DNA from: Eledone cirrhosa
Lineage: Eukaryota
Assembly: GCA_964016885.1 (NCBI GenBank)
Contig: OZ024754.1
Coordinates: 23,622,001 to 23,686,000 of the forward strand
Direction of reading: 5' to 3'
Length of the DNA stretch: 64,000 nt
Shown one piece after another: positions 1 through 64,000 of this stretch (within the stretch, counting starts at the first letter, position 1; the number at the start of each line of letters is the position of its first letter). Made by a program: the position numbers and the translations under genes. The notes below the pieces were generated by a model. The model was not told the origin of the DNA, did no database searches, and saw only the letters and a list, made by a program, of their open reading frames with translations.

Positions 1-71
1 AAAACAGGAGAACATGATATGAAGGCTAAAAAACACTTGTGGATAGTGCAGTTTTAAATCAACATATCAAC

Positions 72-452
72 ATATATATATATATATACATACATATATA
101 CATATATATATATATACATATATATATACACACAAAAATACATATACATACACATAGGTATGTGAAGGGCAAAACAAAAAGAATATATGGGGGGGGGGCA
201 TAAGAGGAGGAAAAATATAAGGGGAGGTAAGGGAGAACATTTTTTTTAAATATACAAGAGTACAGAACGTAGAATCAGCAAAATAAAAACCGTAGCAGAA
301 GTAAAGAGCAGAGAAGGATACCTCCCCTTATATTTTTCCTCCTCTTATGCCCCCCCCCCCCCATATATTCTTTTTGTTTTGCCCTTCACATACCTATGTG
401 TATGTATTTTTGTGTGTATATATATATGTATATATATATATATGTATATATG

Positions 453-480
<28 letters not shown>
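72..480. repeat. Fold-back inverted repeat (arms ~72-229 and 319-~480, ~89-bp spacer)
   Basis: cataggtatgtgaagggcaaaacaaaaagaatatatgggggggggcataagaggaggaaaaatataaggggaggta recurs as its reverse complement from 319; the arms fade into (TA)n. Confidence 0.9.
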
Positions 481-487
<7 letters not shown>

Positions 488-571
488 ATGTGTGTGTATG
501 TATATGTGTATATATATGTATATTTATATTTGTGTGTGTATATGTATGTATATGTGGATAAACCAGGTTTT

Positions 572-631
572 TTTCATTCTGAAGATTGAAGGAAACATTT
601 TTTGCTTTTAAGAAACCTCTGGTGAATGGAA
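572..631 (+). ncRNA. Hammerhead ribozyme motif, probably inactive copy
   Basis: TTTCATT-CTGAAGA-stem II-GAAA-CC tct GG-TG-AATGGAA; the cleavage triplet is GUG (non-cleavable); lies in a ~100-bp direct repeat shared with 2437-2533. Confidence 0.65.
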
Positions 632-719
632 TAATTGCCTTATGTTGCTTTATTACTTTACTACTATATATACGTTTATGTAAGGTTCATTTGTCTTATC
701 TAAGACTGAGTTTTACACA

Positions 720-2340
<1,621 letters not shown>

Positions 2341-2448
2341 TTTATTTTATTTTATTTTTCCTTTCCTTCTCCCTTCTCCAGCCTCACTTTCATATAGATT
2401 GCATTTTTGTTTTTTTTAAATCCAAATTCAATAAACAAACCAGGATTT

Positions 2449-2508
2449 TTTCATTCTGAGGATTGAAAGCAAAACCTTTTGCTTTTAAGAAACCACTGGT
2501 AAATGGAA
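2449..2508 (+). ncRNA. Type I hammerhead ribozyme motif with intact core
   Basis: Stem I TTTCATT/AATGGAA, core CTGAGGA, stem II TTGAAAGCAAAA/TTTTGCTTTTAA, GAAA, stem III CC-act-GG, GUA cleavage triplet. Confidence 0.75.
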
Positions 2509-2538
2509 TAATTGCCTTATGTTGTTTATTACATAATA

Positions 2539-2599
<61 letters not shown>

Positions 2600-3371
2600 A
2601 TTAAAAGTAAACATAACAACACAATTGGTACAGTATATGGAAGGAATATATCAGGTTAACACTTGAAATAGCAGGAAGAGGGTCTTAACATTTACCCGAC
2701 AACCACTTCAACACCTATTAATCAGGTGAGCATGTCAGTCAGATTTTTATCCTCACCAGAAGATGAGAGAGTGACATTTGTAAACACACAATCCCCACCC
2801 CCTGGGGAAGAATGCACCTCCCAAAATAACCCAGTAGTTAGTGACATCATAGACTTAGATGAACTTGAAGACTGGGGAAAACCTGGAGGAGAAGGATATG
2901 GAACTTAAAGGACCCGTCAGCCAGTTCTAAATTTAGAGATATTTTGTTTGATCTTTACAACAGTAAAGAAGAACAAATAGAAACATACAATATAGGGGAA
3001 CAGTGGGAGTTCCTGAAAGAAACTTTGCTGAAGGTGTCAAACTAGATCTGTGGCTGGAGCAGGGCTTCAGAGAGAAGGAGAGTAACTTGGTGGTGAAAAC
3101 ACTAGGGTGGATGTGACAGTTAAGACCAAGAGACAGGCATGGAAAAATGGCAGAATGGGGTAAACTAGAGGGTACACTTCCAGGAAGCTAGGCAAGAAGT
3201 ATTCTTTGCAAGGAGGGAAGCAGAGAATATATAATTTCAGCTGGTTTTATCATCTGAGGACGAAATACATGAGATGTTCAGGATTGTGAGGCAGTGTGTG
3301 AGGGAAAATTGTGATGTTGGGGTAAAGTGTGTCCAGGATGATAATGGGGCACTTGCCCTCACTGATGCTGA

Positions 3372-3561
3372 ATAGGGTCAGCTGAAAAGTTCATAGGCAG
3401 ACCAAGATACTCTCATGGAATGACTAAATGAGGTTTATTTTTCAATATAGGAAACAACGCAGTTATTAATAAGACGAGTTGAAATTAAGGCAGGCAAGAT
3501 TTCACAGCTCTAGCATCATGCTATCATTGATAGTCTATGAACTTTTCAGCTAACCTTTGTA
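3372..3561. mobile_element. Mariner-like MITE inserted in the RTE
   Basis: TIRs agggtcagctgaaaagttcatag (3374-3396) and ctatgaacttttcagctaacctt (3535-3557), 21/23 match; right end ...ttgTA; splits the RTE peptide LTDAE / WKCLYERLL. Confidence 0.75.
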
Positions 3562-4204
3562 ACATGGAAATGCCTTTATGAAAGATTACTGAATGGGAAG
3601 AATGCATGGGAGGAAGATAGTCTACGGAAAGTGGGCCCAACAGAGGGTCCAGCCATACAAGTAAGCAGTGGCGTAGTAAGGTAATTAAGGATATGAAGAC
3701 AGAGAAAGTATCTTGTCCATTGGTGATAGTTGCTGAGATACTGAAAGTATCTGGGATGGTGGGTCACATCTTAACCACTGGTATCGTAAAGCAAGTAATA
3801 CAAAATGGCTCTGTAATTAACCCTCTTCTGTTTTTTATCATCCTGCAGGCTATTACATAAGAGTTTAAGACTGGTTGTCCATGGGAACTGCCGTATGCAC
3901 ATGATTGAACCCTTAATCTATGGTAAAATTAGAGGAGAAATTCCAAACCTGGAAGCATGGCTTAGAATGAAAATGTCTTAAAGTAATCTTGGCAAAATAG
4001 AAAGGAAAACAGGGCCTAGATCCCCCCCAAGAAAATTGCCGTGCTCAGTCTAAAGGAAAGGAGTAGGGAGAAATTCCAAACTATGGATAAACAAGAGATG
4101 TAGTGGGATCTAAGTGAGGTTAGCAAAATAATGTAAGTTTTGTATGTGCTTGATGCAGAAGAGCAATAAGTAGGAAGAGCTCACAAAAAAACAAGCTACT
4201 TTAA

Positions 4205-4425
4205 CCCTTTAGCATTTACATTACTCTATATATAGTATTATATTTTTGTGGTAAATACTTTATCTTACATATTTATCTCACATAATATCGAATCTATGAG
4301 ATTTTGATATTATTTATATTGAGAACAATACCTTAACGTCGGTATGAGTGGCCAGTTATGGCCGGTTTGAACAGAAAGATGTGAGAGTATTCTGGCTAGG
4401 TATGGCTGATTTAAATGTTAAAGGG
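4205..4425. mobile_element. piggyBac-like MITE (221 bp) with TTAA TSD
   Basis: TTAA(4201-4204) CCCTTTAGCATTTA...TAAATGTTAAAGGG TTAA(4426-4429); 13/14 TIR match; the RTE frame resumes across it. Confidence 0.9.
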
Positions 4426-5507
4426 TTAAATTTCCAGAAGACTCTGTAGAAACCGGTTCATAATTTCCGTTAACTTAATTAACCAAATTAATAGTGGAGG
4501 TGGGTGTTCTGAAGGTACAGGAGCCTGAGTGAGAATGGGACAGAACAAGTTTAGGGAACTACTACTACTGCTGCTAAAAAATGATTTCCCCTGAACGTGA
4601 AAGGCAGATTGTATGAAGTCTGTGTACGAACAGCAATGTTACATCGAAGTGAGACCAGGGCAATATATTCAGAGGACCTATAAAGACTGGAAAGAAATGA
4701 AGTTTACATGATCTGATAGATGTGTAATAGTGTGCATGAACAACAAGCATTAATAAACTGAGAGAGAAACTAGGCATAAGAGAAGTCAGATGCCGTGTAT
4801 AGGAGAGGAGATTGTGGTGGTTTGGACATGTGATGTATATGGAAGATGACAGCTGTATAAAAAGCTTGTCAAAGTCGATGTTAACTATGAAAGAGGAAGA
4901 CCTAGAAAAGCTTGGGATGAAATAATAAAAGCACACCTTGCCCAATTAAACCTCTCAATGGAAATGTCACTGGATCGAGACCTCTGGCGTCATGCTGTAC
5001 TGTAGAAGACCCCCCCCCCTCTCCTTGTGCGGAAAATGAAATAAAACAAACATGTAGAGAATACACTAGTCTGCACCAATCTTCTCTTCACCCCTCCCCA
5101 TTCATAAAACCCTGCCCTCAGCTGCTAAATATCGCTCACACCTCGTTGATGCTACAAAAATAAAAGCACACAGTCATCCTGTAAGGTAGTCATGCTGGTG
5201 ATACAACAACAAGTGTGCAGTTCACATTGTAACGTGTTTCGTAAGAAGGGCATCTAGCCTTAGAAACCAAAGCAAAATACACATCCATATGAGTAAGACC
5301 TGGTCTCCATACCTGACATGTCTCATAACGTGACAACCTGTTTAACACATGCAGGTCTGATAAAAATGAAAGTTAAATGATAATGATGACGGTATATATA
5401 TAAACAAACGTAACGTGGTAAACTACTAGGGGAGACAACTCCACCTCTGCTCAATTTAAATCCAATGTTAGTATGATTGAGCAGACCTATAATTAAAGTT
5501 GTTACAT

Positions 5508-5563
<56 letters not shown>

Positions 5564-6093
5564 ATATATATATATATATACATACACATACATACATGTG
5601 TGTGAGTAAACTGCAGAATATGGTCTTTGTTGTTGTAAGACAGTAGAGAGTGATATTTGACTGTTATTTCTACCAGGTCAAGTAACCAGGTAAGAGATTC
5701 CCTCGTTGATGCATAATAAATATTTCACTGAGTGATGCTGCTTGTTTTACCATGGGTTGGATACAATTGATGGAGTGAATTGATATAAGTGAAGGTCTTT
5801 CTGAAGGTATTAAATTATGTCAGGGACTTTTAACGTATAACACCGGTTTTATTTAAGAGCAGGGGAAACATTGTCAATGACACCACGTACCTGCTATCTT
5901 AATTATAACTTTAATTAATCTAATTACATCTTGTGTAGCAATTATCTCATGTTAAGGTGAAAGTTAATATTTTGTAGATAACATAGAGTGAGCTACATGT
6001 TCCAGGGTAGGTGTTCCATCACCTACATAATTAAATGTTTTATTTCATGAGAAACTACGCTACATCGTGAATTGGTTGTTCCACATTTTACAG

Positions 6094-6182
6094 GACAGTG
6101 AGAAATAGGTTTAAATCACCAACATATGAACAATTAGCTTTCCTGGTCTTTCTTGACTTTACACTTGGACTTGAAATATAAA
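6094..6182 (+). other. Putative 89-nt non-coding 5' exon of the ZNF gene
   Basis: ttttacag|GACAG...AAA|gtacgt; same splice sites and same length at 14525-14613 (+) and 59620-59708 (-). Confidence 0.65.
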
Positions 6183-6360
6183 GTACGTATTATTTGTATT
6201 GTTAACACAGCAGATATTGTGTACTTTTCTATACTCAAGGTAAAAACAATACTCATTTATTGAGACAAAAACACACACACACACTCTCTCTCTCTTACAC
6301 TTTCTTATACCGACATCAGTCTTACACAGTTATATATCTTCAGAACTTCGAAGAATTACG

Positions 6361-7170
6361 ATGGAGGACGTTAAACACTTGGACATTTCTACCACACCTG
6401 TTTCTACCAATATAGATACGGTTACACAGATATACAGTGGTGAGAAACCTTTACCTAGTGAAACATGTACTGAACAAGGATCATTATATAGAAATATTCC
6501 TGAATATAGCTGTGAGATTTGTAGGAAAACTTTCTCATCAGAAGATGAATTATCTACACACAAACACATACATATTAAAGACAAACCCTATCATTGTGAA
6601 GTATGTGGGAAATCTTTTACTGAAACTTCTCATCTTCGTGAACACATACGAAGTCACACAGGAGAGAAACCTTTTCATTGTGAAATGTGTGGGAAATCTT
6701 TCAGTCTGAATTCCAATTTTCTTAGGCATTTACGTAATCACAGTGGGGAAAAACCATTTCACTGTGAAATATGTGGGAAATCTTTCGCTGAGAAAGCTAA
6801 TCTTGTTAGACATATACGTATTCACACTGGAGAGAAACCTTTTCACTGTGAAATATGTGGGAAATATTTTGCTGATAGTGCTGTTCTTATAGGTCACAGA
6901 AGAACACACACTGGAGAGAAACACTTCCATTGTGAAATATGTGGGAAAGCATTTGTAACAAGCAGCAAGTTAACTATACATAAAAGAACACACACTGGAG
7001 AGAAACCCTATCATTGTGAAATATGTGGAAAATCTTTTGTAACAAGCAATTATTTAACTATACATACAAGAACACACACTGGAGAGTGTCCCTATCACTG
7101 TGAAATATGTGGGAAATCTTTTATAAGAAATTGTTATTTAACTGTACATAAAAGAACACACACTGGTTAG
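6361..7170 (+). CDS. C2H2 zinc-finger protein, 8 tandem fingers (2 more in frame after the TAG)
   Basis: 269-aa ORF with CxxC-12x-HxxxH repeats and TGEKP linkers; candidate acceptor cttcag just upstream of the ATG. Confidence 0.9.
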   Translation: MEDVKHLDISTTPVSTNIDTVTQIYSGEKPLPSETCTEQGSLYRNIPEYSCEICRKTFSSEDELSTHKHIHIKDKPYHCEVCGKSFTETSHLREHIRSHTGEKPFHCEMCGKSFSLNSNFLRHLRNHSGEKPFHCEICGKSFAEKANLVRHIRIHTGEKPFHCEICGKYFADSAVLIGHRRTHTGEKHFHCEICGKAFVTSSKLTIHKRTHTGEKPYHCEICGKSFVTSNYLTIHTRTHTGECPYHCEICGKSFIRNCYLTVHKRTHTG

Positions 7171-7350
<180 letters not shown>

Positions 7351-7711
7351 TGAAATATGTGGGAAATATTTCATTAGTAACAGTGAATATAAGGAACAGA
7401 AAATAACACACAATGGTGAAAAAGTTTTTAATATGTGGGAAATCTTTTTCTCTAACAATTACTTAGACACAAACACTCAGAGGAAGGAAAGTTTTTAACT
7501 CTGAAATATGAGACATCCTTCCTCTTACAAATCTAAACTTATTTTCCACCAATATCAAATGTGAATACTTGGCAGTTTGATAGACTCCAAATATTGCTGG
7601 CCATTTTTACAAATATATTTTCATTTGAAATTCAAATCTTTCTCTGATCTATTCTTGACTTTTTGAATTAATTTTAAATCTATGCCAGACATTTCAGCAT
7701 TGGTTTGTCAA

Positions 7712-8010
7712 CACCAACATTCCCTGCTATAGTGTGTGTAATTAAGGGACCATCTCTCACCTGAGATAATGTCTTGTCTGCTATGAAAAATTTTAGATGC
7801 CTACACTAACATTCCCTGCTATAGTGTGTGTAATTAAGGGACCTTCTATCACCTGAGGTAATGACTTCTCTGCCATGATAAATGTTAAAGGCCTACACCA
7901 ACATTCCCTGTTGTGGTGTGTAATTGAAGGGCCCTATATCACATGAGGCAATCCTGTGTGTGTCTAGTCTCAGAAATTTTAAAGGGTAACACCAACATTC
8001 TCTCTTATAA
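7712..8010. repeat. ~92-bp tandem repeat, ~3.3 copies, 3' of the ZNF gene
   Basis: caccaacattccctgctatagtgtgtgtaattaagggacc recurs at ~7712, 7804, 7896 and 7990. Confidence 0.85.
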
Positions 8011-8225
8011 TAATTGAAGGAGTAGTTTTTACCTGTTTTTCTTTTCCTTTCTGACTCCTTTTTTTTATTGATTTCATACTTTTGTAAACGATTTATTAAT
8101 TTTTCATAATTAATTTGATGAAGTGTATTTATGTCCTAAATTTCATTCTATTTGTTGTTAATAAAATAATTATATTTAAGGAATTTATCAAGTCTGTAAC
8201 TTCAACTTTTTGTTATTTCCTCAAC

Positions 8226-8365
8226 TAAATCTCTGTTATTAACACCATATGTAATGATATCATCTTGTAAGTAGTTTTAATACATCTAACACCCATCTAA
8301 ATCTCTGTTATTAACACAATATGTAATGATATCATCTTGTACGTAGTTTTAACACATCTAACACA
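8226..8365. repeat. ~72-bp tandem duplication
   Basis: taaatctctgttattaacac..atatgtaatgatatcatcttgta..tagttttaa.acatctaacac occurs twice. Confidence 0.85.
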
Positions 8366-8584
8366 AACACTTCAATATTGTTTAAAATCATTGAAATTCT
8401 ATCACTCTTCTTATGTTTTACAACTGAAATTTAGAAATTTGACAATATCCTGGTTATAGGGCCACTAACTTTTGTGATATCATTGTTTCCCTAAAGTAAC
8501 AAGAAAAATTAAAACTTAGTCACAAAAGATCACAAACTGTTGAAGTATTAGTTGTTTGTTGTTGAACTTGTAGTAAAGCAGATT

Positions 8585-8960
8585 TCTGGCATTCTTGGTC
8601 CCTATACCACCTCCCTACTGACTGTTATCAGGGTTGAGTTAGCCACCCACAGGAGTGTCTTGTTAAATTATAGTGGTGGAGACAATTGTAAGACTTGGTC
8701 CCTAAACCACCTCCCTACTAACTGTTATCAGGGTGGAATTAGCCACCCACAGAAGTGTCTTGTTAAACTATAGTGGTAGAGACAAATGTCAGACTTGGTC
8801 CCTAATCCACCTCCCTATTAACTATCAGGGTGGAGTTAGCCACCCACAGGAGTGTCTTGTTAAACTATAGTGGTGGAGACAATTGTCAGACTTGGTCCCT
8901 AAACTACCTCCCTATTAACTGTTATCAGGGTGGAGTTGGCCACACTCAGGAGAGAGCCCC
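8585..8960 (+). repeat. ~100-bp tandem repeat (~3.5 copies) partly derived from a CRE retrotransposon endonuclease region
   Basis: Unit starts cttggtcccta..ccacctcccta; translates SGILGPYTTSLLTVIRVELATHR, similar to SGVPCLRPTSLLTTIGAELASRR in the CRE element at 24.9 kb. Confidence 0.75.
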
Positions 8961-9214
8961 ACAAGTTTTAAAAGCTATTTCAACACATCTCACTTGCTGC
9001 CCCCCCAGGGTAACCCCATTCTGTCCTCTCCTGGATCCACAAGGTAGCTGGTACCTAGTCTTCTCCATGCCAGCGAGAATTCTCCCACACTGTCCAGGTT
9101 TGTATCATTGGGGTTTACTGATTGTTGTTAGTCACAGTAAATTATAAGAAATGTTTCAAGAAATATGAAGCAACAAATATTATTTGCTAAAACTAGTTAA
9201 ATCTGTTGATTTGT

Positions 9215-9425
9215 AAGTTAGGCTCAAGAGCATCAGATTTAGGAGAGGGGCAAAGTTGATTAAATCAACCTCAATAAATGACTGGTAATATATTTTATCA
9301 ACTCTAGAATGTTGAAATAATTATTTGACCTTGGCAGGATTCGAACTTAGAATGTTAAGAACCAGAACAAATACTGCAATGATATTTTATCTGATGCTCT
9401 ACCAATTCTGCCATTCTACCATCTT
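9215..9425 (-). mobile_element. Diverged tRNA-derived SINE
   Basis: ggcaggattcgaactt (B box on the minus strand), ctctaccaattctgcca (A-box region), actggta..ttttatcaac core as in the other copies. Confidence 0.65.
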
Positions 9426-9595
9426 TGTTTAAATCTATATTAAAATAAATGTAGAATATGTCCATCTACCATTTGAAATTCTACTGAGAAAGGCCCCAGA
9501 ACAACACAGTAGTGTTTCAATAGAACGCAGACACACAAACATTTTCTTCACTGTAATATCAATTCTCAATTTTTAAATATACTTCAAGAATTACT

Positions 9596-9992
9596 ATGGA
9601 GGACGTTAAACAGTTGGACATTTCTAACACAGCTGTTTCTACCAATATAGATACAGTTACTCAGACATACAGTGGTGAGAAACCTTTACCTAGAGAAACA
9701 TGTACTGAACAAGGATCATTATACAGAAATATTCCTGAATATAGCTGTGAGATTTATAGGAAAACTTTCTCATCAGAAGATTAATTATTTACACACAAAC
9801 ACATACATATTAAAGACAAACCCTGTCACTGTGAAATATGTGGGGAATCTTTCACTGAAAAAACTAAATTTGTTAGACACTTATGTAGTCACACAGGAGT
9901 AAAACCCTGTCACTGAAATATGTGGGAAATATTTTGCTTCTAACAGTAATTTAACTGTATACAAAAGAACACATACTGGACAAAAACCCTAT
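9596..9992 (+). pseudogene. C2H2-ZNF paralogue pseudogene, truncated
   Basis: N-terminus nearly identical to the 6361 ORF (MEDVKQLDIS...), TAA after SSED, a further stop and frameshift, then an abrupt switch to unrelated sequence. Confidence 0.85.
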
Positions 9993-10214
9993 TGCTCTCA
10001 ATTCGGAGAAGTAGCAGGTCAACCTTAAGCAACTCTATGAGCTATGTACTCTATTTAATAACATTATTCCAAGGACCCCATTTCAGCCACTTGTATTCGT
10101 GATCATATTCTTTCAGCCATCACTCGTGGACATGGCCCTGAAATACTTGCTTCAGTGGAACTCCATTCACATGTAAAGTGCACGGTGCAGGCTTCCTTGA
10201 GAGGATGAGTGTCT

Positions 10215-11890
10215 CAGTTTTTGCAGCACTGATTTTCAATCAAGCCATGAACACACAAACATGGATGACTTGTCCACCATTGAAGAGACCACCAAAGCTA
10301 TAGAGCTGCTAAGGAGTGGCAAAGCTGCAGGAGTTGAAGGAATTCCACATAAGATGTTGAGACATGAGAGCCCAGCATTACATGTGAAACTCCACAAGAT
10401 CTCTGTAGTAAAATCATCACCCTGTACAAGAACAAAGGGACAAAGTTAGATTGCTGAAATTACCAGGGAATATTCTGCTCTTTGTTGTGGGAAGATGTGG
10501 AAGATTAGTGGCCCAGCACTACATGTAAAACTCCACAAGCTCTTTGTATGTTACAGGGAGCAGGGCAATCTACCATAAGATCTCTGTGATGCAGTCATTG
10601 TCACCCTGTACAAGAACAAAGGAGAAAAGTCAGACTGCTCAAATTACTGGGGGGTTACTCTGCTCTCTGTCATGAGAAGAATCCCTATAAAGATGCTGGT
10701 ACCTACCATTGCAGAATAACACCTCCCAGAGAGTCAGTGTAGCTATACAAAGTCAACAACAACACCATAGACATGACAATAACACCTCCCAGAGAGTCAT
10801 TGTAGCTACAAAGTCAACAAGAACATCACAATAACACCTCCCAGAGAGTCAGTGTAGCTACAAAGTCAACAACGACATCACAATAACACCTCCCAGAGAG
10901 TCAGTGTAGCTTCAAAGTCAACAACAACACGATAGACAAGGTGTTCATTCTCGGGAAGCTTCAAGAGAAGTGCTGAGAGCAAAAGGGCTGTATGTGGTGT
11001 TTATTGACTTTACTAAAGCATTCAATATAGTGAGCAGATACTGGAATGACTCATTTGTCCCCTGAAGTTCCTGAACATCGTCATCCAGCTACAGGAAGCC
11101 CAGTGTGGTCAAGTCAGACTCAACAGTGACCTCTCAGAACCCTTCCCAAACATCAACTGAGTGAAGAAGGGTTGTGTCCTAGCACCAACTCTCTTTAGCA
11201 TGATGTTCAAGCAAGCCACAGATGATATTGATACCATCTTGCTGGCAGCCTGTTTAATCTTCCTCAAACCCAGGCCCACATGAAATTCCCTGGAGCAACA
11301 GATCAGACCTCTTCTTTGCAGACGATGCTGCTCTTGTTGGCCTCACAGAAAGAGCCTTACAACACATCACTTCCTGCTTCACAGAAGCTACCCAGCTCTT
11401 TGGGATGTCAGCTTAAAGAAGATAGTTGTACTCCACCAGCCTACACTTCAGGAAGAGTACCTCCCTCCATATACCGATTGGTGAGACTGAAGTGAAAAAT
11501 GGTTCATCTGCTCACCAGCCTGGGGTGCACCATCACGTCGCATCTCAAAATCGACAGGTAACAGACTGGCAAAGGTGAGCAGTGCATTTGGCAGACTGTA
11601 CAAACCTGTGTAGAATAATAAACACCTGAAGAAGGGTACCAAGATCAGATTGTTCAGAACCATAGTCCTTCCCAGCTTCCTATATGGCTTAGAGTTGTGG
11701 GTCACTTAACATCACCACCTTCGTCTCCTTGAGTGCAGCACCAAGCTGGGCAGGGTACATCTCCTGGACGAAGGATCTGCCCAGGATCATGCTCTACGGT
11801 GAACTCTCCACTGGTCATTGTGACAGGGGGCCACTAAGGAAGCAATACAAGGACTGTTTGAAAGAATTCCTTGTCACATCGACCATGATA
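10215..11890 (+). mobile_element. Decayed RTE (BovB-like) LINE with an internal ~55-bp tandem expansion
   Basis: LRSGKAAGVEGIP, LYKNKGEKSDCSNY, FIDFTKAF, LFADD, WAGYIS..LPRIMLYGEL motifs in broken frames; aataacacctcccagagagtcagtgtagct x4 at ~10715-10935. Confidence 0.85.
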
Positions 11891-12054
11891 AATTTTATTG
11901 AGTTACAGATGGAGATATAAATATATATACAAACAAACAACGGATTAACACTACCAGGGGAAACAAGCTCACCATGGCATAATTCAAGTCCCAGATTAGT
12001 ATGATGGAGTAAGCATATATTTTAATATTTGAAATTATTTTAGCTGTACCCATC

Positions 12055-12101
<47 letters not shown>

Positions 12102-12139
12102 ATTAAATAAATGGAAAACTATATTTATAAAACCATATC

Positions 12140-12205
12140 TATTTCATTATATATATTTCGGGGATATCATATTAACAATATGCTATGCCTTCATCAGACA
12201 AAATA
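12140..12205 (-). ncRNA. Minimal type I hammerhead ribozyme (inverted copy)
   Basis: Exact reverse complement of 13613-13678. Confidence 0.75.
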
Positions 12206-13612
12206 CAATATAAACAGTTTTATAGATAAATAGATTCGACATACCGTTATAACACCGACTTCATTTGAAGAGGTTTAAGCTGGCAGTGAAAAAATTTTAC
12301 ACAGAGAGAAAGAGAGAAAAAAGAAAGAAAGACAGAAAACGAAGAAAAGGAAGAAAAAGAAGAAATGCATGGAACAAAATAGAGAGATGGAAAAGCGAAG
12401 AACTTCATGTAAAGAAACAGAAAGAGATATATATATATAGAGAGAGAGGAAATAGAGATAGATACATATATATATAGAAAATTAGGTAGTGGGAGGTCAT
12501 TTTGAGTAAATGTATCAATGATACATTTATTTATTTATTTATTTATTTAGCTCAAGTATTAATGTAAGGGAGATATATAGAGAGAGAAAAAAAATATAGA
12601 GAGAGGAAAAAAAATTTAAAAATATCCAGATATATTCGAGGCGTAAAAACCCTATGTTTTAATGTATTAGTATTTATAAAACTTACACTATATTGTAAAT
12701 ATCAGTATTCCTGAATGAGACAAGTATCCATAGTGTGTGAAAATTAATTATCTTATGTTTAGTTTTAAAAAATTCATATGTTTATGTGACAGCTACAAAC
12801 ATCCATGCGAATCCAACTGATTCACTCTGCAAACTCTAAGTTCACGGAAAACATTCTCAATGTGGTATAAAAATTTGAGCATACATATATGTGTATTATT
12901 ATTCCTGTCATTACTCTACAAGATTATCTATCAAGCAGAAATAGAGAGCAGATTTCAATATACTAATAAAAATATATATCATAAACAAAAATAAAAAGAT
13001 AACAATAATAATAATAATAAGTAAAAATAATAAAATAGAAAACTAAAAAAATATAAAAAAATATTACGAAAGAATATTACATAATAAAAATATTACATAT
13101 TAAAAATATTACGTATTAAAAATTTACATATTAAAGATATTAAAAATAAAATAAAAAATAAAAAATATTATAGAATACTACAATAATAAAAAATAAAAAT
13201 AAAAATTAAAATTAAAATAAAATAAAATAAAAATTAAAATAAAATAAAATAAAAATTAAATTAAAATAAAATAAAAATTAAAATAAAATAAAATAAAATT
13301 AAAATAAAAAAAAATAAAAATTAAAAAATAAAATAAAATAAAAATAAAATAAAATAAAAATTAAAATAAAATTAAATAAAAATTAAATTAAAATAAAATA
13401 AAATAAAAATTAAAATAAAATAAAATAAAATAAAATAAAAATAAAAAATAAAAATAAAAATAAAAATTTCTTCGTTTTCTGTCTTTCTTTCTTTTTTCTC
13501 TCTTTCTTTCTCTCTGTGTAAAATTTTTTCACTGCCAGCTTAAACCTCTTCAAATGAAGTCGGTGTTATAACGGTATGTCGAATCTATTTATCTATAAAA
13601 CTGTTTATATTG

Positions 13613-13678
13613 TATTTTGTCTGATGAAGGCATAGCATATTGTTAATATGATATCCCCGAAATATATATAATGAAATA
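13613..13678 (+). ncRNA. Minimal type I hammerhead ribozyme
   Basis: Stem I TATTTTGT/ATGAAATA, CTGATGA, long imperfect stem II, GAAA, palindromic stem III TATATA, AUA cleavage triplet. Confidence 0.75.
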
Positions 13679-13839
13679 GATATGGTTTTATAAATATAGT
13701 TTTCCATTTATTTAATATTGTAAATATACTCCAAATATTTGTCGAGTGCTTTTATATCAGTTATAAATATTTACTAGTTGTAACCCAACAATTTTAAATA
13801 TAACTTTCCATATATATATATATATATATATACATACAT

Positions 13840-14644
13840 GTGTGTCTGTGTGACTAAACCGCAGAATATCGTCTTTGTTGTCGTAAGACAGTAGAGAATG
13901 ATATTTGGCTGCTATTTCTACCAGGTCAAGCAACTAGGCAAGAGTCTCTCTGCGGGTAATCAACTCTGTTCCTATGGTAGTAAGTAGGGAGATAGTCCTA
14001 GAGCCAAGGACACCGGAAGTCTCTACGGCCAAGGGCACGACCGCAAACCTGTCGAGGAGCGAAATGAGTAATTCCTTTACTTTAAAACTGTAGAGTGTGT
14101 TGGCTGCTATTTCTACCATGTTAAATAACCAGGTAAGAGACTCCCTCGTTGATACATAATAAATATTTCACTGAGTGATGCTGCTTGTTTTACTATAGGT
14201 TGGATACAATTGATGGAGTGAATTGATATAACTGAAGGTATTAAATTATGTCAGGGACTTTTAACGTATAACACCGGTTTTATTTAAGAGCTGGGGAAAC
14301 TTTGTCGACGACACCACGTACCTGCTATCTTAATTATAACTTTAATTAATTTAATTACATCTTGTGTAGCAATTATTTCATGTTAAGGTGAAAGTTAATA
14401 TTCTGTAGATAACATAGAGTGAGCTACATGTTTCAGGGTAGGTGTTCCATCACCTACATAATTAAATATTTTATTTCATGAGAAACTACGCTACATCGTG
14501 AATTGGTTGTTCCACATTTTACAGGACAGTGAGAAATAGGTTTAAATCATCAACATCTGAACAATTAGCTTTCCTGGTCTTTCTTGACTTTACATTTGGA
14601 CTTGAAATATAAAGTACGTATTATTTGTATTGTTAACACGGCAG
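13840..14644 (+). repeat. Paralogous copy of the ZNF upstream region (5600-6213), with a ~125-bp minus-strand CRE fragment at ~13937-14062
   Basis: Long near-identity with 5600-6213; the insert translates LLDRFAVVPLAVETSGVLGSRTISLLTTIGTELITRRE. Confidence 0.9.
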
Positions 14645-16387
14645 GGCACTACAACGCTGTCAGTCGTGAAAGCAGGCGAAGGTGACGTCATTCGTCATCG
14701 TTTATTTCCGTATTACTATCACGCGTAAATGGAGTTTTCACGCGTCTTTTATTTTTTTTATTAAAGCATATCGATGTAAGTGGAGTTACTTAAATGAAAA
14801 TATAGGTGGCCCTTAAAAGGGCCAAATTAGAAAACAAATTTAAGTTAATTAAAAAACAAATCATGGTTATAAAGCATATCGATGTAAGTGGAGTTAAATG
14901 AAAATATAGGTGGCTCTTAAAAGGGCCAAATTAGAAAACAAGTCATGGTTATCAAATAAATTTGATTTATTCATTTATATTTTCATAGTCATGAAATTTA
15001 AGTTTATAAAAAAATATATGGTTATCAAATTATTCACCAACCTTATTCAAAAGCATGGATACAGATGACGAATATGTTCTAAGGGCCAAATTAGAAAACA
15101 AATTTAAGTTAATTAATCAATGTAGAAAACAAGTCATAAATTTAAGTTTATAAAAAAATATATGGTTATCAAATTTTTTCCACCATTTATGAAGAAATGT
15201 TTAGAAACATTTTTTCACCAACCTTATTCAAAAGCATGGATACAGATGACAGATATGTTCTAATAACTTTTGGAAAATTTCACCTTTAAATTCATAACGC
15301 CACATGAATTCAATGAGATGGGTTTGAAGCAGATTTCTGGCTGTTCCGTTTTCCCTTTTATTCCTATTCTTTACATGTTTCCACAAGCATTCTATGTGAT
15401 TCGTTGTGGCAAATGTTACAGGATCAACAAAATTGATGGAATGGTTCACCGTCAAATGTTGATAGCCTAGCCTATCGATCGTATTATAGGAGCACCATAG
15501 ATCAGATATTATAGTTGTTCCTGGCAATATACGATCCTGTATAATAGTTAAAAGTGTCTCCGCTGTCCTGTCTTCTACTGCTACTAAAAAACATCTGGTA
15601 CCTCTTTCCAAAGCACCAAAAACCCACTGTGTTTTCACAGAATGGCCAAGATGGTATTTCCTTCTCACAAAGGCGCTTTTGTCAATCTCGACAATTCGGT
15701 TTGGCCCGCCAAGCTTAATGTTTTGTGCCATATAATACTCTGCACATACATCACGGCAAAATTTTCGCCAATCTGCTACGGCCACATTCGCGATACGACA
15801 TTCCTCTGAAATCTTCTTGGCTAAATCTTCTTTTGCCCCAAAATATAATATATCAACTATTTGTTCACATTTCAAATTACTATTTTCTAAAAATGTGCCT
15901 TTTCTAATAGACACCTGTTTTCTACATGACCATCTGACACATTTTGTTTCGCTACTTCCAACATACGTTGACCACATCAGAAGTCCTTGATTTTTCAACC
16001 AATTGATGGTTAATTCCATTAACACTTGGATATATTATAGAATTCATATTTTTCAACTTGCAAATGCGTGAAGATTAAAGTTTATTTATTTACATGTGGT
16101 GTTGGTGATGATTGGTGGGGATTGTCTCCATGGGCACTGTATCCATGCTTTGAATAAAGTTGGTGAAAATAATTTGTTTTCTAAACATTTCTTCATAAAT
16201 ATATAGGGTTGGTGAAAATAATTTGATAACCATAGTTTGGCTCTTTTAAGGGCCACCTATATTTTCATTTAAGTTAACTCCACTGTTGGTGAAAATGACT
16301 TGTTTTCTATATTGATAACCATGACTATGAAAATATGTGACGTCATTCGTCAACCTTCCCCTACTTTCACTTCTGACAGCTAATACC
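14645..16387 (-). mobile_element. Merlin-superfamily DNA transposon (IS1595/ISXO2-like)
   Basis: Imperfect TIRs gctgtcagtcgtgaaagcaggcgaagg and ccttcccctactttcacttctgacagc (23/27); transposase ORF; complex subterminal repeats; no TSD seen. Confidence 0.85.
15228..16025 (-). CDS. Merlin/ISXO2-like DDE transposase (true start uncertain)
   Basis: SIRKGTFLE, LGGPNRIVEID, RKY, WVFG, ILPGTTIISD, HLTVNHS..FVDP, TNHIE..W, LIEFMWR motifs. Confidence 0.9.
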   Translation of the reverse strand: MLMELTINWLKNQGLLMWSTYVGSSETKCVRWSCRKQVSIRKGTFLENSNLKCEQIVDILYFGAKEDLAKKISEECRIANVAVADWRKFCRDVCAEYYMAQNIKLGGPNRIVEIDKSAFVRRKYHLGHSVKTQWVFGALERGTRCFLVAVEDRTAETLLTIIQDRILPGTTIISDLWCSYNTIDRLGYQHLTVNHSINFVDPVTFATTNHIECLWKHVKNRNKRENGTARNLLQTHLIEFMWRYEFKGEIFQKLLEHICHLYPCF

Positions 16388-16411
16388 ATGAACTATATTA
16401 GTTCATGGTAT

Positions 16412-17480
<1,069 letters not shown>

Positions 17481-17839
17481 AGGCACAAACAAATATTTAT
17501 GCATGTAACAGAATGTGTGACTGTAAGTACGACAGACTCCTGTCCCCAGCTTGTCTGCGAAGTTTGAAGACCCACTTTAGTACTGAGTTGGACTATGTTC
17601 AACCCTTGTCAGCAGTGCAAGTGGGTTTTAAACAATGAAGATTATAATCACAAACACACACACTTGAGGGAAACCTTTTAAGTATAAAATGTGAAACATC
17701 CTTTTACAAATCTAAAGCTACCAACATTGTGAGGGAACCCTTAGTAGTTCTATAAAGTCCAAACATTGCTTGTCATTTTTGTAATGATATTTTTAATTGG
17801 AATTAAATTTTTATTAATATCTGATTTGTGTCTTCTTGA

Positions 17840-19395
17840 ATTCATCATCATCATCATTTAATATCTATCTTCCACACTAGCATGGGTTAGACGGGAATTG
17901 TCCCACTTGAGGCAAGATTGATCGGGTGACCGTGTCTTGCTCATATAGGACTGTATCTGGCAGGTTTTCTACGGCTGGATGCCCTTCGTAACACCAACCA
18001 CATTTACACTGTGGACTGGGAGCCTTTTTACTGCGTCTCCTACAAGACAACTTTACAGCATGGAATGGGTGCTTTTTTGTTGTGACACCTACACAACCTC
18101 TTTAGTTTGGACTTGATGTTCTGTGGAAGCAGCATGACTTTACAGAGAAAGGGTGGTGTTGGTGGGAGTGGGAGGATGGAGTCAGGTTGTATATTTGGTT
18201 AAGAGGTGCCTACTGCTAGTAAAAACTTACTGCTATGATGCTGTTAAAATATTTGTTAATCAGATAGTCGCTCCAGGTAGAGCTGCTACTTCTCTGAATT
18301 GAGAGATCACAGCTCTGATACTATGGACATGTGGTTACAATATCACAGGAAACAATTGCTAGACAGATTTTACAGGCAAAACCAACCAGCAGGAGACCCA
18401 GAGGTAGTCTCCGAGCAAGATGGTTGGATAACATCCATGAACTTGGCTGGTCTCGGTTAGAGATCCAGCTGGATCAGTTGGAGACAGTTGCTTCTGACAG
18501 ACCCACTGGAAGGAGTGTTTGAGAACTCTGCCCCCATGACCCTCTCAGAAATAAGTTGGTGAAGGAGAAAATACCTCCACTGTTCCATGCTTGTATGGAT
18601 TTGAAGGGTCATTTTCAGTACAGCATCTCTCCTCTTGTCACATTCCTTCATCATTTCCACTGTGAGTTTCATTCATTTGAGATCAACTCTCACTAACTCT
18701 GCCCAGGTCTTTCTACTGCAACTTCCTTCTGCTGGGATTTCCTTGCACTTTTTCAGTAGTAGCTTCCTAAACTTCTTCTATCCTGTCCTTATTCTAGCTA
18801 TTATGCTAATTAGATCATCATGGGATTGGAAAAGGTTTATATCACTGGCATTCTTACTATCAGTTTTCCCTGGATATCTCCTACATACAAATCCTTCCTT
18901 TCCTTTTAGTGTGTCTGCTATCTCATTTCTTCTCTTGTGTACCCAAGATTTACATTATATACATTATATAGAGTTTATACCTACTCCTTTTCTACATATT
19001 GAGCCAGGCCACTTCCCAGATGAGATCAGTACCCTTCTTTCCTACTTATTAACACTTTACTTGTTGCTATGTTCATTCTTAGTCCTTTTGATTCTAGGTT
19101 CTGTTTCCACAGCTGGAATATATTTTCTAGTTCTATGGATTCAGCTATGAGGACCAGATCATCAGCATACAGAAGTTCCCATGGAGAACTATGATAAACG
19201 GAGTAGGTTAAGAACTGAACCCTGATGAACTCCTACCTGTACCTTGAATTCCTCACTAAACTTCCTACTCACAACTTCCATCTCACAACCCCTCTGTACA
19301 TGACTTCCACAGTATTACAAGCTCCTCTTCTACACTTAGTTTCTGTAAGGACCATCAGATAACATATAGTTCTTTGTCAAAGTCTTTCTCTAGAC
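17840..19395. mobile_element. Mosaic of RTE LINE fragments: minus-strand 3' UTR and RT piece, plus a + strand 3' fragment at ~18270-18560
   Basis: (CAT)n tail and ggatgcccttc; LRYYGHV..IARQILQAKPTSRRPRG on +; PWELLYADDL and VHQGSVL on -. Confidence 0.8.
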
Positions 19396-19560
19396 CAGGG
19401 TTTCCGAACCTTTTTTCAACCAGCTCCCATATCAAATTAAATTTCAAATAAGATACTGAATTCATCTGACATCAAATCGGTACAAAACCTAAAACAAATG
19501 TCTGTGGTTGGGCCTTTAATCACCAGGGGTCAATTTAAGTTTAATCACAGAAAGGAATTC
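19396..19560 (+). mobile_element. Possible hAT-like terminal fragment
   Basis: CAGGGTTTCCGAACCTTTTT start abuts the truncated RTE; the other end was not found. Confidence 0.35.
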
Positions 19561-20019
19561 AAAACGGCAACATACTCTCACATATACACAATCATATACA
19601 TACAAACATACACAAACACATAGATATCAGCCACTCCCAAAAGTCAGTTTCATCCAAAATTCTGACCACCATTCTTTATATATTTGCACAGAAATACACA
19701 CATTCAGCTTTTCACTTTTATTCATTTTTTAGTCATCTGTCACCATTCATCTGTTTTTTGTTTTGGGGTTTCACTTTAGCGACAGCAGTTACATATGGTG
19801 CCAGGAATTCGCTTGATGTCGCCAAAGTGGAAAAAGTGTTTTTTTTATTTTTGAAAACGCCAGAATATAATTCTCCTTGCTATATATATATATATAGAAG
19901 AAGGAGAATTATATTCTGGCGGTTTTCGAGCTTATTCTGAAGTCCGTACAAAAGACTTGCTGTTGTTGATTGTTTAACTAAACGTAAGAGTTTAAAGAAA
20001 GAGAAATCTGTAATGGATA

Positions 20020-20262
20020 ATTTCACTGCTATTTCTAGAAGGGTGAGAGACTACGTAGATATGTAATTGATATTTTACTGAGTGATACATTTTGATTTAC
20101 CAGCAATTAAATACGATTGGAACTGTGTCTGAATGTATTAAATTATATCAGGGACTTTTAACATATGATACCGGTAAGAGAGGTGAAACATTGTCAATGA
20201 CACCGAGTACCTGCTGTCTTCATTATAACTTTAATTAATCTAATTATATCTTGTGTAACAAT
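20020..20262 (+). repeat. Partial diverged copy of the ZNF upstream region
   Basis: tattaaattatatcagggacttttaac...gaaacattgtcaatgacacc..gtacctgct...ttataactttaattaatctaatta matches ~5810-5940. Confidence 0.75.
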
Positions 20263-20427
20263 TATATATATATATATATATACACACATAATTTTATTTC
20301 CCCAACATCAGTGTTACACTGTCATATCTATTCTTATTTTACAATTGTGTCTACTAAGAGTTCCATTACAATCTGTAGTAGTAAAACTACTATTTCACCA
20401 GAACATTTGCTATCAGTCATTTATAGA

Positions 20428-20476
<49 letters not shown>

Positions 20477-20903
20477 AGACCACATATCAACCTAATATAT
20501 ATATATTTCCTATCAAATCTGTAGCTAAAGATATAAAGTCAGCCTCACTACTTCATTCTGACAAGATATCAATTTATGACTAATGATGAAGAAGATACAC
20601 CAACGTTAATGTCGTGAAATAAAGCTGATAACATCTTTGAAACATCTAATTTGATAACAAAGAGATTATTTCTTTGAGTGTTTAGTAAAAACTAACAACA
20701 CAACATTGATTATATCTGAAGGAGGTAAGTTGACAAAGATTTACTTAATGTCTGTATTAATGTATGTAAATAATATAATTATGTGAACTCTTCAACGATC
20801 CAGTAATTATATACAAGCGAAAATATATTTCTTTCTCATGACTTATGAAAGTGTTATATATATATACATATATATGTACATATATATATATACATATATA
20901 TGT

Positions 20904-20943
<40 letters not shown>

Positions 20944-20984
20944 ATATATCTATATATATATCTATATATATATATACCTATATA

Positions 20985-21052
<68 letters not shown>

Positions 21053-21058
<6 letters not shown>

Positions 21059-22010
21059 CCGTTACCTGGGTGACAAAATCAGCAGTGGGGGAGGGTGTTC
21101 TGAAAGTACAGTAGCTAGAGTTAGAACGGGATGGAAAAAGTTCAGAGAGCTTATACCACTATTGGCCGCTAAAGGGTTCTCTCTAAAAATGAAAGGCAGG
21201 CTGTATGATGCCTGCATACGAACAGCAATGTTACATGGCAGTGAGACCTGGGCATTGTGTGCAGAGGATATACGCAGACTGGAGAGAAACGAAGCTTGCA
21301 TGCTCCGCTGGATGTGTAATAGTAATATACGTGAACGGCAAAGCATAAACGAACTAAGGGAGAAATTAGGAATAAGAGGGATCAGATGTTGTTTATTCGA
21401 GAGAAGACTACGTTGGTACGGTCACGTGATGCGCATGAAAGACGACAGCTGTATAAAAAAGTGCAGGGCGATAAAAATAGACGGTAGCCACGGAGTAGGC
21501 AGACCCAGAAAAACCTGGGACGACTTGATAAATTCCAACCTCACACACTTACACCTTTCCAAGACAATGTCACTGGACCGAGATCTTTGGCGCTACACAG
21601 TTATACAGAAGACCCGCCTTGCCTAAGTACAAAGTGAAACCTACAGTCAGTAGGCACCTCTAACAAAATACACCCCGTCCCACTACCCCCACCCCATCCA
21701 CACCACCCCCTTAAATGTGAAGTTATGTTGGTACCACAACATCCAGTCCGAAACAAATGAGGTCGTGTAGGTGTCATGACAAAAAAAAACACAGTCCACG
21801 CTGTAATGTGGCCATGTAGGTAACACGGTAAAAACCTTCCAGTCCACATTGTAAATGTGGTTGGTGTTAGGAAGGGCATCCAACCGTAGAAAACCCACCA
21901 GACAGTCCTATACAAGCAGGATAACCAATCTTGCCTCAAGTGGGAAAACATCTGTCCAAACCCATGCAAGCATGGAAGATGGACGTTAAACGATGATGAT
22001 GATGATGATA
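21053..22010 (+). mobile_element. 5'-truncated RTE LINE (young subfamily) next to (TA)n
   Basis: [13 protein letters not shown]...[19 protein letters not shown], 3' UTR and (GAT)n tail. Confidence 0.92.
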
Positions 22011-22093
22011 CAGAAATAAAACTTCCAAACTGAAATGTTGATGTGTTATTTTTCAATAACCAGATTCCACTTTTACATGTGATGTAAAATATA

Positions 22094-23288
22094 TCTATAT
22101 ATTAATTTCAACAATGTCGGTATTCCGTGTGTCATAATTCTTTGATTCATAGGTTTCAAACGACTCCGCCCACCTCAACGACGCCAAACTTGAATTAATA
22201 TGCTTAATGACAATGAGGGAGTGAGAGGGGAGAGTAAGAAACAGAGAGGCAAAGTGAACGCTGTGTTGGATACACTATGTATATGTGTCAGTGTAGAGAC
22301 GTGTGTGTGTGTGGAAATAAGAGGGGAAGGAAAGCAATAACTATTAACATGTGTGCGTCTATGTATGTGCGCGTATGTTTATGTGTGTGCGAGCGTGCAG
22401 CATTCCACAGAAAGTAAAAACTATCAAAATGTGTGAGTGTGTGCGTGTGTGTAAGTGCACAGATGCGTGTGTAAGTTTGCGTGCGTGTGTGCGTTTCCAT
22501 GCGTGTATGTGTGTGTACGTGCGGCATTCCACAATCGCCACACAGTTTATCTGTCTGTGTGCCTGTCTGTCAGTCTAACATACACAGAGTTGTGAAGGGA
22601 GTAAATAGGGACCTTTTTTTACATTGACTGACATCTTTTACATTTCTTATTGTGTCATTTTTTGACAATTGCTCGAAATGAATACTGATAATAAAAGCAA
22701 TTCGACTTTATCAAACAGTGAACTACAGCGGCGACGGCATGCAGCCAGGAATGAAGAAAAACGGGCCAAACAGCACCATCGCAACGCCAAACTTCAGAGG
22801 CGAAGACGTGCCACCATGAATGAAGAGGAGCTGGCTGAACAACGCCAACGAAACACTGTAGCCAAGCAGCGACGGCGTGCTGCGATGGTTGAAGACGAAC
22901 TGGCGGAGCATCATCTTTTATATTAATTATCTATATCTATATCTACATATAATATAAAAGATTGGAACTTCCTTCATCCTTTTGAGAAACGTGGAACAAC
23001 CACGTCTATGCAATGATACACGTTTTACAGTCAGGCAGAAGATGAACCATCTCCTAGAGGTCACTATTCTAGATGGGAGCACCTAGAATTGTTCATATAC
23101 TATGCACAAACGGTACAACGAAGAATCTGGTATATCTGCAAGATTTTTTTTACTGTTTTTTGTATCACACAGACACCACGGACTCGCCTCATACTGTAAC
23201 CAGACAAACAGCCAATACAGTCATTTTCTCTTTTACCTGTCTTCTCTTATCATCTATTTACCCGGGCGAAGCTGGGTACGTCAGCTAG
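22094..23288 (+). mobile_element. Internally deleted Helitron
   Basis: A|TCTATATATTAA 5' end; Arg/Glu-rich repeats typical of RepHel N-termini (22669-22926); helicase C-terminal remnant NGTTKNLVY; 3' hairpin TACCCGG gcgaag CTGGGTA followed by CTAG|T. Confidence 0.75.
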
Positions 23289-23299
23289 TTGTTATTATG

Positions 23300-23515
23300 A
23301 CTGTCTTTATTATTTAAAATACCTCCGTCCATTTAATTATCTTGTTCACTACCTTACATTATAAAATATAGTTTATATTTAGCTGTGCCTTGTTATTGCT
23401 TTAAGTAAATTAAAGATATCTTTATTATCTAAAATACCTCTGTCTATGTTGTTCACTACCTTACATTATAAAATTTATTTTATATTTAGCTGTATTTTGT
23501 TGTTGTTTCAGGGAA
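23300..23515. repeat. ~115-bp tandem duplication
   Basis: tctttattat.taaaatacctc...ttgttcactaccttacattataaaat occurs twice. Confidence 0.75.
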
Positions 23516-23566
23516 GTTTTGTTGATTTTAGTCTAAATCTATTTTGATTTAATTTACTTCATCTAC

Positions 23567-24582
23567 ATCATCATCATAGTTTTATGTCGGTTTTTTTAAT
23601 CCTGGCATGGGTTGGTGGGTCCTTTTAAGCACATCTCGCCACTCGCTCGTTCCTTCGTTATCTCCTCTGTGAGTCTCAGCAATTTGTGATCAGCTCTCAC
23701 CACATCTGCCCTGGTCTTCCTAGGTCTACCTCTAGTATGGCTTCCCTCCTCTGGTATTCCGTGGCACTTCTTTAACCAGTGATCATCATCCATGCATATC
23801 ACATATCCATACCAAAGCAGTCTTCTCCCTTGCACACCACTTCCGTTTCCTCTGAAGTCCAATTTCTTCCTCATTTTATCCAAGCTCTGCCTTCCTCTCA
23901 CATTTACGTTGCACATCCAATGAAGCATGGTTGCTCCATTTCTCTCCAGCTTATGCATGTCTTCTGCAGTTACTGCCCATGTTTCATTTCCATGCAGTAT
24001 TGCACTTTAGACACAGGCATTGTACAGCCAACATTTTTGTACATAGGGAGAAACCTTTATTTGCCAACAGTGAAAGTAGCTCTCTAAACTTCAATCCTAT
24101 CCTCTCTTACGAAGCACCCTCCTCCGCTGCTAATTAGGTTACCTAGATAGCGGAAGCTATCATTGTATACAGTTTACGCCTACTCATTTTCTACATATGC
24201 AGTAGGGTCACTTATTCTCTAGTTCTTTTATGGATTCAGTTATAAGGACCAGATCATTCACATAGACTGTTTCCCGTGAACAGCCAGTCTTAAACCCATT
24301 GGTTATGGCCTGGAGAACTATGATGAACAGCAGTGGGTTGTGAACTGAACCATGATGAACACTTACCTGTACATTGAATTCCTCAATAAACTCCCTTCCT
24401 ACTCTCACTTTACTGACAGCTCCTCTGTACATGGCTTGCACTGCTCTCACAAACCATTCTTCTACACCTAAATTTCTGAAGGACCACCAGATAACAGAGT
24501 GAGGTACTCTGTCAAAGGCCTTTTCTAGATCAATAAAAGGTAAATATTGCAGCTTAATCTTGGCTTGGAACTTCTCTTGTAG
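23567..24582 (-). mobile_element. Decayed RTE LINE (RT to 3' end)
   Basis: FIDLEKAFDRVPHSVIWW, VHHGSVHNPLLFIIVLQAIT, WYGYV..GRPRKT. Confidence 0.88.
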
Positions 24583-25680
24583 TTTTTTTTTTTTTTTTTT
24601 TTTTTTTTTTGAGAGAGAGAGAGAGAGAAAGGGTGGATTTATTATTTCACTTCAAATTGCGAATTAAAGGTTGTGGTTTAGCAGAATTGTAAAATAAACA
24701 TAACCACTTTAGATGACGCTGTATATCAACTATAGTTCTGTATAGGATTGATGAGTTAATATCTGTATACAACAACTACAATGGTATGCGATGGGGCCCA
24801 CCCACAGCCCCAGCGGACAGAATGGAGAAGGCGTTTCCCTGGCGGACGGCAAGGGAGACGCGCTGGAAAAGCCACTCCAACTCGTGGGGCTCACACCTGC
24901 GGCTGGCCAGCTCAGCGCCTATGGTGGTGAGTAATGAGGTAGGCCTGAGGCAGGGGACACCAGAAGTCTCCACTGCCAGGGGTATGACCACAAACCTGTC
25001 GGAGAGCGACCGGTATTTGAGGAGTTTGGCCCCCTCAGCCCGACATGCAGCAGAACCTGGGTCAGTCGCAGACTGCACCAGGTTGCGGTTGGAGAAAGTG
25101 TCAGTGCAAGTGGCATCCCAGATGAGGGGTTTGCCACTGCGGAACGGGAAGATGGTCATGCCATCTGGCCATTTGCCGTCCCCTCGAGCTGGGAAGGGAA
25201 GCCTGCAGCGTCCAAGCCTTACTTAATGACCTCGTTGAGGGCAGCATGGCGGGGAGTGCGGCCGGCACTGTGGCGACAAGAAAGCAGGTGGAGGCTGAAA
25301 GAGTCCACGGTGGAACCGCAGTGACATTGTGTGGCTGGCAGTAGAGAAGGAGGGCAGGGCATGGAGCCAGGCACCACTGTGGGGTTTGGAGGCTGCACAA
25401 AAGCAAGCAAGGCGGTGCTGGTCGAGCTGGTGCGTGAGCCTGTCTGAGGCCAGGCTGCACTGGATGGCATCCCAAGTGCGTGGGGGGGGGGGGGGGGGGC
25501 TGACGTCAACAGGGGGAGAAGGAGGAGGGACGTCTACTGGGCTAAGTCCCAGCCGGTCCCACGTCTCACAGGTGGCCTCACATTCTCTGAACACAGATGG
25601 TTCTGTTGTGTTTTGAAGAACCCTGCTGACGAGGACGCGGCACGAGGTTCCAGCCACAAGTCTCATCAATTATTCCAAAG
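24583..25680 (-). mobile_element. 5'-truncated CRE-clade non-LTR retrotransposon with restriction-like endonuclease and poly(A) tail
   Basis: CHCG..HLLSC zinc knuckle, RH..LN, PDG..PF..GKPLIWDAT, E..K..KY, PLAVETSG, QRVSLAVRQGNA; GC-rich; poly(T) on + at 24583-24610. Confidence 0.85.
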
Positions 25681-25691
25681 AGATTGTCAAT

Positions 25692-26002
25692 TATATATGT
25701 GTGTTTGTGGGTATTGAACATTAAAAATAGAACAAAAGTCTGAGATATGGTCTTAATTAGTTCATTGTTTTAGGGTCGTTTCAGAGGGTTGATTGATCAT
25801 AGTAAATCAATATATTGATATGGTGTGATTGATCAGGGATTTTGGGACTAGAAATAGTTAGTGACATGACAACTACCTGTTTGTCAATATATCAATCTAC
25901 CATGATCAATCAAACCTCTGAAATGATCGTAAAACAATGAACTAATTAAGAAAATATCTTTGTCTCTAGTTTTATTTTCATTGTTCAAAACACACATATA
26001 TA
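25692..26002. repeat. Fold-back/MITE-like inverted repeat (~130-bp arms)
   Basis: cttaattagttcattgttttagggtcgtttcagagggttgattgatcat versus atgatcaatcaaacctctgaaatgatcgtaaaacaatgaactaattaag; ends tatatatgtgtg...cacacatatata. Confidence 0.8.
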
Positions 26003-26182
26003 TGAATGACTCTGTAACTCTAGAAGGAACTTCTTTGAAGGAACCTTATGTGATGAGATCCTACTACAAAAACTAAAACTTTCACCACCGAATCATGTTG
26101 AAACGATCTCTTCAAGGCTGCAATGATTTCTAACCATGTTATCGGTCTCACCCTGAACACTTGAATACTAGTATATATATAT

Positions 26183-26340
26183 AGGATCGGACGCCATGCT
26201 TTCCAGCATAGTTACGTCCCTTTATGATCTGAGTTCAAATCCCGCCGAGGTTGACTTTGCCTTTCATCCTTACGGGGTCAATAAAATAAAGTACCAGTGC
26301 ACTGGGTGATTGCTGGCCTTGTGCCTAAAGTAGAAACAAG
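26183..26340 (+). mobile_element. tRNA-derived SINE (main family in this window)
   Basis: B box gagttcaaatcc; core cgccgaggttgactttgcctttcatccttacgggg; tail gtgcctaaagtagaaac. Confidence 0.85.
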
Positions 26341-26345
26341 TATAT

Positions 26346-26463
26346 ATATAGAAATGGCTTCTACAGGACTAGAACTGTTTCATTCGGGAAAAATCATCAG
26401 GAAGCTTCCAGATGATTTCTCCCGAATGAAACAGTTCTAGTCCTGTAGAAGCGATTTCTATAT
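26346..26463. ncRNA. 118-bp palindrome made of two head-to-head hammerhead-like motifs
   Basis: Minus strand 26405-26357 reads GCTTC CTGATGA..GAAA CAG..CTG TA GAAGC; the + copy has CAGATGA; stem II is weak; 3 mismatches between arms. Confidence 0.6.
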
Positions 26464-26528
26464 TAAATATTTATACTCTGCCAAGTATTGAGTACCTTAC
26501 TTACTGTTGTTACCCCCAATTGAACCCG

Positions 26529-26568
<40 letters not shown>

Positions 26569-26871
26569 ACAATCGTTGCTATCCTATAATTCCGTCTCAC
26601 TGTTCTAAATTAATCTTCTCCACGCTTGTTCTAAATTAATCTTCTCTTTGCTACCATTTTGGCCGAAAAAGAAAAAAAAAAATTTTCCAGCATTCATAAA
26701 AATAGATTCTCTCGCCCATCAAAATCGCTATTACTCCCACTCTCTCTAACATATACGTCCCTCTCGCTCTCACACTCCCTAATATAAATAAGAATGTTAC
26801 GAAGGACAAAACCTCAGAATTTGTCAACTCTTATTAAATGGTCAGTCGATTCTACGAAAATGTAATGTATT

Positions 26872-27967
26872 ATAGCTCTTTTAATTGCGCAGAGGGTTCT
26901 ATAGAAATAGTGGACAGCTTCCGTTACCTGGGTGACAAAATCAGCAGTGGGGGAGGGTGCTCCGAAAGTACAGTAGCTAGAGTCAGAACTGGATGGAAAA
27001 CGTTCAGAGAGCTTATACCACTATTAGCCGCTAAAGGGTTCTCCCGAAAAATGAAAGGCAGGTTGTACGATGCCTGCATATGAACAGCAATGTTGCATGG
27101 CAGTGAGACCTGGGCATTGTGTGCAGAGGATATACGCAGACTAGAGAGGAACGAAGCTTGCATGCTCCGCTGGATGTGTAATAGTAATATACGTGAACGG
27201 CAAAGCATAAACGAACTAAGGAAAAAATTAGAAATAAGAGGGATCAGATGTTGTTTACTCGAGAGAAGGCTACGTTGGTATGGTCACGTGATGCGCATGA
27301 AAGACGACAGCTGTATAACAAAGTGCAGGGCAATAAAGATAGATGGTAGCCACGGACTAGGCAGACCCAGAAAAACCTGGGACGAGCTGATAAATTCCGA
27401 CCTCACACACTTACACCTCTCCAAGACAATGTCACTGGACCGAGACCTTTGGCGGTACTCAGTAATAGAGAAGACCCGCCTTACCTAAATACAAAGTAAA
27501 ACCTACTACAGTCAGTAGGCGTCTCTAACAAAATACGCCCCCGTCCCACCACCCCCACCCCATCCACACCACCCCTTTCAATGTAAAGTTATGTTGGTGC
27601 CACAACATCCAGGCCAAAACAAATGAGATCGTGTAGGTGTCACGACAAAAAACACACAGTCCACGCTGTAAAGTGGCCGTGTAGGCAACACGGTAAAAAC
27701 CTCTCAGTCCCACACTGTAAATGTGGTTGAGGTTAGGAAGGGCATCCAGCTGTAGAAAACCCGCCAGACAGTCCACGCTGTAATGTGGCCGTGTAGGTAA
27801 CACGGTAAAAACCTCCCAGCCCCACACTGTAAATGTGGTTGGTGTTAGGAAGGGCATCCAGCTGTAGAAAACCCGCCAGACAGTCCTATGCGAGCAAGAC
27901 AACCACTCTTGCCTCAAGTGGGAAAACTCCTGTCCAAACCCATGCAAGCGTGGAACATGGACGTTAA

Positions 27968-28014
<47 letters not shown>
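26872..28014 (+). mobile_element. 5'-truncated RTE LINE, same subfamily as 21053 and 35592
   Basis: [18 protein letters not shown]..., a TGA near 27080, a ~110-bp duplication in the 3' UTR, (GAT)n tail. Confidence 0.92.
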
Positions 28015-28089
28015 ATATATATATATATAAATATATATATATATACATATATATGTATAAATATATATATATATATATGTGTGTAACTT

Positions 28090-28815
28090 TGATAACTTTG
28101 ATAGGTTTTGGCCAGTATTGGCCCAGGCCATTTCTAACTTAATAGCACCATCTGGTGAAGTCTTTCAAATCATGATTTGGGCACGATAGCCCCTGAAGTT
28201 GAGAGTTATTGTTTACGGAGGCATATCCAGGATTTCTTGAAGAAATTTGTCCAAAGATTTCTTGAACTTTTGGGGGTCTGTTTCCGTTTCAATGTATTTT
28301 GGTGTCATGTTAAAGAGGGTGGGGCCAATTGAGCTGAAATAATTGTGCTGTATTATTGTTATGAGATGTGAGTGAGATTTTTGTCGTGGGCAGATAGCAC
28401 GGGGCCCATGCCTTGGGGGTACATTAATGTGATGCCAACATCATTTGGACAATGCTGATGGAATATTTTCCACGTCATGCAGATAATGTAGCGCTCACGG
28501 CGATGTTGGAGAGAATAAAGGTTGAGCTTTTCTAATCAACTCCAATAGTCAAGGCCTGTCATGCCATCTATCTTTTTTGTAATTGACCTTTGGGGTGCTT
28601 CAACTTTCATGATACTTTGTTCCATGTGAGGAGATGACAGTGGACAACAGTATTCATGGTTGGGTCGGGCAAATGTGGAGAAGAGAAGGATAAGAGTGTG
28701 GATATCTCTCGACTGGAAGGTTCTGAGAATCCAGGAATACATTCTGCAAGCCATGTCAGCTTTGCTGTTTATATGAGTGTCCCACCTTACGTTGTTGTCC
28801 ACTCCCGTGTCTCTG
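28090..28815 (-). mobile_element. CR1-group LINE 3' fragment
   Basis: WILRTFQSRD..LFSTFARPNHEYCCPL..QRSITKKIDGMTGLDYW, then LNLYSLQHRRERY. Confidence 0.8.
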
Positions 28816-29500
28816 ATGTTGTGTGTTTGTGTGTTTGTGTGTGTATGTATATATATGTATATGTTAAACTGGTGTTGACATGTCACCAGGAGAGGAGATG
28901 ATAGCTACGTTAGAAAGTGCTATCAGAATGAATTTTTCGCTAAACTGCCATAGAGCAGACCTCCCAAGAGATAGAAGGATATAATTTATAGAACATGCTG
29001 GAATACCACTGCTTACATTGGAGAGAATTGCTCTGGACAGGAAAGTTGATATCTACATTTATCAATATAGAAATATAAAATTTCCACTGTTAAATCTATC
29101 TCTGCTTCTTAAGTATTCTCTATTATCTCATGCTGCTTCTTTTTCATTTCAGAATACCAGATGACATTGGGATAAATTATTATTTTCAATCTTGGATACA
29201 TCACCTATATTTATTATCATTTCAAGACTAAAATGTCTTATACAGAACTCATATAACACTGTTTATATAAATCTGTTGTCGAATTACTGTGAAATATTTC
29301 CTCAAAACTGAGTTTATTTTCTTCACTATGAGATGATTTTGTATTTTAACTAAACTTGGATGAAACATAAGTTTGTATTATCTTCAGATATTAACTGAAA
29401 TCACAGTTGAGGGAAATATAGAAGATATATTTTTTAGGAATATAATATTAAAAATATTACAAGTAGAGCATCTGTAAATTCTGTTGAAGAAAGTATTATT

Positions 29501-30912
<1,412 letters not shown>

Positions 30913-31159
30913 ACTGACTTCAAATAACTGACTCTCACAGAGGAGATGACAAAGGAACACGACAAGTGGAAAGATGCCATGTTGAGAAGGACATGCCCAA
31001 CCCAAGCAAGCATGGAAAAACGGACATAAAAACAGTGATGATGTTGATGAAGATGATGTACATATACACACATACATAATAAATAAATCAAATACAACTA
31101 TGCACATACTTATATACAAACACAGATACAAACATACACATGGACACAAATTTCTACAC

Positions 31160-31509
31160 ACATCATTTCATCATTCATCATTTCATTTTACGTCTGCTTT
31201 TCCCTGCTTGCAAGGGTGGGACGGGAACTGATTCTGGCTTGATTTCTACAGCTGGATGCCCTTCCTAACACCAACCTCATTTACAGTGAGTGCTGGGTGC
31301 TTTTTTGCTGTGGCACCTCCACGACCACTTTGCAGTGGAATGATAGGGACCTCAGTCCCTATCATCTCATTTCTACAGCTGAGTAAACTGGAGCAATGTG
31401 AAATAAAGTGTCTTGCTCAAGGAAACAACACATCACCCGGTCTGAGATTTGAACTCACAACCTTTCGATTGCAAGGCCAATGCTCTAACCACTAAGCCAT
31501 GTGCCTCCA
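31160..31509 (-). mobile_element. tRNA-headed SINE carrying an RTE-LINE 3' tail
   Basis: A box tggcttagtgg, B box gagttcaaatc, cttgagcaagacactt core, then ggtgttaggaagggcatccagctgtagaaa and an ATGA-rich tail shared with RTE 3' UTRs. Confidence 0.8.
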
Positions 31510-31940
31510 TTCACATATATATAGCGTATGTACATTCACATATATATAGCGTATGTAAATTCTGAATGCTACAGTTTTGTCAGCTAAACTCTTGGTTAAA
31601 CTTCTACAAATAAAATGAAAGGAGAATAATTTCTTAGTAAAACAGTTTTATTCAAAATATTAACATTGGTGGCACTATATTCGGTGAGTGACATGGTTTT
31701 TATCTTGTCTAATTGTGTTTGCGTTGCATCAAGTAACCTTTACAAGAGAATTAATATTTTGAATAAAACTATTTTACGAAGAAATTATTCTCCTTTCATT
31801 TTATTTGTAGAAGTTGTAACCAAGAGTTTTGCTGACAAAACTGTATCGTTCAGAATTAGCATACATTATATATAAGTGAATGTATGTGTGTAGAAATTTG
31901 AGTCCATGTATATGCTTGTATATAAGTATGTGTATAGCTG

Positions 31941-32465
31941 TGTAGTGACCTACATTCTGCGGGCTCACATACATTCTCCGTGTGTTATTTGGCTCAGCCT
32001 AGCCAATGACCGCCAGCAGAGGAGAATGTATTTCTACGCGCCCTGCAGGAAAAATTCTCGTGTCAATTGAGAAATCGCTCTCTTGCATCCTGACCATGCT
32101 AATGTAAAGACCACTTATTCTCTTGCTGCTTGAACACCGAAGGACCAACACAAACAATGTAACGGTGAGATTTGCACTTTGGCCTGCTGGCCTGCCTTGG
32201 GCCTGGCACAATGCCACATTCCTTTTGTAACCATTTTATGTTTAACTTCAACCATACAATTTAACAAACATTACTTTGTGCTACAATAAAATAAACATAC
32301 ATTTCATCTCTTATTTCTGCTGTTGACATCGTTATTATGGTTCACGTGGCACTACTAACTATAACATATCTTAACTGTTAAAATTGGTGAGTTTCGACGC
32401 AGGAGTATTTAAGCATGAAAAGCTCCTTTACAATATATATATACATCAACCATGCTTCCTGTTAA
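31941..32465 (+). mobile_element. LTR-like insertion with AGCTG target duplication
   Basis: Starts TGTAGTG; contains AATAAA and a PBS-like TGGTGAG at ~32385; AGCTG at 31936-31940 and 32466-32470; absent from the mirror arm. Confidence 0.6.
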
Positions 32466-32504
32466 AGCTGTATTTGATTTATTTATTATGTATGTGTGTA
32501 TATG

Positions 32505-33145
32505 TACATCATCTTCATCAACATCATCACTGTTTTTATGTCCGGTTTTCCATGCTTGCTTGGGTTGGGCAGGTCCTTCTCAACATAGCATCTTTCCACT
32601 TGTCGTGTTCCTTTGTCATCTCCTCTGTGAGAGACAGTTATTTGAAGTCAGTTCACACAGCCTCTGTCCAGGTCTTTCTTGGTCTACCTTCACTATGGCT
32701 TCCTTCCACTGGGATTTACTGACACTTCTTCACCCAGCGGTCATTATCCATATGCATCCCATGTCCATACAAACACAGTCTTCTCTCTTACACACCACTT
32801 CAGATCACTCTTAAACCCAGCTTCTTGAACTTGCCAAACTCTGCCTTTCTCTCACACTTACATAACATATCCTACAAAGCATGGCTGCTTCATTTCTCTC
32901 CAGTCTACATATCCTCTGCAGTCACAGCCCTTGTTTCGTTAACATTCATCATTGTACATCATCCACATGTCATACAGTCGTTCTTTTGTACAGAGAGAGA
33001 AACCTTTTGTGGTCAACTGTTGCAGTAGCTCTCTAAACTTTTTCCATCCTATCCTTATTCTAGCTATTCATCTTTCAGAGCAGCCCCCTCCACTGCTAAT
33101 TAACTCACATAGATTGCAAAAGCTATCAACCACTTCTATGTGTAT
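32505..33145 (-). mobile_element. Decayed RTE LINE 3' part
   Basis: [28 protein letters not shown] remnants and an ATG-repeat tail. Confidence 0.8.
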
Positions 33146-33399
33146 CTAATTACATATATAATTAAGCCTGACAATTACACTGCTAAAGATTTACCTCCCT
33201 TTTTGACAATATGAAACTCTCCTCTGTTTGGGGTGAAAATTGTTGGAGGAAAGCACTTCCTTTTAATATATTTGTCAGCATGCCTAATGAAGGGTTAGTT
33301 TAGAAGTGCCTCCACCCATTAAACAGTGGTGGCCATAAGTGGACTCAGAAACCAGTGGTCACACATAACGTTATGTGTATGAAACATTATTTACACTAA

Positions 33400-34890
33400 A
33401 TAGGCTATGGGTCCACAAGAGATTTAGTGGGATACATGGTAAGTTTGTTAAGAACGTAGGTTTTACATGCGGCTCATTGCACTGGAGCAGTGAGACACAA
33501 TCACTTTTAGGGGACAAGCTCTATCACATACTTAATGGGTTCCATAGAAACAGTTGACAGTTTCTGTTACCTAGGTGACCAAATTAGCAGCGGAGGTAAG
33601 TGTTCTGAATGTACAGTAACCAGAGTAAGAACAAGATGGTAAAGGTTTAGGGTGCTATGACTACTACTACTACTACTACTACAGCTAGCTACAAGAGGTT
33701 GTTTCATCAAATTTATGTCTGCATATGAACAGCAATGCTGCATTGCAGTGAGATCTGGGCGGTGTGTGCAGAGGACCTCCGAAGATTGGATAAAAATGAA
33801 GTTTGAAATCTCCGATGGATGTGTAATATTAATATACATGAAGAACAAAGTGTAAATAATCTGAGAGAGAACCTGGGCATGAGAGGGATAAGATACAGTA
33901 TGCAGAAGAGGAGATTGCTGTGGTATAGACATGTGATGTGTATGGGGGTAGAGATGTTGTATAAAAGGTTGACTGCTTGAAATTGATGGAAGAGGAAGAC
34001 CTAGGAAAGCTTGGAATGAGGAGGTAAAAACTGACCTGACACCATTGTAACTCTCAAAGGTAGTGACACAGGATTGAAATCTTTGGCATTATACAGTACC
34101 GCAGGAGACCTGCATTCTCATCTGCATGGTATGACACAGCATTTAGTGGTTTGAAGTATACTCCAATTTTCCTCCACCCCCTTACCAGCTAAGTACGCCA
34201 CCCCGGCTCACCTCTCCAATCCCCACCCAACATACACACAACCCCACCCCCACTTTCACATCTGATACACCTCTCTTGACCAATCCATGTATACAAGTAT
34301 GGAAAGCTTAACATGCTCTCCTCCAATGCTGCTGAAATGGCTAAACCCTCAGGCAACCTTGTAAGGTAGTCATGCAGGTGTCATGACAAAAGAGCACTGA
34401 GTCCTCTCTGTTAGGTAATATGACAAAAGAGCACCTAACGCTCCCTGCAAGGTAGTGACGCTGGTGACATGAGAAATAAGCACCCAGTCCACCCTGTGAG
34501 GTAGACATGACAGGAGGCCCCTAGACCACTCTGTAAAGTGGTCATGCTAGTGGCAAGGCTGAAGGCAACCGAACCACCCTTCAAAGTGGTCGAATTGGTG
34601 ACATGACAAGAGCATCAAGTCTGCTCTGTTAGCTGGTGGTTATCATGATGATGACACAATGAAAAGCACCCAGTCCACCCTGTAGGTTGGTCATGTTAGC
34701 AACACAATAAATACCAAGTCCACCCTGTAAATGTGGTTGGAGTTAGGAAGGGCATCCATACGTAGAAACCAACCAGAAATGGTTCTTGCATGAACAAGAC
34801 AGGGTCATATGATCTAAGTTTTCACACAACAGGACAACTCGTCTGACCTATGCTAACATGTAAAATGGAGTTTACCTTGTGATGAGGATA
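33400..34890 (+). mobile_element. Decayed RTE LINE with a ~47-bp tandem array in the 3' UTR (~34355-34735)
   Basis: WVHKRFSGI, FCYLGDQISSGG, LLWYRHVM; repeated aaagcacccagtccaccctgtaaggtagtcatgctggtgaca. Confidence 0.8.
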
Positions 34891-34983
34891 AATACAATAT
34901 ATGAATATATACATATATATTATATTCTTTTTTCTTATACCTGTTCCAGCTATCTGGCTGAGGACATGCTGGGGCACCACCCT

Positions 34984-35101
<118 letters not shown>

Positions 35102-35400
35102 ATATATGTATAAATGTTGGTAAACCCATATGTAGATATATATATGTGTTCATGTATGTATATATATACATACTACTGTACATCTGTATACATATTTGTA
35201 TGTATGTATACATACTTATATTTAAGTATCAGCCGTACTAAGAATGAGAAATGAAATTTCATTTAATTCTTTTCCATTTATCGTTTTCGGTACGCCCGGC
35301 CGACTAACTCACTCGATAGGCAAATTAGGCTGCTCAGCCGTTAATATGCATAAGGAAAATATATACTTTCAAACGTTCAATCATCTGACAGGAAGGTATA

Positions 35401-35441
35401 CAATGCTGACGAAAGCTAATAAGCTTGAAACCAGTTCATCG
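35401..35441 (+). ncRNA. Minimal hammerhead-like motif
   Basis: ATG CTGACGA AAGCT aata AGCTT GAAA C ca G TT CAT; short stem I, GUU triplet. Confidence 0.5.
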
Positions 35442-35591
35442 TTCCTTTGGCAATGTTGAACAAATGGCAACGATGTTTGCCGAACACTGTACGGCTTGAT
35501 TTGGGCTGTTTGTTTACAAACAAACCGAAAAATATAATAAATGATCGGTAAACCCATACGTACATATATATATATGTGTGCATGTATGTAT

Positions 35592-37990
35592 TATCATCAT
35601 CATCGTCATCTTCGTTTAACGTCCATCTTCCACGCTTGCATGGGTTTGGACGGGAATTTTCCTACTTGAGGCAAGATTGGTTGTCCTGCTTATATAGGAC
35701 TGTCTGGCGGGTTTTCTACGACTGGATGCCCTTCCTAATACCACCAACCACGTTTACAGTGTGGACTGGGAGGTTTTTACTGTGTTACCTACACGGCCAC
35801 ATTACAGCGTGGACTGTGTGTTTTTTTGTCGTGACACCTACACGACCTCATTTATTTCGGACTGGATGTTGTGGTACCAACATAACTTTACATTGAAGGG
35901 GGTAGTGGGACGGGAGAGGGCGGTATTTTTGTTAGAGGTGCCTACTGACTGTAGGTTTCGCTTTGTACTTAGGCAAGGCGGGTCTTCTGTGTTACTGTGT
36001 AGCGCCAAAGATCTCAGTCCAGTGACATTGTCTTGGAGAGGTGTAAGTGTGTGAGGTCGGAATTTATCAAGTCGTCCCAGGTTTTTCTGGGTCTGCCTAC
36101 TCTGTGGCTACCGTCTATTTTTATCGCCCTGCACTTTTTTTATACAGCTGTCGTCTTTCATCACGTGACCGTACCAACGTAGTCTTCTCTGAAGTAAACA
36201 ACATCTGATCCCTCTTATTCCTAATTTCGCCCTTAGTTCGTTTATGCTTTGCCGTTCACGTATATTATATTACACATCCAGCGGAGCATGCAAGCTTCAT
36301 TCCTCTCCAGTCTGCGTATATCCTCTGCACACAATGCCCAAGTCTCACTGCCATGTAACATTGCTGTTCGTATGCAGGCATCATACAGCCTGCCTTTCAT
36401 TTTTAGAGAGAACCCTTTAGCGGCCAATAGTGGTATAAGCTCTCTGAACTTTTTCCATCCCGTTCTGACTCTAGCTACTATACTTTCAGAGCACCCTCCC
36501 CCACTGCTGATTTGGTCACCCAGGTAACGGAAGGTGTCCACTATTTCTATAGAACCATCTGTGCAATGGAATGAGCTAGTATTCTGTGGGCACTTGCTGC
36601 TACTTATTGCACCTGAGCACCGGCCACATATAAAATCTATATTCTTAGTTAGCTTACCTGTGATCCCACTACATCTTTTATGCACCCATACTTACCCCTA
36701 TTTAGGGCCTCTCCTTTACCCTTGTAGCAGTTAATGATGATGCTGCTACGCCAGTCCTTCGGAACGACCCCATTCTGTATGACTTGGTTTACTATCCGGG
36801 TGACCATAGTGTGTCCCACCGTTCCAGATGATTTCAGCATTTCAGTAACTATTTCCGAAGGCCCAGCCGCCTTACCCGTCTTCATATCTTTGATTGCCTT
36901 ACTTATTATACTACCTTCAACTTGCACTGCTTGTGCCTCTATTGGATCAATGTGGGGGAGACTGTCTTTCTCCCATTTATTCTCCTCATTTAGTAGCCTT
37001 TCGTAGTGACACTTCCAAGCTACCTTCTTATCAGCGTCAGTGATAGCAAGTACACCATCATCATTAAGGACACACTTCTCCCCGACAATATCACGGTTTT
37101 CCTTGACACATTGCCTAGCAATCCTGAACACCTCACATTTTTGGTCCTCACATTGTAGAACATGCTTGAACTTTCTTTCCTCTGCTTCCCTTCTTGCGAA
37201 ATACACTTGTCTCCTAGCTTCCCTCCTGGCCACTTGATAGTCTTCTCTACTTCCCCCATCCCGCCATACTTTCCAAGCCTGCTTTTTGGCCTTGATTGAC
37301 TCCTCCACCTTATTGTTCCACCACCACGTTACTCTCCTCCTGCCTATAGGTCTGCTCCAGCCACAGACTTCATCTGCCGCCTTCTGCAGGTTAGCTTTCA
37401 GGAATTCCCACTATTCCTCTATATTGTACGACTCTAATTGCTCTTCCTTACTGTCAAAAGCATCAAGTAATATGCTTTTAAATTTATTACTGGCTGTGGG
37501 GTCCTTTAGCTTCCATATTTTTCTCCTGAGGATAATCCTCCTCTGTTGTCGAGTACGTCTTGTCCTGACTATGAGTCTATGTTTGGAGGTGCATTCTTCA
37601 TGGGGGAGGGATTTAGTGTTTACAACAAACACTCTATTACGTCTTCTGGTAAGGATATAATCTATTTGACTGGCGTGTTCCCCTGAGCTGTAGGTGATCA
37701 AGTGATTGTCTCGTTTATTGAAGTTAGTGTTACAGATAGTTAGGTTATTTGCGTCACAGAATTCCAGGATTCTGTAGCCTTCCTCATTTCTAGTATCAAA
37801 CCCATAGCCTCCATGGATTTCGTCGTAGCCGTCACAATGTTGTCCAACGTGAACATTTAGGTCGCCAGCAATAATTATGTAGTCACTGTCGGTTATTTGG
37901 GAGGCAGTGAGCATCAATGACTCATAGAAGCTGTCTTTTATAATGCCAGGCAGTCCGGATTGGGGTGCGTACGCAGATATTACTGTCATG
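35592..37990 (-). mobile_element. RTE LINE from the APE domain to the 3' tail, with the RT core deleted at ~36690
   Basis: VISAYAPQ, AGDLNVHVG, SQIDYIL (APE); GEALNRG joined directly to WVHKRCSG; (GAT)n tail. Confidence 0.92.
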
Positions 37991-38164
37991 TATATATATA
38001 TACATACTACTGTACGTCTGTATACATATATGTATGTATACATACTTATATTTAAGTATCAGCCATACTAAGAGTGAGAAATGAAATTTAATTTCATTCT
38101 TTTCCATTTATCGTTTTCAGTACGTCTGTATACATATATGTATGTACGTATACATACTTATATT

Positions 38165-38196
<32 letters not shown>

Positions 38197-38230
<34 letters not shown>

Positions 38231-40546
38231 TTTACGTCCGCTTTTCCCTGCTTTCAAGGGTGGGACGGGTCTTATTCAGCACAGTATCTCCACCGTGAGC
38301 TTCAGTGATCTGAGGTCTCTTCTCACCACCTCCGCCCATGTTTTTCTTGGTCTACCTCTACCACGTCTTCCTTCAACTGGTATTTCCTGGCAATTCTTCA
38401 CTCATCGGTCATCCTCCATTCGCATCACATGTCCATACCACCTCAGTCTCCTCTCTCGCATACTACATTCTATACCTCTCAGACACAGTTTCTCTCTCAA
38501 CATTTTCATGCTGGGTCGTTCACGCACATTGACATTGCACATCCAACGGAGCATGCTTACCTCATTTCTCTCCTGCCGTCGTATATCCTCTACAGTTGCT
38601 GCCCATGTCTCACTACCATGCAGCATCGTGCTCCTCACACAGTCATCATATAACCGGCCTTTCGTACGCAGTGAGAAACCCTTCTTTGTTAGAAGAGGAA
38701 GCAGCTCCCTAAACTTCTTCCAACCCGTCCTTATTCTAGATACTATGGCCTCGGAACACCCCCTCCCATGCTAATCTGATCACCTAGGTACCGGAAGCTA
38801 TCAACCACTTCTATAGCACTCGCCTGTATTTGAAAAATGTGTCCATCAATGCGACTTCTACTCTCTTATTTCCCTGTACAACTACTGCATATGTATTTCT
38901 CCCTACCGGTTAGTTTGCCTGCTATCCCACTACATCTCTTGTGTACCCAGGATCTGCTTTGTGTGCATTTTATAGAATTTATGCCAGTTCCTTTTCTGCA
39001 TATCGAACATCGCCATTTCCCTGGCGGAATCACAGTTTTGTCCTTATTTTCTCCTCATCAACACTTTTGTCTTAGCTAGGTTCACTCTCAGTCCTCTTGC
39101 TTCCAACTGCTGTTTCCATAGCCAGAATTTATTCTCTAGTTCCTCTACTGATTCTGCTATAAGAACCAGATTGTCAGCATAGAGAAGTTCCCATGGACAG
39201 CCAGTCTTAAACTCCTCTGTTATGGCTTGGAGGACTATAATGAACAAGAGCGGGCTGAGTACCGAACCTTGATGTACTCCTACATGTATCTGGAATTCCT
39301 CACTAAACTCCATTCCTACCCTGACTTTACTGACAGTACCTCTGTACAAAGTTTGCACTGTCCTCACAAGCCATTCTTCAACACCTAGTTTCCTTAGGGA
39401 CCACCAGGTGACAGATCGGGGTACCCTATCAAAGGCCTTCTCTAGGTCAACAAAGGCTAAGTATAGTGGCTTATTTTTCTCTAGGAACCTCTCTTGTAAT
39501 TGTCTCACCAAGAAGAGGGCATCTGTTGTACTCTTCCCAGACACAAAACCAAACTGCATCTCATCTAGTTTGACCCTATCTCTAATTAGTTGCGCTAATA
39601 TTCTCTCTGCCACTTTCATAACCTGATCCATCAGTTTTATACCCCTATAATTGCTCCTCTCCAGAGCATCCCCTTTACCTTTGTAGCAATTTATGAGAAT
39701 ACTGCTGCACCAGTCTTTGGGTATGATACCACCATATATAGCCTGATTGATGATGCGTGCAACCAGTTTAGCGCCTACTTCTTCTGATGCCTTCAGCATC
39801 TCAGCAACTATCCCCGATGGTCCAGCAGCCTTACAATTTTTCATTTCCTTAATCCCCTCTTGGACCCTATATCCGACAATCTCAATAGCTGGACCCTCTC
39901 TCGGATCTACTGAGGGTAATTTCTCTCTCTCCCATTCGTTCTCCACATTCATCAGTCCCTCATAATGACATTTCCAGGCCTCCTTTTTCTGATCATTCGT
40001 GACACTAAGTACACCTGCATCATTCCGGACACATTTATCTCCAACAACATCCTGATTTGCATTGACACACTGCCTTGCAGTGTGGAACACCGCACGCCTC
40101 TGATCTTCCCGTCGCAGAACATTGGCAAACCTCCATGCTAAGTACACCTGACGTCTAGCTTCTCTCTTAGCGGCTGTATATCCTTCTCTACTCCCACCCT
40201 TTTTCCAAGCCTTCCATGCTAGTCTTTTGTCTCTAATGGCCTTATCTACTGTGCTGTTCCACCACCAGGTCACTCTCTGTCTGGTTGGAGTTCTGCTCCA
40301 GCCACAAGTTTCATCAGTAGCATGCAATAGTGTGTCACGTAAGAAATTCCAGTTATCATCTATGTCATACGTCTCTAAATCGTCTTCTTTTTCGTCATAC
40401 ACATCTTGAAGGGGTTTCTTAGATTTGTATTTTAGTGAAAGGTCTTTTAGCTTCCATACCTTTCTTCTCCACACCTTCCTGTATGTCTGATTCCATCTCT
40501 TGCTTATTGAGATATCACTAACGACTAACCTATGCTGTGGAGTACA
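38197..40546 (-). mobile_element. 5'-truncated RTE LINE with a largely open RT ORF
   Basis: ORF 39044-40546 with QFGFVSGKSTTDA, FVDLEKAFDRVP, GVHQGSVLSPLLF, LLYADNL; frameshift at ~39045; (ATG)n tail. Confidence 0.93.
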
Positions 40547-42749
40547 TAATAGAATGGAGGCCCAGCAACTGGGAGAAAAATCTGCAAATGGCTTGCGTAA
40601 GCTCATGCAGCGCTCGCGTAATGGAGAGATAGCATGCTTTCCAACAGACAAGTCTGGCAGAATGTCGGTTGACAGCCTGCCAAACTACATCCAGGCAATG
40701 CAACCCCACATCACTAACACAAGAGAGGTAACACCACAGGAGCATGAGGATAGAGAAAAAACCCTCAATGCCCATATGGTGATGTGGACGAATATAATGC
40801 AGCCCAACAAAAGGACTGCCATCAACTTCCAGGCCTGGAACAATGACGTGCCGGCGTTGTATGGGCTTCGAAAAGACCATAAAACGGGCAGTGACCCTGT
40901 CGCGGGACCACCAACACGGCCAGTCTGTGGAGCTAACATTGCTAGTAACTACAGACTGTCCTACTTCCTCTCCCTGATCATACGCCCCATCATTGAAATG
41001 TCCCCAGATGTATGTGACAGCACGGAGGACCTCCTCAGCAGAATCGGCGTGAGTAACCGATCTAGGGACCTAACAAACTGCATAATAGGCATTATGGATG
41101 TTGTGTCCCTGTATCCATCTATTGACGTGGATTTTGCTGTGGAGAAATGCGTAGAAATGATCAGTGAGAGCAAGGTTGAGTTCCGTGGGATTGATACCAG
41201 TTAGCTGGGACTCCTACTTAAGCTTACCTATAGTAATAATTACCTAGACACATATGACCTTAGCAACCTGTGCCCTACAAGACCAGCAAGAGGCAGACCA
41301 CATGCAATTACCTCAATGGCCAAGAAAACCCACACAGATAGATGGAACGGGTGGACCAGAGCCATACGGACACCTGAAAACCACGATGAACTGAAGAAAA
41401 TGATTGCACATGCGGTAGGGGCCAGCATAAAACTAACCCTTAAGGAACATATGTTCAAATTTAATGGAAAAACATATGCCCAAGAGGAAGGAGCAGCCAT
41501 TGGTGTTAGCATTGCAGGCGACATAGCTAACTTATTCATGGTATGGTGGGACAGTAGACTTAAACTTAAACTTAAAGAACAATTAGAAGACCCCTTAACC
41601 CTGATAATGTACTCCCGCTACGTTGATGATATAAACATCGTAGTTAAGACACCCCCACTAGAGAACAGTCAGGAACTAGAGAAAAACACAATGGAAAGCA
41701 TCCAGCAAATAGCAAACTCCATCCACCAGAGCATTAGAGTTACTATAGACTACCCAAGTAAACACCCCAACCATCGATTACCTGTACTAGACACAGAGCT
41801 CTGGTTAGATACCATTAACAACAAAAAACAAATCCTCCATTCCCATTATGCCAAACCCATGACTTCCAAACATCTGATCCACCGAAACTCGGCCGTTTCG
41901 GACCATACCAAAATCAACATACTGATTGCGGATTTGGTACGAGTGATGAGAAATGTGTCCCGCATGTGCAACCCCGAAGAACTAGAGAGACACATACAAC
42001 ACTTCATCCACCGTATGCAGTTCTCTGGCTACAATCAGAGAGATAAAATCAGAGTGTATAAAGGAGCCAGAACCAAATGGGAAAAAATGGTAAATAATGA
42101 CATAAATAGGACCTGCCCCTTGTATAGGAGCAAATTTTGGAATAGAATAGAAAGAACTAGGAACAAGGCTAATAGAATAAACTCATGGTATGATAGCAAT
42201 AAATACCAGAGTGTAATATTCATCGATACAACCCCTAGAGGGGAATTAGCTTACAAATTTAGAAGGGCCCTAAATAAACATAAACTCAATATTAAGATAG
42301 TAGAAAGACCAGGTACCTCCGTAAAAACACTTATTAGCAAGACATACCCTTTTCAAAGACCCTCATGTATAGATAAGAAATGTATAACCTGTAAAATAAG
42401 CCCCCATATTAACTGTAAAACTAGAAATGTAGTGTATAGCATAAGATGTACTGAAGGACAATGTAGAGACAAAAATATAGTGTACATAGGTGAGACAGCT
42501 CGTAGTGTAGGGGAACGGATAAATGAACACTGGCGAGACCTTCAAGATAGTAAAGAATCAGCTGTACTCTACCAACATGCTAAAATAGAACACAAGGGTA
42601 AATTAGAGAACATAGAAATAAAAATAGAATCTACACACAGAAAAGACGCAATGTTTAGACAAATTACAGAGGCAATAAACATAAAAGAATTACAACCAAA
42701 ATTAAATAGAAAATATGAGTGGAACAGCAACATCACAACTTACAATTAA
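40547..42749 (+). pseudogene. PLE RT plus GIY-YIG endonuclease ORF broken only by one in-frame TAG (41202-41204)
   Basis: ORFs 40500-41204 and 41316-42749 are in the same frame and the 37 codons between them are open. Confidence 0.88.
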
Positions 42750-42950
42750 GGACAAAATGAAAACACACACACACATAGAACAAACAACCAACCAGTAACA
42801 TGTAAATAAACAAATAAATAAATGAACATAAACACACACAGACACCCGGATGTGGCGCATGCGCAGACTGAGCACACAACACACACACAGAAACAAAATG
42901 GCGTAGGACAGAACAAAGGAGAGGCACAGAAACAAAGAAAGGAATCCCTA

Positions 42951-42993
42951 GTCACTGAAGAGGTCACAGAGTGTGTGACGAAAGAACTATGAC
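42951..42993 (+). ncRNA. Minimal hammerhead ribozyme in the PLE pLTR
   Basis: GTCA CTGAAGA G GTCACA gagtg TGTGAC GAAA G aa C TA TGAC. Confidence 0.75.
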
Positions 42994-43207
42994 AATATAT
43001 AAACAACTATCTGGTTGTGGAACCAATCAACCAACCAGAAATTTATAAATTTATAAATTTATTATAAATTTATTATAATAATAAATTGAAGTGAAAGCAA
43101 CTGGTGCGTGTGTTTCTTATTGGCAACATGACCCTCCCAAAGTATAACAATATCGGTTTCAACACACGATTTCAGATAAAGAATCTTGCTAAACAAATTC
43201 AGAAACG

Positions 43208-43305
<98 letters not shown>

Positions 43306-43532
43306 GAAAATAATTTATGCTTTGATTCGTGGCAATGAACGGAAAAAAGTGAAAATAATACGTCGTTATGTGGACCGTTGACCACAATTACATGTAAAGA
43401 CAAAATCACGTTTATGGTATAGTAGATTAATATACTATTTAGGAAACCGAATGATTCTCGGCTTCGGAGTTCACAATAATGTAAATAAATTAGTTGAACG
43501 AAAATGACAGAGGTTATTGAAATCATAAAAGT

Positions 43533-43724
43533 AATAATTGTTTCTACTTTAGGCACAAGGCCAGCAAATACCCAGTACATTACTGGTACTTTATTTTATC
43601 AACCCCGTAAGGATGAAAGGCAAAGTTAACCTCGGCGGCATTTGAACTCAGACTGTAAAGGGACGTAACTATGCTAGAAAGTATGGCGTCCAACCCTCTA
43701 CCGATACTGCCAATTCACCGCCCT
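43533..43724 (-). mobile_element. Full-length tRNA-derived SINE
   Basis: A box tggcagtatcgg, B box gagttcaaatgcc, family core and tail. Confidence 0.9.
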
Positions 43725-43856
43725 TAAATATATACATTTTAGAATGTTAGTATCTGTATATATATTATTAAAAATAGCAATAATTGCAGGTGCATGTTGT
43801 GACATGGTTTTACTTCACAGAAGTCAAATAAAGTAATAGAAATAATGTTTACCACA

Positions 43857-44926
43857 TGTTGATGGTCAGTTGGTCGCAACTCCCAGACTGGAGCGTGTAG
43901 AGTAAGAGAGAGAGAAGACAGGAGTCATCTCTTCATAAAACAGGATTCATCTCTAGGGAGTGAAAGCAGGAATCGTCTCTTGGTACGGTTCAAGTGGTTC
44001 TTTCGCTGCCGGCGTAGGAAGTGAGAGAGAGTGCCTTAAGTTCTCAAATATATAGTCCCCAGGGGGACGCAACTCCATTTAGTACATGGATCTGCCACTG
44101 GGAGTCGCAACCGTCACAAAGGGACGCAACTCCTATATGTCCTGAGTTCCAGCCGTAAGGGGTTGCTATAGTACTCTCCTCCAGACGATAGGCAAAAAAA
44201 TCCCGAAGGAAATTGTAGTGAACCCACAAGCATGGGCTCCCAGCACAGGCATAAAATATTAACGAAAAGGTACATGTATAAATCAGGCATGAAATAGTAA
44301 CGAAAAGGTACATGTATACATAGTAATACAATAAAGAGAAAAACAAAAAAGGCTCCAGTGGCAAGTTCACATAAAAACAATTTGGCAGAGTTTTTTGGGC
44401 CAGTGGACTCTTCGTGGTCTTGTATGTAGGTGAAGTTGGGGAAGAAGGAGCAGGTGTATGCACAAGAGAGAAAGATTTGGGTATTTGTGGCTCGGGTGTA
44501 TGAGCGTCATTGTATGCCCTTATTAGTCTATCCACCGAAATTGTCTCTCTGTACCCCTTAATGTCTACTGTGAAATGTTTGTCAGTATGTGCTAACACAC
44601 GGTAGGGTCCAGAGTACGGCTGTGTGAGGGGTGGAGTAACGGCATCATTTCTGACGAATACATGTGTCCACGAGGAAATATCCCTCGGGACTGCAGCTTT
44701 AGTAGTTTGTTTCCTAGTATTCATGGGCGGTAAGTCCTGAAAACAGGAGCGCAAACGAGATACGTAGGAAACAGAGTCCTGAAAAGCAAGATCAACAGAG
44801 GCAAGCATTTGCCCAGGCAATGCTAGAGGAACACCATACAGTAATTCGGCCGGGGAGAACCCAAGGTCCTCCTTTATTGATGACCGAATTCCTAATAACA
44901 CAATAGGAAGGAACTCGCTCCAACGT
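43857..44926 (-). mobile_element. Gypsy (CsRn1-like) remnant: integrase C-terminus, PPT and 3' LTR (~43857-44170)
   Basis: LPIVLLGIRSSIKEDL..SPAELLYG, THVFVRND..PLTQPYSGPY..ISVDRL; purine tract ggaggagag before the LTR. Confidence 0.8.
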
Positions 44927-47900
44927 GCATATGCGAAAACACATACCATGCATGAATATACATGCACGTACACATAAACACGAGCACACGGACGTAAACC
45001 GGCGCGACACATATACCCGCGCACGTACGAACGTATACACCAAATACACATATAAATATATGTGTGTGTATATATATAATTATATATACACGCATAAATG
45101 CATATAGAACGCACACTCACACATACCTACAAACGTACATATGCCAAAACCCTATGTACACATATACACACCATACATACGTGCAAACACACATACACAC
45201 TCATACATACACATATATACACATATACATACATACTAGAGGATTATATATCATTGTGTGACGATATGCAAAACATGTTATAGCGTTCTGATACTATTTA
45301 TTCCTAATAGTGCTTTTCATCTCTTGCAGATGTCAATCATTTATTGATACAAATAAAGTGGATGTATTATGAAAAGAGTTCGTGCTCATTTATGATGGAC
45401 ATCATCAATTTATACTTTGCAGAGAAGTTGTTCTAAGACCAAAGTTTATTTATATAGCTGAAATTTAAGACTTCGTTAAGACTTCGTTTCGTATAATTTA
45501 ATGTGAAAGATGCCTACAGTGAAGTGCCCTATCCCACACTGTGATTTTGAGAGAGAAGACCTGTAGTGATCGCTGCACTGCTGACTACACACTCAACAGT
45601 CCACACTACAACACCCAGCATCTCTGCCAAAGTCGAACGGGTCAAGCGGCCTAGCATCTCCTCCGCAGGTCTGGCCCTACTTCATCTCAAGATGGACGGA
45701 TTACGTCGAGGCAACCAAAGTCGCAGGTAAAGACTTCATTGTACAACTCCTTGAGTGCTGTGACGAGACACTACGTAGAGACTTAACAAGAACCGCTGGT
45801 GGCACACTGACAGACAAAACCCAAGCTGATGTCCTCAAGGCCATTCGAGTCCTTGCTGTCCGAGAGGAAAATACCATGGTTGCTTGCGTCACCCTTCACA
45901 GCATGACACAAGACCCTGACGAGACTGTCCGCTCATTTGGTGCTAGACTTAGGGGACAAGCAGGTGTCTGCAAATTTGTCACAGCATGTCCGGGCTGCCA
46001 TCAGGAAGTGAACTACACTGAGGCAATCCTTCGTGACGTACTCACTCATGGACTTAATGACTCTGAATCCGGCTTGACCTCCTCAGAGATAAAAACCAGG
46101 ATATGAGCCTCGAGGAAGTATTTAAATATGTTGAAGCTAAGGAGGCGGGTAAGAGATCAGTGTGACGCTTACTTGATTCCTAGGGTGCCCAGGCTATCAG
46201 CAGTAGCTACCGTCGTAACAAGAAGATCCCACCAGACCACCCCAAAGGATCAGACTTCCAGAAAGAGACCTGCATCTATTGCGGTAAGAGAGGACATGGC
46301 ACACGAGCACCACCAAGGGTCCGAGATAAGGGGTGTACTGCGTACGGTCACACATGCTACTACTGTTCCAGACAAAACCATTTTGAGTCAGTTTGTCGCA
46401 GCAAGGACAGATCCAAGCGGGAAGTGTCCCCAAGACCTCTAGAGAACACGAGGGTGCCATTTTTGATTCCCTATGCGCAGCAATTCATTTAGTATACAAG
46501 CGAGATCACAAGTCCATAACCTGGGCCCACCACATACACGATCAACTATCAGATACATGGACAAGGCAGTCATCTCAACCTCAACCCTTTATCCAACTGA
46601 CAATGAAGGTCCTACATGAAGATTACCATCAACTCGGCTTTGGACACCTCCTTAAATCCAAATCTAAGACAAGCCCACTCTTTGCCATGGCTGATACAGG
46701 CTGCCAGAGCTGTCTTGCCGGGGTGAAGGTCTTGCACAAGCTTGGACTCAAGACCTCTGACCTCATCCCAGTAACACCGAGGATGCTGAAAACAATAAAG
46801 GCATCCCCATCCTTGGAGCCGTCTTTGTTCGCCTTTCAGGTCAAGACTCCACTGGTGAACTGATCGAAACTCGCCAACTTGTATACATCACAGACAACTC
46901 AGACAAGTTCTTCTTCAGACAAGTTTGCCGACTGGTACAGGTTCGATTACACCCAGTTGGACATCTTGGGATGATCACAGATAACTTTGCAACTATCGGC
47001 GAGGTCAGTGGTAGTGTGAATGCAGCTGCATCCTCAGGTGACAACCAAACACATCAATTACAGGACCAAGACAAAGTGGAATGCGAATGCCCAAGACGAA
47101 CACTGCCACCACCCCTGCCAATCAAATTACCCTACCCTGCAAGAGAGGAAAATCGCGAGGAATTTGAGCGCTACCTTCTTGATCGGTACAAATCAAGCAT
47201 GTTCAATACCTGCGTACACCAACCCCTTCCCCTTATGGAGAGCCCCCTATGAAACTGATGGTGGATCCCAACGCCACACCTATAGCTCATCACACTCCAA
47301 TACCCGTGCCGCTCCACTGGCGAGAGGCAGTCAAGGCCGGCCTCGACCAAGATGTCCAACTGGGTGTAATCGAACCTGTACCAGTCGGCAAACTTGTCAC
47401 TTGGTGCCATAGGATGGTTGTCTGCCCAAAGAAAAATGGTAAACCCCGCCGCACCGTGAATTTCCAGGCTCTCAACGCCCATGCAATAAGGTAAACCCAC
47501 CACACACAATCTCCATTCCACGAAGCATGCTCGGTACCATCAGACAAGAAGAAAACTGTATTCGATGCCTGGAACGGCTACCACAGGTACCAATCCGTGA
47601 TGAAAGGAATCACTTAACCACATTCATCACGCCATGGGGAAGATACCGCTACCTGACTTCCCCCCAAGGCTACATTGCGTCAGGTGATGGATACACAAGG
47701 GGATTCGATGAGATCATCTCTGACGTACAAAACAAGACTAAATGCGTCGACGACACCTTGCTGTGGTTTGACAACATTGAAGATAGCTTCTTCCGTGCCT
47801 GTGAATGGCCAGACCTCTGTGGCAGAAACGGAATAACCTTAAACCCAGAGAAATTTGTCTTTGCCAAGGGCACAGTCGAATTTGCAGGCTTTGAGATCAC

Positions 47901-50016
47901 ATGCAACAGCGTCAGACCGTGCGAAAAATACCTCCAAGCCATCATTGACTTCCCCACGCCAACCAACATCTCCAACATGCGCTCTTGGTTTGGTCTCATC
48001 AATCAAGTCTCCTACCCCTTCAGCATGGCCGACAGGATGCAACCATTCCGCAAGCTACTGAAACCAGGAACACCATTCCAATGGAATGACCAGCTGGACA
48101 AACTCGTTGAAGAATCTAAGAGTGTGATTGTCAGTGATATAGAAGAGGGTGTACGCAAATTTGACACCAGAAAACCTACATGTCTCGCCACTGATTGGTC
48201 GAAAGACGGCATTGGATTCTGGCTGTTCCAGAAACACTGCACATGCCCAAAGACAGTCCCAATTATCTGTCGTGAAGGATGGAAGGTTACACTGGTCGGA
48301 AGTCGCTTCACCCAAGCGGCAGAATCACGCTACGCACCAATTGAAGGCGAGGCTCTCGCTGTCGCTGACACACTGGACAAAGCGAGGTATCTCATTCTGG
48401 GCTGCACCAACCTCACCCTAGCGGTAGACCACAAACCACTACTCAAGATATTCAGTGATCAATCCCTGGAAAGGATTTCTAATACTCGTCTTCGCAACTT
48501 GAAGGAAAAGACCTGTAGTGATCGCTGCACTGCTGACTACACACTCAACAGTCCACACTATAACACCCAGCTATAGCTTCAAGATGATTCATATTCCCGG
48601 GGCAAGACACTGAGCTGCTGATGCTGTATCTCGACACCCATGTGACCCTGGAGACAAGATGATTCCAGAGGATTCAGCAGCCATCAATACCTCCAGCCAA
48701 CCATCTATTCAGAAACTCGTACTCGCCTCCATAAGACATGGTGACCAACCAGATAACCCAATCGAAGATTCTACCTTCCTCTCAGCCGTGTCATCCATCA
48801 ACTCACTCCAATCAATCACTTGGGACAAGGTTCAAGAAGCCACCAACAGCGATGAAAACATGACTAAACTGGTGGATATGATAGAAACAGGGATGCCAGA
48901 GGACTGCCTTAGCCCGCCATTCGTGAATATCATCAATTCCGAGAGCACCTACACTCAGTGGACGGCGTGGCTCTCTACAAAGACCGCATTGTCATCCCAC
49001 CATCACTCCGACACAACGTTCTAACAGCACTCCACTCCGCCCACCAAGGCATATCTTCTATGATGTCAAGGGCCGAATCGTCTGACTTCTGGTCTGGAAT
49101 TACAACAGCAATCACAGAGCTCAGGAATACATCTGCCCACTGCAATCTCAAGCATGTGCTCCACCTACCCCGCCAGTATACCCTTCCAGTGCATTTGCGC
49201 TGACTACTTCCACTACAAAGGGGTGAACTATCTGGTCATTGTTAACAGATACTCCAACTGGCCGATCGTAGAGAGATCTCGGGAAGGTGCCAAAGGCCTA
49301 ATTGACAGTCTACGCCGTACATTTGTCACTTTTGGAATTCCAGACGAACTGTCCTCAGATGGTGGCACTGAGTTTACAGCCTCAGCAGCCAAGGATTTCT
49401 TGAAAAACTGGGGTGTTCATCATCGACTCTCTTCAGTCGCCTTCCCCCACAGCAACTGTCGGGCAGAAGTCGGTGTTAAAACTGTGAAACGTCTTATTAC
49501 AGACAACACGGGACCCAACGGCGAGTTAGACACGGACTCACTGCAACGTGCCATGCTGCAATACAGAAACACCCCAGACAGAGACACCAAGTTATCCCCT
49601 GCAATGTGTGTCTTTGGTAGACCCATTAAGGATTTCATTCCAATCCTTCCCGGCCGCTACAAGCCTCATGACACCTGGCTGGACACACTTGCCTTGAGAG
49701 AAGCTGCCCTCAGAAACAGGCACATGAAGATTGCAGAACGCCTTTTTGAACAGACCAAGCGATTGCCACCCCTTGTCATTGGAGATCTCGTGCGAATACA
49801 AAATCAAACAGGCCCTCAACCGTTAAAATGGGACAAAACAGGCTGTGTGATTGAAGTTCGTCAGTTTGATCAGTATATCATACGCGTAGATAGATCAGGC
49901 AGAGTGGCCCTTCGAAACCGGAAATTTCTAAGAAAGTACACCCCTGTTCATCCACCGAGGGCACAGATCACCTTATCAGAAGACTTACCCCATCGATCCC
50001 AACAAAGACAACAAGG

Positions 50017-50443
50017 TGTAGTGAACAAAATTAAATGTATTTTCCTTTGTGATTAAATGTATTTTCCTTTGGCGGAAGAATGGTGTCACAGAGGTAAATT
50101 GGCTGAAGTGGAGCCAATCAAGGCCCTCAGCGGATCGAGACAAGTTGCTGGACTACTTGAACCAGAGACACAGTTGGCTGACAGGGCAGAGACAGAGTTC
50201 ACTGAACGACCTGGTAGCATCAAGACTTCCGACATTTGATATGCCACATTCTTTCACATCTCCACTGGAATATGCAGCCAAGACGATGTGAAGACTTGCT
50301 CAACCTTCTCTTGTTATTTCGATTCCATATTTGTACAACAAATAAAAGGGAATTTTTGTTATAATGGATTCTGTCGTTTTCGTCATTGCCTTCTGAATCG
50401 ATAACTATATTAATATCTCCAGCGATACTTAATCAACGTTATA
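50017..50443 (+). mobile_element. Solo LTR nested in the Gypsy element
   Basis: AAGG|TGTAGTG...CGTTATA|AAGG 4-bp TSD; AATAAA at ~50342. Confidence 0.75.
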
Positions 50444-50859
50444 AAGGTATGTCTTTCTCGCCCGCCAACCATTTATTTCGGAGCCCCTGCTCGCAAAGGA
50501 CACCACCAAAGCTCCTCAAAATCCTACAGATCTGCAAATGACACTATCACCCAACCTGACAACGCTTGACATCCAGCCATCGCCACCGTCGCCACCACGC
50601 CCAGCTATCCAGCCACCAGAGTTACATCCCCTAGCCTACCACACTACATTCAAAACAAGTAGCACAACACCTACCTCAGCACCCTGCCTAACACCCTCCC
50701 TGACCAACACACAGGAACTAACACTAAGACGCTCCTCCCGGACCAAGAAGGAGCCCACCTGGCTCAGTGATTATGTGCATGTGATTGGGGCAGATTAATC
50801 CCCGGGGGCCTGAGGGTAGTCTGCCCAGTGATCGCCCTTCTCCTTTCGGTTTGTGATCG

Positions 50860-50957
50860 CGCCGAGGTTAACTTTGCCTTTCATCCTTACGGGGTCGATA
50901 AAATAAAGTACCAGTAATGCACTAGGTAATTGCTGGCCTTGTGCCAAAAGTAGAAAC
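50860..50957 (+). mobile_element. SINE 3' half inside the Gypsy 3' region
   Basis: cgccgaggttaactttgcctttcatcc...gtgccaaaagtagaaac. Confidence 0.8.
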
Positions 50958-51250
50958 TTTCTATTGACGTTAATTGTTCCCACCTGGCCAGGATGGCACT
51001 GTCTTCAAAACATTCAGTTTATTCTCATATCTGACTCTAGTCTTAAATCCTTGCTATATACCTCAGCGAATATACCAATGACATGGAGGGGGATAGAGGA
51101 TTATATATCATTGTTTGACGATATGCAAAACATGTTATAGCGTTCTGATACTATTTATTCCTAATAGTGCTTTTCATCTCTTTCAGATGTCCATCATTTA
51201 TTTATACAAATAAAGTGGATGTATTATGAAAAATGTTCGTGCTCATTTAT

Positions 51251-51770
51251 AAACCGTACGCAGTCCCGCGCTCCTCCCTTTATTATAGTTTAGACTAGCA
51301 GAAAAACCACCCTTTGAGTGGTTTTCTGCTAGTATGTGTAGTTTGTATATTGATATTATACGCAGGTATATATACATGTAGATATGATGCATCAAATAAA
51401 ATCGTAATTGACAATATACACAGAAATTGAACGAAAACTGTGTTACACTGCCTTATGTAATCAGTAACGTAATCCATGATACATTAAAAAAAGACGATAT
51501 TATATATATAAACTGCATTAGGAGAAAATTGGTGACAGAAATATATGAATATTTATTTAAATGATCACTAACCGGAAGTGTTGACATTTGAAAATTTTAA
51601 AGAAGTGAATTTTTAAATAAGTAATAACATATTTAATGAACAGCCACGAAATTCAGTGAATAAATTATTCATTCATTATTTATTCAAAGTAATCCAACTT
51701 ATTTTACTAAGGGGATAACAAATTATAAACCGTACGCAGTCCTGGGCTTCTTACTTTATTATAGTTTAGA
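51251..51770 (-). mobile_element. Non-autonomous Helitron (51295-51770) plus the head of a second tandem copy
   Basis: A|TCTAAACTATAATAAA 5' end; 3' hairpin ending in CTAG joined directly to a second TCTAAACTATAATAAA. Confidence 0.75.
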
Positions 51771-51847
51771 TTCATACGTTCAATAGATATGCTAGTACTT
51801 TATTCAGATTTGAATAAATAACGTTATTAATTTTATATAACTGTTCA

Positions 51848-52456
51848 TATCGGTAGAGGGTCGGACATGCTTTCAAGCATAGTTACATCCCTTTCGGTCT
51901 GAGTTCAAATCCCGCCGAGGTTAACTTTGCCTTTCATCCTTACGGGGGTCGATAAAATGTACCAGTAATGTACTGGGTAATTGATGGCCTTGTGCCAAAA
52001 GTAGAAACAATTGTTAAAGGTAGTAAAATATTTAAGTAATGAAAAAAAAAAAAATGAATTATGTCAAGAATATAATTGTTTCTACTTTTGGCACAGGGCC
52101 AGCAATTACCCAGTACATTACTGGTACTTTATTTTATCGACCCTGTAAGGATGATAGGCAAAGTTAACCTCGGCGGGATTTGAACTCAAAATGGCAAGGG
52201 CCGTAACTCTATGCGTCAAAGCAAGGCGTCCGACCCTCTACCGATACTGCCAATCCAACGAAAATAATTGTTTCTACTTTTGGCACAAGGCCAGCAATTA
52301 TCCCAGTGCATTACTGGTACTTTATTTTATCGACCCCGTAAGGATGAAAGGCAAAGTTAACCTCGGCGGGATTTGAACTCAGATCATAAAGGGAGGTAAC
52401 TCTATGCTTCAAAGCATGGCGTCCGACCCTTACCGATACTGCCAATCCACCGCCCT
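51848..52456. mobile_element. SINE cluster: one + copy (51848-52012) and two tandem - copies (52073-52256, 52265-52456)
   Basis: The family core is present three times, in opposite orientations. Confidence 0.9.
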
Positions 52457-52927
52457 AATCGATACTGCCAATCCAACCAAAATAATGGCAGAGGGACAGA
52501 GGTTATATTTCAGTCTGTGTCCCACCCTACAGACAAAATGACAAAGGTGTTACCACAGAGAATAGCCAGAAACACCCACTACAACATCCACTCCAGCTCA
52601 TCGGGTTCCTTCCTCAAGTGGGCTGCTGTCTTTCTAATTTTGAGGAGGAAATCAGCAGTGTGGGGACAAAGAGGAAGTGGTTTGTCAGGCCCCAGTATTT
52701 AACTATCGTCCTCTTCTCTCTATTGCAGATAATAAAGCCTGGGTTTGTGGCCGCAGTCAAAATGTTGGAGGCAGAGAATGATCCAACCCATGCTAAACCT
52801 CCAACTAATTCTGCTACTTGTTTTTTTCAGCTGTGGCGATTAGAGACATGTGGAATGATGTGTCTTGCTTAAGGATACAATGTACCTCCCTGGCTGATAA
52901 TTGAACACATAATAGGATGTATGACTT

Positions 52928-52968
<41 letters not shown>

Positions 52969-53045
52969 TTTGTATACTATTTATAAATATATGTGTGTAT
53001 GTGTACATATGCATATCTATATATATCTATATATATATATACATA

Positions 53046-53470
53046 TCATCATCATCATCATCGTTTAACGTCTATCTTCCACGCTAGGAAGGGTTAGACG
53101 GATATTGTCCCACTTGTGGCAATATTGATTGGGTGACCGTGTCTCGCTTGTATAGGACTGTATCTGGAAGGTTTTCTATGGTTGGATGCCCTTCCTGACA
53201 CCAACCACATTTACAGTATGGACTGGGAACCGTTTTACCGTGTATCCTACATGACCACTTTACAGTGTGGACTGGGTGTTTTTTGTCATGACACCTGCAT
53301 GACCACTTTAGTTTGGATGGGATGTTCTGGTACCAACATAGCTTTACAGAGAAAGGGTGGTGTTGGTGGGAGTGGGAGAATGGAGTAGGGGTAGTGGGTT
53401 GGGGTGTATATTTGGTTAAGAGGTGTCTACTGAGTGTAGGTTAGCTTTGTACGTAGGGAAGGATGGTCTT
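53046..53470 (-). mobile_element. RTE 3' UTR fragment
   Basis: (CAT)n, then ggatgcccttcctgacaccaaccacatttacag. Confidence 0.8.
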
Positions 53471-53873
53471 TACATATATATACAGTTTATTACTTGTTTC
53501 TTTCAAAGTAGAGTTAAAATCGTATTTATCAAGAAAACTTCATGAACTTCACTGGCTGGGTTGAGAGAGAGAGAGCAAGAGAGAGAGATTGGGTGAAAGA
53601 GAGAGAGAGTAAGAGTCACTGAGTCCAAAGGGGTCTGTGGAAAGCAATAGTTTACATGTTTACTCTATCAAGAAATGCTCCAAACTGCTTGGCCTGATCT
53701 AAGGCAGGCTATTTATCTATATCACGTCCTCTGTCTCCAAGGGTTGAGAACAAAGGGCTGACCTTTTGATGTCGCCCAATCTCAGATCTGTTGATGCCCA
53801 AAAGGAGATAACCCAGAAAATGACCGTTAAATGTGCACAGGGATCAATGTGTAGATAGATTTTGTTACACATA

Positions 53874-53938
<65 letters not shown>

Positions 53939-54074
53939 GTATATATACAGTATATATATATATATAGTACGCAAAATATGTAATGAGTAGTCTAACAGGA
54001 AGGGAGAACTTTGCATGTAGACGAGGCACAGCAGAAATTGAGAGGAAGAGTGCTACTGTTATTAATCGTTTCCA

Positions 54075-54560
54075 GTCACATGAAGGATCTATAGATGTGG
54101 TTGATAGCTTCTGCTATCTAGGTGACCTAATCAGCAGTAGAGGAGGTGTGCCAAGAGTAGAGTGGCTTGAAGAAGGATAGGATGGAAGTTTAGTGAACTA
54201 CTACTGATAACATAAGGTTTCTCACTACACACAAAAGGAAGGGTATATAAAGCCTGTGTGAAGTGTGTGATACTGCAGAGGACATGATTAGACTGGAGAG
54301 AAATGAAGCAACCATGTTTTGTAGGATTTGGAATGTAAATGGGAGAGAAAAACAGAGATTGGACTAGCTGAGGAAATCCTAGTGGAAGGATGCTGCAGTA
54401 GAGGATGACCAAGAAAGTCAGGGGCAAATGTTGTGAGAGCTTAACTCAAATTGTGAAGACTGGAAGAGATGATGAAGGAACGCATCTAGTGGCGAGATGT
54501 CGTGCTAAGAAGGACCCGTCCAACCCATGCAAGCATGGAACAGTAAATGTAATGATGATA
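54075..54560 (+). mobile_element. Decayed RTE 3' fragment
   Basis: EGSIDVVDSFCYLGDLISSRGG; tail cccatgcaagcatggaa. Confidence 0.75.
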
Positions 54561-55399
54561 CACAGAATATACACAATATATATACATATAAATACTATGT
54601 ATATGTAGCACATATATACAATATATGCACTATATATATACATATAAATACTATGTATATAGTGTACGTGCTACATATACACAATATATACACTATATAT
54701 ATATATACTGCATATATAGTAAATATGCTACATATACACAAAATATACACTATATATAAATACTGCATATATAGAGTATATGCTACATATAGACAATATA
54801 TTAACTATATATATACTGCATACATATTTTATATAATGTTGTCCAAGGGAATAGGTGAAACAGCTTGGCACCAATGACATCATAGATCATCATTTAATGT
54901 CTACTTTCCCTGCTAGCAAGGGTGGGACAGGTCTTTACAAACCAGGGTGCAGTGGGAGACCACATCTCTCTTACATATAGTCCCACATTCTACTGAGTGT
55001 ATTTTATTGTAGCACCAGTACTAAAGAGGTTGTCATGTCTTTGACAGAACTGAAGGGTGCTACCAAAACTTTGTTTGGCAAGAGAAGAAAATTGTAAAGT
55101 ATTTTCAAATGTGAATTATTTCTAAAAAAAAAGTCATAATTTGAACTGCCATGAAAGTACCATCCAACAAATATTAAAGTTATAAAATTGTTTTTATTTA
55201 CACATAAATGTGGATTTTTTGTCATAAATATGAACACAAACCAGTTAAGGTTTATAAAATAAACACATAAACACATCAATTTTGTTTTGTTTTTCTTGCA
55301 CTGATGGAGTCATAGGGGTATCACTGTGGGCATTTGAAGACCATCACTTACCAGGTTAGAACAGGTGATTTCTTCCAGAGAAGGAGAGAGGGGAAGTGA

Positions 55400-55730
55400 G
55401 AAAGAATAGACCCCTGTGGTAGACTGGTACTTTTTTGTTATCTATCTTGAATGGATGAAAGGCAAAGTTGACCTCAGCACGATTTAAATTCAGAGAACCA
55501 GAACAAATATGGCAGAAAGCATTCCATCCATTGCTTTTATTGACTTTAAATAAATGTTTCTACTTTTAAATCAATCCCAGCAATTGGAAGAGAAAGAGGA
55601 ATGCCAATTAAATCGACTCCAGTGCATTACTGGTACTTTTTAAAACCCAGAACATAAAGGGCTGTAACTATATGACACAAAGAATGTTGTCTGGCGCTCT
55701 ACAGATTCTGCCAATCCACCACCCTCACCA
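55400..55730 (-). mobile_element. Two diverged SINE copies
   Basis: ggatgaaaggcaaagttgacctc; actggtactt; ctctacagattctgccaatcc. Confidence 0.6.
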
Positions 55731-56124
55731 ATAAAATAAGATTGTGTCTCTATAAGAAACCTTAATGACAAATAACATGAAGTAGAACTTTCTACAGGGT
55801 GTATTTGTGGATTGCAATACAAAACCTGAGGATAATTTCCATCATATTTCACCATAATCAATGTTCATTAATATATATTATTTTGTGGCATTCTTGAGAT
55901 CATTAATCCCTACCTGAACATCCCTAGACATCTGATCTATGTAGGTCATTTTCAGTCATCGCACTAGGGTCTTATTATGTTTAGGTATCCACCACAGGAG
56001 CCAGCTCATCTGGTCATCCATTCTTCGGTAGGAATGTCTGGTATGTCCTCCGCTCCCTAGTTATTGTTTGATATATGGCAGTATATTTCTTGTTTGATTG
56101 AGGAATATATATATATACATACAT

Positions 56125-56620
56125 AGATGCGTATGAAGGATGACAGCTGCATTAACAGGTGCAGAGCACTAAAAGTTGATGTAAGCCATGGAGTGGGGAG
56201 TACCAAGAAGACCTGGGATGAGGTGATTAAAGCTGACTTTGCCCAATTGCACCTCTCAAATACAATGACACAGGACCGTGACCTCTGATGTCACGCAGTA
56301 ATACAGAAGACCCGACTTCACACGGGTACACGCCGAAGCTGAAGCATATAGACAATATCTCCCCACCCCTACCCACTGCAAAAATAGTCATGGAGGTATC
56401 ACGAGAAAAAAACACCCAGCCCACACTGTGTAGGTACCATGGTAAAAAAAGCACCAAGCACTCACTGTAAATGAGGTTTTGTGTTAGGAAGGGCATCCCG
56501 CTGTAGAAATCAAGCCAAAATTAGTTTCCTGACCTGGCATTGCCCTCAACAGGACAACCCGTCTAACTTATGCTAACGTGGAAGAATGGACGTAAAACAG
56601 TGATGATGATGATGATGATA
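56125..56620 (+). mobile_element. RTE 3' end
   Basis: [22 protein letters not shown], 3' UTR and (GAT)n tail. Confidence 0.82.
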
Positions 56621-56689
56621 AGTATAAGATAAGGATTTTTCAAGCTTCACATTTTATATACTTCCGTCCAGAGTGGTGTGTCTGTATAT

Positions 56690-57561
<872 letters not shown>

Positions 57562-57912
57562 ATTTCTAGCTAGTGATCTTTGCATAAAGGAATCTCACCA
57601 CTTTTACTCATACATTAAGAAATGTAGGTATGCTATGTAGTCTATGATACAATGAGTCCATAAAATACTGCAGAACTCGGCTTTCTTCTTCTACAAAGTT
57701 GTAATGTAGCATTCAGTTGGTACAAGTAATAAGACGTATGACAGCGTAAGAGATCTTGCACGAATAATAAGGAAGTGCTTATATATATATATGCGTGTGT
57801 GTGATTATTGTAGAGTATACCACTATTAGTTTTGCTCATGTGAGAGAAGCTCTATTCACCTTAAAATCCTCAGCTCATAAAACAAACGAAAAAGTCCTCT
57901 ATGGTTAAGGTT

Positions 57913-59386
57913 TATAGCGAGGATACTGGGTGTATGAATGTAACAAAACGAGACATTGTTTGTGTATATAATATTTAATTAACGGTAGATAGAATACTTG
58001 ACATGTCAAAGATAGATGTTAGAATGAAACAAAGTTAGTAGTTACCGTTTTGATTGCCAGGCAAACGCGGCTGGCAGAGGGCGCCTGGCTAAGGCCAGGC
58101 GCCTGTTGGCCAAATTAATGGCAGAGCCAAATGAGAAGACTCTTGACCTGGTGCCGAAAAGGCAAAGAGAGAGAGGAAGCTTAAAGTTGTTAGTTTTATA
58201 GGGCTCTGACCGGAAGTCGTAGAAAGGGTTCCACCTCCCGTCTAGATCCCAATCAAAACAAGGGAGACAGCCGCTACATAACCTCCCGCCAGAATTTTAG
58301 TGTATAAAAATCGAAATGAAAATATGTAGCAAGTTGGCGAGAATGTTGTAACAGGCATGAAAATTACGACAAAAGAATGTTTGGAAAAATCAATGATAGA
58401 TATCAAGGTAGCCAACCGCTCTTGGCCAGAGAACGACTGGACATCCATCTATCCATCACCCAAAGATACAATGTAATAAAGTAAAAGTAATAGAAGAGCT
58501 CAAAGTTCAAAATATAGTTCACAGGTGTGCAATCACATGACAGCAGGAAAGAAAGTGTGTTCCAGAGAATGAATGCAGGTGGTTTCTGTTCTGTGGTATA
58601 TCGTGAAATTTCCAACCTCCGAATGGATTTTCTCACAGGAAGAGTGCTGCAAAAATGAATTCTCTGGCTTTTGTTTTGAAAGAGTTCGTTGTAAGAAACG
58701 AGAAACATATATATATATCGTGAAATGTTTTTTTTGTTTTGAAAGTGTTCGTTGTAAGAAACGAGAAACATATATATATATATTGGTGAAATGCGACAGT
58801 TAATTGATGCGTGAGAGAAAAAGTATGTCTGTGCGAATTCCACATGTGCGTGTGTGCGTGTCCTTGAGTATTTTCATAGTTTGTCGCTAAATTTGCTGTG
58901 TATTCGTAATGTTACTCACAAAACCAGATGTGCTATTTTTTTCTTTTTTTTTGGGGGGGGGGGGGGTGACCACTTATAGCGATGAACGGCTGCGTGTTCG
59001 TATCACGTCGGGGTCACCAATATAGCGAGGATACTGGGTGTATGAATGTAACAAAACGAGACATTGTTTGTGTATATAATATTTAATTAACGGTAGATAG
59101 AATACTTGACATGTCAAAGATAGATGTTAGAATGAAACAAAGTTAGTAGTTACCGTTTTGATTGCCAGGCAAACGCGGCTGGCAGAGGGCGCCTGGCTAA
59201 GGCCAGGCGCCTGTTGGCCAAATTAATGGCAGAGCCAAATGAGAAGACTCTTGACCTGGTGCCGAAAAGGCAAAGAGAGAGAGGAAGCTTAAAGTTGTTA
59301 GTTTTATAGGGCTCTGACCGGAAGTCGTAGAAAGGGTTCCACCTCCCGTCTAGATCCCAATCAAAACAAGGGAGACAACCGCTACA
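57913..59386 (-). mobile_element. Young non-coding LTR retrotransposon (TRIM-like, 1474 bp)
   Basis: 366-bp LTRs 57913-58278 and 59021-59386 (one difference seen), GGTT TSD, tRNA-Trp PBS, PPT ggcgggagg, no recognisable ORF, ~60-bp internal tandem duplication. Confidence 0.95.
58988..59019 (-). promoter_or_regulatory. Extended tRNA-Trp primer-binding site (32 nt)
   Basis: + strand GGCTGCGTGTTCGtATCACGTCGGGGTCACCA equals the metazoan tRNA-Trp 3' end including CCA, with one mismatch. Confidence 0.9.
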
Positions 59387-59589
59387 GGTTCTTGTTATTG
59401 AGGACAGTTCAGGTCACAAGAGAATTAATATTCATAATTTCAAAAGACGAAATTTAATATATATACAGACATACAGTGTGTAGGTATGAGAGAGAAATAA
59501 ATAGACGTGTGTGTGTGTAGAAATATGTGTGTACGTGTTGTAATAATTCAAGATATTTCACTTCAGATAGTTAAAAAGTTCAATGTTTG

Positions 59590-59990
59590 TGCTGTGATGG
59601 AACATGAAATAATACGTACTTTGATTTTCAAGACCAAATATAAAGTCAAGAAAAGTTAATAAAAACTAAATGTTGACTGATTTCTGATTAAAAAAATATT
59701 TTCCTGTCCTGTAAAATGTTCAACAGCCACTTCACGATGTTGGGGCTTGTTTGTGATGAAATGAAATATTTAATAATACATCTGATAAAACAACAACTAT
59801 AAGGTAAATAAGTCACCTTATTTACAAACATTAACGTTCACCTTAATATGAAATAATCACCATAAAAGATAAAATTAGAACAATGGAGCTGATTTAAATG
59901 GTAATTTTTCACTGTCTAGTTGACACCGGTGTTAGGACTTAAAAGTCCCCTACATAATTTAATACATTCAGAAACAACTTCAGTTATATT
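59590..59990 (-). repeat. Diverged paralogue of the ZNF upstream region, including the 89-nt exon (59620-59708)
   Basis: Reverse complement gives acatcgtgaa..ttttacag|gacag ... tttcttgacttta..aaa|gtacgtattattt. Confidence 0.8.
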
Positions 59991-60151
59991 ACTTCACACG
60001 TTCAATCGATATGCTAGTACCTTTTTCAGATTTGTATAAATAATATTATTAATTTTATATAACTGTTCATATTAAGACAAAACACATTATTAAAGGTAAT
60101 AAACTAGAAATGTTAATAACGAAAAATGAAAATGAATGAAGGAACTGAAAT

Positions 60152-60335
60152 AATTGTTTCTATTTTTGGCACAAGGCCAGCAATAATCCCAGTACTGGTA
60201 CTTATTTTATCGACCCCATAAGGATGAAATGCAAAGTTAACCTGGGCAGGATTTGAACTCAGACCGCAAAGGGCCGTGACTCTATGCTGCAAAGCATGGC
60301 GTCCGACCCTCTACTCATACTGGTAATCCACCTAA
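60152..60335 (-). mobile_element. tRNA-derived SINE
   Basis: Family core; at the paralogous position to the 52073 copy. Confidence 0.85.
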
Positions 60336-60654
60336 TGGAAGAGGGGGAGGGACAGACACTATACTCCTGTCTGAGCTATGACTCAACCCCTCCCCATCTT
60401 CCTCTTCTCACTATTACAGGCAGTGAAGCCTGGATTTGTGGCCGTAGTCGAAAGGTTGAGGCAGAGATCCAACCCATGCTAAACATCCAACTAATTCTGC
60501 TACTTCAGCTGTGGAGATTAGAGACATGTGGAATGATGTGTCTTGCTTAAGGACACAATGTACCTCCCTAGCTGAGAATTGAACACATAATAGGATGTAT
60601 GGCTTGACTATATATATACATATATGCGCATGTACATATGTGCTACATATATGA

Positions 60655-62800
60655 AACAAACAAAGCATTTAATATTGGCTGTTGGAACATACGGACAATG
60701 CTTGACAGGGATTCCTCCGAACGTCCTGAACGAAGGAATGCTCTTGTTGCAAAGGAGCTTCGACGTTACAATCTTCACATCGTGGCTTTATCCGAGACAA
60801 GGTTAGCTCAAGATCGTCCTCTTACAGAATTTGTGGAGAATATACATTCTTCTGGAAAGGAAGAGATGAAGGAACCAGAAGAGAGGCTGGGGTAGCATTT
60901 GCTGTAAGACGGCTCTTGTGGATAAATTGGAAGAATTCCCACTGGGGATTAGTGAGCGTCTTATGTCCATGAGGATTCTGCTGTACAAAGGAAGATATGC
61001 GACTCTGGTGAGTGTGTATGCTCCAGCTATAAATTCTGTTGATGAAGAAAAAGTGTCTTGAAAGGTTTTAAGAAATATCCCTCAGGCAGACAAGGTTATC
61101 GTGCTTGGTGACTTTAATGCTAGAGTGGGTAGGGATTTTAACAGATGGAATGTAATCAGAAGGCATGGGGTGAGAAAGTGTAACACCAATGGTGTGCTCC
61201 TGATGCAGATATGTGAGGAGCTGGATCTGTGTGTTACTATCACCATGTTACAGAAAAGAACAAATTTAAGACTACATTGATGCATCCTGCATCTAAAGAA
61301 TGGCATCTTTTGGAAGATTTCCTCAATCTCATTCTTGAAAAACCTGTGAAAGTAGCTCTCGCAGAACCACCGATGCTTGTGGAGGTTGCAGTAGCTATCT
61401 CGAGGCTGAACAGTGGAAGGTCTCCAGGTATGGATGGCATACGTGCAGAGCTCTTACTATATGGTGGTGAGAGACTTCTGTGACTTCTTCACCCTTTGTT
61501 TGGCAGAATATGGACTAGTGAATCCGTACCAGAGGACTGGAGAGATGCAGAAGTGGTAGTCTTGTACAAGGGAAAGGGTAACAAGAATGATTGTGGAAAC
61601 TATGGGGGTATATCATTGCTTTCTGTTGTAGGAAAAATTTTATGTAGGGTGCTTCTAGACTGTCTGCTGACACACATTGCAGATTGTGTCCTTCCTGAAA
61701 GTCAATCTGGTTTTTGTGCTGGACACAGCACTACTGATATGATCTTCTCAGATAGACAGCTCCAGAAGTGCATGGAAAAAGGTTTTTGGATCTGTATCAG
61801 GTTTTTATCGATCTGACAAAAATCCGTTGATACTGTTCACAGGAATGCATTGTGGAAGGTGCTCCAGAAACTTGGTTGCCCTTGAGAAGTTCCTTGCTTT
61901 GGTCAGGTCTTTCAGAGGTAACATGTCAGAGCCTATCTCAGTAAAAAATGGAATGAAACAGGGGGATATTCCAGCTCCGACCCTGTTTGCCATATACTTT
62001 GCAATGGTTTTCTATATTGCATTCAAGAATTGCAAGCATGATGTTTAGATCTACTATCAAACCTATGGCAGTATATTTAACATCAGGCGCTTTGCTGCAA
62101 AAACAAAAGTATTTACATCAATCATAAGAGACCTCTTGTATGCAGATGATTGTATGCAGATGATTGCGATCTTGTAGCACACACAGAGATTGATATGCAG
62201 CACATTTTAAATGCATTTTCTGATGCTTGCACTACCCTAGAATTGACTGTCAGTCTCAAGAAAACCGTTGTCATGTACTAACCTGCTCCTGGTAAGCAGT
62301 ACAGTGAACCAAATAAGTATGGTAAACGAGTAGTTAATCAGTTTGTCTACCTGGGAAGCACTGTCAATCGATACAGCAAGGATGAAGAATTCTAGAATAC
62401 CGAAACAACTCTTTTATGGAGAGATAGTTAAAGGAAAACGACCTCCACAAAAAAGAGGTATAAGGATTCCTTGAAAGCCTCTTTGAAAGACGCTTACAGC
62501 GAAGGCCCTCTTATGGAGCTGACATGCAGCGTCTGTGCGAGACTCTGCCTCAGCAAAGCCGGACTCGAAACTCATCTTCGCAGTCATAAACTGAGACCAG
62601 TGATTGACAAGGAGATGCTACTCATCATGCATGTGGAAGAGAATGTTAGATAAACAGGAGGGCTCAAACGAGATGCAAAAGTATATGAATCCAACCACAG
62701 CCAGCTATTGCCAGTTAACATTTTGGTTGCCAACTCTGTGCAAGACATTTTAGATCATTGGCTGGGCTAAAAAGCCACATTCGATCGCAACACCGTTAAT
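60655..62800 (+). mobile_element. Decayed RTE (BovB-like) LINE with internal deletions
   Basis: WNIRTM..ALSETRL, LGDFNARVG (APE); LYKGKGNKNDCGNY, LPESQSGF, GMKQG, LLYADD (RT); C-terminal CSVCARLCLSKAGLETHLRSH. Confidence 0.9.
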
Positions 62801-63613
62801 TGTTGTGTGTGTGTATATGTATGTTTGTGTGTATGTGTATGTATGTGTGTGAGTATAAATATATATATATATATATATTTTCGATAACGAGGGGGCAGCC
62901 ATCATATGTGCCTGTGTACATATATAACAATAATTTGAGGGTTGTGTTGGTAGTTGATCGTGTTATAGTGTTGGTTCATTTGTTGCTGTGTGGTGTGGTC
63001 ACTGTTGTGTCATAGTGTGACCACAGGCTGCATAAGTTCAGGTAAGTGAGTAAGTGTTCATTAAGATGATGATGATATGATAGTTCTTTGATCATACAGA
63101 AAATGAACATATATAAATGAACCATGATAACACAAAACCGCTGTATTATTAATTTATTGAAAATAGCTTACGCCGAAGCTATATGAAAAATACACAGAAA
63201 TTATGTACGTTATTTGTTTGTTTGTAAAAGTAGAGTTGAAGTCTTATTTATCAAGAAAACTTCATGGACTTCACTAGCTGGGTTGAGAGAGAAACCAAGA
63301 GAGAGAGATTGAGTGAAAGAGAGAGAATAAGTGTCACTGAGACCAAAGGAGTCTGTGGAAAGCAATAGTTTACATGTTTATTTTATCAAGAAATGCTCCA
63401 AACTGCTTAGCCGGATCTAAGGCAGGCTATTTATCTATGTCACGTCCTCTGTCTCCAAGGGTTGAGAAATAAGGGCTGACCTTTTGAGGTTGCCTAATCT
63501 CAGACCTGTTGATGCCCAAAAGGAGATGACCCAGAAAATGACCGTTAAATGTGACCCAGGGTTGAAGCTGTGGACATATTTCGCTACAAACATATATATA
63601 TACATGTATATAC

Positions 63614-63661
<48 letters not shown>

Positions 63662-63700
63662 GAAACGGCTTGAGCTCAGCTGTCGGGGTCTTACTGGTTC

Positions 63701-63770
<70 letters not shown>

Positions 63771-63853
63771 GGTATATATATAAATATATATATATATATA
63801 GTACAGAATATATATTTATATATATATAGTATGGTAGAGAAACATGTATATAC

Positions 63854-63891
<38 letters not shown>

Positions 63892-64000
63892 AGAAAAGAT
63901 GTAATGGGAAAGTGAGTAGTCTAAATGGAAGAGAGATTTTCGCATGTAGACGAGGCACAGCAGAACTTGAGAGGAAGAGTGCTACTGTTATAAACCGTTT

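Follow-up and report, generated by a model that had tools for sequence, protein, structure and literature searches.

Several lineages of Merlin DNA transposons probably end their transposase mRNAs in the manner of replication-dependent histone mRNAs, as judged from the sequence that follows their genes. A histone-type stem-loop lies behind the transposases of a number of Merlin relatives, and three copies of it are present in a decayed Merlin element in the window, by which we mean the whole 64-kb stretch of Eledone cirrhosa DNA analysed here (Table 1). Both the RNA signal and the transposon family are known; their combination is one that we did not find described.

The three hairpin copies that a first-pass annotation had reported in the window element are all present where it placed them. 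When they were compared with the Rfam histone stem-loop model, one of the three (stem-loop 1) reached the gathering score of 34 bits, and it is the sole gathering-level match to Rfam in the window. A degenerate histone pattern matched three times in the window against 0.01 expected, and none of 100 shuffles reached three, the three hairpins being copies of one motif and thus not independent events. Stem-loop 1 folds with a z-score of −2.9, and its 19-mer is identical to the human H2AFX element (Table 1 of PMC2413145). In all three copies the 3′ flank reads ACCTA, which is of the ACC(C/U)A type and is given for human HIST1H2BB in the same paper. The 6-bp stem, the 4-nt loop, a G-C at pair 2 and a U at loop position 3 are likewise found in the window hairpins. 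Two reservations that accompanied the original observation proved justified: the 5′ flank in the window is TAATTT or TAGTTT rather than A-rich, and no purine-rich box lies behind the window hairpins. They sit 300 and 404 nt past the true transposase stop and 81–140 nt past copies of the transposase tail, further than the 25–60 nt that usually separate stop and stem-loop in histones (bioRxiv 10.64898/2026.10.14.759114), and an AATAAA is found 48 nt downstream of the outer hairpin.

Table 1. Features of the window element and of two related two-gene elements (window positions unless a locus is named)
Feature	Position	Strand	Remarks
Decayed Merlin (IS1595-type) DNA transposon	14645..16397	−	left end firm, right end approximate
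Left terminal repeat	14645..14697	+	starts GGCACTAC; imperfect inverted match to 16348-16380
Histone-type stem-loop 1	14805..14823	−	GGCCCT-TTTA-AGGGCC-ACC, perfect 6-bp stem; Rfam Histone3 34.0 bits
Histone-type stem-loop 2	14909..14927	−	one C.A mismatch; Rfam Histone3 23.7 bits
Tandem duplicate of transposase last codons (LEHIRHLYPCF, stop)	15047..15082	−	tblastn 9/10 residues
Truncated 5′ half of a further stem-loop	15080..15087	−	140 nt past true transposase stop, severed by duplication junction
Merlin transposase gene, broken	15228..16047	−	ATG at 16047, frameshift after first 13 codons
Candidate compact promoter	16075..16120	−	CCAAT box, then TAAATAAATAAA; predicted from sequence
Inverted duplicate of transposase tail and 3′ UTR	16137..16284	+	forms long mosaic right arm
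Histone-type stem-loop 3	16239..16257	+	one U.G pair; faces out of the element; Rfam Histone3 28.4 bits
Second gene of L049	L049:1341-2174	−	divergent from transposase
Second gene of L061	L061:1451-2308	−	divergent from transposase

The element is recognizable as a Merlin by its transposase. The open reading frame at 15228-16034 (−) matches Pfam DDE_Tnp_IS1595 (E 1.8e-17) and keeps D118, D178 and E215, with the adjoining conserved E119 altered; its best protein matches come from Octopus bimaculoides and O. sinensis (66–85% identity). In addition to the frameshift the gene has suffered further in-frame losses in its N-terminal part, and the window copy cannot make transposase. Merlin elements encode an IS1595/IS1016-related transposase of the DDE_Tnp_IS1595 type, have terminal inverted repeats of 24–462 bp that start with GG and produce an 8- or 9-bp target duplication, and the O. 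bimaculoides genome is rich in them (PMC8101967, which cites Feschotte 2004). The window element resembles the superfamily in its DDE_Tnp_IS1595 domain, its GG-starting left end and its mosaic subterminal repeats, and differs from it in its broken gene and in showing no target site duplication. The paralogous flank is not resumed on the right, so that the target site was probably deleted. Position 14645 is fixed as the left end by that flank (5636-6213), which matches through 14644 and then diverges, and by 435 reads with loose letters before 14645. Inverted comparison of 14656-14687 with 16380-16348 gave 85% identity, and the right tip is unrecognizable. A 33-nt near-perfect palindrome, possibly a repair scar, occupies the junction of the element with a zinc-finger array (16381-16413).

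Internal duplications account for the arrangement of the hairpins. On the left, 15030-15082 is 94% identical to 15211-15263 and 15081-15116 is identical to 14817-14852; stem-loop 2 lies 119 nt past the stop of the tandem tail duplicate, and stem-loop 1 is one more tandem copy. In the right arm, 16137-16234 matches 15245-15161 at 81% and 16233-16284 matches 14829-14779 at 94%, which places stem-loop 3 approximately 81–85 nt past the inverted tail copy. The window hairpins thus travel with the transposase's own duplicated tail, and the window copy is a non-autonomous relic whose tail cassette has been duplicated in both tandem and inverted form. The earlier description of a transposon with hairpins at both ends is right in that both arms contain them; the arrangement is best read as a by-product of inverted duplication.

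Four runs supplied reads and contigs, which were aligned to the window at 80% likeness, so any genomic copy may be their source. At 16242 the Watson–Crick base was present in 34/34 and 136/136 raw reads, and at 14915 the pairing base was present in 30/30 and 25/28, which indicates that other copies mostly have a perfect stem. At 16254 one contig reads T in place of C, which leaves a G.U pair. Read depth over the hairpin greatly exceeded that over the transposase gene; this contrast suggests many gene-less derivatives of the window element and is not a measure of their number. Read ends stacked at 14828 and 16236 were considered as RNA ends and rejected, as their source is a RAD-seq DNA library. 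Many thousands of raw reads join the subterminal modules 16275-16296 and 16369-16394, some of them in a head-to-tail unit of approximately 54 bases, which suggests that the element's ends gave rise to a high-copy repeat.

For a comparison with relatives we used an alignment of 60 transposases as query and collected 93 loci, namely the best 80 of 452 confirmed metagenome-contig loci and all 13 genome-contig loci. Scanning these with Rfam Histone3 returned 13 matches: nine in seven metagenome loci (E up to 0.1) and four in four genome loci (all E up to 0.052). Ten of the 13 are on the sense strand 18–147 nt behind the transposase (L001, L017, L034, L049, L057, L061, L081, L086, L088 and L092), with the distance for L092 taken from the end of homology because its open frame runs through the hairpin. 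The sense strand up to 200 nt behind the transposase, a target set after inspection, makes up 2.8% of the sequence, and the placement of 10/13 matches inside it has a binomial p of 8.5e-14. When L049 and L057 were counted once and second genes were left out, nine of ten matches still fell within this target. The hairpin is 18–56 nt from the stop in seven of the ten transposases. Four of the 13 matches reached the gathering score.

Of the Merlin loci, 79 have 110 nt or more behind the stop, and 69 of these gave no Histone3 match; the hosts of some hairpin-less loci may lack the histone pathway. One locus (L090) has a degenerate hairpin 18 nt behind its stop that neither the Rfam model nor a model built from 12 hairpins scored. 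The latter model added no new Merlin locus among the 93; its additions were limited to two weak matches and an extra copy in L081. L053 carries a canonical hairpin at 1092-1107 (+), 1.1 kb upstream of its Merlin transposase, and no gene was found before it. Neither the transposase nor the second gene described below had relatives in viral contigs, and four pattern matches there, mostly within open frames, were set aside as chance. L081, L088 and L092, and the assemblies G001, G002 and G004, include stretches assigned to bacterial bins that contain eukaryote-type genes, microsatellites or a histone cluster, and these stretches look like host contamination.

Alignment of 12 Merlin signals revealed a stem maintained by compensatory change. 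All 72 stem cells pair, and four of the six stem pairs change on both sides. The covariation score was not reached by any of 500 shuffles, and slid controls were lower; covariation is partly circular here, as the rows were picked by a model that rewards pairing, a circularity from which the positional test is free. All 12 signals have G-C at pair 2 and U at loop position 3, and both features are named as SLBP determinants (bioRxiv 10.64898/2026.10.14.759114). In most relatives the 5′ flank ends in AAC or ACC. The purine motif AAAAG or AAGAG, picked after inspection, begins 10–12 nt behind the stem in seven of 11 relatives (shuffle mean 0.16, 0/20,000), the location of the histone downstream element. 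The box of L092 is degenerate.

Polyadenylation signals and promoter words did not set hairpin-bearing genes apart. AATAAA was not depleted behind them (3/9 versus 16/65, p 0.69), and L049, L057 and L061 have one within 100 nt of the stop. Upstream of the transposase in the same three loci, a shared promoter region contains repeated ATTGG and GATCC words. Such words are typical of invertebrate histone promoters. Histone-like promoter words showed no difference between hairpin-bearing and other loci for CCAAT (4/7 versus 18/46) or TATA-like motifs (4/7 versus 22/46). GATCC was commoner with the hairpin (5/7 versus 8/46, p 0.007), a comparison we left unused, it being post hoc, with three motifs tried and two rows belonging to one family.

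L049 and L061 are whole elements that depart from the Merlin superfamily in having a second gene head-to-head with the transposase. The products of the second genes are approximately 280 residues long and 38% identical to each other, with a Cys/His-rich, zinc-knuckle-like start, a coiled coil and a weak CCDC106 match near the end. They have 145 relatives, the named ones being from stony corals, and an atlas search with the second gene gave low scores only. An identical 16-mer follows each of the four genes of the two elements after 21–27 nt, with the second-gene hairpins 25 and 27 nt past the stop. In both elements the top stem pair is C-G, compared with U-A in the listed human histone elements (PMC7807067). 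The hairpins of L061 are 340–480 nt inside its 54-nt terminal repeats, and L088 has a single hairpin, on the 3′ side only, within 64-nt perfect terminal repeats. Hairpin position in L049, L061 and L088 therefore follows stop codons rather than element ends, which argues against a terminal-repeat palindrome.

We also searched in the opposite direction, applying RF00032 to five whole assemblies (G001–G005) with up to 150 candidates scored per assembly. The at least 12 matches comprised five host histone genes (H1, H2A, H2B, H3 and H4, all in G004), four Merlin transposases and three others that follow other or no clear open reading frames. One of the Merlins (L101), whose hairpin is 71 nt past its stop, came to light only in this search; the other three were known beforehand. 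The H1 hairpin of G004 scored 32.7 bits, under the gathering score, showing that true elements can fall below the cut-off. The hairpin 16-mer of the G004 Merlin equals that of the H3 gene of the same assembly. Against a profile made from the five host histone genes, the downstream stretch of this Merlin ranked within the top 0.05% of window positions, higher than any other Merlin signal that was scored, although it has a degenerate purine box. On the same profile the downstream stretch of the window lay in the top 2.9% of window positions and was not significant. Histone genes were found in none of the other four assemblies (G001, G002, G003 and G005), so the host matching concerns G004 only. 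Two non-histone frames of the histone-bearing assembly, L098:90-514 (−) and L109:416-680 (+), have no Pfam match and are followed after approximately 20 nt by a host-type hairpin with its downstream box; L100:1455-1545 (−) contains a canonical hairpin that no clear gene precedes.

After 39 of the 93 loci had been dropped (14 for their short 3′ flanks, 23 as near-duplicates and two for short proteins), a quick tree was made from 55 rows, and the hairpin bearers were scattered in it. The hairpin label changes seven times, at least four of the changes being forced by well-supported branches, and a single-clade origin of hairpin-bearing transposases was rejected (AU p 0.0008). This pattern is compatible with repeated gain and also with an ancient trait that was lost many times. 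The sister row of the window, L001, is its nearest relative with DNA and carries the hairpin.

The pathway we propose would begin with transcription of the histone-type stem-loop in the 3′ UTR of the Merlin transposase. Host SLBP would bind the hairpin, and the U7 snRNP would cut the mRNA approximately five bases past the stem. The resulting tail-less transposase message would be produced and translated chiefly during S phase, or else kept in oocytes for later use. A cut-and-paste element raises its copy number if it moves while DNA is being replicated, or in the germ line, so such timing would be favoured; that Merlin benefits from it is something we infer. Borrowing of the histone 3′-end signal, suggested earlier for the window element, is backed at the level of the family by position, compensatory stems, the purine box and likeness to the host, but the case is weaker for the window copy owing to its frameshift, the 300 and 404 nt distances, its non-canonical flank and downstream stretch, and AATAAA. 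On balance we lean towards the fuller reading that several lineages of animal Merlins, independently or from an old ancestor, build histone-like genes whose SLBP-bound, tail-less mRNAs would time transposition to S phase and the oocyte. With the same slight leaning, we would describe this gene build as intronless, sometimes in divergent pairs, and with a host-matched stem-loop and U7 site for each gene.

Use of SLBP without U7 cleavage, the protein binding the hairpin of a polyadenylated mRNA for translation or storage, appears unlikely overall and is most plausible for the octopus family. The window family retains a perfect stem and ACC in the reads and has no purine box, and AATAAA occurs near the window's outer hairpin as well as in L049, L057 and L061. 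Dual 3′ ends are known for H2A.X (PMC7807067), which shares with the window both the 16-mer and a poly(A) signal downstream of the hairpin, but H2A.X is one of the host's histone variants and its downstream element is proven, whereas the window sequence is a mobile element. Binding alone would have no need of the fixed-spacing purine box seen in 7/11 relatives, and the 5′ flank in the window is not A-rich. Flanks of that kind are expected to weaken SLBP binding. We consider it distinctly unlikely that Merlins repeatedly captured histone gene ends near histone clusters and kept them as neutral passengers. Dispersal of the bearers over more than one clade (AU p 0.0008; seven label changes) and one signal resembling its own host's histones, as a recent capture would give, are consistent with this possibility. 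Yet the inspected flanks contained no histone coding remnant between stop and hairpin, hairpin position tracks the stop codons of both genes, and the four 16-mers of L049 and L061 are identical while their second-gene proteins are only 38% identical.

The palindrome could also be a DNA-level subterminal repeat or transposase-binding site with a chance likeness to histone elements. The window hairpin does occur in each arm of a long inverted repeat built of short modules, the depth over it is far above that over the gene, and internal repeats are frequent in Merlins (PMC8101967). Such a role is nevertheless very improbable given that the L088 hairpin is 3′ only and the L061 hairpins are hundreds of bases inside the terminal repeats, that the polarity of loop and flank agrees with the coding strand in 12/12 aligned signals, and that shuffled sequence yields a match to the relaxed pattern approximately once per Mb (three in 2.9 Mb). 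We give the least credence to outward-facing hairpins acting as read-through terminators or feeding tail-less RNA into piRNA production, an idea that draws on the outward orientation of both window arms and on planarian stem cells, where tail-less histone transcripts feed piRNAs (PMC10954484). In the intact two-gene elements the hairpins stand at a histone-like distance from their own stops, which points to a message end.

Compared with the metazoan histone mRNA 3′ end (RF00032, ACC(C/U)A and a downstream element, served by SLBP and U7), Merlin shares the stem, the loop and ACC, and the relatives also have an A-rich flank, a hairpin close to the stop and the purine box. In contrast to histone genes, the Merlin hairpin follows a transposase, and the Merlin signals are known here as sequence. 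Histone3 matches have been reported as enriched in plant class II elements (PMC11933835), and six were reported in polinton-like virus and virophage genomes (PMC12220804); the available text of these two papers contains no placement behind a transposase stop, no covariation test and no proposal that the pathway is used. The word ‘histone’ occurs zero times in the main text of the Merlin survey PMC8101967, as does ‘transpos’ in the available text of a preprint on histone 3′-end evolution (bioRxiv 10.64898/2026.10.14.759114). A search of largely open-access literature found no description of histone-type ends on Merlin. Close to Merlin hits in PMC8101967 (supplement file 3, records LD354680, LD356481 and LD373974) there is a repeated flank in which a canonical hairpin and a AAAAAGAG box stand approximately 20 nt behind a possible stop.

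Replication-dependent histone mRNAs have been described as the only non-polyadenylated mRNAs (PMC12305476). A tail-less transposase message, if real, would break this histone-only rule and make Merlin a parasite on a pathway thought to be reserved for histones. It would also supply a concrete mechanism by which cut-and-paste activity could be tied to the replication of DNA or to the germ line, settings in which copies can rise. Oligo-dT RNA-seq would miss such messages, and element activity may accordingly be underestimated. A signal matched to the U7 of each host could limit horizontal transfer, and transposon debris may account for many of the orphan Histone3 matches seen in invertebrate genomes.

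Further repeats lie elsewhere in the window. At 12090-13728 a foldback-like element has 247-nt arms, 98% complementary, around an AAAAT-rich tract. Two C2H2 zinc-finger arrays with an 84-nt period (6244-7170 and 16402-17480, the second broken by stops) lie behind the paralogous upstream segments 5636-6213 and 14083-14644. Retroelement remnants lie at 36649-50056, where the minus strand matches endonuclease and reverse transcriptase and the plus strand matches reverse transcriptase, RNase H and integrase.

Follow-up and report, generated by a model that had tools for sequence, protein, structure and literature searches.

A non-autonomous LTR element in the genome of Eledone cirrhosa carries, directly behind its 5' LTR, a 32-nt complement of tRNA-Trp that departs from the tRNA at position 58 and is followed by a second LTR end and a second primer binding site (PBS). 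This extended and doubled PBS probably originated in a rare event in which reverse transcriptase (RT) read through the presumably methylated A58 of the primer tRNA and an aberrant plus-strand transfer followed. The element lies on the minus strand of a 64,000-nt stretch of contig OZ024754.1 (assembly GCA_964016885.1, positions 23,622,001 to 23,686,000), which we call the window, and its parts are listed in table 1.

Table 1. Parts of the LTR element in the window, ordered from its 5' to its 3' end.
Feature	Window positions	Strand	Basis or remark
LTR element, whole	57913-59386	-	two 366-bp LTRs, 99.7% mutual identity
5' target-site duplication (TSD) AACC	59387-59390	-	same 4 bases beyond 3' LTR
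5' LTR, 366 bp, TGTAG...CGCTATA	59021-59386	-	99.7% identical to 57913-58278
PBS1 core, 18 nt, complement of tRNA-Trp 76-59 including CCA	59002-59019	-	host gene alignment
A opposite tRNA position 58 (T expected)	59001	-	alignment to host tRNA-Trp
13-nt extension, complement of tRNA-Trp 57-45 (T arm to variable loop)	58988-59000	-	
Junction GTTCA, resembling a motif in U5 some 25 nt ahead of the LTR end	58983-58987	-	family-copy U5 sequence
Second LTR end (TCGCTATA) and 2-nt spacer	58973-58982	-	sequence
PBS2, short, degenerate, running into a C tract	58953-58972	-	equals the only PBS of subfamily A0
Non-coding internal region	58292-58952	-	about 640 bp short of a full-length family copy, break near 58672
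Polypurine tract (PPT)	58279-58291	-	precedes 3' LTR
3' LTR	57913-58278	-	99.7% identity to 5' LTR
3' target-site duplication AACC	57909-57912	-	flank of 3' LTR

When aligned with a host tRNA-Trp(CCA) gene (the ARAGORN call at L064:1002-1075) to which CCA had been added, window positions 58988-59019 are identical at 31 of 32 positions, the match spanning CCA and tRNA positions 73-45, starting 1 nt past the 5' LTR end and failing only at tRNA position 58 (window 59001). The single-mismatch tRNA copy of the original prediction is thereby borne out against the host's own gene. The same is true of its inclusion of CCA, which the host genes lack, of the duplicated LTR end and PBS behind the 32-mer (58987-58963, reading GTTCA, TCGCTATA, AG and TGGTCACCCC in that order), and of the clean TSD and near-identical LTRs. 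The 3' LTR stops short of PBS1, which is therefore the PBS normally used, and the GTTCA junction looks like the scar of a template switch. A search of 3.0 Gb gave 144 matches to the real pattern and none to a reversed-pattern control. An assembly error at 59001 is unlikely, because the differences listed for same-species raw Illumina reads include no other letter there; the same reads show the core variants of the family at 59010 and 59015. A viral sequence collection contained no match to the element, and contigs of two other organisms held short matching pieces only, none of them across the junction. PBS1 and PBS2 could form a hairpin in subfamily A1 (window 58960-59020), which is not significant (z -1.58).

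The presence of CCA and the start of the match 1 nt after the LTR indicate that the template was the mature primer tRNA. Capture at the DNA level of a tRNA gene, a pseudogene or a tRNA-derived SINE could have drawn on the degenerate tRNA-Trp genes present in the genome, but we regard it as extremely improbable: the copy has a CCA that host genes do not encode, in some 30 lineages it is antisense and has its start precisely where the PBS belongs, and neither ARAGORN nor Rfam detects a tRNA gene at the site or anywhere in the window.

The original prediction treated the structure as a genomic fossil that might propagate. The structure is real and it did propagate, but as the trait of a family rather than as a single fossil: the junction occurs in at least 424 genomic copies (a minimum, as the end filter of the pattern loses some). 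Full copies of this family, here family A, measure about 2.1 kb, against 1474 bp for the window copy, and a 4-bp TSD flanks 28 of the 37 copies that could be scored among 59 examined. No coding remnant was detected in family A by comparison with helper Gag/Pol or with Pfam. In full copies the 3' part of the internal region is homologous to another family, X, the two sharing about 500 bp before the PPT at 80-92% identity. Family X has Gag and Pol frames with a CHCC motif (CX2HX9CX3C) and a GPY motif as well as a plain 18-nt PBS, and X-A chimeras exist (L298, L129, L130, L157, L160); X is the putative helper that would supply proteins to family A. Both motifs, the CHCC of Gag and GPY, recur in family B, whose Pol comprises RT, RNase H and integrase domains and has Ty3 as its nearest relative among solved structures.

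The CsRn1 lineage of Gypsy elements is defined by the CHCC and GPY motifs, a tRNA-Trp PBS and a 4-bp TSD (PMC2582038, PMC3630058). The window element has the tRNA-Trp PBS and the 4-bp TSD (AACC), while the CHCC of Gag and the GPY that follows integrase, absent from the element itself as it is non-coding, are present in families X and B; it is probably a non-coding derivative of a CsRn1-lineage Gypsy family. It differs from that lineage in lacking coding capacity and in its extended and doubled PBS, a feature not mentioned in the available parts of PMC2582038 and PMC3630058. With two LTRs, a PBS, a PPT, a 4-bp TSD, no coding sequence and a putative Gypsy helper, it resembles a TRIM, but at 1474 bp (about 2.1 kb in full copies) it exceeds the limit of <1000 bp given for TRIMs (PMC10886601), and we class it solely as a non-autonomous LTR element. 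The tRNA-like promoter sequence of Helenus/TRIMp3 is situated inside the LTRs (PMC10886601), whereas here an antisense complement stands at the PBS, outside the LTR; the two PBSs of Drosophila Gypsy (PMC1635307) likewise represent a different arrangement.

The original prediction had proposed that variable bases at position 58 would speak for recurrent read-through and a fixed base for a single founding event. In the first 100 of at least 424 places listed by an unbiased search for the junction, 97 copies have A at position 58, three have G and none has T. A genome-wide search for any other base than A at 58 next to the family junction returned six matches, all G, and no copy with T58, in a search whose end filter missed at least two more G copies and misses some family copies. 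The A at 58 is thus fixed in the family and was inherited from one founding event rather than remade in each cycle. Recurrent read-through within the family was accordingly dropped as an explanation, as no T58 copy was found and G58 is matched by an A-to-G change at position 65, likewise present in 3 of the 100 copies. These A-to-G changes at 58 and 65 could reflect RNA editing if the host edits heavily.

The 18-nt core behaves differently from position 58. Among the same 100 copies the tRNA-type base is found at position 72 in 20, at position 67 in 10 and at position 58 in none; 80 copies carry the non-tRNA base at both 72 and 67, 10 have the tRNA base at 72 alone, another 10 have it at both positions and none has it at 67 alone, so that the perfect core of the window copy is a minority state (10/100). 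The fully tRNA-type core requires 18 changes on a poorly resolved tree of 72 A1 rows, against a mean of 18.4 after shuffling, and is thus scattered over the tree rather than clustered; it is found on 8 of 36 haplotypes of the U5 end. (One later genome search, whose end filter left out typical A1 copies, is uninformative on the A72/C67 class.) The core thus appears to be refreshed from the primer tRNA, overwriting position 72 in 20%, 67 in 10% and 58 in none, and the extension to be passed on through the RNA of the element; since the core reverts but position 58 never does, ordinary plus-strand copying appears to stop at or before 58. Progeny of HIV and SIV similarly inherit the PBS sequence of either the tRNA or the genome (PMC4549124), but inheritance in family A is polar, lies well below 50% and is recorded in natural germline copies. 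The U5 end adjoining the PBS (window 59021-59045, as seen across family copies) is hypervariable, with 36 haplotypes of an 11-nt stretch per 100 copies, possibly owing to error-prone initiation of minus-strand synthesis.

Inspection by eye shows A58 in every one of the 56 host tRNA-Trp genes whose anticodon arm is intact, and none of them encodes CCA; positions 57 and 47 vary among them. That A58 is methylated to m1A in the host tRNA-Trp is our presumption (compare PMC13191261). One degenerate gene in a tandem cluster (L063:4788-4861, G000:C4) has U58, a change that we take to hit the B box and to leave transcription of the gene doubtful. Its existence formally contradicts the original prediction, for which a host gene with T at 58 was a refutation, and it raises the prospect that the template was an unmethylatable U58 variant and that the A is a faithful copy. 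The position-49 variant of this gene also occurs in 3 of 19 A2 copies, and an A58U tRNA is indeed known to alter the strong-stop product of HIV (PMC13191261). The gene, however, differs from its neighbours also at 49, 37 and 32, and all 100 sampled A1 copies are canonical at 49; the position-49 variant is also shared by lineages whose base at 58 is T or G, and no host gene accounts for the G or C seen there. A U58 template is therefore very unlikely in our judgement. Positions 58 and 37 are sites where RT errs on methylated bases, and the variants of this gene may have arisen by chance, through conversion by a tRNA cDNA or as an error of the assembly.

A point missed by the original prediction is that such an extension is common among tRNA-Trp-primed elements. 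Perfect PBS sites followed by a base other than A (the 100 listed of 196) fall, as judged by eye, into 59 that end at 18 nt, 34 with an extension and seven inverted junctions, and a further 37 tRNA-Trp PBS sites are mostly plain; the exact 18-nt stop is common in tRNA-Trp-primed elements, family X included. After the exact 18-nt PBS the next base is A in nine, G in eight, T in four and C in two of 23 plain-PBS contexts among the fetched loci, and may possibly have been added opposite position 58 before the stop. From fetched loci we curated by hand 30 further lineages, all tRNA-Trp-primed and distinct from the seed family, whose extensions end between positions 51 and 28. (Omitted were L144 and the L304 type as too decayed, L156, L162 and L299 for decay or shortness, and any lineage that had not been fetched; L302/L183, which is polymorphic, counted as T at 58.) Position 58 is mismatched in 6 of the 30 lineages, compared with 15 of 343 sites at positions 52-38 (p=0.004), positions 57-53 not being counted, as they had been fixed in several of the searches. 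The next most mismatched position is the CpG position 50 (4/28). Transversions, counted by hand, are found at 58 in 4 of 30 lineages and elsewhere in the extensions at 3 of 343 sites (p=0.001). The misincorporation at 58 proposed originally is in this respect supported, as mismatches do concentrate there across lineages; nevertheless, 24 of the 30 carry the correct base, and misincorporation is therefore the minority outcome of read-through. An automatic clustering of lineages (8/30 versus 10/324) was discarded in favour of the hand curation, as it broke up family A and lumped together events that are unrelated. Position 58 is also the site of insertions, seen in L161, L163 and L303, in family B and the L171/176/303 family, and L144 has a decayed copy of a whole tRNA after the LTR end.

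The same counts bear on the idea that read-through was faithful, giving T58, and that a point mutation in the founder later changed T to A. Later mutation at 58 is possible in any single lineage, T is the base in 24 of the 30, and the background mismatch rate of 4.4% per site would allow it. T-to-A is, however, a transversion, a type of change found about 15 times more often at 58 than in the rest of the extensions; nor was a T58 copy with the family junction found. For the founder of family A we consider this course of events very improbable, much as we do a U58 template. Misincorporation during read-through, the preferred reading, has to reckon with G as the commonest wrong base in the other lineages (3/6), though its in vitro signal in the m1A-A context is low (PMC4787781).

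As a second signature, position 37 is merely a hint. It is clean in one case, L070, where a mismatch at 37 is followed by nine matches (one of eight curated lineages reaching past 37); the automated count of 3/10 is no more than suggestive because two of the ends are ambiguous, and metagenomes add one case (L276). The metagenome scan gave 19 matches, among them two prokaryotic-type tRNA-Glu genes and one full tRNA-Trp. In the 17 non-Glu matches position 58 is T in 13, C in three and G in one, scored against the Eledone tRNA, which may not be that of their own hosts. One metagenomic structure (L275/L286) combines an extension to position 45 with a second LTR-like end and PBS, followed by a DUF7041 Gag start like that of family X. 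The LTR at L275:600-720 contains an older complement of the tRNA-Trp T arm with C at 58, which suggests that LTRs can absorb earlier extended PBSs.

Duplication of the LTR end has counterparts as well. In L141 and L142 an LTR, a PBS and an extension to position 36-37 are followed by the LTR end again and then by host flank, with an ATC(T) microhomology at the jump; both are flanked by TA/TG microsatellite, which in L142 would fit a TSD and in L141 misses one by a single base. L169 represents another double-PBS event of that lineage, with T58, the other position-57 isodecoder and a different junction, and L172 is a further double-PBS case. The extra unit is part of the 3' LTR in L233, where the duplicated end lies directly against the TSD (TGAG), so that a duplicated end and PBS can evidently serve both priming and integration. 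Head-to-head junctions recur too (L129, L130, L157-L160; seven among the 100 listed of 196), with an LTR and 18-nt PBS joined to the leader and LTR of family A in reverse complement and an ATC microhomology at the fusion. Internal deletions from the strong-stop boundary fuse the 18-nt PBS to internal family A sequence (L298; G000:C3:276744938, C4:5696037, C28:62946997). Three LTRs, or PBS units of 46-47 nt repeated two or three times in tandem, are seen in the copies L003/L074, L015/L233, L018, L229 and L312, this unit having expanded repeatedly.

The original prediction also overlooked that PBS2 is likely the original site. Subfamily A0 has a short PBS only, followed by an A run, and as PBS2 equals this single PBS the upstream tRNA copy is likely the addition. 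Inspection by eye of the 100 listed of 160 matches to the A0 PBS motif shows a double PBS in 16 and a single one in most of the rest. The median LTR divergence is 3.0% in A0 (n=15), 2.7% in A2 (n=14) and 0.7% in A1 (n=16), A0 and A2 being alike (p=0.68). Unrooted trees put A2 between A0 and A1, and rooting on helper X nests single-PBS A0 inside double-PBS copies, with an outgroup that is not monophyletic; neither LTR age nor helper-X rooting gives a firm polarity of single and double PBS.

Could the extension instead be a maintained function, either as a long over-extension sequence or as an extended primer-pairing site? Under such a function position 58 would drift, because a methylated A cannot pair. 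Lentiviruses and spumaviruses offer a precedent (HIV in particular), with tRNA-complementary bases right after the PBS that serve products ending at 55-54 (PMC13191261). In the window element a tRNA complement likewise adjoins the 18-nt PBS on its downstream side, but this reaches to 45 (to 28 or beyond in other lineages), has a mismatch at 58 and is followed by a duplicated LTR end. The 13 extension columns contain no lineage-marking substitution, the autonomous families B, L302/183 and L171/176 keep the extension upstream of gag, and the young and abundant subfamily A1 carries it. Against this, rare variants are as frequent in the extension (3 departures per 1300 sites) as in neighbouring internal sequence (10 per 3515, p=1.0), and selection was not detected by this comparison; frequent productive over-extension should leave T58 copies, of which none was found with end filters that miss some copies; and end points range from 51 to 28, with many active families having no extension at all. 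We judge a maintained function unlikely, though it can coexist with an origin by read-through.

Under the read-through origin the events might be pictured as follows. During plus-strand synthesis RT would once have read past the presumably methylated A58 of the primer tRNA-Trp, placing an A opposite it, and copying would have run on to position 45 before stopping or switching. The plus strand would then have missed the primer site and re-annealed in U5, close to the LTR end, in two jumps, doubling the LTR end and the primer site, and the product would have integrated. From then on the extension would be inherited through element RNA, with each cycle stopping at or before 58 and refreshing the core only.

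Much of this resembles what is known from other systems. In retroviruses tRNA sequence occurs at circle junctions, strand-transfer errors occur in single-round vectors, and dual-PBS HIV and MLV vectors exist; evidence for the m1A58 stop in vivo comes largely from HIV and MLV experiments. Retroviral plus-strand strong stop occurs at m1A58, with minor products past 58, while unmodified tRNA is copied in full by RT; long read-through products are described as unable to complete transfer or to integrate (PMC8599865, PMC13191261). The 18-nt boundary is shared with the elements studied here, but here products of the read-through type were integrated in the germline, one of them heading a family of at least 424 copies. 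In vitro, m1A causes RT arrest and misincorporation, including that of dATP (PMC4787781); that signature is an artefact of RNA-seq, whereas here it would be a heritable genomic sequence, with more G than predicted. Our literature search, mostly without subscription papers or Repbase reports, returned no description of integrated long read-through PBSs in retrotransposons.

Every single step thus has laboratory precedent, and the integrated, heritable outcome is the new part: products described as a dead end were rescued, integrated and in one case expanded. The genome holds hundreds of natural outcomes of the process in the form of sharp 18-nt stops, polar primer inheritance within one family, about 30 independent read-throughs and errors enriched at 58. 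The chances appear evenly balanced that tRNA-Trp-primed Gypsy elements repeatedly make over-extended plus-strand DNA heritable, that the m1A58 pattern (and possibly that of m1G37) is written into germlines, and that leaders and LTR ends are rebuilt by cycles of read-through and duplication. If so, assemblies alone would yield an in vivo map of the points on modified tRNA at which the RT of retrotransposons halts, makes errors and jumps, and one could measure from them the fidelity of the stop site, the spectrum of errors on modified bases and the mistakes of plus-strand transfer. It would also show how LTRs could acquire sequence derived from tRNA and represent a possible mechanism for double PBSs and tRNA fragments inside LTRs.

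The window contains other repeats. A second, decayed Gypsy-type element lies on the plus strand at 45237-51250, with pol-like frames (47443-50056) between 157-bp direct repeats (96%); behind the first of these repeats no tRNA-type PBS was recognised. C2H2 zinc-finger repeats with an 84-bp unit form arrays at 6500-7450, 16400-17450, 29500-30900 and 56700-57500, and in several the frame is broken.
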